A stretch of 64,000 nt of DNA from Monocercomonoides exilis PA203 (GCA_001643675.2 LSRY02000013.1:930001-994000); one strand, 5' to 3'; counted from the first letter of the stretch, positions 1 to 64,000 are shown. A program made the numbers and translations. The notes: generated by a model from the sequence alone, not told the origin.

Positions 1-1770
1 CTGAAGCTGGAAGAAGAACAAAGAGAGCAGGCAGAGAATGAGGCACAGGAACTGTCCAATCAGCTGAGACAGACGCGCACAGCGCTAGTGGCTGCAGAAG
101 CAGACATTGCAACATTACAAGCGATGACTTCACCACAAACAATGAAAGCGAATTCAGATGAAGAAGATAAAAGTGTGTTGGCAGCATCAATGACAGCATC
201 GCCTTTAAGACCAAAGTATGGGCAGGGTGCTTCAGTTCTGTCATCAACTGTGCCATCATCACCAGTCTCAGCAGCATCTTCGTCTCTTGGCTCAACCTCC
301 TCTTCCGTTCAGTCTTCTCTTCCGTTCTCCTCCTCTTCATTCCACTCCCACACATTCCCTTATCTTTCCTCCTCTCTCCGCCGCTTGAACGAGGCGTGCA
401 CTTGCTTGTCTGCAAGAGACACGCTGTGGCTGAAGCTGTCGGATCTGCGGCTGGACCAGCTGTACATTGCACTGAAGAAGGACGATGCGAAAGACCAGGA
501 AACACAGAGAAGTCTGATGATGCAGGCAGAAGAGACAGAGAAAGGCATAAGAGAGTGTGTGGGGAGGATAAGGGCGTGGGGGGAGAGGCTGAAGCAGATT
601 GAGAGAGGGCAGGCTGTGGAAGAGAAGGAAGACGAGAAAAGAGGAAGAGCATTTGCGAAGGATTTGAAGGGAAACAAAGCAAAAGGTGCTGCAAAAGGCA
701 AACTTGAGGGAAGAAGAGGAAAAGAAGCAGAGAAGGAGAAGAAAGAGGAGGAACAAGGAGATGTGATGACGTTGGATCCAGCAGCTGTTCCGATGGAAGT
801 TGTGCTTCAACATCTGTACAACACTCGCATAGAAACAACTCAACAGAGGAAGAAGAAGGGGAAAGAGGAAGAAAATGTCGAAAGCGATGAGACGAAACAA
901 AACGATTTATCAATCACAAGGGAAAAAGCAATCAAAGAAGACAATAACGAAGAAGACGAAGAAGAAGACATTCCTGTTTATCTTCCCCCAAGTGGCGGAA
1001 GCGACAAGAAGGCGTTTGGCTTTGCATTGCGCCTGGCAAGCGATGCGACAGTTGAACTTAGACGCATGTTGGAGTCAGTCATCAGTGGAATGGACGAACT
1101 GAATGGCAAAGTGGCAGAGGCAGAGAATTCAGCAGCAGATGCGAAGAGGAAAGCGGAGGACATGCAGAGGGAAAAGGAGGCGAAAGAGGAGCTGCTGAAA
1201 GAAGTGGCGCAGAAGATGAAAGACGAAGTGGATGCGAGAGAAAAAGCAGTGGAGCAGGCGTATCAGGAAGTGAATGCGCTGAAGAAGGAGGTGGAGAAGA
1301 GGGATGTGGAAGATGCATTGACGATGAGGGTGCGAAGGAGAAGCAAAGACAAAGCAGGCGAGGGAAAAGAAGTGAGGAGGCAGTTGCTGAAGGAAGAAGG
1401 CATCATTGGAGATGAAACAGAAGAAGGCACAGAAGAGGATAGCAGCGAAGAGGAAAAAGATGAAGATGAAATTGAGAAGATGGAGACAGTTGCTGTGATG
1501 CTGATGCCACTCAAACAAGAAACAGTGCAAATTGATTCATTCAAACAAAGCGAGGAAATAAAAGAAGAAGAGACAGAAAATCAGGTGATTGTGGAAGATT
1601 CGTCGAATAACTTGACTGAAAAGGAAAACGCTGAGGAAGAGCTTCCAACAACCAAAGAAGAAACTGAAGAAATTGTTCAACAAACAAATATTGTTGGTGA
1701 AGAAGAGGAAGATGATGCAAATAACCAGCCAGAGGAAATGAAAGAAGAGGAACAAACAGAAAATTTATAA
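1..1770 (+). CDS. 3' part of a large coiled-coil, Glu/Lys-rich protein (5'-truncated by the window)
   Basis: Frame is open from base 1 to TAA at 1768-1770; charged coiled-coil-like segments, a Ser-rich tract and an acidic tail; no recognisable domain. Confidence 0.8.
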   Translation: MKLEEEQREQAENEAQELSNQLRQTRTALVAAEADIATLQAMTSPQTMKANSDEEDKSVLAASMTASPLRPKYGQGASVLSSTVPSSPVSAASSSLGSTSSSVQSSLPFSSSSFHSHTFPYLSSSLRRLNEACTCLSARDTLWLKLSDLRLDQLYIALKKDDAKDQETQRSLMMQAEETEKGIRECVGRIRAWGERLKQIERGQAVEEKEDEKRGRAFAKDLKGNKAKGAAKGKLEGRRGKEAEKEKKEEEQGDVMTLDPAAVPMEVVLQHLYNTRIETTQQRKKKGKEEENVESDETKQNDLSITREKAIKEDNNEEDEEEDIPVYLPPSGGSDKKAFGFALRLASDATVELRRMLESVISGMDELNGKVAEAENSAADAKRKAEDMQREKEAKEELLKEVAQKMKDEVDAREKAVEQAYQEVNALKKEVEKRDVEDALTMRVRRRSKDKAGEGKEVRRQLLKEEGIIGDETEEGTEEDSSEEEKDEDEIEKMETVAVMLMPLKQETVQIDSFKQSEEIKEEETENQVIVEDSSNNLTEKENAEEELPTTKEETEEIVQQTNIVGEEEEDDANNQPEEMKEEEQTENL

Positions 1771-2046
1771 AAGGCTAAATCTTTAACAAGAACAATAAAT
1801 GCTCATTGACAAACTCAGCAATAAAAAAAAGTATTTTTTATGTTATTCAGAGTAGTTTTGAAAAATGTGGAAAATTTAGTTTTGTTTTTTTTGATCTTTC
1901 ACTTTATCTCACTCTATCTCGTTTCACGAAATTTTATATCTCTTTTCATGACACCATTTTTTTTTATTTCTATAATCGTTTTTATTATTTCAAAACACAT
2001 TCAAAACATAAGATAGCTTTTTTTTCTAAAAATTTAAACCCTTAAA

Positions 2047-3173
2047 ATGGAAATAGACTCCAAAGAAAGTGTTCATGCGGCTTTAAGGCCAATATATTGC
2101 GAAATAGGATGGAACGAACATGCTCAAGGTTCATCTGTCTTTACAATTGGAGAGACAAAAATCTTGTGTTCTGTGTATGAAATATGAAAATTAAAAATTG
2201 AATTTTTCACTGATTTCTCCTTGTGAAATGACATAAATTTAGTTTTGGTCCAAAAGAAAAATCAAGAACAACAAAGGCACAAGATTCTGAATTAGCATGC
2301 ACTGTGTCTCGTCTCCATTACTCTGACGTCATTCAACAAGTTTAATCCAAAATTTTGGGCACTTTCAAGGAAATTCATTTTTGTTTTTTTTGTTTTTCAT
2401 AGGAAGATATAGAATTGTCATTTCCTGATCCAGAAAAAAGCGAAGCAATGCATACTATGTCGACTAAGGAAAGGATAAAGCAAAGTACACGTTCACAGAC
2501 ATATAGAAGGAATCAATTTTCCACAGTGTTACAAAACGATTCAAAAATAAATACAATAGACACAAAAATTTCTGACCAAGTTATTACTGCAGTAAGAAGT
2601 GCAATTAGAGGGGAGATATATCAAAAATCAAGTATTGAGATTGCAATTGTTGTCTTATCTGATGACGGAGGTGTTTATGCTGCATGTGTGAATGCTGCAT
2701 GCCTTGCACTAACAGATGCAGGAGTCGAATTGCATTCACTTATTTGTGCCTGCAATGTTGCAATCTGCTCTGATTCTTTATCGGAAGCTTCAAAAGGAAT
2801 TGAATATTATGTTGATCCTTCACTGGAAGTAATGAAAGATGCATCTGGATCAGTGTCAATTAGTTCCTTGTGGGATGTTAACGAGTTTCTCGAAAAAGAA
2901 AAAAAAGAAAAGGAAGAACCTTCAAAAGAAGTTATTGTTGACATCAGAAAACCCACCATCACATCACTTCACACAGATGGAGTTCTCAAATCAGATGAAA
3001 TCGATCAAGTTTGATTGAAACATTGCGTTTTTTGTAACAAAAATTTCTATCTTATATGTAATATTTATTTTTGAATATTTATTTGACAGGCGATAGTTCT
3101 GTGTTTGAGTGGATGCCAAAGCATAGGGAAAGTGATGAGAGATGTCATACTCACTTCGCATATCACTGAATAA
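2047..3173 (+). CDS. RNA exosome core subunit, RNase PH-like (Mtr3/Rrp41/Rrp46 group), 4 exons
   Basis: Exons ~2047-2174, 2243-2339, 2403-3008, 3090-3173 with GT..AG introns. Spliced product has LRPIYCEIG..AQGSS..GETKILCSVFGPKE and KSSIEIAIVVLSDDGGVYAACVNAACLALTDAGV, typical RNase PH motifs. Confidence 0.88.
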
Positions 3174-3362
3174 ACAATTTCAATTTCAATTCATTTTTTA
3201 TTTCATAAAGCTTTATTTTTTTTTTTTTTTTTTTTTGAAAAAATAAGTATTTTTGATTGATTCATAAAAGTTTTCATAAAAACCTTCAGAAAAATGAAAA
3301 AGAAAAGAAATAAAATATATGAAATGATTTAAGTATTCAAAAAAACAAACAAATTTTAATAA

Positions 3363-4959
3363 TCAATTATCTTCCTCATCATCATTTTCCTCTTCTTCTT
3401 CTCTTCCTTCATCTTCCTCCTCTCCTTCACCTTCACCTTCTTGTTCCTCCTCTTCTTCTAATTGTCTCAGCCTCTCTTCTTCTCTTCGTGTGCGTTCAAG
3501 TATCCTCTCTTGTTTCTCTCTTTCCTTTTGTTCCAATTCTTCCGCAATTCTCTTCTCTCTTTCTTCTCGTTTCATCACCAGCCTTTCTCTTTCCTCCTCT
3601 TTCTCCATCATCGACTGCTCAACCACTTTCTTCTGCTGCTCTTCAGCTGTCTGCTCTTCTTCACTTCCAATGCTCCTTCCTTCTGCAATTGCATAGCAAA
3701 GTGCCGTGTGCCTCTCTGCTCCTCGCCTAAGCGATGCCTCAAGAATTGACGAGACAAGCTGGCGAGCTGTCTGTCTTTGCTGCAGCTTCCGCTCAGTCTC
3801 ACCCAACAACCACGGGATAAATGTGCTTGTAAGCTGCTGCATACGAGCATCTGCAAAGAAGCCGGCTGATTGCAGCGAGCCATTCACGGCAGAAGGAAGC
3901 GATTTCAGCAAGTCGTGTGCAAAAGCCACAGCCATAACTTTGGATCCCACAACGCGCTCTTTCTCTTTCCTCTCTCGTTCTTGCGCCAAACGTCTTTCCT
4001 TCTCTTCCCATCTGCGGGCTTCTCTCTCCTCCTCCTCTCTGACAATACGTTCTTCTTCTTCTCTGCGCTCTCTCATTTCTTCGCGTGCCATTCTCATTCC
4101 TCTAATTTCCTCTTCTTCCATAACTTCAAGAAGTGATTGCTCCAAAGTCTTCCCAATCAAAACTTCCAAAAGCGGCTCACTAAAACAGAATTGTTTTATA
4201 TTTCAAAGGAGAATTGTAATGATAAATATTGATTTAAGTTTAATGATAATTCTCATCTTGCAAACCATTCAAAATCAAAATCAAAGAAATCATCATCAAT
4301 CTGAGTTCCTGCATCAACCCCGGTTTTAATGGGATTAAAGACAGGAACAGTTGGCTGATCAAGAAAATAATCTGTTTGAGTTTGTACATCAAACTCGGGC
4401 ACTTTATCTGAAAGTTCTTCAAGATATTGTTCAGTTTGAACATCTAAAAATATTTGAATATAAATCATTATTTTTTCATGCTCTTAAGAAGGAGCGTCAA
4501 ACCTATATGAACACGTCCAGGAATCACAGCAGCTTCAGAATCAATTTGTTGAAAAATATCTTCCTCTCTTTTTTGAATACGACGGGTTCGTTTCATTGTT
4601 GCTTTTTTCAAACGCTGAGCTTCTTCTTCTGCATTCTAAAAGTCAAACGAGAAGTTTGACAATAAACGAAGGATCAACAAGCATAAAATTAATAAATTTT
4701 GAAATCGAAATGCATTTCATGAAGAGTTAACGAACAATTGGACCAATGTGTGGTGCATATGTATTTCCTCTTTTTATGCGTCTATCGAACATCATATTAC
4801 CATACCCCCGTTGTCCTTCGCTACAGAAAAATAAAACAAATATATAAATGATTCTGTTTTAGTAAGCGTGTTTACAAACTTTTGTCCAGGAGTACGATAT
4901 TTAACTTGAGTTTGCACAGCTTGTGGTGCACTTGAATAAGAATATTGAGCGTTTTGCAT
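3363..4959 (-). CDS. RSP3: Radial spoke protein 3 (flagellar), 5 exons
   Basis: Exons ~4959-4880, 4820-4736, 4635-4503, 4443-4266, 4179-3363. RSP3 motifs NMMFDRRIKRGNTYA, DVQTEQYLEELSD, QTQTDYFLD, KTGVDAGTQI and DFDFECEPLLEVLIGKTLEQSLLEVMEEEE. Confidence 0.92.
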
Positions 4960-5177
4960 AGCTTCTCAGGCAAGCAGTTGAAAACCGATAATGCCCACTA
5001 TTTTTTTTGTCAGAAAAATTGGATGGAATGATTGAAACAAATAATCTATGCATCGTTGTTTGCAATGAAAAACAAAACAAAAATTGAAAGAGAATAAAAA
5101 ATTCTTCAAGTCTTTCATTCGAATGAATAAAATATTATAGGTTTAGTGAATGATATACTTTTGTTTGCTCAAGTTTG

Positions 5178-7427
5178 ATGCAAGATTTACAAGACGATGA
5201 CGAAGCATTGAACAGAGCTTTAATGCTTTCATTTCAAGTGGATAGGCAACTTGATAGAGATGATGAGACCATTCAAATTGGACTGGTGAATATTTTAGAT
5301 ATTTTTCCAGATATTGATGACGAGTTTGCAATAAATTTGCTTGTTGAAAATTCCACAAAACCAAATATGCTTGAAATAGTCATTGAAATGATTACAAATT
5401 TGGGAGATGATTATCCAAAAAAAGAAATTGAAGCATCAAGTGATGTTGATTTTTCTGCACCATCCGAGCAAATTCCAACTCCTCCTGCTGAACCGGTTGA
5501 CTTTCAAGAATTTAAGACGTTAGTTAAAGATCAAGATGCTCGAAGTGCAAAATCGTATCTATTTCACGCCTTTCCATTTTATGATAATACTATTCATTCA
5601 ACTGTGTTGGAATTTTACAAATATCATATCACTCCTTCATGGTGCTTTTTATGGAATTTGCATTGCAAATTGGAAGAAGCTATTTTGGATTTGGAAGGTT
5701 GTAATTTGATTACGAAAAGTGTCAATTGCTCTTCGCCTCTCAAATCTGAAAAGCAAAGTCCAAGTCCTCTTTCCGTAACGTCATCTCCAAATAGATCCTC
5801 TCCTCCACCTCTTTTACCTCCACTTCCTCAATCCCCAAATCTTCGAGGGTGCCAGCTGAGTCAATCAAAAAAAATTAAAAGATTCTTATCAATATCACCT
5901 CCACTGGAATCCTCCCCTCTTAAAAGCTATTCCACTTCTCCATCGTTTCATGATATCACAGCTACTGCATCTACAGCTCAATGTTATACTGCACCTCCGT
6001 CTTCCTGCTCTCCTTCATCTTCTTCGCCAGTTTCATATTCACCTTCACCTTCACCAACACTTCCATCATCATCCGCAATCACACCACCTTCTTCCAGTCT
6101 GTCATCTTCATTCATATTCCTTCCTCCGCCTGTGGCCAAAGAGCCTCCCATCACAGAAAGCAGACTTCTAGCAGCGCAAATAAAGCCGTCTCTGCCTATT
6201 TCTCCGCTGGATGATTCAACATTCAGTGAAGAGTTTCTCCGAGAGCTGAAGGCGTTACGGATCATTCAGGAGAAGAAAGTGAAGGAGCGTGCGGAGAAGA
6301 TGCAGCTGCGGAGTGAGGTGTGGCTGGTGCGCGAGCGAATGCGCAGGATTGAGGAAAGGAAGAAAAAGAAAGAGAGAGGCGAGACGGTTGAGGAAGATGA
6401 CTCAGACCTGGTTGAAATATTGCTCAACAAGTTCGACGAAGTGTATCCAGACAAAAGTTTGTTTTGTTCATCGTCATCTACCTCTTCCTCCTCCTCCTCT
6501 TCCTCTTCCTCTTCCTCTTCCTCTTCCTCTCTCTTCTTCTCTCCGCCTGTGATTGAGTCTCCTGAGGACCTCGCCTTCTGGGAGTGTTCCATCTGCTTTG
6601 AAGAGGAGCGTGTCTTCTCAGAGAAAGTGCTCTGCGACGAAGGCCACGCTGTCTGCCGGAGCTGCGTCAAGTCGATCGTGGAGCAAGCCATTTCGCTAGG
6701 CGAGCCCGTCATTAAGTGCCCGTGCTGTCCGAACGGCAGCAGTCACCAGGTGTACTCCGAGGCAGCGGTGAAGCAGGCGCTGCAGTTCGACACGACAGAC
6801 CTGTATGAGAAGTGGTCGCAGCTGATGGCGTCGCACAACGTGCGGATGTCCGGCCTCCCGTGCTACAACTGCCCGTTCTGCATCTACGCAGAGGCGTTCG
6901 ATAGGCAGGACGAGATTCCGCCTGTTTTCCACTGCCAAAACCCGAGCTGCGGCAAAGTCATCTGCACGCTCTGCAACAAAGAGGCGCATGAAGGTGGGCC
7001 GGAGGACTGCCCAGTCTTTCAGGAGAAAGAGAGAGAAGACTCGCTGGCGCACTATATTGAGCAGGCGATCGATGAGACGTGGATCCGCTACTGCCCGCGG
7101 TGCAGGAAGGCGATTGTGAAGGACGGCGGGTGCAACCACATCCGGTGCCAGTGCGAGTTCAACTTCTGCTCGATCTGCCGGCAGCCCATCGACCAGGACA
7201 ACCCTTCGACGCATTTCGGGCAGGCACCGACGTTCTGCAAGCAGTACACTGACCAGGAAGAGGACGATGAGAGGGAGCTGATGGCGGCTGCGAGGAAAGC
7301 GGAGGCAGAGTGGAAGGCGAGGCACCCGGAGTATCAGGGCGAGTCGGAGAGGGTGAAGCAGCTGGCGAGGCAGATTCTGAGGAAGAAGAGAGGGGAAGAT
7401 GTGGATGTTGGGAATGCTTCTGGTTAG
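5178..7427 (+). CDS. RBR (RING1-IBR-RING2) E3 ubiquitin ligase, RNF216/TRIAD-like
   Basis: ATG at 5178. N-terminal UIM-like DDDEALNRALMLS; RING1 CSIC..CDEGHAVCRSC..CPCC; IBR CPFC..CQNPSCGKVICTLC..H..C; RING2 CPRC..IVKDGGCNHIRCQC..FCSIC with the catalytic Cys. Confidence 0.92.
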   Translation: MQDLQDDDEALNRALMLSFQVDRQLDRDDETIQIGLVNILDIFPDIDDEFAINLLVENSTKPNMLEIVIEMITNLGDDYPKKEIEASSDVDFSAPSEQIPTPPAEPVDFQEFKTLVKDQDARSAKSYLFHAFPFYDNTIHSTVLEFYKYHITPSWCFLWNLHCKLEEAILDLEGCNLITKSVNCSSPLKSEKQSPSPLSVTSSPNRSSPPPLLPPLPQSPNLRGCQLSQSKKIKRFLSISPPLESSPLKSYSTSPSFHDITATASTAQCYTAPPSSCSPSSSSPVSYSPSPSPTLPSSSAITPPSSSLSSSFIFLPPPVAKEPPITESRLLAAQIKPSLPISPLDDSTFSEEFLRELKALRIIQEKKVKERAEKMQLRSEVWLVRERMRRIEERKKKKERGETVEEDDSDLVEILLNKFDEVYPDKSLFCSSSSTSSSSSSSSSSSSSSSSLFFSPPVIESPEDLAFWECSICFEEERVFSEKVLCDEGHAVCRSCVKSIVEQAISLGEPVIKCPCCPNGSSHQVYSEAAVKQALQFDTTDLYEKWSQLMASHNVRMSGLPCYNCPFCIYAEAFDRQDEIPPVFHCQNPSCGKVICTLCNKEAHEGGPEDCPVFQEKEREDSLAHYIEQAIDETWIRYCPRCRKAIVKDGGCNHIRCQCEFNFCSICRQPIDQDNPSTHFGQAPTFCKQYTDQEEDDERELMAAARKAEAEWKARHPEYQGESERVKQLARQILRKKRGEDVDVGNASG

Positions 7428-8396
7428 AAGTTGATTTCTTTTCTTTTTTTTTATAAAATGGAATATCAATTTAATTTTTTGTTTTGTTTTTTGAATGTAA
7501 TTTTTATTTTATTTGTTATTTTTCCTTTTTTTTTTCATGAACACAGAAAGACTTTGTTGTTATTGGAATGCATATACTTGCAAAGGTTATTGGGAAGATT
7601 TGTCAACGTTATTGTTATGTTTAGTTTTGTTTATTTAATTGTTATCTTTTTTTGAGTTTTCTATTGCTTCTAATTATTTTCAAGCATTTATTTTTGACTT
7701 CACATTTTGGCAAATAAAAATTTGGCATTTTTTGAGCAATGCCCCAGAATAAATAAACTTTTTTGTTTCTTTTTTGAATCGAAAGATTATATTTATTAAA
7801 AAAGACAGCTACATCGAAATGCTTTTACTAAATGTTGCAGAATGAGTTTGAGATTTAAGTTCAGATTTTTTGATAGTCTTTTGTGTGTTGAGTTGTGAAG
7901 TCTTATTCATTTTCAAATATTTTTTTTTCCTGAAATGTGTCAAACGAATTATTGTATCTATGATAACGTATATTGATAGGGTCATATTTTTATTGGGGTT
8001 CAATAAAGATATGACGTATTTTTTCAAAGTCAAAAATTAGAGAATGAATAAAAAAGCAATGAATCCTTTTAGAAAAAATCATCGTTATAAATTCCTAAAT
8101 TCTCGTTTTGAACAATTTATAGAACAAGAGCTTGTAAGCAGGTCATAAAGGCTTGACTCAAGATTTTTGGAAATTTTTTTGGAAGTTAGAAAAAGAAGAA
8201 TATTGAATGAAATCACTTTTCCATATCACTTAATCTTCACATTTGACTTCAACGATGTTTTTTTATTCTCTTTAATGAGATTAACATCGCAATTAATCAA
8301 TCATAGCTGCCTATCCATTCATTCAATATTCGAAAGCTTTAATTTATTAAACAGTCAATTCTTGAAATATGATGAATATCTCTTTCATTTCATTGT

Positions 8397-11300
8397 TCAC
8401 ACATCACATTCCATATGCTGCATTGCACTCAAAACATCTCCACACAAATCTGATGCCACACGCTCCTGAGCAAAATAATCGCTTTCATCTTGATCGTCTT
8501 CAAAAACAACACTTGTACTGACTTCTTTGTCTTCTTCCATTCCCACACTTTCGCTCAACTCATCTTTGTTTCTCTCTCCAATGCCATCTTCCTCTTCGTC
8601 TTTGTTTTCATCTATTTCCTCCTCATAAGCAAGCAGACGGCGTTCTGCCTGTTTTTCCCTCATCCTCATATACGGAATCACATACTTCTTCATCACAATC
8701 TCCATAACAATTCTACATTTCCCTCCATTCTCCGCCCATCCAGCTTCTCTCCAGTAAAGCGACAGGAATTCATCACAGCGTGTGGCCTCCAGCTTCTTGA
8801 GAACTGGATTTTCTGCATCGCACAAGGGAAAGCTGTCAATAAGCGTGTCTTCCAGTCGAAAGGGAGGATCCAGCGAAGAAGCAGAAAGCGGAGCATTTGA
8901 ACTGATCTCCGTCCATTCAAACTCACTTGACAGAGGAAAAGCAGTCAGCAGCTTCGAGTAGTCGTCAATCAGAGGAGCTGTTTGTGTTCTTCGTCCAACT
9001 CGAAGCTCGAACAACAGAATCAACATTGCCTCTTCAACTGATTCGATTCCTTCGCTCCAGTCAAGTTGCATTTCGCGTTCAGCACTGCCAAAACGCCTGT
9101 CAAATTGAACTCTCTCGCTCTTGCTGCCTTCCAATGAATTACTTGTATTATATTTTTCAACAAAAATTTCTTCTTCTTCTCCTCCTCCTTCTCCTCCTTC
9201 CATTTCATCATCCAAACCATCTTCCTTTCCAAAATTCCATTCATTCCTTCTCGTTTTTCTGCGTCTATGTTCCATCTTCCCCTCCATTTTAATACCAAAA
9301 TCATCATATTTTGTCATTGAATCATTTTCATCCTCAAAACATCCAAAAAGCGGAACTGTATGCTCAGCCAGTGAACGCTTCAGATGTTTGTGTCGCTTCT
9401 GCCTTTCCTTCCAGTCGCGAAGCAGAAAATAGCAGACAGCCGAAGCCACGTCGTGTTGAACAAACAGAATCCTCAGCTTCGCCTCGCAGTCTGCCAGCAG
9501 CAGAAGCAGATGGACACACTGCTGAAGAAGAGAAAACGGTACTTTCTCAGCAAATTGTGATTCCTCTGGTTGTGTTTCTTTCTCTTTTTCTTCCTCTTTC
9601 TCATCGTTGCCCTTCTCCTTTTCCTTCTCCTTCTCCTCATTCTCTTCAGAAGAGATTGAGCTATGCGAATGACTGTGGTGTCTGTGATTTCTGTGCTTGC
9701 TTCCTCTTCCGCTGCAACTTCTATTGCTGCTATGCTTTTTGTGGCTGGAGTGTCTCGATCCATCAATCAGCAGCTTGCACAGCAGCTGCAGCGAGAAAGG
9801 TTGAATAAGCAGCCGATCAGCAAATCTCTTTGAGTTTATGTCATTTAATTCATTTGCAGGTGATGATGCTATAGAAGTTGGAGATCTTTTGACTGACTCT
9901 GTTGCAATGTTGATGAGAGACCAAAGAGCTGCCTGCTTCAAAGTGGAGAACCCGTCGAATGAGAGTGTGCGAAATAAGATTGTTGGTGCATTCATTCGGC
10001 ACAGAAGCTGATGTTCAGAATAAATATCAGAGAGAAAATGTATAAAAGAATAATATCATGAAAAACAAAAAATTAAAATGAAAAATAAAATGAAAAATAA
10101 AATGAAAAATAAAATGAAAAATAAATAAAATAAAATAAAAATATTTATATTTTTTAAAAAATAACCAGAATAAAACATCAAATAAAATAAAAATAATATC
10201 TCACTCAAACCAAAGAACATACATCTGCATAAGCAGGTTCTTCCTTCAGGGCAATGATTCCAAGTGTCAGCAGCATCTGATAGTATGCCTCTTCACATGC
10301 GGTATGTTGCATCACAAACAGGAAAATTGGGAAAAAAGAAGGACGAGCAACAAAAGCCTAACAAATACAGGTGAAAAGAAAACATTTGGAAAAAAAAATG
10401 AATAAATTCATATTCACAAAAAATTGTTCATAATTATTATAAAATAAAAATAAAACAGAAATTTAATCAAAGTATTAAGAAAGTCAAATACTGCGCATAC
10501 ATTTAAAACCAAGTGCGATGAGTGGCACAACGCATTAATTGCATCCAAAACATACAACAAGATTTTGTACACTTTCCTTTCAATCGTCCCGACTCCTTCA
10601 ATCTTCGCTTCTTCATCGTCCAATTCAAACACCCACGAGTCATTCTTTTGTGCTTTTTTGAACAGATTGTTGCTGAATTCATTGGCATCTGACAAACTTT
10701 CATCTTCATCAATGCCAACTTCACCTTCATCAATGCCAACTTCATCATAATCATCACATTCATTTTTATCTTGTTTAATTTCCTTTTCAGATTTCAATTC
10801 GTTTTCAGCCATCAAGTCGTTGTCTGATATGCTTTGGATTGTAACGTCCGCTTTCTGAATGCATCTTTCTTTTCTCTTCGCCTCCAGCTTAGCCAATTCA
10901 GGAATGAAAAAAGGAAGAGACAAAAGAGCCGTCAAATGTGGCACAAGCATCGCGAATTTTGAGAAAAACAGCGAATATTCGTCGGAATGTGCTTCGAGCT
11001 GTGTGAATTCCTGTGAATCGGAAGAGACAAGCGAAGAAGAAGGCTTTTCGGTCAAAATTCTTGCCTTTGAAGAGCAGCTGCTGGTATGCACTGGATTGAA
11101 GTGGTGGTCGAGAAGGAGGTTGCGAACAAGCCACAGAATCATTTTCAGCAGACTTAAGTTATTTCTCATGCTGTTGATTGGCCTTTTAGCAAAAATTTCT
11201 TCTTTATTTTTTTCTTCTTTGATTGTGGATCCATCGATATAAAACGATTTTTCAGCTGCTGAACCCCATTCTGCAACGGAGCATTTGAAAAAAAGTGCGT

Positions 11301-12348
11301 TTATTCCTTCAAATTCGTTTGAGTTCTCCGCATTTGATGGACTAAGTTTGTTTGCTTCTCTTTCAGCATTTATCAAAAGGATTTCGTCCATCAGGCAAGC
11401 CATGCAATTTTTCAAGGCATATAAAACCGACTCCAAAATTCCCTCTTTACAGACAAGAATGTTCCGCTCCTCTGAATTTTCTTCTCCTCCAGCCACATTT
11501 GCAAACATCCAGAAAGCCTTGAAATACATATCATTAAACAACAAGATTTTTGAAATGAGAAAAAAAAATCTTGTCAATACCTGATTTTGCATAGACAAAA
11601 TCGGAGATTTCGTATATTGAATGATAATTGGAAAGCAGCCAGATAAGAACAACTGATGACTAAAATTGTCGTTATCTTGTCCAGCTTTGAGAGTTGAATG
11701 ATTATGATTACGTTGAAGAAAAAATGATAAAAAATATATGCAAACCTATGTTTGTGAAACACCAAAGCACGGTGAACTGTTTTGGATTTTGCAACGAATA
11801 AAAAATTACAAATTATAAAATGCATAAAATACTTGTAAATGAGACTGCTCCTTTGATGTTAAGATTTTGCATAATTTATGTGTCAATGAACTTTGCAATA
11901 AATTTGCAATGAAAGCTTCATTATCTAAAGAAAAATGTAATTAAAGAAAACTTTAAGTGATCATCAACAAAAAAATGCATAAGCAAACGATGTGATGTGA
12001 CATTTATTAAGTTTTTCAGTACAGCTCTTAAATTGCTGGTTTCAAAACTTTCCAATTGATCAATCCAATTGTTTGCTTGAATTGTCTGCATTATGAACAT
12101 AAATGGAATATTCATTATTTGTTGCGAAGAAAACAGAAATGAAAAATAAATCAAACTATCTCCAAAGAATTTTTACCTCGTTTGTGCACGTGTTTTATTC
12201 TTCGTTGATGATTCAGAAGAGATGAACGAAATCTTAATCTCAATGAATTAACATCAAATTCCTGCTTTTTTCGTTCCAAATTCGGGCTTCTTATTCTTGA
12301 AAAATATTCAAAACGTTTGTTTAAGCGGTCATGTGCGTATGCGCTCAT
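8397..12348 (-). CDS. Multi-exon armadillo-repeat protein, divergent importin-alpha-like
   Basis: ORF pieces 12151-12372, 10414-11652 and 8397-9995 plus small exons. Repeated WxxxN ARM helix-3 motifs (AFWMFANVAGG, ILWLVRNL, AALWSLINIAT) and a basic IBB-like N-terminus. Internal exon borders are uncertain. Confidence 0.6.
10078..10140 (+). repeat. Short AT-rich tandem repeat (ATGAAAAATAAA)x4 followed by (AAAAT)n, intronic
   Basis: Seen directly in an intron of the minus-strand ARM gene. Confidence 0.7.
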
Positions 12349-12414
12349 ACAAAACCTTTGAATATCTTTCAAATTCCAGTTTCAAAACACTGATTAAACT
12401 TTTATGGGCCAGAT

Positions 12415-12415
<1 letters not shown>

Positions 12416-12453
<38 letters not shown>
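12416..12453. repeat. Poly(dT) tract of ~38 nt in a divergent intergenic region
   Basis: Uninterrupted T run between the ARM gene start (12348, -) and the next gene start (12736, +). Confidence 0.9.
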
Positions 12454-12454
<1 letters not shown>

Positions 12455-12735
12455 ATATATCTAACTTCTTTGTGATGGTAGTTGTCTCACACAACTGAAC
12501 AAAAAACAGCCACTTGATTTCAGATTCTCATTTTCAAATCTGCTTGAGAAAAAATATAATTTAATTACAATTATCTTCGTTGAAAACAAAATTTAACTCT
12601 CCTTTCCTGAAATTAATAAACGACGTGATTCGGAAAAAAAAAAAATCATCTCTGTGAAGGATTTTCTTTTGCTCAATAATCATAGATATTGAATGCCCTT
12701 TATTAAAAAATTAAAGAAATAATTGAATCAAAAAA

Positions 12736-15353
12736 ATGAACTGCCAAAATAATTCCACATTTTCTGGAAATAAAACAGAGCTCAAAGAAGCAAGCAGTTT
12801 ATGTAGTATGTTTCTGTGCTATATATAGTTTGTTATTTGCATCAGTTGTCTAATTCTAATAATATTCGTTAAATTCAGTGGAATATGTTCTTGATTGTGC
12901 TTCAAAGATTGTGCTTCCAAACGTCAAAACTAATGAAGAGACTTTGAATATCTTTCTTTTTTATATCAAGCATTCTTCAACATTAGAAATATGTAATTTA
13001 TTAGGCAAAGATTCTTTGAAGCATGAAGTAAAACGCATAGCTCAAATGTATTTAGGTTCTTCTGTATCTAGTGCATTGAAGGAGCTTGAATTATTTTATG
13101 CTATTATCATCGAATTGCTTTTTCGTCAAGATCTTATTGAAAATGAAATAATTTATCGTAAATTTCTCGTTCGCAGCTTTCAAGGAGTCTTCAATTCTCT
13201 GTTGGATCGACATTTTGAAAATTCAAAATTATGTTACATGAAATTTTATGTGGAAAATAAAGCTAAAACATGTAAAGCCAAAAAGCATGGAACAAAGGCA
13301 CTTCAGCACGATGCCTTGATTCTTGTACCATTTACAGCAATGCCTTATGTTGGATTTGAAAAAACAGTATTGAAAATAATATTTCACGAATGGAAATCAA
13401 TGACTCTGGAAGAAAAAGAGCGAATGTTGATTGCACTTCATTATTATGCTGAAGATCAATGTGGTGTGTTGTTTATAAGAAAAAACTTTTTTGTTTTTTG
13501 TTTTTTGTTTTTTGTTTTTTGCTTTTTGCTTTTTGTTTTTTGTTTTTTGCTTTTTTGTGTGCGTGTTCAAAAGGGTTCTTGTTCTTTTTCATCAAAAGTA
13601 TTGTTTCTTTGTTTTTATTTGAAGTTTTTGAATCACCCTTTGCGTGCTTTTATTATTTATTTTCTTAAAAATATAATGCAATTTATTTAAACAAATAATT
13701 CCTCTCCAAAAGATGCGAGCTATGGATCAGGACGAATTGAGCGTCGCATTGTGAAGCTGAATGGAATTGAAGAGATGATTGACGAGTTTATACGGCATTT
13801 ACCAAATGATATTCCTTCAACTGTTTGAGCGATAATTCATTTTATTTATTTTTGCATCATGTTTTCTTAATTTTCTCCTTTAACAATATTGGCAATTGAT
13901 ATTTTGAAACAATTTCTTTTTTACCTTTTTTGTTAAGTATCCCAAAGATACTTTCTCGTTTATTGCGTCCATCGCAATTGGATTATTTTCTCGAGGGGAT
14001 GCTTTTGAAACAGAGAACTTCAGAAGCTCTCATCCTTCGTTTAGACTTTTATCGTTTACGAGGCAATGGATGGAATTTATCTTGCAGCAAGTGGCTCAGA
14101 AATTGAATGAGCAAGAATTTGCATCACAAATGAAAGAACATCCATCAGAGGAAGAGGAAAGCTCAGGCAATCAATTCAAGCAGGAGCTGCAACCAAGCAC
14201 TTGTTGTGCACAGAATGCAGATATCTCGCAGTCAAACCTTGCGGATTGCGAGCATAAAGCAGATGTGTCCTCTTCATTCAACATTGAAAGGGAAATAAAA
14301 TCAATCGAAATGTTGTATACTCCCTTTCAAATTTTAAGCTTTTATCACACTGAATGTTTTATGCCATTTTTATTGAATCACTCGGAAGATCTGAAAAGGC
14401 TGCTTTTATTCCCAGAAAGAGTTGCCGCACTCAAACAAGAGAGACTCATCAAAACTTCCTTGAGAAATTCGTCTTCTTCGCAGAACTTTTTCTCTCATTC
14501 ATGTTCTATTGGCAAAGATGCCTTTTATCTGGAGCAGTATTCTCTGATGCTTCTTCTTCATTTTGCTCGAACTGAAGCCGTAAAGCTTTGCCGTGAGTTG
14601 TTCAGCCTGCAGAACATGCTGTCAATCGCACGGCTGGTTTGCCCTGTTTCTCCCTTCTGTTCACTTCCTATCACAAAAGCATCAACAGAATCTGTGTCAG
14701 TGTTGTTGTCAGATGCAGCATTATCTGATGTTGAGACACCTCCCTCTTTTTCAAGCGGGCTATCAGCTGGCACAAGCTATAATATGCTTCTCAGTCGGCT
14801 CATTGCTCAGTTTCCAGGGTTAGTTCCTCTTGGAGCGCTGAGCTGTCTCATTTCGAGTTTTGTTTCGCTGTTTTCCGGAGATGTTTTTGACACTGTTTAT
14901 CTTCAAAACATGCTGATATCACTGCGGTTTGCATTGAAAGGTGCACTACAGCTGATAAACGAATACGAAAGGGACGAGGAACTGGAGAAGGCGACAGATG
15001 CGATCAATGAACAAAGCTTTGACTTTGACATTTTCAGAGAGAAAATCCAACTTGGAAAAGAAGCGCCAATCTGCGAAGCTTTGAAGAATCATGTTAACAG
15101 CATCGATTTTTTTTATCAAGAAAAACTGAAGTCAGAAGGATACTCGTTCTTTGAGCTCAGGTCAATCGTGCTGGATTCATTTCTGGTGCAAATAGAAGAG
15201 CAGGGGCTTGAAGACATTTTCAATGCGATTCCGTTAGTTTGGGAATATGAAGAACCTAACAATGTTGATCCATTTCAAGGAGTAGATTTTACGGATATTT
15301 TGCAGTACATGGCTTTGTTGAGAACGCGGAAAACCAAAATATTCGAAATGTAG
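12736..15353 (+). CDS. Hypothetical helical protein, about 4 exons
   Basis: ATG at 12736; intron to AG at 12878; a (TTTTTG)n-rich intron ~13460-13712; small exon DASYGSGRIERR..; last exon joins ORF 14070-15353 (TAG). No confident domain. Confidence 0.65.
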
Positions 15354-16314
15354 AGATAAATAACTGGGAAATGTGATGTTTGTTCTGCTGCTAATTTTGT
15401 GTTTCGAATAGTTTTTTAATAATAGAATTACAAAATATTTGTTTTCTTTCAAGTATTTTTTGTTGATTTTAGTTTATTCTTCGATTGAAGAAGCTTTTAT
15501 TTATTTTTTATTTATTTATTCTTATTCTTTTTTTCATTTTTTCATTTTTTGTTTTTTTGTTTTTTGTTCTTGTCCTTGTCCTTGTTATTTTAAATGAGAC
15601 AAATCCGGTAAAAAAGTTTTATTGAATTAGAAAACTTTTGGCTTAAAAAAAAAGTCTTAATTGATTTACAATAAAAGAGAGCTTGTTTTGTTTCAGTTTC
15701 TTTTTATGAAAATGAATTAGAATTATTTGTAACTCTTCAAAGAAGTCTCTTTGTTAGTAAATTCAGTTAACGCAAGGAATTAAGAAATATCAGGTGTAAA
15801 CATCTTCCTTCACTATGAAAGACTTTTTTTTTTATTTTGTCGAAAGTGAGTTAAGTTATTTGTAATAAAAAACCGACTGAGATATTATACCAACTTCACA
15901 GCGAAAATATTAAAATAACAGAAAAAAAAAGAATCACATTATCGAATTCTTAGCGATTTAAGAACTATTTAATGAAAATCAGACATAAAATAAAAAGGAA
16001 GAAAAAAGAAAAAATTGATGAAATACAAATTGAACAACAATTAAAAAGAATGCAACAAAAAGGCAATATTAAACATGTTAATGTAATTCTCCATTAAATA
16101 AGTCAATAATAATTAAATAAATAAAATTATTTCATTTTTTTGAAAAAAAATTGATCAACTCACAAAAATTAGTTGCTGAAAATAGTGAAAAAATTATGAG
16201 ATGTTACAATTACACTGACAATTTCGTTTTATACTCCTTTTTTCTTTAAATAAGTTCTTAAAATGAATTTCTAAAATAATTATTGATAACTTAAAAAATC
16301 GCCAAATCGTTTGA

Positions 16315-19300
16315 TTAATTCTCGTCTTCTCTATTTTGCCTCAAGCTTGTTAACGATCTTATCACTTCATCCAGAAATGGTCTGTCATTTGGCTCATCTG
16401 CCCACATCTTCTCCATCAGCTCAACCAGTTCTTCTCCTTCGATTCCTTCTGTCAGTGGCCTAACTCCATCTCTCATCATCTCCTGCGCTTCTTCTGTGTC
16501 GCACTCGCTCAAAGGCTCCTCGCCAGCAATCATTTCATAGAGAGTTAATCCAAGTGTGAATACAACTGATTTTTCTATTCTATCTGTTTCTCGTTCACTT
16601 TCTTCATTAGCATTTCCAATATTTTCTTCGGGTGCTTTCCATCGCTTCATTGAATTCTTTATCATTTCGTCTTCTATTTCCTCCGCCATTACAAGAACTT
16701 CATTTTCTCCTTCTTCCCTCTTTTTTATAAAAATTGTGAATGGACACAGATTTGCTGCCATCATATTTCCACGCTCATCTCCAGTCTTAAGCAGATGCGC
16801 AAATAGCTTTGCAATTGCAAGCACTGTTTCCTTCTCATCCACAACGTCCATCGATCTCGTTCCCAGAGTCAAATCTCCTTGAACAGAATGAATTATCGAG
16901 TGCAATGTTTGGGCATCGCTGATTTGTCTTTCTCGAAATGGTTTTTTTGTTGATAGCATTTTAATCTGTCTTGCAAGTGCTGAATGCTTGACTGATTCAA
17001 CGGTGGAAGCAAAAGACTGATCCAAATGTTCGGGAGAATCACTTTCGTCTCCAGAAAATCCTTCTAATTCTGGAGGCGGAGGTAATTCCTCAAGCTCTTC
17101 TTCAACAAGCAGAGGAATTTGGCTTGTCATTCCTTCCAGCAGCGTTGATGGCATCTCTTCATTTTGGAAGCGACCGTCTTTTTCTTTGTTGTTTCGAGTC
17201 AGTTTTTCCTCCAAATTCTGAATATCTTCTTTCATTTCCATCATTTTCTCTTCGGAACGTGTTGAAGATTTTCGAAGAAATACGATCAATATAACTGTCA
17301 TGATTACAAAAAGCACGAGAAAAACTGCACAAGCAATGCAAGCATACATCCATGCTGAGTTGCCACCAGAATCAGATTGCGAAATTATATCGTTTGATGA
17401 AGAAGAGTCATCCTTTGATAAATTCTGAAGCATGAGGATCGCTGAATAGCTTGGGTTTCTGCCATTTTTCTCGTTGAATACGAGTTGAATTGACATCACG
17501 CTCTTATCCCCCTTTTCTGCGATTTCTGCTTCTGGAACAGTTGCAATGGCTTCGGTTTCTGAGACAAAAGAAGAGAATTCGTGCTTGACTATCTCACTTG
17601 ATGAGCTGTGGTCGTAAATAATCCTTAATGACAGATCACACGGAATCAGCAGAGAACCACTCACTGTGATTACACGGTTATCTCCAACAGTTTTGTTTGT
17701 CGCTCTCTTCAGCGAAGGAATAAAGAAAGGAGATTGTCTGTCAGCAACTGCACCAGAAAGCTTGCATCCTTCATTCAGAATCCACAAAGACGATGTTGCT
17801 TCATTTTCCTCGTCTCCACTGCTAACAACACTTTCAATATTCAATAACGATTTCTTCCCAACACAACGAATGTTCCTATTCACTGATTCAAATCCATAAA
17901 TGTTCGGCTTGTTCCCTTCGAAACGGCAAGAGGAAAGTGTTGCATTGCTGCTTGTGATTGACAGGCCGCCCTTTGCGGAGTTGGCAAAAGTGGTCATTTC
18001 AATTGCAGCGCTGCTTTGATCCAAGTGAAGGAGAGAACCCTGCCACGTGCAGATTTCTGGCTCATCTAATTGAACATTTGTCATTTGCCTGTATTTGTCA
18101 TCGTTGACTGCTGCTTTCATATTGCTTGATGTTTCCGTAACTGTTGAGCCGTCAAAGAGACAATCATGAAGTTGAATGTCTGTGCACGAGAAGAATGAAG
18201 CAATGCTGCCTTTTGAGGAAGGAGAACAGCAATCGATGAATGAGCAATTCGTTAACTGTAGAGTGAACAGAGTCGAAGCAGAAAGAGAAGAATAAGGTGA
18301 AGACGAGGAAGGAGTGGAAGAAAGAAGAGTTGATTCACCAGAAGCAGAAATGACACAGGCACCATTTGTAATTCTTTTGACGTGTTCAACAGTTAAAGTG
18401 TTGATTGTTAGTACATGGTTGATTGCTTCCTCATTTGGCAATTGCAAAACAGAAAATGAAGAATTTGATGAAACGATATCAGGATTTTTGTCTGTATTTA
18501 TCAAAATGATAGCCCCATCTTTTATCTCAGTTGTTGAAATTTTCACTTTCAGCAAAGAAGCACAAGATTGTGATGAGAAAACAAATATGCTGAAGTTTGA
18601 GTTGCAGTTTGTAATGTTCACCCGCTCAAGAGAAGCATTTCCTTGTTTGCCGTCCAATATTCCATTATTTGCATTGATGTCTGTAACAGTTGAGTTGCTC
18701 AAAAGCGCATTTCCTTCTTGTCCGGTTCTTATGAGAGAACCACCAACAGTCAACAAAGAGATGCTTGTCTTTAAAATATCTAATCTTCCCTTTTGAACAC
18801 CAAACAGTGCAGAATGTATTGTCGCTGTTTCATCTTCGCCAGTGAATGTGCATTGCGCAATAGAAGTTGTTCCATTGATCTGATTGAACACAGAAACGTG
18901 CTTCGATTGAAAGGCCGAGCCAAAGGCAAAATCACACAAAGTAATAAAAACATCATCTGATGTTTGAATCAATGAAGAATCCGCTGAAATGTTAGCATAT
19001 TCCTTGATCAGGTTTATCTTGCAATTTTCCTTTAAGCGCGATCTGACTGTCAAATCATCCATCACTGTCTCTCCTCCTACATCTGCCTCATCCAAAATCC
19101 ACAGAAAGCGCGCATATCCTTCGTCAACATGTTTCGTTCCTTCAGAAACCGACCAACATGGAATATTTTCTCTACCACAAATACTGTTATCTTCTGAAGC
19201 TGAAGACGATACAAAGATTTGCTCTGAACGGTAAAAACGTATCAATGACAGAAGATTTATGTCCATTTGAGAAGCATCCGTTCCACAAAATGCTTTGTCA

Positions 19301-22300
19301 TCTTCAAACGTGGCCTGAGAATAATCCAAACTAAACAGTTCATTCGTAACTTGCTCATTGATATTGTCACAAAAAATAAAGAAATCCTTACCATAAAAAG
19401 CGTCGTTCATTGAGAAATTCGCTAATTTCATACGAAAATTTATAGCAGGAGATTTTGCTTCATCGGGATTTTGATTCTGAACGCAATCAAGATACAATCC
19501 ACCTCCTCTTCCATTCAATGAGGCGCTGCACCGAGTGAACGAGCATTCTTCGATCCTCAAAGAGCCATCTGGTGCTGGATGATTAAATAGAATTGCACCG
19601 CCTTTGTCCGAAGATGAGGCACAGGTGCTGAATCGTGTTTCATTAATAATGCAGTTAATTGCTTCGAAGTTTGATTGAGGATTCGGAGAAATAACACATC
19701 CACCTGCATTTTGACTGAGCTCAATATTCGTAAAGTTGCTGTTTGCGATTCTGACAATGCATTCATCGTTAGTACGACGATTATTTTCTACTGAAAATTG
19801 TGTATCTGAAGCTGAAGCTGAAGCAGAAGCAGAATAAGCCGGTGAAAGAGCAATTAGTGGTGAATTTGAAAGTGTGATGCCATCAACTTTGAAGTTATCG
19901 ATCGTTCCAGACACAGCAAAAGACGATATCTCAAGAATAGACGATTTCAAATTCTGATTGATCAAGTCACAGTTTGTGATGCTCACTGATCCTTGGAGTG
20001 CTTTGATGATGAGTGTGTTGCATTCGCCTGAAAAAACAAAGTCGTCGTTGTTCAGAATGAGATTAGATTCAGATACTGAAAGCTCGATTAATGAAGTATG
20101 ATATCCAAAAGAGGCAGGGATGTTCAGTGAAATAAACTCAAATGCACATTTAACTTTCACGTTTATAAGTCCTTTTGTGTTTGTTCCGCCATTCGCAGTA
20201 ATCAGTTTTTTCTTTGTTGGAACTGGATCGGCTTGTTGGCTAACATCATTTCCAATGATCAAATGCTCAATATCTTCAATAGTCAATTCTCCCTCAATTT
20301 TCGCTCCTTCCATAACAAACACTTGCTTTTTCTCAGCACTTTCTATCTTTCCCAGTGCTCTTTGCACGGTTTTGCATGGATATGTGGTAAATCCACACAC
20401 AATAACATCCACGCCATCTTCTCCCACATATGGAGCATCACCATAAGAATGGAAGAAATAAGCAAGAGGAATCGCATTGGCTTTATCGCTTCCATCAAAT
20501 CCTCTCATCGAATCAACATTTTCTATTGAAATCTGCTTGGCAAATGGAAGAGTTTGCTCTGTGATACTGTCTTTGAGCGAGGCAGAACTTGCAAACAAAT
20601 CTTTTCCAAACGAAGCAACGTTGACTTTATCACCTTCACCAAAAGTTGGAGAAGTGATGACAAAATTGTTGGAATTAGCTGCCAAATCCAGATAAATACC
20701 TCCTCCATAACCAATCATTGGCGGATCAGCTGGAGCTTGACATGACTTGAATGAGCATGAACTAATTATCAATTTTGTGCTTGCGACCGGACGAGCGTAA
20801 ATTGCTCCTCCCTTTCCATCTGTGTTTAAAGTATCGCATTCATCAAATACGCAGTTGTTGACGGTGATTTCAGAGGAAAAGTCAGTTGCTTTTGATTCTT
20901 CAATTAAGATTGCGCCTCCATTTGCTGAATTCACTTTGCATTGCTTGAAAGTGTTGTTATTAATTGTTAGACTCTTGCTGCTTGTGACTTTGATGACTGA
21001 ATTGTCACCATTTTCTATTTGAGATAAAGTGACATTTTTAATCTCGCATTTTGATTTGCCTTCAACCAGAATTATTTCGCTTGCTCCAGAGTTTGTAGTG
21101 AAACTTCCAGTTAGAAAAGAAATGACTCCAAAAACACTCGATTCATCTGTTGTTCGATATGCAATGAAATGCTTTCCACTAGCTGGATACACATTATTCA
21201 TTGAAAGATGATCCACATTCAGACATCCCGCTCCTTCAACCACAATAACATCATAATTAATATTTGTGACAGATTGTGCCAATGCAATTTTGCTATTCTG
21301 AAAAGATAGCGTTTGAGCTGAACAATCAAACAGAGATGCTCTTGAAGCATTCAAATTCTCAGGAATTGACAAAGTGATTTTGCTTATCGAAAAGTCCATT
21401 GCAACCGAAAAGAAGCATTGCTTGCTGTTGCTGGCATCTGTGTCTGTTATACTCACAGTGCTCTCTCCTTCTGAGCTTTCAAGACTTAACTTCACATCCG
21501 AAGAACTCAGATGCAGTGGCTTTTCAACAGAAGATGATGCTTTGACCTTCACAACAGAATTATCTGCTGTAAATGCATTGAATCTCAACTTGAGAATATG
21601 ATTGATTGTCTTGCAAGGCGCTTCAGAAAACCCACAGCCACTGAAATCTCCTCCATTTCCATTGCCCACAAATCCTGTGGAAGTGAAATTGCTCCACAAA
21701 TAGACGAGCAGCGGAATATCCAATTTCTCATTGGTTGTTGAGCGTTCTCTACCCATCATTGCATTCAAATCTGTTGGGAGTGAGTCAAAAACGAATGAAG
21801 AAGAAGAAACAACACTTTTCAAGTAACTTGCATCGACAAAAATAAATGTCTCTTTTTCTCCTGTTTGTCCATAGGCTTTCGTGAATGTCAGCTTCTCAAC
21901 GTGTAACGGACTGCCAGTTAAAGAAGATGGATCAATTGAATTATCTAATTGAAGATACAGCGAAGCAGAGGCTGTGCCTGAAGATCCGCTGCACTTCGAA
22001 AAAGATGAACTTTTCACAGAAAATGCATTTCCTTGAGCCATTTTCACAAAGCCCACAGTTCCATTAGAGCTTGTAGATGAAATATCATTGAAAGTTGATC
22101 CTTCAATTGACAGCGATTTGCATTCATTTGAACTAATAAGCACATCACTTCCCAGAACAACAGAAGAAAATGAAGATCTGTCAATTTTCAGCTCAGCATT
22201 TGATGAAATTTGAATAACACCTCCTTCTTGTGCTGAAGAAAAAGATATGCTTTGAATATTTGTCTGCTGCAGAGTGAATATTCCTCCTGTCAAAACAGCA

Positions 22301-24939
22301 AGATTGACAACACTGTTCTTCTTTGCTTGAGCATTTGCCTCACCAAAATCGCAGCTGGAAACAGTTATCTCCCCTGCTGATTGAGTGAACAATGCTTCCA
22401 CAGCAGAAGGAGTGCCTTCTCTTGGAAGATTAAAAATAAGATTGTCAAATGCGACAGAATCAGAAGCAGAAGCAGATGCAGTGTTGCATGTAAATCCAGA
22501 GTTAATAGCGACTTCAACAGAAGATTTTGAAGAAGAAGAAGAAGAAGATTGGAAAGAAAATGATTTTCCGCTCAAATCAACAACTGCATTCACAGAAAGT
22601 TTAGAAACAATTTTGACAATATTAACATTTTCGCTGAGGCGAGTCATTGCCTTCAGAAGAGTTGAACAGGGCCATTGAGAATAACCACATGCATCGTCTT
22701 CATCTTCATTGACGCCACTTGACGAATCAACAAACACAGAATTGTTGGTAAGTGAAAAGAAAAATGGATACAGAGAGAATTCATCGCTTGACCCAGAAGG
22801 AGAAGATGTTTCACTGCCATAAAATGCATTCAGCGACATTTCAAGTTTTGTTGTATCAGTCCAATCCCAATCGGTTATGTAATTCTTCAATTGATCATAT
22901 AGAATATACATATCTGTCCCCTTTGCTGCTTTGTTATCTGAGAAAATCAGTTGAGTCAATTTGATAGCATTTGCACCGTTTTCTGAAGAGTCTGTAAGCG
23001 ACAGATAGACAGCGCCTCCTCTGCCATTGGCTTCTGATGCTTTGCAAGAAGAGAAAGTGGAGTTGTGAATTGTCAAAAAGGGAGAAGAAGAAGATGATGA
23101 TGATGGAATTGTGATAGAAAGTGCTCCTCCATTCAAAGAAGAGGAAGAAGAAATGGTTGAATATGTGCAGCCTTCAATGGAAACAGAATTAGCTGCATTG
23201 ATTGCAATAAAAGGAGAATTCGATGCATCGTTTGAAACTTCTATGCCAGCATTTAAAGACGAAGAAGAAGAAGATGTGCTTGAAAAGAATGAAGATTTTC
23301 TTATAACAGAAGAATATGAAGAAGACGATGAAGAAGAGAAAAATGAAGTCATTGAATTCTTCATTGCACTGCTTCCTATTTGAATTGACACGTTTTCAAA
23401 CTTACAATTTTTCATTGAAAAAGTTTGCGTTCCACTTTCACAGCAAATGAAAGACGATTTTTTGAGAATTTTCTCTGCAAAATCGAACTCAATATTTGTC
23501 AGTGCAAGTTGTCCTGTTGTTGTTTTGATGAAAGTATTTGAGCTCCAATCTATTCCTGTCACAGTCACTTTGTTTAATGAAAGCTTTCCTCCATTTCCAC
23601 TTTCGCCCTTGTGGAGCAGGTAAAACAAGGCGTCGGAAAAAGTCGTCGAAGAAGCTGTAGATTCAAAGTCGAAATTACATAATTCAAATGAAAGAGATCC
23701 CAATGAAATCGAAGCAAAAGAAGATATTTGAGTTACGCTGGCTTCCCATTTAAATATTAAGTTTGAAAATGTCAGCAACTTATTTGCTTCTACTCCCTCA
23801 TCGTTTGCAAGCGAACCTGTTCCGGATATCTTCACATATGTTTCAATGGTATTTTCAGATGGACAAATCTCTGCTTTTCTCCCGCAAATCTTCCATTCTT
23901 CAGTCAAGTCAACTGATTTAATCACAAATACATAATCATCTTCACTTAAAGCAGAAACTGCTCTATTTAAAGTTTTCTTTGGATTTTCTTCTGAGCCATC
24001 ATTTGCATCGTTTCCTGAGGCATTAACATAAACAGCAACGATGCATTCTTTTGAAGAAGGGATCTCAGAAACAGAGAAAGAAGAATCAATAATGTCATCA
24101 TAATCGGTAAAGAGAATACTTTTTGGATTGTCTGTAACTCCTTTCAAGGAAGCAAAATTTTCAACAGTGATAGGATATTTTTCTCTATTCCAGTTTGTTA
24201 TATACAAGCAGTGCCCTCCTCTCTGAGAATTTGTTGAGCAGGCGTCAAATGTCAAACATTTCAATATAAATTGATTTTCAAATGCATTGCCGGACCTTAA
24301 ATAAATAGCGCCTCCTTCTTTTTTGGAAGTGCATTCAGAAAACCAACATCCAGTAATTGTTAATTTTCCATTACCAACGCTTCCAGAAATTGCACCTCCG
24401 CTGCATGCTGATGATTTGCAATTCGTGAAATTGCATTGAGTAATATCAAATGTAGAGCCAGTGATTCCAAGATCAAAGTTAATAACAGAACCATCTGACA
24501 ATCTAGATGTTTCAGAAAATTTCGTGTTTTCAATAACAACTTTGCGAGTACCTTTCAGTTCAATGAGAGGATTATCAGAAATCATAGTGATTTTGTAAAA
24601 TTTACAATCTTGTATCGCTATATTTCCATTTTGTCCAACGATAAATCTATTGCTTTGATTGATATTTGTCCATGAACAATTTATAATTGTAAATGAATGA
24701 AATTGATCCATAACTTCAATTAACACCCTTTTTCCACTAATATTTTCATAGTTTTTATTCTGTGCGCTCACTGAATTGCCAGCATTAGGTATTACTGGCC
24801 AATTATCCCAGTAATCGTTGTTTGCTCTTTTGACGCTTTTAGAACTCTGAAATCCAGATTTTAGTTGCTGCTCATATGAGTTTGTGCAGGTGAAAAAAGA
24901 AAAGAATAAAATAATCTTGCCTATGGAGGAAAAGAACAT
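16315..24939 (-). CDS. Giant type-I membrane protein: repeated pectin-lyase-like beta-helix ectodomain, TM helix, cytoplasmic kinase C-lobe-like domain
   Basis: Uninterrupted ORF with first ATG at 24939 and a signal-like MFFSSIGKIILFFSFFTCTNS. Many GG(A/G)(I/V)Y and F..N.A..G.D motifs, five CG....PC.T-type caps, TM AWMYACIACAVFLVLFVIMTVILIVFL, then RWKAPE, KSVVFTLGLTLYEM and WADEPNDRP. Confidence 0.88.
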   Translation of the reverse strand: MFFSSIGKIILFFSFFTCTNSYEQQLKSGFQSSKSVKRANNDYWDNWPVIPNAGNSVSAQNKNYENISGKRVLIEVMDQFHSFTIINCSWTNINQSNRFIVGQNGNIAIQDCKFYKITMISDNPLIELKGTRKVVIENTKFSETSRLSDGSVINFDLGITGSTFDITQCNFTNCKSSACSGGAISGSVGNGKLTITGCWFSECTSKKEGGAIYLRSGNAFENQFILKCLTFDACSTNSQRGGHCLYITNWNREKYPITVENFASLKGVTDNPKSILFTDYDDIIDSSFSVSEIPSSKECIVAVYVNASGNDANDGSEENPKKTLNRAVSALSEDDYVFVIKSVDLTEEWKICGRKAEICPSENTIETYVKISGTGSLANDEGVEANKLLTFSNLIFKWEASVTQISSFASISLGSLSFELCNFDFESTASSTTFSDALFYLLHKGESGNGGKLSLNKVTVTGIDWSSNTFIKTTTGQLALTNIEFDFAEKILKKSSFICCESGTQTFSMKNCKFENVSIQIGSSAMKNSMTSFFSSSSSSSYSSVIRKSSFFSSTSSSSSSLNAGIEVSNDASNSPFIAINAANSVSIEGCTYSTISSSSSLNGGALSITIPSSSSSSSPFLTIHNSTFSSCKASEANGRGGAVYLSLTDSSENGANAIKLTQLIFSDNKAAKGTDMYILYDQLKNYITDWDWTDTTKLEMSLNAFYGSETSSPSGSSDEFSLYPFFFSLTNNSVFVDSSSGVNEDEDDACGYSQWPCSTLLKAMTRLSENVNIVKIVSKLSVNAVVDLSGKSFSFQSSSSSSSKSSVEVAINSGFTCNTASASASDSVAFDNLIFNLPREGTPSAVEALFTQSAGEITVSSCDFGEANAQAKKNSVVNLAVLTGGIFTLQQTNIQSISFSSAQEGGVIQISSNAELKIDRSSFSSVVLGSDVLISSNECKSLSIEGSTFNDISSTSSNGTVGFVKMAQGNAFSVKSSSFSKCSGSSGTASASLYLQLDNSIDPSSLTGSPLHVEKLTFTKAYGQTGEKETFIFVDASYLKSVVSSSSFVFDSLPTDLNAMMGRERSTTNEKLDIPLLVYLWSNFTSTGFVGNGNGGDFSGCGFSEAPCKTINHILKLRFNAFTADNSVVKVKASSSVEKPLHLSSSDVKLSLESSEGESTVSITDTDASNSKQCFFSVAMDFSISKITLSIPENLNASRASLFDCSAQTLSFQNSKIALAQSVTNINYDVIVVEGAGCLNVDHLSMNNVYPASGKHFIAYRTTDESSVFGVISFLTGSFTTNSGASEIILVEGKSKCEIKNVTLSQIENGDNSVIKVTSSKSLTINNNTFKQCKVNSANGGAILIEESKATDFSSEITVNNCVFDECDTLNTDGKGGAIYARPVASTKLIISSCSFKSCQAPADPPMIGYGGGIYLDLAANSNNFVITSPTFGEGDKVNVASFGKDLFASSASLKDSITEQTLPFAKQISIENVDSMRGFDGSDKANAIPLAYFFHSYGDAPYVGEDGVDVIVCGFTTYPCKTVQRALGKIESAEKKQVFVMEGAKIEGELTIEDIEHLIIGNDVSQQADPVPTKKKLITANGGTNTKGLINVKVKCAFEFISLNIPASFGYHTSLIELSVSESNLILNNDDFVFSGECNTLIIKALQGSVSITNCDLINQNLKSSILEISSFAVSGTIDNFKVDGITLSNSPLIALSPAYSASASASASDTQFSVENNRRTNDECIVRIANSNFTNIELSQNAGGCVISPNPQSNFEAINCIINETRFSTCASSSDKGGAILFNHPAPDGSLRIEECSFTRCSASLNGRGGGLYLDCVQNQNPDEAKSPAINFRMKLANFSMNDAFYGKDFFIFCDNINEQVTNELFSLDYSQATFEDDKAFCGTDASQMDINLLSLIRFYRSEQIFVSSSASEDNSICGRENIPCWSVSEGTKHVDEGYARFLWILDEADVGGETVMDDLTVRSRLKENCKINLIKEYANISADSSLIQTSDDVFITLCDFAFGSAFQSKHVSVFNQINGTTSIAQCTFTGEDETATIHSALFGVQKGRLDILKTSISLLTVGGSLIRTGQEGNALLSNSTVTDINANNGILDGKQGNASLERVNITNCNSNFSIFVFSSQSCASLLKVKISTTEIKDGAIILINTDKNPDIVSSNSSFSVLQLPNEEAINHVLTINTLTVEHVKRITNGACVISASGESTLLSSTPSSSSPYSSLSASTLFTLQLTNCSFIDCCSPSSKGSIASFFSCTDIQLHDCLFDGSTVTETSSNMKAAVNDDKYRQMTNVQLDEPEICTWQGSLLHLDQSSAAIEMTTFANSAKGGLSITSSNATLSSCRFEGNKPNIYGFESVNRNIRCVGKKSLLNIESVVSSGDEENEATSSLWILNEGCKLSGAVADRQSPFFIPSLKRATNKTVGDNRVITVSGSLLIPCDLSLRIIYDHSSSSEIVKHEFSSFVSETEAIATVPEAEIAEKGDKSVMSIQLVFNEKNGRNPSYSAILMLQNLSKDDSSSSNDIISQSDSGGNSAWMYACIACAVFLVLFVIMTVILIVFLRKSSTRSEEKMMEMKEDIQNLEEKLTRNNKEKDGRFQNEEMPSTLLEGMTSQIPLLVEEELEELPPPPELEGFSGDESDSPEHLDQSFASTVESVKHSALARQIKMLSTKKPFRERQISDAQTLHSIIHSVQGDLTLGTRSMDVVDEKETVLAIAKLFAHLLKTGDERGNMMAANLCPFTIFIKKREEGENEVLVMAEEIEDEMIKNSMKRWKAPEENIGNANEESERETDRIEKSVVFTLGLTLYEMIAGEEPLSECDTEEAQEMMRDGVRPLTEGIEGEELVELMEKMWADEPNDRPFLDEVIRSLTSLRQNREDEN

Positions 24940-26065
24940 AAATAAAAAAGAAAAGCATTTGTATTGGTTATCATGATCAATAATCACAAAATATAATCAA
25001 TCATCAAATATTTTTTTTTATTCAAAAAATAATAACATGTATTCAAGGCGCAACTTTTTTTCCATCAAATACAGCACGATTATTATTCATCTTTATCGAT
25101 ATAAATCATTTATTTTTGTGATGAAAAATCACATACGCATTTCAAAGCACAAAAAATAATTTATTTTATATAAAATTTGAAGTTCTTGTTTGAGCATTTA
25201 TATGAACTTCAATTTTGTATGTATTTTATGTCTTATTCTTTATTTTTTGATATGATTTCGAAAAATGAACATTCAAACATCCATCTTTTATTATTTATTC
25301 TGAAAAATTGTTTGTTCAATACGAATTGAATCTTCAATGCAGATACTTGAATACGACGGTCATCACTTCATTTTGACATGAAATAATTTTCCTTCTCTAT
25401 ATGTTTAATATTTTATTCATTTCATGCATGTGCCCAACTAAAATGCTTTGTATTTTTCAAACTTTGTGATATTTTTTTTTCAAATAATTGTCTTTTCTTC
25501 GAAAAAAAATACAAAATGTTAAAAGATATCTTTTCATCCCTTAATTGTTCATTAAATAAATAAAAAAGAATTTATTTTCATTTCCTGTTCTATTGAAATA
25601 CAAAGGGAAAATCAAATCTTGCTTCTTCCATCACACAAACAAATTTAGAATCATTTTCAGATCTCTTTGAGATGTTAAATTTCTCTACGAAAAGATTGTC
25701 ACATTTATGTAATTTTACTGGTTCTTGGGCTTTGTGAATGTTTTAAATAATATATCTTCATTTCAAACAAGAACAAATAAAAATGCATTTATTAATTTGT
25801 TTGCTTTCATATATAAATTGCTGTATTTCCCTCAAAGATGCTTTTCAGAATATCATCTCGCTCTTTTCCAAAATTAATACACCACCATCATCACCGTATA
25901 TACTTACAGAAAATAATAATTCTAATTCTGCAGGACAGATTCATTCAGTGAACTCTCATTTTGCAAATTGATATTACTGTTCAAAGATTATAACTCGATC
26001 GTTAAATCCATTACAAATAAAGAAAAAAGGATCGAGCGTTGTTTCTCTTCATTGTCCTTGCCAGA

Positions 26066-27610
26066 ATGTCAACACAAGATGAAACGGTATGAGTGCATTT
26101 GTTTTTATTCCTATTTTGCATTTTTATTTTTCATCTATTTCATATATCCAAACTTGTTCCCATTCAATGTAAATGGCAAAACGGCATTGTTTTTTGAAAA
26201 TAATGCATTTCAAAAATCCAGACGAAAAAGGTTGTAAAAAAATTCAATGGTGTGCAATTTGTTGTTGCATATGAAATCTTGTTAATTGCGGCCTTTCCTA
26301 ATTTTTTTGAAGAAATATTAAAAGAACTTGAACATTGCGATGAAGACGAGCAGAAAAAGAAAATCGAAGAAATGAACAAAATGACTGGGGAAATGAATGA
26401 AGAAGAATTCAAATCCGTTTTCACTGCAAGAATGTTCAATAAAATTAATGAAATAATAAAAGTTAAAAAATTGACTATAGAAAATTTGATTTTACTATTG
26501 AAGCGCATTAGTTATTTCAAAATGCTTGCGTTCATCTCTACTCAAAGTTTTAACTATTCTTTGTTGTGCAAAAAACTCAAGGCGTTAATAATTGATGAAG
26601 ACAAGAAAAAAGAAAGAATGAATGAAAAATATTTTATTGATCTTTGTGAATGCTATATTTCCCTAAGTTACAACTTCCCCCCTGAATTACTTTCAATATG
26701 TATTCCTTGCCTTTTGAAAGTTGCGTTGAATAAGGAGGAAAACGAGGAAACACAAAATGAAGTAGAAATGGCGTTGCTGGCTTTGAGTAATATTATATAT
26801 AGTGTATGAACATTTCTATTACGCATTTGATAATATTATTTTCTTTTCTTTTCTTTTCGTTTATAGAAAGTGGCAAAAGAGCTGTATATAAAGGAAATAG
26901 TAGAAATCATGAAATATCATCAGGAACATCGCAACCTGACACATCTTGCGTATCAATCAGCTTGGCATTTTTTGATTAACCGATTTAGGCAAGATAAAAG
27001 TTTGGAAGATGTAATTGTCAATGAGCTGCATTTTGCGAGAGAAACAGCAGGAGAGTTGAATGGGCTGTCGAAATGTGTTGATTGGAAGAGAGAAAAAGAA
27101 GAGGAAAAGGCGGTTGTGTTGATGGAATGGCTCAAAGCATTAGATATTTGTTTTATCTATTTTCGATCGAGGAATGAAGTATTTATTCTGCTTACCAACT
27201 GTATTGTAAAGTTGTTTCGAGCAGCGAAGGATAAACATAGAAAAATTAGTACATATTGCATTTATTTGTTTAAAGTTGCAGCGGAATTCGGTGCTTTTCA
27301 AATAAGTCATTTGTTGAATGGAGGGGCGGTTGATGCTGTTTTGGAGGAGATTCATGAGCCAACGTTGAATGATGGAATAGTAGGTAAAATGTTGTTATTC
27401 TTTATGAATATTTCAAAGAAATTAAAAAAAGAAGGAGGTGACGAAATGGATATGAAAGAAAGGAAAATGATGAAAATGGACATATTTGAAAAGGCTGAAG
27501 AAGAAGGATATGAAGATGCCATTGCAGGTTTTCATAAAACAATTAATTTTCTTAACAATAAGTTTCATTTTAAATCATTAAATATTGCTGATTATTTTAT
27601 GAATATTTGA
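26066..27610 (+). CDS. Lineage-specific helical (ARM-like) multigene family member, copy 1
   Basis: Spliced MSTQDET/TKKVVKKFN/EILKELEHC..; family motifs DLCECY, CLLKVALNKEENEETQNEVEMALLALS, YHQEHRNLTHLAYQSAW, NELHFARE and EEEGYED. Confidence 0.8.
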
Positions 27611-27791
27611 GAAAATACGTTGAATTTTGTCTCAAAAATTGCATTTCAGTTTTCATTCTCATTTTACAATTCAACGAGTGATTATTATGCACTTTAAAAA
27701 TTGAAAAGGGAATCAATATTAATAAAAATAATTTATGGATTTATGAATTTCTTTAAATGATGCAAATTATCTTCAAGAAAATGATAATTAA

Positions 27792-27942
<151 letters not shown>

Positions 27943-28292
27943 TTTGAGAAAATATATTTCTCTTTCTGTCTTTTGTTCCAAGTGACAATTTTGTATCTTT
28001 CTCGTTATTCATTATTTTTAATCATATTTTTGTGAACAATACAAGAGTGATTCTTATTTGAAAGCAAAAAAATTTTGCAACAAAACGAGGTTTATTTTCT
28101 AAAAAGGGCTAAATATTTGCTCCATACACAATTTGACAACATCTTTCATTAATAAAATTCAATTCAGCAATTTTGAATCAACAATTAATTTTTTCCTAGA
28201 GAAATTGCAAGGTTTCAAAAATAATTGCTCTCTTTTCTTTGAAATTGATATGTGACTAACTGAAATCATGAAAATTTTTCGAAAATCAAATA

Positions 28293-29275
28293 GGGTCAGA
28301 TTTTTATTAGTACCCCGTTTTTTATTAGATCCTAAATTTTTTTTTTCTTGTATTGCTTCATACAGAAGCTTGTATTCAATGAGAATAATTTTAAAACAAA
28401 TAATATATTATTATAAGGTTGAATGCTTAATATTTTTGAAAATTTATTCTTTAAAAAAAAGATCTGAATTTTTTAAGTTTTATTTTTTGATCAATGTTTT
28501 GCTCGTGTTTCCACGAGTTTTTGAAACTGAGTGTTTTCCTTGTTGGCATTGTGTTTAAACTTTCCTTTTTAACATTTTTGGTTATTTTATAACTTGAGAA
28601 ACTCTTTTTTTTCAATTGTTTTCACACATCACCTTTTTTTCGTAAAACGAAAATATCAACATAGGAAATTATTATTAACAAGATTGCTTTTTTTTCAATG
28701 ATGTATTATTTTATGTATTATCATATACTTAAGCTTTCTTTGTGTATTTCATGTGTATTAAAAGAAAAATGAGAAAAACAAATTATTAACTTTTTCCAAT
28801 TCTGATATTAATACTTTTTAATGAGAATTTTCATAACTTTTATTATTTGAAACACTAATTTATATACTTAACGCGCATGATAATTTTAATAAATAACAAC
28901 TTATTCGTTAAAAATTTAAGTTTTACGAAAAAAATGTGATGTGTGAAAACAATTGAAAAAAAAGAGTTTCTCAAGTTATAAAATAACCAAAAATGTTAAA
29001 AAGGAAAGTTTAAACACAATGCCAACAAGGAAAACACTCAGTTTCAAAAACTCGTGGAAACACGAGCAAAACATTGATCAAAAAATAAAACTTAAAAAAT
29101 TCAGATCTTTTTTTTAAAGAATAAATTTTCAAAAATATTAAGCATACAACCTTATAATAATATATTATTTGTTTTAAAATTATTCTCATTGAATACAAGC
29201 TTCTGTATGAAGCAATACAAGAAAAAAAAAATTTAGGATCTAATAAAAAACGGGGTACTAATAAAAATCTGACCC
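28293..29275. mobile_element. Non-autonomous foldback/MITE-like DNA transposon (983 bp) with 356-bp TIRs
   Basis: Left TIR 28293-28648 and right TIR 28920-29275 are near-perfect reverse complements (two mismatches noticed). Termini GGGTCAGA..TCTGACCC are flanked by TA on both sides. No transposase. Confidence 0.9.
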
Positions 29276-30801
29276 TATTTTTTCGCTTTGACCAATAACA
29301 AAAAACAAAAAAATGAAATTTTTTGTTTTGGGAAAATGAAGACAGGGAAAAAATTATTAGGAAAAAAAGAATTTTAATTGAAAAAATAGAAAAAGGAAAA
29401 AGGAAAAAAAAAAAGCTTTAATTATGATTTCGTTGTTGTTTTTGGAAATATCGAAAAATTCACTTGTCAATGATTTTTCACAAAATTTTTCACAAAAATG
29501 AAAAAAATGTACGAGAATTCTTTGAGAGGTAAAAATTATGTTTTGAAACGATCCTTTGGTGTAATTGCAGAAATACGGGTGAAAATTTTTGAAATCAAAC
29601 ATTTTTTTGAGGGCAAATTTCAACAAAGTTTCTGAACATTTGATTATCAGTTCTTGTTGTATTGCGCAATGCATTGCAGTTGTCGCAGATGCTATCATTG
29701 GAAATGCAAAAAAGATAATGAACTATTTCACAAAAGTTGAAAAATTTATTGGAACGCTTCATCTTTTATCTTTTAAATATTTTTACTGATGCCATCGAAA
29801 AAAAAAAAAAAAATTACAACAATAATCACCCAATTAATGCTGCTTGTACCGACAATTTTCAACAATATTTCCGCCTTCTATAATTCGAATTCGAAAAAAA
29901 ATTCAATTTGGGTGTTCTTTTATAACTGGAACTTGAAATAAAATTTGCCGAATGAATTCAGAAAATTTCAAGATATCATTATACCAAATTAATAAATCTC
30001 ACTCAAATAAAAATTGTTAATAAAAAATAAAAAAAAAAAAAAAAATTAAAATCAAATTTTCGAAGTTTTTTTTTTCAATTTTTTAAAACCATCACACTAA
30101 TGATAATTTTTTAGAATATTAATATGTTTTTTTGAATGTCCCAATGGAAAGAACGTATTTTCAATCGCACTCTTTGAATAGCCAAAGACAAGAATTATTT
30201 CTGCAATCATTTTTTTGTTTATTTTGTGAAAATGAAAATATAAACATCATTTTTAAATATAAAAAAGTATTTCTTTCCTTTTTGAAAATACATCATATAA
30301 AGTTATTTTTCTTTTTTTTTCAAGAATAAAAATGAAAGTTTTTTTTTAAAAATACATTACTTGAGAATTATTAATTAACTAAGAAATCTGATGAGATATT
30401 AATAATAATAATTTCTTCGAAAAAATACAAGTTATTCATTTCAGAAAACAAAAGGATTTCATTTCAAAATTGTATTATTCTTTTTCGAAATCTTATAAGA
30501 TATTTCTGATATCAAATATTTATTAATAGAATATGAGCAATTTTTCGCGCAAAAAATTAATAAATTAAAAAAATAACGTTAACATAAAGATAGATGAGAG
30601 AAAAATAAATAAACTCATAAAAAGAACAATTTTTTTTCAGTTAAGCAGATTTAATCCTAATCAAAATGATTGAAAAAAAAAAAAAAAAAGAACAAGAAAA
30701 AGACAAATATTTGAAAAAAAAATATTGTTTAAATTAATGTTGAATATAGTTAATAAAATAGTACTTTTAAATTTCTAATATTTTTTCTTGAAAACCAACC
30801 T

Positions 30802-30874
30802 GCCTCAATGGCTTAGTTGGCAGAGCGCTTGCCTAGTAAGCAAGAGGTCCGGAGTTCGATTCTCCGTTGAGGCT
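30802..30874 (+). tRNA. tRNA-Thr (anticodon AGT)
   Basis: Acceptor stem GCCTCAA/TTGAGGC; D arm TGGCTTAGTTGGCAGAGC; anticodon arm CTTGC-CTAGTAA-GCAAG; T loop GTTCGATTC; followed by an oligo-T Pol III terminator. Confidence 0.96.
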
Positions 30875-31376
30875 TTATTTTTCTAACTATTAAAGTGTTT
30901 TTTTAAACATCCATTTGAAAGAAAGAAAGTAATTGAAAAGTGTTATAGTGTGTATTTTTATACATTCCATACAAGAAAGCAACCAATTGTGTAATTTAAA
31001 GTGAAAAATTCTCGATATATCAATTGTTTGATGTTGCCTACCGAAATAGATAAGAGATATTTAAAAATATAATTGAAAATGTTATCATTTATATATGTGA
31101 ATTGATGTCTTAAAACCAGAAGCATTATTGAAAGAGATGTCCTTTTCGAATTTCATTTTATAGACAATGATCTCTTTTTTTAACACATGATAATTTTCTT
31201 ATTATGAACGAGAATGCTTTTTTGATGGATGCACCCAATGAAAGTTACAGTAAATTACAAATAAATAATATTTTTATGTAGAAAGAAAAAAATTTAAATC
31301 AGAGACTTTTCATGAATGATGAAAAAATTAATTTATTGAAAACAAACAATAAAAAAATGTTTGTATTTAGAAGTCA

Positions 31377-34300
31377 TTACTTTTGTTCAGTTGGAAACGT
31401 GGGGAATGAAATGTCATGGGTAAGAGGCTCTGGAGCATTCGACATGGAAACGTGTCTGAGAGATTTTTCATGCAAGTTCGTTGAAGATGTGTAAGATGAT
31501 GATTTTGCTGTTGAAGATCTTTCTTCATTGACATTTTTCACCATTCTTTGCTTGTCTTTCTCTGAATGAGCTGCTTCTCCATCAACATCTACCTCCATTC
31601 CGTCACCATCTGCCTCTGCCCCCACATCCACCTCCCCCTCACCCTCACCTTCTCCCTCACCTTCCCCTTCTCCTTCTCCCTCACCTTCTCCCTCCCCCTC
31701 AGCATCATCAAACGATTCCCTCTCCTTCATCATCTCCCCTCTCTCTTTCTCCGCCTCCAGTATGATTATCTCCTGCTGCCTCAGCATTTCTTCATCCTCC
31801 GGCGTGTGCTTCCATATCTCCTCCAGCAGATCCCCTTCGTTCTTCTGCCTTTTCCCCCTCGTCAACATCCCAATCCTCCCCAGCTCTTTCATCACCCTCG
31901 CGGCTGTGCTAAACTCTGCTGGCGTCTTCCCCATTCCACTTATACCACTTATGCCATTAATACCATTAATACTGATTCCTCCTCCTCCACTTCCTCCACT
32001 TCCTCCTCCTCCTCCTTTTTCTCCTCCACTTCCACTTCCACTTCCACTTCCATTTATTCCCATTCCCATCCCAATTCCGCCTTGTCTCTCAAACGCAGCA
32101 GCTGCTGTGACAGCTGCCACTGCTGCTGACACACGCTTGCTGTCACTGGAAGATGAGCTGTGGAGATCGGAGGACTTTGAAGAAAGAGAGGAACTGCTGC
32201 TGATGTTGCTGAGGGAGGAGGATGAAGAAGAGGAAGAAGAAGAAGAAGATGATGATGATGAAGATGATGAATTGCTTCCTTTCCCTGCTCCTCCTTTTCC
32301 TTCTCCTCTTCCTTCTCCACCTCTTTCTCCACCTCTTTCTCCTCTCACTCTACTACTCCCTTTCTTCTGTATTCTGCATATCCCATCCAGCGATCCATAC
32401 TCCGACGCATCGTCCACCAGATCCACTCCATTGCCAAAGTACCTGAAATCCACAAACCCTCCCAAACGAGGAAGATACGTCTGCCGCACGTTTCTGAGCG
32501 TCGGATGCACCATGTTCGGTGGCTGTGTGCGCTGCAGCACAGACAAGGCAGACATCGGGTTGATGAAGGGGGAGTCCACACACATCGGCTGGAATGCGCT
32601 TGTCATTGCCCTGGGTGTGGTGGTGACAGAGGCAGGGAGCTCAACAATCTGAGGAGGTGTGAATGACAAAGGCTGCTGCTTGGAACGCTCTCTGCGTGCG
32701 TTGTCTCGAAGCACACCAGCCAGCTCATTGTTCCGGCGGCGGCCTTCGCCTTCGGTGCTTGTGGAAGAAGAGGAAGAGGAAGAGGAAGGAGGTGGAGGGG
32801 AAGAAGAAGGAGAACTGTTGGGAAGAGAAGGAGAAGGAGATGGGGTAGAAGGAGAAGAGGAAGAGGAAGAGGAGGAAGAAGAAGAAGAGGAAGAATTTTG
32901 CTGATTGAAAGAAGCAGATCCAGGTGAAGGAAGAGGTGTGGGCGTAGCGAAGTCATTTGGCAAAGCTGTGCTTGAAGAAAGAGCAATTGAAGGAGAAGGA
33001 GAAGGAGAAAGTGAAGGCGAAGGCGAAGGAGGATAAGATGGAGAAGGAGAAGGTGAGGGAGAGGGAGAAGGAGAAGGCAATGGAGAAGGTCCAGGTAAAG
33101 GTGTGGAACTTGTTGAAGCATTCGAATTCATTCCATCGTTCTTACTTGGAGCAGAAGAAGAAGAAGATGATGAATCCGAACCAGAAGCATGAGGCAGCAC
33201 AGGGTTTGGCACGATATTTCCCGAGCGTGTCGGGGCCGGCGGAATTTGGCTGACCATCTGCTCTTTGAACGCCCTTGCCTCTTTCTCCCTCTCCTTCGCC
33301 TGCTGCGCAGCAGTCAGCGGCCTCCGGCTTCTCCCCTCTGAGCGGAGCATGAGGCGAGAGGTGTATATCTGAGGGAGGGAGATGGGGCTGTCGGTCCAGA
33401 GTGTGGTGGCAGCTGCATAGTTCAAGTTGAGGGCAGCAGAATATGCCTTTGAAAGAGGATCTTCATTGGCAGAAGAGGAAGAAGAGGAGGAGGTAGTGGA
33501 GTCTTGCGGGTCGATTGTGTGGAAGGAGATGGAGGGTAAGGGGTGGGAGAAGGGGAAGGTGTTAATGTTATTAATGTTATTGTTGGAGAGAGAAGGAGAT
33601 GAAGCAGTGGATTCAATATCCATTCCAATACTTTCTTTTCCTTCTCTTCTTTCTCTTCTTTCTCCTTCTCTTCCTCTTTCTTCTCCTTCTCCTCCACAGT
33701 TCTGCTCCATAATCAAGAACGCCGATAAATCCGGATCAACTGCAGCCCTCAGTCTCGATAGGAAGGGATTCACTTCAACAATTGTTGTTCTTGGAGGAGG
33801 TACTTGCTCAGGTGCATTTGACTGATGGCGAGAGCTCTTTGAATGCCCCACGGCTGTGACGGCAGCAAGGGCGGACGGAGAGGAGCCGTCAGGGTTGGAG
33901 AGAGAGGAGGAGGAGGAAGAAGAAGAAGAATTTGAAGAAGTGGAAGAAGAAGAAGAAGAAGACGTCGGCGTTTTCGCATTCAGAACAACCGTTTTATCGT
34001 CACTTGCTCCCAATCTGGTGCGATCTCCAGGGGACATTGACGATCCAGGCGAAGGAAGAGTCTTTGTTGCTCCTGGAAGAATGTCATCTTCGCAGAGGAT
34101 GTCCGGCAAAGAGGAGAAAGTGTGTGGATAATCAGCTCGGATATTGAGGTACACGCCTCGCAGCGTCTGGTCTTCGGGTGAGAGATGAAGAGAAGACAGA
34201 TGAGGAGGAAGAACTTGGGGCATCTCGATGATGGAGGGGTCGAAGGAGGAAGAGGAGGAGAGGAAGGAGGAAGAAAGAGAAGAAGATGATGATGAAGATG

Positions 34301-37300
34301 ATGATGAACTCTGTGTATTGTATTGTGTATCACTTTCATCAACTTCCATTTGTTTACCTTCTTTCTCTGCTCTTTCTCTTTCTCTTTCTCTTTCTCTTTC
34401 TCTTTCTCTTTCTTCTCTTTCTCTCTCTAATTCTCTCTCTCTCTCTTCTCTCTCTTCTTCCAGCTGCCTCTCCCTCGCCTCCTCTGCCTCCACAATCGCC
34501 CTGTACTTCCTAATCATTCTGCTTCTGTGTGTCAGCATTTTCTTCATCGATTCATTGGGAGTGAGGCGAACAGGTGCTTCAAATGGAATAAGCGCTTGCC
34601 CATTCTTTGAGAGATCAGAGGATGAATGAGAAGAAGAAGAAGAAGATGATGATGATGAGAAGGAAGAAGAAGATCCAGAACTGAATCTGGTGGAAGAACG
34701 AGAAGAGGAAAGAGGGGTTCCCTTCTCTTCTCCTGAGTGCTGATTGTATTCTGTTGAGGATTGAGTGGAATTACTTCCATTGCCATTGTGATTGGAGGAA
34801 GAGGAAGAGGAAGAGGAAGAGGTAGAGGAGGAAGTGTTGTTGAATGAGCCGTTCCTCTTCTGCTTGTCTGAAGATTCTGATCTGTTATTTGTTCCTCTTT
34901 CTCCTTCCTCCTCCTCCTCCTCTTCTTCTTCTTCTTCATCCCCATCAGCTTCCATCGTGTCCAATGCTGTGTACCGCACATCCATCTTCGCCATCGGCGC
35001 CATCACCAGCGTCCTCCCCAGCTTCCTCGCAGCAATCCTCTCCCTCAGATCTTTCTCCAGCGCCCTATCCAACTCGTCCTTCGTCTCCTCCATCTCTGCC
35101 TCTGCTTTCTTCGTCGCCTGCGCCGCATCGTCTGCCAGCACCTGCTGCCTCTCCTTCACCACTCCTTGCCTGTGCCTCTCCCGCAGCTTCTCCAGCACTT
35201 TCCGCACCACAAACCCTTGCTCATTCAGACCTCTACATCCTATTCTTTCTCTCAGCTTCCACCGCATTGCCAGGTCTGACACCCACTGCGAATAAAACGC
35301 GTTTGCTTGGCCGGCTGTGCGGCTGATGGGGAAGTGGATGAGGTCGTCGGGCTGTGGATGGGCAGCACGGGAGGAAAGAATAGGGGCAGGAGGGTAGGGG
35401 ACGAGGGAATGAGAGGATAAGGAGGAAGAAGAGGAAGAAGAGGAAGAAGGAGAAGAAGAAGAAGAGGAAAGAGAGGAAGAAGAATAAGAAGGAGAAGAGG
35501 AAGGAGATAAAGCAGATGAAGATGAAGCAGAAGCAGAAGCAGAACCAGAGCCAAGTGATGACTCGTCGTGTATCTTCGTGTGGATCTTCGCAGATGTGGT
35601 GGGTGTGACGCGGATGGGGTATGATGGAGATTGTTCTGCTTGTGCAGATTGCAATCCATCTCTTGTCTGTTGATTATGTTGATGCTGTTGATATTGATAT
35701 TGATTTTGATGTTGTTGCTTAATCTGCTGCTGTTTGCACTGCTTCTTCTCGCTCTCTGCCTGTTCTTCTCTTTTCTCCTCTTTCTTCTCCTCTTTTTTTT
35801 CCTCCGTTTTCTCCTTCTCGTCAGCCCCAAACGGATCAAAAGGAGGCGCAGGGATGTTTCTGAACAGCCGCCTCTTCATGCTGTTGATGGCAGCGATCGG
35901 AGGAGAGGCTGAAGGGTAAAGCGGGGATAAAGAGAGCAAGCGAGAAATAATGTGGAAGTCGCGGATGAAGTGGATCTGGCTGGCAGTGAATGCTTCTGTC
36001 TCTGAGTCTGTCCACATCACATCCTCAATAGCCTGCTTCACCTGGTTGTTGAAGACCACTCCCGTGGCATTGTTCGCAAAGTTGAAGGGGAAACGAAGAG
36101 AGGACAAGGAGGCAACACACGAAGGAGCTGCATTTCTTCTTCTTCTTCTTCTAATTGTGCTGTTTTTTTGTGGTTTTGAAAGTTTTTCATTTGATTTTTC
36201 GATTTTTTCGATTTTTTCGATTTTGCCATTTTTATTGTTTTGACAGTTGCACAAGCAATTTCCATTGTTTTTATCATTGCAATCACTGAAATAGTTGTAT
36301 TTTCTTTTGATTTGTGAGAAATTAACTGGAAGACCCGAATTTGCCTTAAGATTCACTCCTGTTTGGCTGCCGATCCACCGCAGCTGCTTCTCTGCCTCGG
36401 CCATTTCTTCGTCAAATTCCTCTTCTTCTCCTTCTTCTCCTCTTCTTCCTCTTCTTCCTCTTCTATTGCAACAGCAATTGTGACAAACTTGATTGCCATT
36501 TCGAACTAACTGCAGCTGATTATTATTCGATGGGTTGTTTTCTCCATTCGCATTCACACTCACATTAGCATCGTTCTTGTTCTTGCTTTCCATTCCTTCC
36601 TTATCAGCCACTCCATCTCTTCCATTCTTATCTTTCTCCTTCTCTTTCTCTTCTCCATTCCATTCCTCCTCTTCTCCCTCTTCCTCCTCCTCCTCCTCTT
36701 CTTCCTCCATCTCCTTCTCCATCTCCAATGGATCTTCCCTCACAAACCCGCCCAGCGGTGGAATTCTTGCTGCGTTCTCTTCCCATCGCTGTGGGTCATA
36801 CCAGCCTCCAATCGCTGGCAGTATTTTTCGCTCGCTTTTTTTCTCTGAACTGGCTGAAGAGGAAGAAGAGGAAGAGGAAGAAGAAGAAGAAGATGATGAT
36901 GATGAAAAAGTTGTACCTGATTTATCATTGTCTTTACTTCCATTTCCTGCTCCTTGTGCTGAAGATGACGAATCTGTTGAAGAAGAAGAAGAAGAAGAAG
37001 AAGCAGAACCAGATGCTTCACCAGCACCCTCAGCATTCTCCTTCTTCTTCCTCCTCCTCTTCCTCTTCTCCTCCTCCTCCATCTTCCTCATCTCCTGCAT
37101 CGCTTTAAATTCTTCATCCACACAGTCATCGAACGCTGCCTCTTCCTCTTTCTCCTCGTTCACATCCATCAACCACTGCTCCTCCACTGCCCCCATGTGC
37201 CGCACAAACCGCATCGTCGCTGCACTTGCTGAATGCGGGTGGAACTGCGCGGAGGACGCCAGCAGCGCGGCTGAGGGCTGCGGGAGGTCAGCTGTGGGGA

Positions 37301-39569
37301 TGTTGTACCAGGGCTTCTGAACAGGCGCAGAGACAGAGAATGTTGGGGGAGTGAACTGCGGGTAGAAGCGGCAGGAAACAGGCATGACGAGGAGGCGGGT
37401 GTAGTTGCTGTAAGGAAAGCGGGAGTGGAGGAGAGAAGAAGGAAGAGCACCCACACGGCTGCTGGTGAGGGTGGGCGGGACGACGTCGGTGTAGCGGGAG
37501 AGGTCGGGTGGAGGAGGGGAGGAAGGAGGAAGAGGAGGAGAAGGAGAAGGAGAAGAAGGAGGAAGAGAAGAAGGAGAAGGAGAAGAAAGAAGAAGAGAAA
37601 TACGGGGCTGAGGTTCTTTTTCTGGGGGGTTTTCTTCGGTTTCTTCTTTTTTACCTTCTTTTTTTATTTCTTTTTCTTCTTTTTCGTTTTTATCTTGTGT
37701 GTTTGAGGAAGAAGAAGAAGATGTTGATATATCTTCTTGTGATGTTTGTGTTGTCTGCGTCTCAGGTTTCTTTTGGGAATTGTCTGTTTCTTCATCAGTA
37801 CTATCCATCTGAATGTCACTTTTGATTGAAGAAGAAGAAGAAGAAGAATCAGATGAAACAGAAGAAGAAGAAGATGATGATGGCAAAGTATTATTTGCAG
37901 AATTAATCTCCTTATCCATCTCAAGCACAGTTGGCGCTAATGAATCAGAAGAAGAAGAAGAAGAAGAAATTGTTGCTGTTTCTTCTTCTTTCTCCGAAGT
38001 TGTATTCGATTTTTGCTCATTCTCTTTGCCTTGTCCAGCCAGCAGCTTGCTTTCTTCTTCTTCTCTGTCCATTTTCATAGACAGATCGCTTGTTGCTGTT
38101 GGATTGGCGTGCTCTGAATCATCCACTGTGTGTGAAGGAGTCAATTTTGAAGTATCATCATTCATTTCTTTGCGTTTAGCTTCTTCTTGTTCTTTCTCTT
38201 TCTCTTTCTCTTTCTCTTCCTGCATCGTCTTCATTTCTTCACCTGATTTATCTTCAATCATAGCAAGTTTCTTTAATTCTTCATTTCTGTTACACATTTT
38301 CTCTTCTTCTTCTTCCTCCTTTTCTTCTTCCCTTTCTTCTTCCATCTTTATCTGCTGCACACGAAACACTGTGTGCTCATCCGGCGGGCGGTACATCACA
38401 AGGCTGCTCTGATACGCAGCAGCCGGCGATATCAGCGCCGCTGCGGGCGACGAAATCTTCCCCGCCGCAAACCGCGACGCCGGCGACAGGATCACCTTCC
38501 CTCCTCTCGTCGTGCTCTCGTCTCCCAATTCTCCCTCATTCACTCCACTTCCCATGCCACTCAAGCTTCCAATTCCCCCTATCCCGCCAAGCCCTCCAAT
38601 CACTCCTAACCCACTTAACCCTCCTGCAAGCCCGCTGATGCGCCCGTCGCTCCGCTTCCCGCGCTCCCGTTCCAGCACTGCTGCGTTGTGTGCCAGCTGG
38701 CTCTCCCGCTCTGTCTCCCGCACTGCCCGCTCGTCGGCATACTGCGCATAGGCCTCTGAGCGTGCATAGCTCGCAAGCACGTCAAACAGGAACGTCGATG
38801 CGGAGTAGTACTGCACATACCGCCGCACTACAGCTAGCGATTCTTCAGGCACCCCGCGATGATACTGCACTGCTGGCATGATTTGGTAATGATTGCCTTG
38901 ATTTGAATGATCTTGTGAAAAACTGCTTCCTTGATGTTTTTTGCAAAGGGCAAGACGAGCAATTTGGTGATAATGCGGAGAAATGTGCTTTGCCTTTAAT
39001 ATATTTGAACAGAATGATGTATAGTTAGGTGAGAAAATTGGATATTCAACAACAACAAATCCATGTTTCTTCCAACTTGGATTGCAAATATCCACTTTCT
39101 TTTCAAATCCCTTTTCTAAATGAGAAGGATTACATTTTCCTTTGCGTTTTTTAAAATCTTTCCAATTCGCTATTCCTTTTTTGATTGAATCATGAAGATT
39201 TGAGATATTTGATTTTGTAAGATTTGGTTGTGGTTCGTTAAATACGCATTCGCGTTCGCTCGAAAAATTAATCATTTTTGTGTTATTGACATTCATCATG
39301 CTTCCTAAAATTAATTTGTCAGAATTTTCTCGAATATAATTCTTTTTCATCATCAATCTTCTTCGATGCCATTGTGAATAAGAAATATAAGTTTTTCTGT
39401 TATCGCACCACCCTAACTCTTCAAATTCCTTTTCTTTATATTCTGCTTTTTGAAGATTTAATTTCATAACAGAATTTGTCATTTCTTTCCAATTTTGAAC
39501 TCTCTGTTCATAAGTAATATCAGCCAACGAAGAAATGCTAAAGCACAGCCCATGCGACTTATGCATCAT
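31377..39569 (-). CDS. Very large low-complexity (Ser/Glu/Pro/Gly-rich) probable nuclear protein with SANT/Myb-like segment(s)
   Basis: 8.2-kb stop-free ORF with first ATG at 39569. WTDSETEAF..DFHIISRLL and RTAGQANAFYSQW resemble SANT helices. Function is inferred only. Confidence 0.75.
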   Translation of the reverse strand: MMHKSHGLCFSISSLADITYEQRVQNWKEMTNSVMKLNLQKAEYKEKEFEELGWCDNRKTYISYSQWHRRRLMMKKNYIRENSDKLILGSMMNVNNTKMINFSSERECVFNEPQPNLTKSNISNLHDSIKKGIANWKDFKKRKGKCNPSHLEKGFEKKVDICNPSWKKHGFVVVEYPIFSPNYTSFCSNILKAKHISPHYHQIARLALCKKHQGSSFSQDHSNQGNHYQIMPAVQYHRGVPEESLAVVRRYVQYYSASTFLFDVLASYARSEAYAQYADERAVRETERESQLAHNAAVLERERGKRSDGRISGLAGGLSGLGVIGGLGGIGGIGSLSGMGSGVNEGELGDESTTRGGKVILSPASRFAAGKISSPAAALISPAAAYQSSLVMYRPPDEHTVFRVQQIKMEEEREEEKEEEEEEKMCNRNEELKKLAMIEDKSGEEMKTMQEEKEKEKEKEQEEAKRKEMNDDTSKLTPSHTVDDSEHANPTATSDLSMKMDREEEESKLLAGQGKENEQKSNTTSEKEEETATISSSSSSSDSLAPTVLEMDKEINSANNTLPSSSSSSSVSSDSSSSSSSIKSDIQMDSTDEETDNSQKKPETQTTQTSQEDISTSSSSSSNTQDKNEKEEKEIKKEGKKEETEENPPEKEPQPRISLLLSSPSPSSLPPSSPSPSPPLPPSSPPPPDLSRYTDVVPPTLTSSRVGALPSSLLHSRFPYSNYTRLLVMPVSCRFYPQFTPPTFSVSAPVQKPWYNIPTADLPQPSAALLASSAQFHPHSASAATMRFVRHMGAVEEQWLMDVNEEKEEEAAFDDCVDEEFKAMQEMRKMEEEEKRKRRRKKKENAEGAGEASGSASSSSSSSSTDSSSSAQGAGNGSKDNDKSGTTFSSSSSSSSSSSSSSSSSASSEKKSERKILPAIGGWYDPQRWEENAARIPPLGGFVREDPLEMEKEMEEEEEEEEEEGEEEEWNGEEKEKEKDKNGRDGVADKEGMESKNKNDANVSVNANGENNPSNNNQLQLVRNGNQVCHNCCCNRRGRRGRRGEEGEEEEFDEEMAEAEKQLRWIGSQTGVNLKANSGLPVNFSQIKRKYNYFSDCNDKNNGNCLCNCQNNKNGKIEKIEKIEKSNEKLSKPQKNSTIRRRRRRNAAPSCVASLSSLRFPFNFANNATGVVFNNQVKQAIEDVMWTDSETEAFTASQIHFIRDFHIISRLLSLSPLYPSASPPIAAINSMKRRLFRNIPAPPFDPFGADEKEKTEEKKEEKKEEKREEQAESEKKQCKQQQIKQQHQNQYQYQQHQHNQQTRDGLQSAQAEQSPSYPIRVTPTTSAKIHTKIHDESSLGSGSASASASSSSALSPSSSPSYSSSSLSSSSSSPSSSSSSSSSLSSHSLVPYPPAPILSSRAAHPQPDDLIHFPISRTAGQANAFYSQWVSDLAMRWKLRERIGCRGLNEQGFVVRKVLEKLRERHRQGVVKERQQVLADDAAQATKKAEAEMEETKDELDRALEKDLRERIAARKLGRTLVMAPMAKMDVRYTALDTMEADGDEEEEEEEEEEEGERGTNNRSESSDKQKRNGSFNNTSSSTSSSSSSSSSNHNGNGSNSTQSSTEYNQHSGEEKGTPLSSSRSSTRFSSGSSSSFSSSSSSSSSSHSSSDLSKNGQALIPFEAPVRLTPNESMKKMLTHRSRMIRKYRAIVEAEEARERQLEEEREERERELEREREERERERERERERERAEKEGKQMEVDESDTQYNTQSSSSSSSSSSSLSSSFLSSSSSFDPSIIEMPQVLPPHLSSLHLSPEDQTLRGVYLNIRADYPHTFSSLPDILCEDDILPGATKTLPSPGSSMSPGDRTRLGASDDKTVVLNAKTPTSSSSSSSTSSNSSSSSSSSSLSNPDGSSPSALAAVTAVGHSKSSRHQSNAPEQVPPPRTTIVEVNPFLSRLRAAVDPDLSAFLIMEQNCGGEGEERGREGERRERREGKESIGMDIESTASSPSLSNNNINNINTFPFSHPLPSISFHTIDPQDSTTSSSSSSSANEDPLSKAYSAALNLNYAAATTLWTDSPISLPQIYTSRLMLRSEGRSRRPLTAAQQAKEREKEARAFKEQMVSQIPPAPTRSGNIVPNPVLPHASGSDSSSSSSSAPSKNDGMNSNASTSSTPLPGPSPLPSPSPSPSPSPSPSYPPSPSPSLSPSPSPSIALSSSTALPNDFATPTPLPSPGSASFNQQNSSSSSSSSSSSSSSPSTPSPSPSLPNSSPSSSPPPPSSSSSSSSTSTEGEGRRRNNELAGVLRDNARRERSKQQPLSFTPPQIVELPASVTTTPRAMTSAFQPMCVDSPFINPMSALSVLQRTQPPNMVHPTLRNVRQTYLPRLGGFVDFRYFGNGVDLVDDASEYGSLDGICRIQKKGSSRVRGERGGERGGEGRGEGKGGAGKGSNSSSSSSSSSSSSSSSSSSSLSNISSSSSLSSKSSDLHSSSSSDSKRVSAAVAAVTAAAAFERQGGIGMGMGINGSGSGSGSGGEKGGGGGSGGSGGGGISINGINGISGISGMGKTPAEFSTAARVMKELGRIGMLTRGKRQKNEGDLLEEIWKHTPEDEEMLRQQEIIILEAEKERGEMMKERESFDDAEGEGEGEGEGEGEGEGEGEGEGEVDVGAEADGDGMEVDVDGEAAHSEKDKQRMVKNVNEERSSTAKSSSYTSSTNLHEKSLRHVSMSNAPEPLTHDISFPTFPTEQK

Positions 39570-39723
39570 ATACAAGCGTAATTGATTTAAAAATCTTCAA
39601 ATCTGATAAAATAAAAAACAAAAAAATAAATAAACTTGTGTGTTTTAAATATCCTTTTTCAAAAAGATCTTGAATTATCAAAAGTACGTACATTTGAAAG
39701 TTTTTGAAACCTTATTTCAACAA

Positions 39724-39807
39724 GGGGGCATAGCGCAGCCGGTAGCGCGTAAGTCTCATAATCGCTGGGAAAGCTTAAGGTCGGGAGTTCGAGCCTCCCT
39801 GCCCCCA
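39724..39807 (+). tRNA. Elongator tRNA-Met (CAT) with an 11-nt intron (39761-39771)
   Basis: Acceptor stem GGGGGCA/TGCCCCC; anticodon loop CTCATA^A; intron ATCGCTGGGAA at the canonical 37/38 position; TTCGAGC T loop and G1-C72 argue against an initiator tRNA. Confidence 0.92.
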
Positions 39808-40114
39808 AATTTTTGATTTTACATCATTTTTGGATGTTTTGTATTCTGAATATTTTCCAACATTTTTCTCAAAGATTATCAAATGTTTATTTAACTGTTG
39901 CATGAATTTGTGAAAATTCGTTAGAACGTCTGCGATGTGATAAAAATTTTGTTTATGAGTTAATTGAAAATATATGTCCTTTAGCTTTTTTCTTTTTGTC
40001 AAGAAGAAAACGAAAAAAAGATTGTGAAGATAATTGAGATCACAATTATTGCAGATAACCTTGAGCGAAGTGATGAAAAAGCTTATTTACGCCCATCACC
40101 AATTTTCCACTTCC

Positions 40115-40174
40115 AAAAAACAAAAACAAAAACAAAAATAAAAATAAAAATAAAAATAAAAATAAAAATAAAAA
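40115..40174 (+). repeat. Hexamer tandem repeat (CAAAAA/TAAAAA)n
   Basis: Seen directly. Confidence 0.8.
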
Positions 40175-40457
40175 CTAGTTAATGAAAAACCACAAAAATA
40201 AATAATTTATTCATCAAATTATTTGTTAAATGGATCAAAAATCAAAGCAGAAGATCTCCTTTTTGGCTTCATCCAACCTAGTCCAGTGTATTTTTTAGCG
40301 TCTTCTTTTGCGCTTCGTTTTATTAAACAAAAACAAAACTGTTTGAAAGAGATTTTTTTGGTGTTGCAAGAAAATCTGAGATGCTTGTGTTTTCATTTTT
40401 ATTTATTTTATTGCTTTGATTTATTCCTTGTTTTGAATATATTTTTCAAAAAACAGA

Positions 40458-41894
40458 ATGAGTTTTCCAGATGATGACAATTTTGAAGATGAAATTCTGA
40501 CTACGGTCAGAACAGAACAGGTTTCAAGTTTGTTCTTTTATTTGATTTGAACCATTCTGAACAAAATGTTTGTTTATTTAAATTCCCTTTGCAGAATTGT
40601 TTTGTGAACTGGAACATAGCAGAAAAGATGAACGAATGCATGAAATCGAAGAAATGAATAGATTAATTGGTGAAATGAATGGAAAAGAATTCAGATCTGT
40701 CTTCACAAAAGAACTGTTCAATGAAATGGAAAAAAAGATTAAAAAAAAGAAAATATCTTTGAAAGATTCAGTTTTGATATTACAGCATGTAGGATATTGC
40801 AAAATACTAAAAAATATATTAAGATTAAGTTCTGATAATTCTTCATTGAACGAAAGATTGAAGAAATGGATTGTTGATGAAGACAAGAAAAAAGAAAAAA
40901 AAGACGAAAAGCTTTTGGCTGATCTTTGTAAATGTTATTTGACTTTGAGATGCAAGTTTGAAGATATTTCAGAGGAATTGCTTTCGATTTGTCTGCCTTG
41001 CCTTCTGAAAGTTGCCTTGAACAAAGAGAAAAACGAAGAAACACAAAAAGAAGTGGAAGAGGCTTTGTTGGCGTTGAGTTGCGTTGCAGTGAATACAGTT
41101 TGGAATAATTCCCTTTTTGAAGCTTTGTTGCTTGTTTTTCAAAATTTTGTGAGAATGTGGAACAAGAGATGTTTTTGAATGAATTCACAGATATCATTAA
41201 ATATCATCAAGTTTATTGCAATCTGACACAACTTGCCTATCAATCTGCTTGGCGATTTTTGGTTAGCAGATTATCTTCAAATAAAAGTTTGGGAGAAGCA
41301 TTTGTGAATGAGCTGCATTTTGCAAGAGAGACAGAAAGAGAACTAGAAGAGCTTTCAAAGTACCTGGATTGGAATAAAAAAGTAGTAGAAGAAGAAGGAA
41401 AGAAAAGAATAAAAGGGAAAGAGAAGGAAGCTTTTTTGCGATGGTTTGGAATATTGAACTGTTTCTTTTTCTCTTGCAAATTTTGGACTGAAGAATTTGT
41501 GAGGCTCATCAGTTGCATTGCGAGATTATTCAAATCAGCAAGAGAAAATGAAAGAGAAATTAGTATCCAATGCATGAAATCTTTACGACATATTGCAAGA
41601 AACAAATCCGTGAAGGTTGATGATCTGATGAATGGAAGGACTGTTGATACAATTGTGGGAGAGCTCGCTCTATCAAGTGTTGATAATTTATTAATTGAAC
41701 ACTGTTCGTCATTTTTCTTTGAATTAAATAAGAGATTGAACGATAAAATGGAAAAAGAAAAAGAGGAGGCGAAAAGAAAAGAGATGAAAAGAAAAATGCT
41801 TGAAAAGATGGAAGAAGAAGGATTCGGAGATTGCATAATATCGTTGAGCCGTTGCAGGATTGTTGGTATATATGTATTTTGTTGTCATGCTTAG
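40458..41894 (+). CDS. Lineage-specific helical (ARM-like) family member, copy 2
   Basis: Exons ~40458-40527, 40595-41097, 41154-41894; same motifs (CLLKVALNKEKNEETQKEVE, LAYQSAW, NELHFARE, EKMEEEGF). Confidence 0.8.
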
Positions 41895-42654
41895 GAATTT
41901 GAAGAATTTATATATTTATTGTTGACTCATGTTCATTTTTTTATTCATTTCATTTAACTTTTATTCAAGGATTTATAAATCTTTTTCTTTATTCAAGATT
42001 AATTGACTTTCTCTTTCAAGAAGTGACTTCGATATGCATTGAATTTATTTTCATCTCATTTCAAATCCAAAAAACAGAGTTTTATAAATTGCTAACAAAC
42101 TCATTTCATTTTTACCTCTCACTTTATTCAACAATACAAAAAAATAAAACTTGTAATTTTTAGAAATTTCTGTCATGTGATTTGTTGTGGAGTTCTTTGA
42201 AGGAATTCTTGTTTTGTTTTCATTCGATTCTTTCACTTATTTGTCAATTTTCCGAAGCAGACTGATACAACTTTTTTGTATCATTGACCTTTTTCTATAA
42301 AAATATCACAAAGATAAGATAAAAGCAATCAAAGAATTGAAAATAATTCAAATTCTTTTTCATGAAAAAAGAATAGACAGCTAAATATGAACAAACTTGT
42401 TATTGCAAAAACAATGCAAGAGATGAAAAGCGATAATTCATCTGAGTAAGATTCCAAAAATAAATAATCGTTAATCGATGATTTCATCTGAAATTTCATT
42501 CTTTTTTGGCTGGCTTTCTTCCAATCTGAAAAGAGCTATAAAGGATTAAAAGTTCAATGTTTGTTTGCTCAATTGTGAAACAGTGAGCAAAGAAAAACTC
42601 AAAAAAGTTGAGTTTCAAAATGAAATGCTTTTGATTTTCTGAAACATTCACATT

Positions 42655-43387
42655 TCAATCAGTATTATTCAACGATAATCCATAGAAATATTCACTACTG
42701 AGAAAATCAAACATTTCATGAAAGCTTGCGATAACATCCTCAAATCCTTCTTCTTCCATCTTATCAAACAGGATTCTTTTCACTTCCTCCGTTTCGTCTC
42801 CCACAACCTCATTTTCTCTCACAGCAATCGAAAGCTTCGCAAAGAATATCAAGAATTCACACATCAGGCAATCATCAAATGTTTGATTGTGAATTTCCAT
42901 CAAAATGAAATCAAAAACTCCACCTTTCAGCAAAACATTGAAAACAATAAAAGTTGGCTGGTAAATTATCATTTTCACAAAAATGCCACAACATCGATAG
43001 ACAACATCACTGCGATTCTCCCTTGCTGCTCTGCACAACCTTGTAATGCAACCAGTCAAATCAGCAAATTCTTCGTCATGAACCTTGGATTTCGTTATGA
43101 AATCGAGAATTGTTTGAATCCACATCGCTGCTGTTTACATTTCTTTCGATTTTTTCCGCTCTTCATTCTCCTCCAGTCCACACATTTCTTCAGCAGGTTT
43201 ATCTTTTACACCACATCTCTCGCACACTGCAATTCATCCACTGTTGCACATTCCAAATATCTTCCTCCTTGAAATCGGTTAAAATGAAACACCCTGACAG
43301 AGTGGCGTGCAGTCGTGTCAAATTTCCATGCTCTTGGTAATGTTTGATGTTTTCCACAACATGCCCAAAATATGTTTCTTGCTCAAC
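42655..43387 (-). pseudogene. 5'-truncated pseudogene of the ARM-like family, copy 3 (last exon only)
   Basis: HYQEHGNLTRL..DELQCARDVV*..KCVDW with a stop and frameshifts, then ORF 42655-43125, which is highly similar to the 3' half of 58816-59553. Confidence 0.8.
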
Positions 43388-44043
43388 TGTTTTTTAAATA
43401 TCAAATGGAGCTTGTTGAGATGATGATCCTTTCATATCAGACTGAACTTGAAAACCAGAAATGCAAGTCGAATATGGTTTCACTCTGAAAGTGTATCGTT
43501 CAGTTTTCTTTTGCGATCAAGATATGTTCATGGAAGTCACCTCATCAGCTCCAGATTGAATTAATGAAAAACAAAGAAGTGGAAAATGATGAGTCACGGG
43601 CTGGCCATCAATGGAAGTGCGGAGACATTAATGGATAAATCATAATTACGGTGCATCCATTTGATGGCAGTGAAACAAGACTTGTTTTTGAACAGCAGAG
43701 CGCACAAGGCAAAAAGAGTGAAGCTTTTAATCATTCAAAATCAGAATTCAACATGGGGAAAAGACATTCGATTATTTCTTCTGACGCCAGTACGCACATA
43801 CAAGAAAGCTTTTTAGAAATTAAAATTAATTTGTTTGTTTTCCATTTTGCTCAATATCACTTTCAGTCACTATTTTCTGAGAAAAGGATTATTTGCAAAT
43901 AATCAATGATTCATCCGTCCTTTCTTCATCCATAAACTTTCTGTATTAAACAGATAATTATTTTTATATAACAGAAGCAAACTTTGACAGATTGTCATTT
44001 CTGAAAGTTTTGTTATTTGATCATTGATATATAATAACTTTAT

Positions 44044-47000
44044 TTGATCACAAAATTTTTTACAAAAATAGGATTTTTGTATTTCTGCATTGTCGCAGCT
44101 TTTGAAGCTGCAAATGGAGCGTTTGGAAAAAATGAGATATTTTCCAGCAAGAAGGTGTCAATTTCGACAAGACTGCAGCAGACATTTTACGGCGATTCTT
44201 CAAATCGGCACTCTTTGTTTCTTTTGGCAAACTCTTCGTTGAAAATTAATGATATTCTTTGTGTTGATTTATCGCAGTGTTCTATTTCTGTTCTCGATGG
44301 AGAGTCTACGCTTTTTTGTGGAAACACAAGATTTATTTATTCTTCGAAAGCATTTACTCCGTTTGCCTCGTCGGGCTCTGTTTTCCTTGCTAACATTTCG
44401 GTAGACATTTCTAATTACAAAAGACAGTTGTCTTCTATGGTGTATTTGCAAAATGAAGCTTCATCTGGCATTAAACTGATTAATTCGCATTTCTCTGATT
44501 TCAAGGTATTATCAAGTAAATCTTCGTCTTTACTATGCTCAGGGATTGGAAGATATGAAACTGTCTATCACTGTTGTTTTATGAACATCACTACCAAGGT
44601 GAAAACAGGAAATGAAGCTGCAGCAAAGGAAAATCATTCTTTTGTTATTTCTTCGACAATAAAATTATCCACATTTATTCATGTTCACGATGCATTTTAT
44701 GGAGGCATTGTTCATGGGCTTTCTTTTACTTCACCATCGCAAGATTTTGTCTGTGATCTTTGCGAATTTTATGACTGCTCTCATTCAACTCCTTCGTCAT
44801 TGTTTCATGTTTCTCGAGCAAAGCAAAGCATAACAGGGAAAGATGCAAATATTACTTCTACGATTTTTAAAGATTGCGCAGGAACTAACGGAGGAGGTCT
44901 TTATTATGATGGAGTAATTTTTGGTACTATTAATTATAATCTGACGGTTCAAGATTGCGTATTTGAAAATTGCTCTGCAAATTATGGAGGAGGGATATAC
45001 ATAAACGAAGTTGGATGTGGAACCATAAAAAATAATGCTTTTTATGATTGCAAAGCAAATTACGATTTGGGACCAGATTTTTATGTTTATAAGTTCGATT
45101 GGACTACTAATGTGGCTAATATAACTTTTGCTTCAAGTTTTACATATAATGATGGAAATCGAGTGCATATGGCTGGAACAAATTATTCAAAGCTTATTAA
45201 AATGGATGATTATCAGATTGTTGCGTCCGACGGAAGTGCAACAGTTAATTGTGGATTAAGTACAAGCACAGCGTGCAAATCAGTCAACACAGCCATCAGC
45301 AATAGGCGACCAAATTACTTGAAGAGAATCAAACTTCTTAACGGGACTTACAACGAGACAGATTCTTGGACCATTAATTCAGCAAGAGGAAAAGTGGATG
45401 CGTTCGGAGAAAGTCAAACAAAAGTGATTTTTAATTTGAGTAGTTACATTGGAACGATGATTTCTATTTCTGGAGCTGTCAACATATCAATTTCCACATT
45501 CACGATTAACGTGAACAAAGATTATTGCAGGATAATCAATGGTAGTTCTTATAATTTCGACCTTTCTGTTTCTGACATAACGATTTCAACACCAAGCAGC
45601 TGGACAACATACTTATCTTACAGTTTATTTAATTTTGTTAACGGAACTCTTTCATTCAGTCGTGTGACAACAAAGAACATTAGATTAACAACCAATTGCT
45701 TATTTCAAATGGCAAATGGAGTGACAAAGGCAACATTCTCGTTATGTAATTTTACGAATATCACCATATCAAATAATAATTCAGCCATTTTCAGCGCAGG
45801 ATATCTCCCAAAATCCCTTGCACTTAGTAACTGTTCAATATCTTCAATATCAAGTCTTAATTCAACAGGAGTGAATGGCGGCGTGCTGCGCTTAGATGCT
45901 GATGGGCCTCAGATCAGCTTTGCGAATACCACATTTACAGGTTGCTGTGTCAGCTCAAGCAGCGGAAGAGGAGGAGCATTGCACATCTCGACAAATGGAT
46001 CGCTATCAAAATTTGTCGTTAGCAAATGCCAATTCTTATCGAATCAAGCGTGTTTTGGACGTGATGTTTTTTTGTGTGTGCCATCATTGCCAAATGCAAA
46101 TCTTGACTCTTATTATTCTGCCACAGCAACTTCGACGTATGTGCCTAATCGAACGAATGCGTGGTTTGGAAGTGATGATGCCACATTTCAGGGGGATTTT
46201 GACTTGATGCCGTTCATCTTTGGATACACATCATCGATCATTCATGCTTCGAATGCGTCGCGAGGGGATGGGAAGTATTGTGGGTCAGTAATTGCTCATT
46301 GCGGGACAATTACGCAGGCTGTTCAACGCCTAAATGGATCTTCGCCCACAGTCAAAGCAAATGGCACAGTTGCTGTGTCTTCTTCAGGAACAGATGTGTC
46401 GAACGTTGCCATTCGAAGAAATGAATCTGCAACAAATGCAATAATAACACTTGATGGAATCACAGGAACTGCGAGTTCTGCTCTGATATCGTCAGGTGTG
46501 TTTCAATCCTTGAATATTGATTATTCAGTCGACTCAGCTCCTCGAGGAAGTTCAATTCAAATCCTTTTGAGCGGGTCAAGTGGCGTTCAGACATTTACAA
46601 ATTGTATTTTTGTTGGAAGTGCTTCAAAATCCTTGACAATTTCACTTGTTTCGATCAGCGGAGGCAGCCTTGTTCTTGAAGATTCATCATTAACTGCTTC
46701 AGGCGATTTGAGATGCTCTCGTTCTTCATTCATCATCCAAAACGGGAATTTCGATTTTTCCAGTTGCAGCTTTGCGAATCTCATATTCACTTCTGCTAAA
46801 GCAGGCCTTATCTCTCAATCTGGGAGTGGATCATCTTCGCAACAAATAGAGCTGTTCAATTGCAGCTTCGAACGAATTTCATCAACCAAAGAAACGAGCT
46901 CATGTGTTGTCATTTCTTCTTCGGCTTGCAAAGGCTCATTTTATGCTACATTGTGCATTTTTTCTTCGTCGTCTTGCACAAACTCCATCGATGGAGGAGC

Positions 47001-50000
47001 CATTTCATTTGCAATTGGAGCGAATAAAAAATTTGAAATTGATGAATGTGAAATATCGTCGAATACTGCCAGTGAATCAACTGGAAAAGGAGGAGGCGTA
47101 TTTCTGCTGATGAAAGACACGAGCAGCGATTACAAATTTACTGACTGCAGCTTCGAGTCGAATAAGGCGAAGTATGGCAAAGATATATACATCCAAGCAC
47201 CAAGTCTGAATGCTTGCGTTTCATATGAAAAATTTGGGATTGCTTTCACTTCAGAAACAGATGTTGGAAACATGATGTTTGGGTGCAATTCGTCTTCTGT
47301 TGATGAGCATGTTGATCTTATTTTGCTTATGGTTGGGCACAAAGCGATTGTGAATGTGAAGAATGCGGGCTCTGAACATGGGAAAGACTGGTTCAGATGC
47401 GGCAATGAAAGCGACCCCTGCTTGACGGTTGAATACGGAATGGACAAAATTCTTGATTCAACTGCCGAAAACAAAGGATTATCAATCATAACACAAGCAG
47501 TCATCAGCAAACCAGTTGATTTGTCTTCGATGACGATTTTGTCTTCTTCAAGTTCTTCGCCTTCAAGGCTTCTGTTTAACGTTGCAAGCGCTGCTTTTGA
47601 TGCAGTTATTTTGAACCACGATTCTCTCACATTTAACAAGATCGAATTGTATTTGCCGTCTGTGCAAAACGTGCTGAAAGCACTCATTTCAACAGATAGT
47701 TCACTTATTGCTGATGACACAAGCTTTGAAAGCGAAGAATTGGATTCTACTATTTATTTGACTGTTATTGAAGTCATAGCCGGAACAGTGCTGCTTGATA
47801 ATTGCTCTATTGGGGAGCACAGCTTCTATCTGGAGAGCTCATTCATCAAATACGCGGGGTCATCAACAATTGCACTCAACCAAACTTCCATTGGAGCAAT
47901 TATATTGTCATCAACCTTCTTCACAGAGACAACCGGTGGACAAGGCATTTTATCTCTGACGAACACTTCATTCACTCAATGCTCTGCATCTCCGCTAACA
48001 ACGATGAGCCCGATCATTTCTACTCAACTCGAAGGAGCAGTTAACATTTACGAATGCAATTTCAGCGATGTTGGCAGTCCAGAATGCAAAGAGGGCGGAG
48101 TAATCAACGTTTGGCTAAAAGACACAGGGGAAATTAGCATTGCTGGATGCAAAATTGAAGAGTGTTTCTGCAACGAGGCAACTGGAAAAGGAGGATTCCT
48201 CTATTTGAGCAAGCGCCAAAGCGAAGGTCAGTATGACTTAAGCGCCGAGTCAGAATACTCAAACAACAGAGCTCATATCGGCAAAAATCTCTTTTTTGAT
48301 TTTGATTCGTTGAACGCGTCTGTGTCTGCAGATAAGCTATTTTTGCCCGTTGATGATCCAGCTATCGATGGAGGCAAAGAGTATGTTGGCAAAGACGCCA
48401 TTTTTGATTCAATGGATTTGGCTGCGTTTTTGGTACAGTTTGTGTCAGACAAAGTTCATGTGTCCAGCGCAGGCTACGATATCCTTCGATGCGGCTCAGC
48501 AGACTTTCCATGCCATTCAATTTGGAGAGGCCTGAACAATGTGAAGAACGACAGCTCTGACAAGGAGATCATTCTCGGCACGTTGGTCGAAGTGGAATCG
48601 TGCTTCGAATTTCTGGATTTGACTCTTTCGGCATCTTCAACTTCGAAAGAAGCAGGAATGATCATTTGCTCAGATCTGTCCCCAAGCAATAAAGACACAG
48701 TAATTGACATAGCAGGATGTTGCGACTTTGCCAATGTTATAATTTTGTTGCCATCTGAGTTTATTGGGCAGCAATTGTCAGTCATCAAATCTTCTGCTTC
48801 AGAGGGAGTGTTAAAGCTCAGTTCCTGCAATTTTGGCAAGCAAAGCGACTTTCCTTCTCCAATTGAGTGTTCACTCATATTTGCGACCGATGGAAAATTG
48901 TTGTTTCACAGCTGCATTGTCGAAAACCTGCTATTTTCCGCGTCGCCTTTCGTGATTGCACAATTGGTCAATGCGACCTTTGAGCAAAATCACCTTATGT
49001 CTGTGACACTTCAAACGTCCTCACTTTTGATTGCTGCTGAGGCGCCTGTTCTGCAAAAGCAGCTGAAGAATGCAGGGAGCTGTGAATTCATATTCACGAA
49101 CTGCTCGTTCGATGACATTATCACAAAAGAAGGCAACTCAAAATCAGTAATACAAGCCAATACACTGTCTTTGGCTCTCTCGCTGATAAATTGCTCGATC
49201 ACGAGATTAACAGCATTAGAAAGCAACGAAGGCGGAGGAATGAAAATAAAGTTTAGGGAAGGCGGGTCATTGAGTGTTAAAGGATATTCAAGAAATGAGC
49301 TCAGCGTTGTTTCTTCGTGCAGCTGCTCGCCATTAACTGGGAAAGGAGGATTTTGCTTCATCGACTCTACAGGCGCCGATGCAAACTTTGTCTTTGAGAA
49401 GACAATCTTTTCGGGTAATGTGGCGTCTTTGGGGAAGAACGTCTTTATAACATGCACCGACATTTGCAATTCTGTGAAATCAAACCAAATTCTGATACAG
49501 CTCGAAGACTGGACTTCAGATACAAAGGCATTTTCTGGAATAGACACAAAGTATTTCACAGACAAAGCGGTTGATCTTCTCACGTTTTTTGTTGATTATT
49601 TTTCTGAGAAAATTGTTGTATCTGCTATTTATGGGGCCGACATTATTTGCTGTGGAAGAGATATTCTCCCGTGCTCCTCCTTCTCAACTGGAATGCAGCA
49701 CGTAACACGCTCACCCGAATCCGAGCCGCCGACAGCTCAGCTTCTGATTGAGAATTCGGCAAATGTGGAGAATTGTTTTGATCTGTCTGATTGCGAGATT
49801 TTGTCAACTCAAAATGCTCCTGCTATTTTTTCTGTTGCAGCATCGTTGACTTCATCTTCATCATCGACTGGATCAGAAGACAGCGTTTTCTTCAACAGCA
49901 AAGAATTGAAGCTCACATTCCTCACTTTCTCCGTTCCAGCTGAATTCACATCTTCACAATCAGTCCTGATTTTATCATCAAGCGGAAAGTTTTACGTGAA

Positions 50001-53000
50001 CAAATGCTCCGTTTTGATCAGCACGGATATTAGCGATGCAATTTCTTATTGCTTAGTTGAAGTTCGCTCAGGATTGTTTGAAATGAAGGATTTTTCTCTG
50101 CGAAATTTGTCATTTGATTCCAAGCCATTGCATATTTGGGCTGCGGACTTTGTTGGCAAAATTGAGGATTGCCTGTTTGAAGGATTGCGCTTGCGATACC
50201 CACTTTTATCAATGAGTGAAAGAAGCACCCCATTTTTAGAAGGAAGCCAGAGTCCTCAATTCGCTGGTTCTTCTCTGATGACTGGCGGTTGCGAACTTGA
50301 GCTGGTTTCGTGTCGCATGATCGATATTATCAGAGAGAATGATGGAAGCTGCCTTCTGAGCTGCGGAATATCGAGCAATGCAAAATATCAGATAAACGGA
50401 TGCGTTTTGAAGAATTGCGAAAGCGGCATTTCAAGAAAAGGAGGGAGCATGATGCTTGCACTTGGATCAGGAAACAGCGATATGATTGTGCTTGACATCA
50501 ACAACACATCTCTGGGGAAATGCATTGCCTCCACGACTTTTGGAAAGGGAGGAGGAGTTTATTTGGATTGTGAAAATATTCCGGCTGATGGAAAGAGCTG
50601 CCGTTTGTCAAACGATAATCCGCTGGGATTTCTGTTTAAAAATGTTCACTTTAGTTTTAACAATGCAAGTTCTGGGCGGGATGTGTTTATTTTGTGTGTG
50701 AACATCGAGTCGCAAGTGACGGAAGATCAGTTTTTGATTGACTTTGATGAGTCTGTGTTTGATTCGCAGAATGCGATATTCGGGAGAGATTCTGGCATGA
50801 ATGCAGAAGAAGGCGATCGTGATTTGATTGAAGAGGTAATTTTCTTCAGAGGAGAGCAGGTGCTCGTTTCATCGAACGGAGAAAATGGAAAGCGATGCGG
50901 AAGCTTTGCAAAGCCATGCAGAACGATTGAGGTTGGGGTGCAGCACGTGTCAGAAGGCAGGTTTCGAACAATGTTTGTTGATTTGCTGGCGAATGTTGAA
51001 GGAGAAGCCGACTTATCTGGAATAAGCGTGGTATCGCTCGATAAATTGTGCACTGTGTCAATGAACAGCCCAATTGCAAAAAGTGCAGAAAGGGAATGGA
51101 CCATTTCTACTGAAGAAGACGTTGAGATAGACAACGTAGCGTTTGTGTTTGGCAGCAGATTAAAGATTGCCCATTCGTCGCTGGTTGGAGCATTAGAAGG
51201 CAAGCTAAGAATGAATGCGTGCAGCTTCATTGGCAGTGAAAATGGCATTCGATTTGATGGAAGCTTGATTACAGTTGCTGGAGGAACATTTTTAATAAGT
51301 GAATCTGCTTTCAGCGATTTTGCAGTCAAGAATAATATCATCAATTGCGAGAGCGGAGCAACTGCAAACATGGAAAGCATTGTTTTGGAAAGAATAAGTG
51401 GGAAATACTTGATTTCCTGTCAAGGAAGCACGGTTACAGCTTCCCAGTTAATGGTGAGTTCAGCGAAAGCGCAGGAAGCAGTTATCTCATGTTCAGAAAA
51501 GGCGACTCTAAGCTTGCTTCAGAGCGAATTGAAGAATATTGAAGTGAAAGAAGGAAGTGCAATTTGTGTTGATGAAGGCGAGATTCTTGCTACGAATGAC
51601 AGAGAGGTGGGAAGCGAAAAGGCATTTTCGGCATCACTTTGCATCTTCTCAAATATCAGCTGCAGTGGAAGTAAAGGAAGAATAATATTCTGTCTGGCAG
51701 AGAAGTCTGTTCAGTTGTTCAACAATACGCTCGGTTGTTGCTCGTGTCAGATCGCAAAAGGCCAACATATGAGCGTATTTGGCAGCAGAAGTCTGACAAT
51801 TGATGCTTGCACATTTGATGGATGGAGAGAAATTAGCGGAAGTGCTCTTAATTCTAAAGCGACTGAAGAAATATGCAAATGGAATGGATCGCTTGTTGAA
51901 GTTACAGAATGCAAGAGTGATGTTAAATATTCAACGTTTACAAACAGTTCTGCGGGTGCACTGTCTGTTAGAGGAGGGAGCTTATCTCTTGCTGAGGGGG
52001 AATTTTCAAGCAATAAACCAGGAATTGATAAATATGATTCTGTTCGAAGAAATATGCTTTGTTCTGATTCAGGAGTTTTGGATGTTGCGAGCTTGAAAGG
52101 AGGAGATGGAGTTTTACCAAGTTCATCGATGTGGATCCTGAATGATGGGTGCGTGCTGAAGGGGATTGCTGGAGAACGAGCATCGCCATTTTTTATCCCC
52201 ACACTTCATTCAGTGGAAACAGAGGAGAATGAAAGCTTGTTGAACCTGATATTCAGGGGCACACTTCTCCTTCCGTGCAACCTGTCTTTTCGGGTTGTTT
52301 TGTCTGTTGGAGATGTTGAACAGATTGAGGCATATGAGCTGGCAGACACTGGATTTGTGAGCGAAGAGGAGGTTCATGGTGCAATTGGGTTGGAGATGGT
52401 CAGGGGAGCAGAGGCGAGTGCAGAAGTGAGGGTGTGCATTGTGTTTGGGGATGCTGATTCTCCTTCGACGACTCAGTCGTTCATTCTGAAGAACAGAAGC
52501 GAGCCCGAACGAAAGGGAGAAGATGATGCTGCCAAAGGAGCGGGAAAGTCTGAATGGGGAATTGCTGCATTTGTGGCTTGCATGATTCTCCTGCTTATTG
52601 CTTTGGTGGCATTTGCGATTGTTGTGGCTCTTCTGCGAAGGAAGCTGAAAGATGCGGAAAAGAAAGCTGAGAAGGCGCGCTGGGAATATGCACAAATTGT
52701 GGAAAGGATTGAAAGGCAAAAAGAAGAGAGCAGAAGAGAGTTTGAGATGAGCGACATGCCATCCACATTGCTGGAAGGGATGACAAGCCAAATTCCACTT
52801 CTGATTAACAACGATGAAGAAGATCTTCCAGATCCTCCTTCGATGAGCAACGATGAAATTCTGAATGAAAATGATCTTCCTGGTTTGGAATCACCGTTGC
52901 CATTTTCTGAGAATGCTTCTGCTTCTGGAATACCACAATCTCATTCATTCAATGTGATATCAGCCAAGAAGCCATTTCGAGAAAAGGAGAAAAAGAACAT

Positions 53001-53538
53001 CAAAACATTGCATTCAGTGATTCATTCAGTTCAAGGTAATTTCACACTGGGAACAAGAGCGATGGATGTTGTTGATGGGAAAGAAGTGGCTTTGGCAGTG
53101 GCAGAGCTGTTTGAGCATTTGATTTCGGTTGGAGATGAAAGGGTGGAAATGATGGAAAGACAGCTGTGCCCATATTCAATCTTTGTTGAAGAAGGAAACG
53201 AAAATGAAATATACATATTGACAGAGGAATTGGAAGATGAAAAACAGAAGGAAGAAATGAAGCGATGGAAGGCACCTGAAGCGGGAGATGAAGAAGAGGG
53301 AATTGAAAAGAGAGTTGTTTTCACGCTTGGACTGATTCTTCATGAAATGACAACAGGGGAAGTGCCCTTGAGCGAATGTGATCCAGAAGAAGCACAGGAG
53401 ATGATGAGGGATGGGGTGCGACCGCTGACAGAAGGAATCGAAGGAACAGAAATGGTTGGAATGATGGAGAAGATGTGGGCAGATGAGCCAAATGACAGAC
53501 CCAACCTGGCGGAAGTGATAGCATTGTTGAAAGAATGA
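44044..53538 (+). CDS. Giant type-I membrane protein paralogous to 16315-24939 (beta-helix ectodomain, TM, kinase C-lobe-like tail)
   Basis: 9.5-kb ORF with six CG....C cap modules, GKGG.VY motifs, TM WGIAAFVACMILLLIALVAFAIVVALL, RWKAPE, VVFTLGLILHEM and WADEPNDRP. True start codon uncertain because the ORF opens at TTG. Confidence 0.87.
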   Translation: MITKFFTKIGFLYFCIVAAFEAANGAFGKNEIFSSKKVSISTRLQQTFYGDSSNRHSLFLLANSSLKINDILCVDLSQCSISVLDGESTLFCGNTRFIYSSKAFTPFASSGSVFLANISVDISNYKRQLSSMVYLQNEASSGIKLINSHFSDFKVLSSKSSSLLCSGIGRYETVYHCCFMNITTKVKTGNEAAAKENHSFVISSTIKLSTFIHVHDAFYGGIVHGLSFTSPSQDFVCDLCEFYDCSHSTPSSLFHVSRAKQSITGKDANITSTIFKDCAGTNGGGLYYDGVIFGTINYNLTVQDCVFENCSANYGGGIYINEVGCGTIKNNAFYDCKANYDLGPDFYVYKFDWTTNVANITFASSFTYNDGNRVHMAGTNYSKLIKMDDYQIVASDGSATVNCGLSTSTACKSVNTAISNRRPNYLKRIKLLNGTYNETDSWTINSARGKVDAFGESQTKVIFNLSSYIGTMISISGAVNISISTFTINVNKDYCRIINGSSYNFDLSVSDITISTPSSWTTYLSYSLFNFVNGTLSFSRVTTKNIRLTTNCLFQMANGVTKATFSLCNFTNITISNNNSAIFSAGYLPKSLALSNCSISSISSLNSTGVNGGVLRLDADGPQISFANTTFTGCCVSSSSGRGGALHISTNGSLSKFVVSKCQFLSNQACFGRDVFLCVPSLPNANLDSYYSATATSTYVPNRTNAWFGSDDATFQGDFDLMPFIFGYTSSIIHASNASRGDGKYCGSVIAHCGTITQAVQRLNGSSPTVKANGTVAVSSSGTDVSNVAIRRNESATNAIITLDGITGTASSALISSGVFQSLNIDYSVDSAPRGSSIQILLSGSSGVQTFTNCIFVGSASKSLTISLVSISGGSLVLEDSSLTASGDLRCSRSSFIIQNGNFDFSSCSFANLIFTSAKAGLISQSGSGSSSQQIELFNCSFERISSTKETSSCVVISSSACKGSFYATLCIFSSSSCTNSIDGGAISFAIGANKKFEIDECEISSNTASESTGKGGGVFLLMKDTSSDYKFTDCSFESNKAKYGKDIYIQAPSLNACVSYEKFGIAFTSETDVGNMMFGCNSSSVDEHVDLILLMVGHKAIVNVKNAGSEHGKDWFRCGNESDPCLTVEYGMDKILDSTAENKGLSIITQAVISKPVDLSSMTILSSSSSSPSRLLFNVASAAFDAVILNHDSLTFNKIELYLPSVQNVLKALISTDSSLIADDTSFESEELDSTIYLTVIEVIAGTVLLDNCSIGEHSFYLESSFIKYAGSSTIALNQTSIGAIILSSTFFTETTGGQGILSLTNTSFTQCSASPLTTMSPIISTQLEGAVNIYECNFSDVGSPECKEGGVINVWLKDTGEISIAGCKIEECFCNEATGKGGFLYLSKRQSEGQYDLSAESEYSNNRAHIGKNLFFDFDSLNASVSADKLFLPVDDPAIDGGKEYVGKDAIFDSMDLAAFLVQFVSDKVHVSSAGYDILRCGSADFPCHSIWRGLNNVKNDSSDKEIILGTLVEVESCFEFLDLTLSASSTSKEAGMIICSDLSPSNKDTVIDIAGCCDFANVIILLPSEFIGQQLSVIKSSASEGVLKLSSCNFGKQSDFPSPIECSLIFATDGKLLFHSCIVENLLFSASPFVIAQLVNATFEQNHLMSVTLQTSSLLIAAEAPVLQKQLKNAGSCEFIFTNCSFDDIITKEGNSKSVIQANTLSLALSLINCSITRLTALESNEGGGMKIKFREGGSLSVKGYSRNELSVVSSCSCSPLTGKGGFCFIDSTGADANFVFEKTIFSGNVASLGKNVFITCTDICNSVKSNQILIQLEDWTSDTKAFSGIDTKYFTDKAVDLLTFFVDYFSEKIVVSAIYGADIICCGRDILPCSSFSTGMQHVTRSPESEPPTAQLLIENSANVENCFDLSDCEILSTQNAPAIFSVAASLTSSSSSTGSEDSVFFNSKELKLTFLTFSVPAEFTSSQSVLILSSSGKFYVNKCSVLISTDISDAISYCLVEVRSGLFEMKDFSLRNLSFDSKPLHIWAADFVGKIEDCLFEGLRLRYPLLSMSERSTPFLEGSQSPQFAGSSLMTGGCELELVSCRMIDIIRENDGSCLLSCGISSNAKYQINGCVLKNCESGISRKGGSMMLALGSGNSDMIVLDINNTSLGKCIASTTFGKGGGVYLDCENIPADGKSCRLSNDNPLGFLFKNVHFSFNNASSGRDVFILCVNIESQVTEDQFLIDFDESVFDSQNAIFGRDSGMNAEEGDRDLIEEVIFFRGEQVLVSSNGENGKRCGSFAKPCRTIEVGVQHVSEGRFRTMFVDLLANVEGEADLSGISVVSLDKLCTVSMNSPIAKSAEREWTISTEEDVEIDNVAFVFGSRLKIAHSSLVGALEGKLRMNACSFIGSENGIRFDGSLITVAGGTFLISESAFSDFAVKNNIINCESGATANMESIVLERISGKYLISCQGSTVTASQLMVSSAKAQEAVISCSEKATLSLLQSELKNIEVKEGSAICVDEGEILATNDREVGSEKAFSASLCIFSNISCSGSKGRIIFCLAEKSVQLFNNTLGCCSCQIAKGQHMSVFGSRSLTIDACTFDGWREISGSALNSKATEEICKWNGSLVEVTECKSDVKYSTFTNSSAGALSVRGGSLSLAEGEFSSNKPGIDKYDSVRRNMLCSDSGVLDVASLKGGDGVLPSSSMWILNDGCVLKGIAGERASPFFIPTLHSVETEENESLLNLIFRGTLLLPCNLSFRVVLSVGDVEQIEAYELADTGFVSEEEVHGAIGLEMVRGAEASAEVRVCIVFGDADSPSTTQSFILKNRSEPERKGEDDAAKGAGKSEWGIAAFVACMILLLIALVAFAIVVALLRRKLKDAEKKAEKARWEYAQIVERIERQKEESRREFEMSDMPSTLLEGMTSQIPLLINNDEEDLPDPPSMSNDEILNENDLPGLESPLPFSENASASGIPQSHSFNVISAKKPFREKEKKNIKTLHSVIHSVQGNFTLGTRAMDVVDGKEVALAVAELFEHLISVGDERVEMMERQLCPYSIFVEEGNENEIYILTEELEDEKQKEEMKRWKAPEAGDEEEGIEKRVVFTLGLILHEMTTGEVPLSECDPEEAQEMMRDGVRPLTEGIEGTEMVGMMEKMWADEPNDRPNLAEVIALLKE

Positions 53539-53571
53539 ATGGAAAGGTTTATGTGCATGTTCAGTGACGTT

Positions 53572-53631
53572 TTATTATTGTTATTATAATTATAATTATT
53601 ATTATTATTATTATTGTTATTGTTGTTGTTG
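53572..53631. repeat. Imperfect (ATT)n/(GTT)n microsatellite just 3' of the receptor gene
   Basis: Seen directly. Confidence 0.8.
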
Positions 53632-54659
53632 CATATGCTTCTTATTTATTTTCCTTTTTTATTCTTTCAAAAGAGTATTTTTTTTCTTGTAATGGGGCAA
53701 TTATTTGTTTTATCAAAATAATGAATATTTTTGAAATGAAATTTGTGTGTGATTATTTGTTATATTTTTTCCCCCAAGAGAAACAAGTTGTTATAAATAT
53801 GTTTTATTTCGGTTTTTGAATCATGATTTTGAGCAAGCTCTTTGTTGCATTTCACGTGCTCGACTCTTCTTTATATCTTTCTCCGTTTTTATAAGTATTT
53901 CCTTGTGGAAGCGTTCTTTTGCAATTATCTTTGCGCGTCACTCTTGCTCTTGCCTTGATGCGATTATTTTTCACTGTGTTATATGATTATTATTATTATT
54001 TGAAAAGCTTTTTTTGTTTTTTAATTTTAAAAGAATATGAACTTATTTGAACAGAAAGGAAGAGAACTTTTTTTGAAGGGAGTGAGCGCTTCATGAGCAC
54101 AGATCCAGATGCTTTGCTGAGAACTCAGCTGTCTGAAAGTTCTTTTTTCATCACTGAATATGTGAATGCTGAATGGAGAGTTTGTGGAAGCTCGTCAACA
54201 ATTGTTGCTTTTTTGAAAAGACTTCGTCATTGCAAATGAATAGAAGAACTTATTGAGCAACTGAGGTTTCAATATTGCCAATGGACACTTGTCGATTGAA
54301 TGAGAGATTTGAGCGGTGGATGAAAAGAATGAAATTGAAGCAACTTTATCTTCCTTGATTTTTCTCAATGTTGCTTTGGCTTTGAACAAAGAGTTTGGTT
54401 CCAATGATAAAGGAACTGTTGTTTATATTTTGATGATGAAACTTCTTTGAAATGAATATGCTCCAACAGAGCTATCAAATCTGACAAAACGAGAACAAAA
54501 CAACGGGGGAACAGACAATACCGAACACAATGACTGATTCATTGAATTTGTTTTAGAATGGAATCATTTTCGACAGCTGAAGTGATGTTGATGTTTATGG
54601 GAGATCTCATCAGATTCCATGAGCTTCAATTGAATAAACACTTGGTAACTTTTCTTTCA

Positions 54660-55465
54660 ACAAAGATGTCTCCCTCACTCTCCTCATCTCAACATTTATT
54701 CCTTCTCAAACACTCATCTTCAGCGCAGTTGAAACCATAATCACAAAAAAATGGCACAACTGCCACAACCATCTCCTCCAACGGAATTCCTCAATCTCCA
54801 TCATCGTCTTCTTCTGCCTCTTCCTCTTCACCAGATCCATCAGCCTCTTCTGCCCTCCTTCAACAGACTCAAGGTTCCCTCATAGTCTCTGCTCTCGCCA
54901 TCGCCCACAACTCCTCAAATCAAATCACCCCCATCCTCTTCCACTTCTCCAAAAATCCCCCTTCCCTCACCCTCAACTCCTCCAACATCACCGACATCAC
55001 CTCCACAGCCACTCCCGCCAGCTGTGTCCTCTCCTCTGTCACCTCCCCTGCCCTCTCCCTCTCCCTCACCAACTGTACCATCACCGACATCGACCCAGCT
55101 CCACAACACCAACAGACTGCCACCAATGGCGGATGCATCTCATTCTCCTCATCTGCCTCTGCCAACACATTTTCTGTGAGGAACACAAATTTCTCCACCT
55201 GCTCTGTGAGCGAGGATACAAGTTCTGGAGGAAGAGGTGGTGCTCTCATGATCGAGTTCAAGGATGGTTCAGAAGTGTCATCCACCTCCTTTTCCATGAT
55301 GAATGTCGTGTTTTCAGCCAACAAGGCGAGTATAGGAAGAGATATGTATTTTGTGTGTGAGTCACTTGTCGCTTCTGTGAAAGAGCCCTTGTTCACCTTC
55401 ATGACAAGCATCACTCAGAAAGACAACTCGGTTGTTGGACATGACTGAACAGAGACATTCAGTTG
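54660..55465 (+). pseudogene. Decayed internal fragment of the beta-helix surface-protein family
   Basis: TNGGCISF..FSTCSVSEDTSSGGRGGALMI..FSANKASIGRDMYFVC..GHD* matches the ectodomain repeat. It has stops and frameshifts and lacks the TM and tail. Confidence 0.7.
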
Positions 55466-58124
55466 CTGTTGATTGATCGACTCTTCACTGACAAAGCGAG
55501 CGCTAACTGAGAATGTGATTTGATGTTGTTCATTGTGGGATGGAGAAGACTCCATGTTTGAGAGTAAATAATCGAATATCATTTTTCAAAAGAATAAAAA
55601 ATGTTATTTGCAAGGTTGTGCATTAAAAACAGTTGACCATCAGGTGTTTGAAAGAAAGGAGTTGGAGAAATCAGTGCATTTTGTGATCTTTGTTCAATAG
55701 CACTTCAACTCCAGTCAGTGATGGGTGAAGTGTGAAAGTTGAGAAGGAGTGAGTTGATTTCATTTGTTATTCAGATTCAACGAATGATGTAATATCTTCC
55801 TTTTATTTTCAAAATATTCGATACTGTTTTCGAACAACTAAATCTTGAAAGAGCATGAACCAGTGATTTTCGACTTGAATGAAAAAACCTTTTTGAGTTT
55901 CAAAATCAATTCACCTCTGGCTATAATACTGTTTTCATTTTTTCTTGCACTCACATTCACTCACAGAAGAGGAATTTCAAAGGATATCTCAAAGTGGATC
56001 TAGGCCAATTTTCCATTTTTCATGACAATGTGAAGAAATGTGAACAAAATACTTGTGGATAAACAACATGAAAAAGCTGTTCTCATATGACCCATTTCAC
56101 TTCCAACCACTTCATTAATGCCTGTTGAAAGAAATTAGAAATGGTTCCAAATGCAAACATCAACAGGCGAAACACTTTCTTTTCCAAAAAATACTAATTC
56201 TGTTTCAAGAGAAGAAAGAACGATAAACAAGTCAAAGAAAATGACACATGATACCTGTGAATCAAATTGATGAAGGATATTATTTTATCAAAAGTGCTGA
56301 AAAGCTTTTTTTCCCATAGAACAAAAAAACCAATTTCAAACAATTCAAATCAGCATGTTTGAGACATTGTCTTCTCTCTGCATTCTGAGTGTGCTCTCAG
56401 AATCGATGATCTTTTTCTTATTGCTTGATTTGTTCTTTTCTTTTCACATTTTCCCACAAATGTTATATTTTCATCATGTTTCACCTTTTTTTATCCAAAC
56501 AGAACTAATTGTGATTGTTTTCATTTTTCTCTTTGATCACATTCATAGAAAAGTTTCATCTCTTTAAATGTAACAAATTCATTATTATCCATGTTTAATG
56601 AACAAAAATCTAGAGAGGGACCAAGCCTCCATGTAACTCTTCAATATAATAGGATCTCTACTTCAGTGTTTTTGTTATATGACCAGTTGTCTGACAAACA
56701 AAAAGAAAGGAAAAAGTACACTCCAACAATCAACATTTCCATCAACATCCTTTGGCTGTTGAGTTTCTCACAAAAAAATCACGTTGACAAATGCAAACAA
56801 TAACGGCTTACCAAATGAAATGAACTTTTTTGTATTGGTGAAATGTCAAAGAAAGAATAGTCAACAGCACGTTTTCAAGTTTCAATGCATTTACTTTTGC
56901 TCTGCAATAAAAGAACTCACAAACACTCTTTCTCTCCTTTGAAGAATGTGTTCAACAAGATGAATAGAAGTTGATAAGAAAAGTTTAATGATTGGCTCTC
57001 ATTAAAGATTGTTGGGAACATCAAGAGTGTGAGAAGAAGAAAATAATCTCTGAACATGAATGTCACCTGATTGATTGCCTGCATAATGCTTTTGAGATTT
57101 TTATTTTTTATTCATTTTTTCAGACACTTTTTATTGACAATTTTTGTTCACAAACCTTTTTCTGACAAAAGATGCATTTCCCATGAAAGTGTTTCTCAAA
57201 CATGAAATCGAGATATCGGCAAGTTCAACAATCAAAAATTGAGGCACATCTTTCAAAATGTTTCAAACACGCTCAATCCTTTTGATTTAAAAAATAATGT
57301 GAGTTGCTTCCACATTATTGAAAAAAAGAACTTATTTTCCACTTTCATTTTGAAAATCAAACCAGCAAAATATACTTCTTAACTTTTGATTTGTTGATCA
57401 AATCTTTGATTTTTGCTGTCTTGTTTCCCAGTTTTTTCACTTTCAAACAGCCTCAAATTCCTATTTTCATTTTTTTTCATGTTCTTTTCAAATCCATTTC
57501 CTTTTCCATCTTCTCCCTTTCTTGCTTTCCCCCTTATTCATTTCATTCTTCAATCCATAAACACCTTACTCATTTGCCTGCCTGCCATTTGCAATGCATC
57601 TTTTTTCCTTTTTCCACGTTTTTTGACTCTGGAAAGAATTAATTGCTGTGTTCCATCATTCATCAGTTCTCTGAGTTTGAAAAAGGGATGGACAGAATAA
57701 TCTTCCATATTTATTTCATCATTAAAAAAGACACAAAAATTCAGTTGTTCACCTTCAACTTTTCTGATTTATTATTAGTTTGTTTTTCAGGCTAAATTTT
57801 CTTATCAACGAACTGAAACGAAAATGTTATAAGCAGCATTATGAAATTCATGTAATTCTTTTGCAACATTCCAATTGGTGATCTTTCATTTTGGAAGTTA
57901 TTGTTTTTTATTTGATCTTAACGTCCATAATAGAATAATCAGAATTATTTATTGTTGTTTCACTTCCAGCAACTTGACAAATCCATCAATATCAAACAAA
58001 GAGGTGCGATCACAGATGTTTTTATGACTGTTTTGAATATATATTTGTTTCCAAATATATCTATTTGATACAATCTGTATTCTTTGTGAATACCAAAAAT
58101 GATGTTTCTTATTGTTGCATCTTT

Positions 58125-59553
58125 ATGAAGACCATGGAAGTTACATGTCCTGAAAAATTTCAAGGTTTTTGTACATTTCAGAATTTGAATCTTTAATGAT
58201 AAGATTTTTTTCTTTTTTTCTTTTTCTTTTGAAGAATTGCTTGATGAACTGGGGTGTTGTTCAGAAATTGAGCAAAAACAGATTATTGAAGAAATGAATG
58301 AAGCGATTGATAGAATGGATGAAAAAGAATTTGAATCAATTTTAGCAACAGAACTGTTCAATAAAGTGGACAAAATGATTAAAGAAAAGAATCTGTCAAT
58401 GGAAAATGCAATTTTGCTTCTGAAGCATGTTGGATATTACAAAGTTCTTTTGAACTTATGGTGTTATGAATTTTATGATTCCTTGTTATGCGGAAGATTT
58501 GAAAAGCTGATTATTGAAGAAGAAAAGAAGAATGAAGAAAAAAATGAAAATCTTCTTGTTGATCTTTGTGAATGTTATGCAGTGCTTAACGGTTATTATA
58601 TCTCGAGAGAGGAATTGTTTTTTATTTGTGTGTCTTGCCTTTTGAAAGTTGCATTGAAGAAAGAGGAAGATGAGACAACGCAAAAAGAAGTGGAAATGGC
58701 ATTGCTTGCTTTGACTTGCTTGCGTGAAGGAATTGTATGACCGTATCTTTGCTTTTTTTGAGTTAAATATTTTTCCTTCATTTTTTACAAACAGGAGATC
58801 AAAAAAAAGAAGAATTTGAAAAAGATTAAAGGAATAATCAAATATCATCAGAAACATCACAATCATACGCATGTTGCATATCAATCTGCTTGGAATTTAT
58901 TAATCATAAAAAATACTTTAGATAAAAACTATGAAAAACTGATTGTGAATGAACTGCATTTTGGAATGGAAGCGACAAGAGAGTTGGAAGAGCTTGTGAG
59001 ATGCGTGGATTGGAAGAAAAAAGAAAAAGATTCAGAAAGAAGAATGAAAATGATTGATTTTGCAATTGTGGACAGATGGTTGGACATAATTGAAATTTTC
59101 TTTGAATATTTCGAGATTAATAGTGAAGAATTTGCTGATTTGACTGGTTGCATGATAAGATTGTGCAGAGTAACAAGGGGGAATCGCAGTGATGTTGTCT
59201 ATCGATGTTGTAGCATTTTTGTGAAAATGATTATTTTCCAGCCAAATTTGATTGTTTTCAATGATTTGATGAAAAGCGGAGTTTTTGATTTCATTTTGGA
59301 GGAAGTTCACAATCAAACATTTAATGACTGTATGACAGGTGAATTCTTAATATTCTTTTTGAATGTTTCAAGGAAATTGAAAGAAAAGGAGAAAGACGAA
59401 AATGAGGAAGTGAAAAGAATCTTGTTTGATAAGATGGAAGAAGAAGGATTTGAGGATGTTATCGCAAGCTTTCATGAAATGTTTAATTTTCTCAGTAGTG
59501 AATATTTCTATGGATTATCTTTGAATGTTTCTGATTATTATTTGAATGCTTGA
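58125..59553 (+). CDS. Lineage-specific helical (ARM-like) family member, copy 4
   Basis: Exons ~58125-58164, 58235-58734, 58795-59553 join in frame (MKTMEVTCPEKFQE/LLDELGCC..); all family motifs present. Confidence 0.82.
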
Positions 59554-60034
59554 GGAAGTGAGATCTTTTTTATTTTGAGACACGAAAATTGAACTTTTTC
59601 TTCTTTTCGTGTCAATTCACTCATCAGGTTGCTCGAAAAATATTTTTAAAAAAATTGAATAGATTTTTTTATTTTTCCAATTTTTTGAATTTCATTGGCA
59701 CTTTTTTGTTTGTAATAGCCAATCGTTCAAATTACAAAAACTTAAATAGTCCTTTCACTTGGACTAACTTCTCAACAATATGAGAATATCTAATTATTTG
59801 TTCATATTATATATATATATATATATGGATATGTATATTTATTCTTTAGAAGTTACAAATTACAATGCCTATCAAACATTACGAGAAATGTTCCAATTTA
59901 AGAACTTTTTGTGGCATTTATTTCATATTTCTTTTTAATTTTAATAAAGTTGGAATGTGTTTGGCTGAACTTTTTTGACAATATTATTTGATATTCTGTT
60001 TGAAAGCTGCTCCTTCTGGTTTGGTATTTTCATA

Positions 60035-62555
60035 TCATTCATTATTAAAGCTATGTGGTGTTCTGCTCAGAAGAGAATGAGGAGAAAAAATAAAAAAACA
60101 AAATAATGAAATGAAAAAAACATATGGATCAACTTTCAACAAAATAATTAGTATAATTTTCTCGACTTTTAAAAAAAAAATCGTATTAACTCCCATCTCC
60201 ATGCAGCATTTCAATCCCAAAATGTAATCTTCATAACCTTCTTCCTCCATCTTTTCAAATATCTTTCGTTATATCTCTTTCTGTTCTGAATTCTCTTTCT
60301 CGGTTCCAATGTTTTCTTTCATTCTTTCATTAAGCTTTTCACAGAAATGAAAGCAATGAGCATTTATGTCATAGATCTCTTTTGAATGAACTGTTTCCCA
60401 TAAAGTGATGTCAACTGAACCTTCATTCACCAATGTATCAACTTTTGTGGCTCTGTTGTTCACTGCTCTTTCAAATGGATAAACACATTTGCAGCATATT
60501 TTTTTGTTTTTTCCCTTTGCTTCTTTACACAGTTTCACAAGACTTCCGATTAGTTCGGAATATTCTTCATTGCACAATTGACACAAGGTCAAGTGAAATC
60601 CAATCAAACGAAGCCATTTCAAAGAATACACATCTCTTTCGTTTCTTCTTCAACTTCTTCAACTTCTTCTTCTTCTCCTTCTTTCTCTCTCTTCCAATTC
60701 ATGCATTCCCTCAATTCATCCAGTTCTCTTTCAACCTCTTTTGCAAAATGGAGTTCTTTCGTAATAAATAGCCCCAGTTTTTCTTCATTCGATTTGTTTT
60801 TCAAAAGCATCCATGCTGACTGACAGGCAAGCCGTGCAAGGGTGTGATGCTGTTGATAATATTCGATGATTTCTGTAATTTCTTCCAAATATAGTTCTCT
60901 TTCCATTCCCTCTTCAATTGTTCGTGAAATATGTGCGAAATAAATAACAATTTCACAAACTTCACGAAATATTAGTCTGTTCAATGCAAGAAAAACCTCT
61001 TCCCATTCTTTTTGTGTTTCCTCGTCTTCATCTTTGTTCAATTCAATTTTCAGAAGACAAGGCACATAGGGTCAACTTTTTAATGGGACTTTTTTACTTA
61101 TTGGCACTTTTTATGTTTGAAGCTGCCAATCAACAAAAAGTCCCCAATGAATTTCAACACATACACCACACTTTTTAACTTGTTTCAGCCGATATTTTTG
61201 CAGTTTGTTTTTATATTTTTGTTCATTAGTCATTGAGAAATTTCGTTTTTTTGTTAAATTTGAATGGACATTTACCAGCCAACCAGGCAACGCCCATGAA
61301 ATCGGGGACATGTTTTGAATAGCTTTTACTAAGATCTATCTATTTTTATATTCTTTTTTTCACAAACACTTTTTTCTTGTTTTTTTTCACATTTCATTTT
61401 TTTAACAAAATGCAAACATAAAACCGATTATTTCTTTGTTTATATAATGAAATGATAAAACTAAAAATATGATATGAAAAACAAATGCATTTTTTATGAT
61501 GTGTTGAAAAAATAAAACATTGTTTTTTTCTATTTGTCTTGAACAGCCAAATGGTACCAACTGCATTTGATCTTTGATCAAACTTTTGTTGTTTTGATGA
61601 TTTCTTAACAATTAGAAAATTTAAATATTCAACTTTTTACACACATCATCATAAGTATGTTTATTTTACATATCATATTTTTAGTTTTATCATTTCATTA
61701 TATAAACAAAGAAATAATCGGTTTTATGTTTGCATTTTGTTAAAAAAATGAAATGTGAAAAAAAACAAGAAAAAAGTGTTTGTGAAAAAAAGAATATAAA
61801 AATAGATAGATCTTAGTAAAAGCTATTCAAAACATGTCCCCGATTTCATGGGCGTTGCCTGGTTGGCTGGTAAATGTCCATTCAAATTTAACAAAAAAAC
61901 GAAATTTCTCAATGACTAATGAACAAAAATATAAAAACAAACTGCAAAAATATCGGCTGAAACAAGTTAAAAAGTGTGGTGTATGTGTTGAAATTCATTG
62001 GGGACTTTTTGTTGATTGGCAGCTTCAAACATAAAAAGTGCCAATAAGTAAAAAAGTCCCATTAAAAAGTTGACCCTTCATTGAAACCAATTCGTTTGGC
62101 AGGATACATAAACCATTATGCAGCATCAAATAGCATTCACAAAGTCCAACAAGAAGATTTTCGTTTTTCTCACATATTTTTTTTGTTCTCTTCAATTATC
62201 ATCCTTTCAAATCTTTCATACACAGAAAATTCTTCAAAGAATACGTTCCATATTCTTTTTAGTACTTTGCAACATCTTAGATACTTTAACAATAATGATG
62301 TGTTTTCCATTGTTATTTTCTTTTCTTCAATCATTTCATGAATTTTGTTGAAAATTTTTGTCGTGAAAACAGTTTCGAATTCATTTCCATCCATTCAATC
62401 AATTACTTCATTCATTTCTTCGATTTTCTGTTTCTGCTCTTCCTCATTTCAATGTTCATTCTTAGAAAACAATTCTTCATTAAATAAAGATAAAAATTTA
62501 AATAGCATCAATCAAGAATTCAAATGCAACAACATTAGCACACCTGTAAACTTTC
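60035..62555 (-). pseudogene. ARM-like family copy 5, disrupted by stops, frameshifts and two insertions
   Basis: Fragments 62170-62394, 60619-61065, 60269-60631 and 60035-60250 in different frames; split by the element at 61069-62076; 5' end cut at ~62556. Confidence 0.85.
61069..62076. mobile_element. Non-autonomous foldback/MITE-like DNA transposon (1008 bp) with 408-bp TIRs
   Basis: TIRs 61069-61476 and 61669-62076; termini GGGTCAAC..GTTGACCC; interrupts coding sequence between ..NELVSM and YVPCLLK.. Confidence 0.92.
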
Positions 62556-64000
62556 TTGATAGAACGCAGTGAGACAGGATTTGCTCCGAAATAATGAGTA
62601 TTGTTCACGATTTATGGGCGGTTTAAGTGAAAACTTCGCCCTCCCAAAATGACGTGGGAAAAAGGGCGAGATGAAAATATAGACAAAAACATTTAGACAA
62701 AAATAAGTGTATTTTGAATTGTCCGCTTCACTTCACCACCTTCTTCGCCTTTTTGCCTTGGTCACGAAGACCAGAGGGCAGGGGACATTGCCCCTCGGAG
62801 CTTTCTCCTGCAGTCAGTGCAGGGATCCGGTGAGGCGAATATAATCAAGGAGCAGAAAGAAAAACCACTCTCGCTTCCGCGAGGCGTGGAAAAGAAAACT
62901 GCATGTTATGCGCTCTGCCTCCTGCTCTTCTGCTGCATCAGCAGAGCAACCCCAATCATCACACACTGCATATTAAATATTCAATTCTTCTCTGTAAAAA
63001 CAATAATAATCTTACAAAGGAGTAGGATCATGCTTGAACTTTTTATTTGTTTCCATGTTTCTCAAAAAAGGTTCTTGGTGTACATTAATATCTTCGGGCG
63101 GTTGATCTTTTCCTCTATCCTTCTATATCTCGCCCTTTTTCTCGTCATATTCCTCCAAATATGTTTCTCTCTGACGCACCCAGCCGCTCTGAGTCTCTCC
63201 ATCCGCGTTAGTATTATTTCGGAGCAAATCCTGTCTCACTGCGTTCTATCAATTCGCAATAGAGCGAATATCCGAACGCAAGAAGCAGGTTTGCTCCTCA
63301 ATAATGAGTTTTGAAATCCCTTTTTAAATATTTATTCTTACTTAATTTTATATTTATTTATTTATATATAATGATCTTAAACCCTCCTGCCTAGCACGTC
63401 ATCGTGCGGCGGATGATTAGAGAGCCTGCGGATGAAGGTGCGGCCATTGTCTCTACTCCCTTTATTTCTTGAGGTGTTTCCGAGGTGTTCTCGACCGGGA
63501 ATTCGTTCCTCTTGAGTTCTTTATTATATAACCTTGACTTCTTTCTCCATTCTTCCTCCGGTCTGTGCCCTTCTTTCTCTGTGAGGCAGTGCGTCTGCTT
63601 CCAGTCAGTTCGCTTCCGCTGCTGGGAATTATGAGGGATGTTCTCCGACTCTCGAGTGATCGGAATAAGTTGTGTTGTGATTGAGTTCTTTCTCTCAACT
63701 TTCTCTCTTCTCAGCTCAGGAAGTCTTGTCTCTTTAAATTCTTCCCTTTTCTCATATCTTCATCTCCCCCAGCTTCTGATATATGTATATATATATATAT
63801 ACATATTTGATACAATATTTCATCTCTGAATTTGCATTCTCGATTCACATATCCTTCATTCCTCCACTTATATCCAACTTTTCTTCTTCTCCACGAGGGG
63901 GTTCTTGAAAGTCGATCGTCAACAGGATCCATTTCATATCTTGAACAAGAAAAATGTTTTAAATTTTCTGTCCACTCTTGATCCTTGCTCCCCTCTTGCG
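62556..64000 (-). mobile_element. Putative 3' end of a DIRS-type (tyrosine-recombinase) retroelement: terminal repeat plus internal complementary region, continuing beyond the window
   Basis: Perfect 40-bp inverted match between 62556-62595 and 63213-63252, followed closely by a diverged copy of the terminus (63274-63309); GC-rich hairpins; decayed purine-rich coding-like sequence on the minus strand. Confidence 0.55.

Follow-up and report, generated by a model that had tools for sequence, protein, structure and literature searches.

A stretch of 64,000 nucleotides from Monocercomonoides exilis PA203 (hereafter the window, C7:930001-994000) carries close to its end two 40-nt sequences that are perfectly complementary to each other, and a copy of a host gene family breaks off directly in front of the first of them. 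This raises the question whether the two repeats enclose a small element of their own or whether they belong to one end of a much larger element, the other end of which lies beyond the window. The preliminary description of this locus had favoured the latter, and had predicted from an internal complementary region (ICR) how the unseen end would read. The nanopore assembly of the genome (82,301,135 bp in 101 contigs) was searched for copies, and the locus was followed beyond the window. This extended locus, L031, comprises the window end and 8 kb beyond it, and its positions are converted as L031 p = window 62000 + p. The reading that we prefer, with a probability of about 0.9, is that window 62556-63313 represents the 3' end of a DIRS1-like tyrosine recombinase (YR) retrotransposon on the minus strand, and that this copy lacks ORFs, is non-autonomous and was spread via the proteins of full-length relatives.

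Extent and architecture of the element

The two arms, 62556-62595 and 63213-63252, are complementary at 40 of 40 positions, as had been reported, and lie 617 nt apart. A 26-mer of the arm occurs at only these two sites in the window, with 0 occurrences expected from shuffled sequences. The second, diverged end-like sequence that had been noted directly after 63252 is also present, as 63290-63313 is an 88% direct copy of 62580-62603. In the sequence beyond the window the predicted far terminus was found. The stretch 63250-63313 is the reverse complement of L031 5033-5096 at 62 of 64 positions, and the 27-mer TTCGCAATAGAGCGAATATCCGAACGC, which had been predicted for the minus strand, is located at L031 5067-5093 with 0 mismatches. 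The element comprises 4,541 bp (L031 556-5096, C7:992556-997096, corresponding to window 62556 to the equivalent of 67096), and its far end is located 3.1 kb past the window edge. The alignments of at least 40 genomic copies begin at about 62552-62556 and all extend beyond 63320, while the far-end matches of the genomic copies all terminate at L031 5093-5096. The features of the locus, given in window positions, are as follows.

62080-62555, minus strand: interrupted host gene family copy on the left side of the insertion, sharing 92% identity with the paralogue C7:480824-481298
62556-64000, minus strand: in-window part (3' part) of the probable non-autonomous DIRS1-like element, delimited by genomic copies, the stops of the far-end matches and the empty-site paralogue
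62556-62558, minus strand: right-end trinucleotide TTG (CAA on the sense strand), one of the two flanking copies of the junction
62556-62595, minus strand: right terminus (rTer), 40/40 complementary to the rICR, with variants that co-vary with the rICR in 28 copies
62562-62640, minus strand: right inverted terminal repeat (ITR), with a divergent part at about 62562-62595 and a conserved part from 62596 to about 62627
62596-63212, minus strand: hairpin-rich non-coding 3' module between rICR and right terminus, including the stem arms 62658-62672 and 63127-63141
63213-63252, minus strand: rICR, the right half of the ICR, 100% complementary to 62556-62595
63250-63252, minus strand: 3-bp circular junction, CAA on the plus strand (complement of TTG), where the ICR halves overlap
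63250-63313, minus strand: lICR, the left half of the ICR, 62/64 (97%) complementary to L031 5033-5096
63483-64000, continuing to the equivalent of 64925, minus strand: decayed tyrosine recombinase remnant, detected by tblastn with the recombinase ORFs of relatives
equivalent of 64916-65215, minus strand: remnant of an RNase H tail, detected by tblastn

The right ITR shows an inverted match of 79 nt at 87% with L031 4996-5072; within it, 62580-62640 matches L031 4996-5056 in inverted orientation over 61 nt at 90%, and GAGTATTGTTCACGATTTATGGGCGGTTTAAG is common to the left end and the right ITR. The ITRs are unequal at their outer tips, in agreement with the preliminary description, with an extension of 21 nt on the left and of about 3-6 nt on the right. 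Both halves of the ICR find their partner in the element: the rICR pairs with the right terminus, and the lICR pairs with the far end at a distance of 3.7 kb. The two inverted-repeat arms at the ICR, L031 1213-1252 and 1250-1313, have exactly three bases, CAA, in common.

Insertion site and junction trinucleotide

The host paralogue C7:480824-481298 is free of the element and runs on into sequence that matches L031 5115-5697. In this closest paralogue (L042, C7:480601-481900) the sequence is collinear with the left flank at 92% up to window 62554 and, 23 bases further, is collinear at 85% with the sequence after the far end, starting at L031 5115. The whole 4.5 kb are absent and a single TTG is found at the insertion site. 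With one TTG kept, filled and empty site can be aligned without any gap; it is on this gapless length match, in the one empty site examined (n = 1), that the TTG register is based, and only 8 of the 19 junction-side bases are conserved there. The expectations for the host gene were borne out as well: its homology ends at 62554/62555, does not resume after 63252 and returns at L031 5097 (C7:997097, window equivalent 67097), and by comparison with L042 the missing host sequence adjoins the far terminus.

In the window copy TTG is present at the near end (62556-62558) and again after GCGAA at the far end, and one TTG equivalent lies between the halves of the ICR. For DIRS1-like elements it has been described that the circular junction of 3 bp recombines with the same trinucleotide in the genome, which is then found on both sides of the element without a TSD (PMC3266345; PMC7192593). 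TTG at both ends, the single TTG in the empty site and the one in the ICR therefore correspond to the published DIRS1-like 3-bp circular junction. The near-end trinucleotide is TTG in 24 of 28 copies. On the far side, GCGAA is followed by TT and one more base in 8 of 11 copies, and the trinucleotides seen there are TTG, TTA, TTT, TAG, ATA and CTT. This variation is due either to a loose homology requirement or to mutations after insertion.

The host family into which the element was inserted spans window 58816-62555 and L031 5097-5700. It is lineage-specific, a first look gave more than 1,000 candidates genome-wide, and no Pfam family was found for the proteins of the host flank. The flanks of several other DIRS copies match the same host family, at varying distances and in varying orientations.

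Two further elements were observed in the neighbourhood. A foldback element of 1,010 bp is located at window 61068-62077, about 480 bp upstream of the DIRS insertion and in the same host gene copy. Its arms of 470 nt are 96% complementary and enclose a loop of 70 nt, and its outer 178 bp have paired copies on C91, C27, C5 and C62. It is absent from the paralogue L042, in which its flanks join directly. The other one is a second YR retrotransposon of a different family, which lies just past the resumed host sequence in opposite orientation (L031 7125-9767, plus strand, C7:999125-1001767). Its amino acid identity to the family studied here is 33-39% in the RT region and 24% in a recombinase-like stretch.

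Coding relatives and the non-coding lineage of the window copy

From the genomic copies a sample of 11 full copies, 13 far ends and 28 aligned near ends was read. The layout of terminus, ICR and terminus was present in all 11 full copies, the sizes of which range from 4.3 to 6.5 kb. Four copies of 5.9-6.5 kb gave tblastn matches to RT and recombinase ORFs, and the strand concerned corresponds to the minus strand of the window. The shorter copies are without RT in tblastn. Two copies, L022 (C1:242090-242871, minus strand) and L024 (C1:258937-259718, plus strand), lie about 17 kb apart in opposite orientation and have identical 20-nt flanks, which suggests an inverted segmental duplication that carried the element rather than two insertions.

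Pfam scans of the relatives L037 and L038 detected RVT_1, RT_RNaseH and Phage_integrase domains. Phage_integrase (PF00589) reached 34.7 and 30.6 bits at a cut-off of 27.1, and the pol of the relatives reached 97.8 bits for RVT_1, 38.5 for RT_RNaseH and 31.5 for RT_RNaseH_2. In L038 the ORF 1742-4936, with the YR at residues 749-910, overlaps the RT ORF 4276-6045. In L037 the ORFs 3110-5704 and 5810-7504, which share one frame, overlap the pol ORF 3072-6146. Such a long overlap of recombinase and pol ORFs is a described trait of DIRS1-like elements (PMC3266345). The relatives are part of the same assembly and contain ORFs of at least 1,000 aa in the standard code. A methyltransferase domain is expected behind RNase H in the pol of DIRS1-like elements; in searches against Pfam (general profiles, E up to 10) and against PDB sequences, the 187 aa that follow RNase H in L037 had no match.

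The N-terminal part of the pol ORF carries an array of 36-nt (12-aa) tandem repeats that is open in two frames (L037 about 3100-3770, plus strand; L038 about 5500-6040, minus strand; L032 5724-5867). The array is smaller in the subfamily of the window copy. Pfam matches of pol to MgtE_N fall on this repeat region and were taken as spurious.

In the window copy the longest open stretch on the minus strand has 122 codons, and all three stop codons are present in all six frames. When the ORFs of the relatives were used in tblastn, no RT and no gag similarity was detected in this copy. What is left is the tail of RNase H and the recombinase remnant (L031 1456-2925, minus strand), which shows 34-40% amino acid identity and is broken across several frames. 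The genes that the preliminary description had expected on the minus strand (RT, RNase H and YR) are thus found in the full-length relatives, whereas in the window copy RT and gag are missing and the YR is a remnant. An antisense ORF at 62817-63314 (plus strand, 165 aa) was considered and rejected as a gene; it belongs to no Pfam family, and L037 has only shorter, separate ORFs at this place.

The recombinase remnant contains about 25 in-frame stops, 21 of which are common to L032 (on C35) and L033 (on C21). These two siblings are 96.6-97.9% identical to the window copy and are located in unrelated flanks. Because so many stops are shared by siblings at unrelated sites, the lineage had lost its coding capacity before it multiplied. 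For the 5' region of the subfamily, matches of 92% or more are found at a minimum of 8 loci. Since the window copy lacks RT and its relatives possess it, it qualifies as a non-autonomous member of the family: it has no functional ORFs, it has kept the termini and the ICR, and independent insertions carry the same defects. Most likely, this dead lineage was mobilised in trans by the enzymes of the relatives.

Classification, replication route and competing explanations

The element is assigned to its class by domain content and architecture. ITRs with non-identical tips, an ICR of two halves near the 3' end, a junction trinucleotide, a YR as well as RT with RNase H (both in the relatives) and the overlap of recombinase and pol were all found. 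The architecture is canonical for DIRS1-like elements and corresponds to the textbook case of the class.

Like DIRS-1 of Dictyostelium discoideum (Cappello model; PMC7192593), the element has inverted, non-identical terminal repeats and a right-end ICR, the adjacent halves of which are complementary to the left and right outer tips. Judged from the domains of the relatives, it would also be integrated by a tyrosine recombinase as DIRS-1 is. However, the ITR homology extends over about 80 nt, in contrast to the LTRs of about 330 bp in DIRS-1, and about 530 nt of conserved non-ITR sequence are located between rICR and right ITR. The ICR halves measure 64 + 40 nt (101) instead of 33 + 55 (88). 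The left extension of 21 nt, the metamonad host and the lack of ORFs in the window copy are further differences to DIRS-1. The DIRS1-like superfamily as surveyed by Piednoel et al. 2011 (PMC3266345) shares with the element the layout lITR-lICR-rICR-rITR with left and right extensions, and an ITR that consists of a 'divergent' part constrained by the ICR and a 'conserved' part. It also shares the overlap of the ICR halves at a 3-bp junction and a trinucleotide found on both flanks of the element and a single time in the target. The summed ICR of 101 nt lies within the reported range of 85-130 nt. In the same survey a left extension was found only in fungi and amoebozoa, whereas it measures 21 nt here. 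As far as the description of TOC1 from Chlamydomonas reinhardtii goes (PMC9940879), this element is comparable as a non-coding derivative of the DIRS order that uses the enzymes of autonomous relatives; by the same description, it differs in its unrelated lineage and host. PAT-like/Ngaro elements likewise encode RT, RNase H and YR, and circular intermediates have been proposed for them. Their repeats are split direct repeats, whereas the terminal and internal repeats are all inverted here, which excludes membership in this group. The PAT-like/Ngaro layout was therefore rejected, the only direct match being the ITR-like core inside the ICR.

From the homology of the architecture with Dictyostelium DIRS-1 we infer how such an element could multiply. 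A sub-genomic minus-strand RNA would be transcribed from within the left ITR and would be reverse-transcribed in trans into single-stranded cDNA. The ends of this cDNA would then anneal to the two halves of the ICR, by which the missing tips could be templated and the ends juxtaposed, and a circle carrying the junction ...GCGAA-TTG-ATAG... would be formed. Finally, a helper tyrosine recombinase would recombine the TTG of the circle with a genomic TTG, which would leave TTG on both sides and no true TSD. Transcription, complementation in trans, the circular intermediate and the recombination step are all modelled on DIRS-1. The sequence features predicted by this mechanism were all found, namely an ICR in two halves that overlap by 3 bp, the trinucleotide at the flanks, a single trinucleotide in the empty site and the co-variation of ICR and terminus. 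In DIRS-1 itself the ICR is essential for retrotransposition and the RT acts in trans (PMC7192593).

The 3' module (62596-63212) is well conserved, with column majorities of 73-99% across the 28 copies of alignment A1. The complete 3' region of 758 bp (62556-63313, comprising module, right terminus and ICR) is 88-95% identical to the relatives, whereas the recombinase region reaches only 66-79%. The predicted fold of this 758-nt region is far better than that of shuffled sequence (z = -9.9), and the MFE fold of the window copy includes a stem of 40 bp and a stem of 15 bp. The latter had been proposed as an extension of the fold-back. The segments 62658-62672 and 63127-63141 are indeed an exact 15-bp inverted match, and at least 13 of the 15 positions are paired in 24 of 28 copies. 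However, the changes in this stem are only disruptive or wobble and none is compensatory. RNAalifold on the 28 copies gave a covariation term of -0.74, with compensatory changes in 6 of 165 pairs; because the module is too conserved, this does not prove a structure. The proposed extension is thus confirmed only as a conserved match that forms part of the predicted fold. A search of 62400-64000 against Rfam revealed no family, the sole match being StyR-143 at chance level (17.9 bits at a gathering score of 176).

The perfect 40-bp inverted repeat could also be explained by a MITE or foldback DNA element of 697 bp (62556-63252) with 40-bp TIRs, a 3-bp duplication of TTC and unrelated sequence beside it. 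In the window copy TTC indeed flanks this unit on both sides (62553-62555 and 63253-63255) and mimics a 3-bp TSD. However, the sequence that follows the 697-bp unit is always TTCGCAATAG; since the left flanks differ between copies and the internal TTC is constant, the flanking TTC is a chance match. Of the 40 scored copies, none ends at 63252 and each extends past it into the interior, so that the scenario which the preliminary description had opposed to its own reading has failed. The 28-mer of the ICR junction has 79 genomic occurrences with up to three mismatches (34 exact, 0 in controls), and the terminus 18-mer has 154, about two per ICR junction, which shows that solo 697-bp units do not occur. 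Furthermore, the empty paralogue lacks the whole 4.5 kb and not merely 697 bp, and we regard the MITE as extremely improbable. This particular copy might also have arrived by segmental duplication or gene conversion of the host region instead of its own retrotransposition. The flank is part of a host repeat family of very large size, and inverted duplications carrying DIRS copies exist, as in the case of L022 and L024 with their identical flanks. Such an origin is nevertheless very improbable, as the closest host paralogue is element-free and reaches only 85-92% identity, the siblings are much closer to the window copy than this and have unrelated flanks, and the boundaries of the insertion coincide exactly with the termini defined by the ICR.

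Another possibility is that the copy is autonomous, or was so recently, and that nanopore errors, introns or a variant code obscure its ORFs. Some frameshifts could be errors, given that the assembly was built from nanopore data (PMC8767320), and the similarity to the recombinase is still detectable. Nanopore indel errors can however not explain shared stops of the substitution type, and three independent copies agree in 21 of the 25 stops. Stops of all three kinds interrupt every frame, RT and gag similarity is absent and not merely frameshifted, and the relatives are open over at least 1,000 aa in the same assembly under the standard code. We consider hidden coding capacity highly unlikely, and the copy remains best described as an ORF-less member of the family. 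A last alternative concerns the function of the ICR. The complementarity of terminus and ICR might mainly serve a fold-back of RNA or cDNA, for self-priming or packaging, instead of providing a template from which the ends are rebuilt. The strong folding of the 758-nt region with its two stems and the higher conservation of the module compared with coding sequence would fit to this, and the way in which reverse transcription of DIRS-1 is primed is unknown (PMC7192593). The lICR, however, pairs with the far end 3.7 kb off, and the halves meet in a junction of 3 bp that corresponds to the trinucleotide of the insertion, as the templating and circle model predicts. A DIRS-1 from which the ICR has been deleted is blocked at a step that follows cDNA synthesis (PMC7192593), and the covariation within the module is weak. 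A main role in fold-back is therefore unlikely, but fold-back and templating could coexist.

Apart from the templating role of the ICR, the hairpin-rich module of about 620 nt may act in cis as a recognition or self-priming structure for DIRS reverse transcription, and ORF-less lineages may persist because their module matches that of the helpers. We put this forward only tentatively and consider it rather doubtful. If true, it would provide a concrete RNA/cDNA element for the priming step of DIRS replication.

In the survey of 2011 it was uncertain whether Excavata contain DIRS1-like elements (PMC3266345). The genome paper of M. exilis does not mention DIRS, leaves most repeats unclassified and reports 1.41 Mbp of LTR elements, a minor part of the classified repeats (PMC8767320). 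The copies described here document canonical, recently active DIRS1-like elements in a metamonad, a host group with little earlier documentation of such elements, including the lineage without ORFs that was most likely trans-mobilised. They leave the understanding of the DIRS mechanism unchanged. For annotation it is useful that a DIRS element with its other end unseen can be located and delimited from the ICR alone.

The copies that carry an ICR, at least 79 in number, also provide natural co-variation data on the templating between ICR and terminus and on the 3-bp junction rule. In alignment A1 four variant states of the rICR are found again in the right terminus of the same copy. The states of rICR and right terminus are GAGACAGG versus GAGCAGG, GGATTT versus GGTTTT versus GGTTT, and GAAATAAT versus GAGATAAT. 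The rICR and terminus of one copy match each other better than pairs combined from different copies (permutation p of about 5e-5, uncorrected for the relatedness of the copies). The far end and the lICR co-vary likewise, with GGATATTC versus GTATATTC. In three copies, L013, L021 and L025, rICR and right terminus belong to different subtypes (A1 columns 84-125 versus 769-812), which suggests that these copies are mosaics in which subfamilies were combined by recombination or by template switching.
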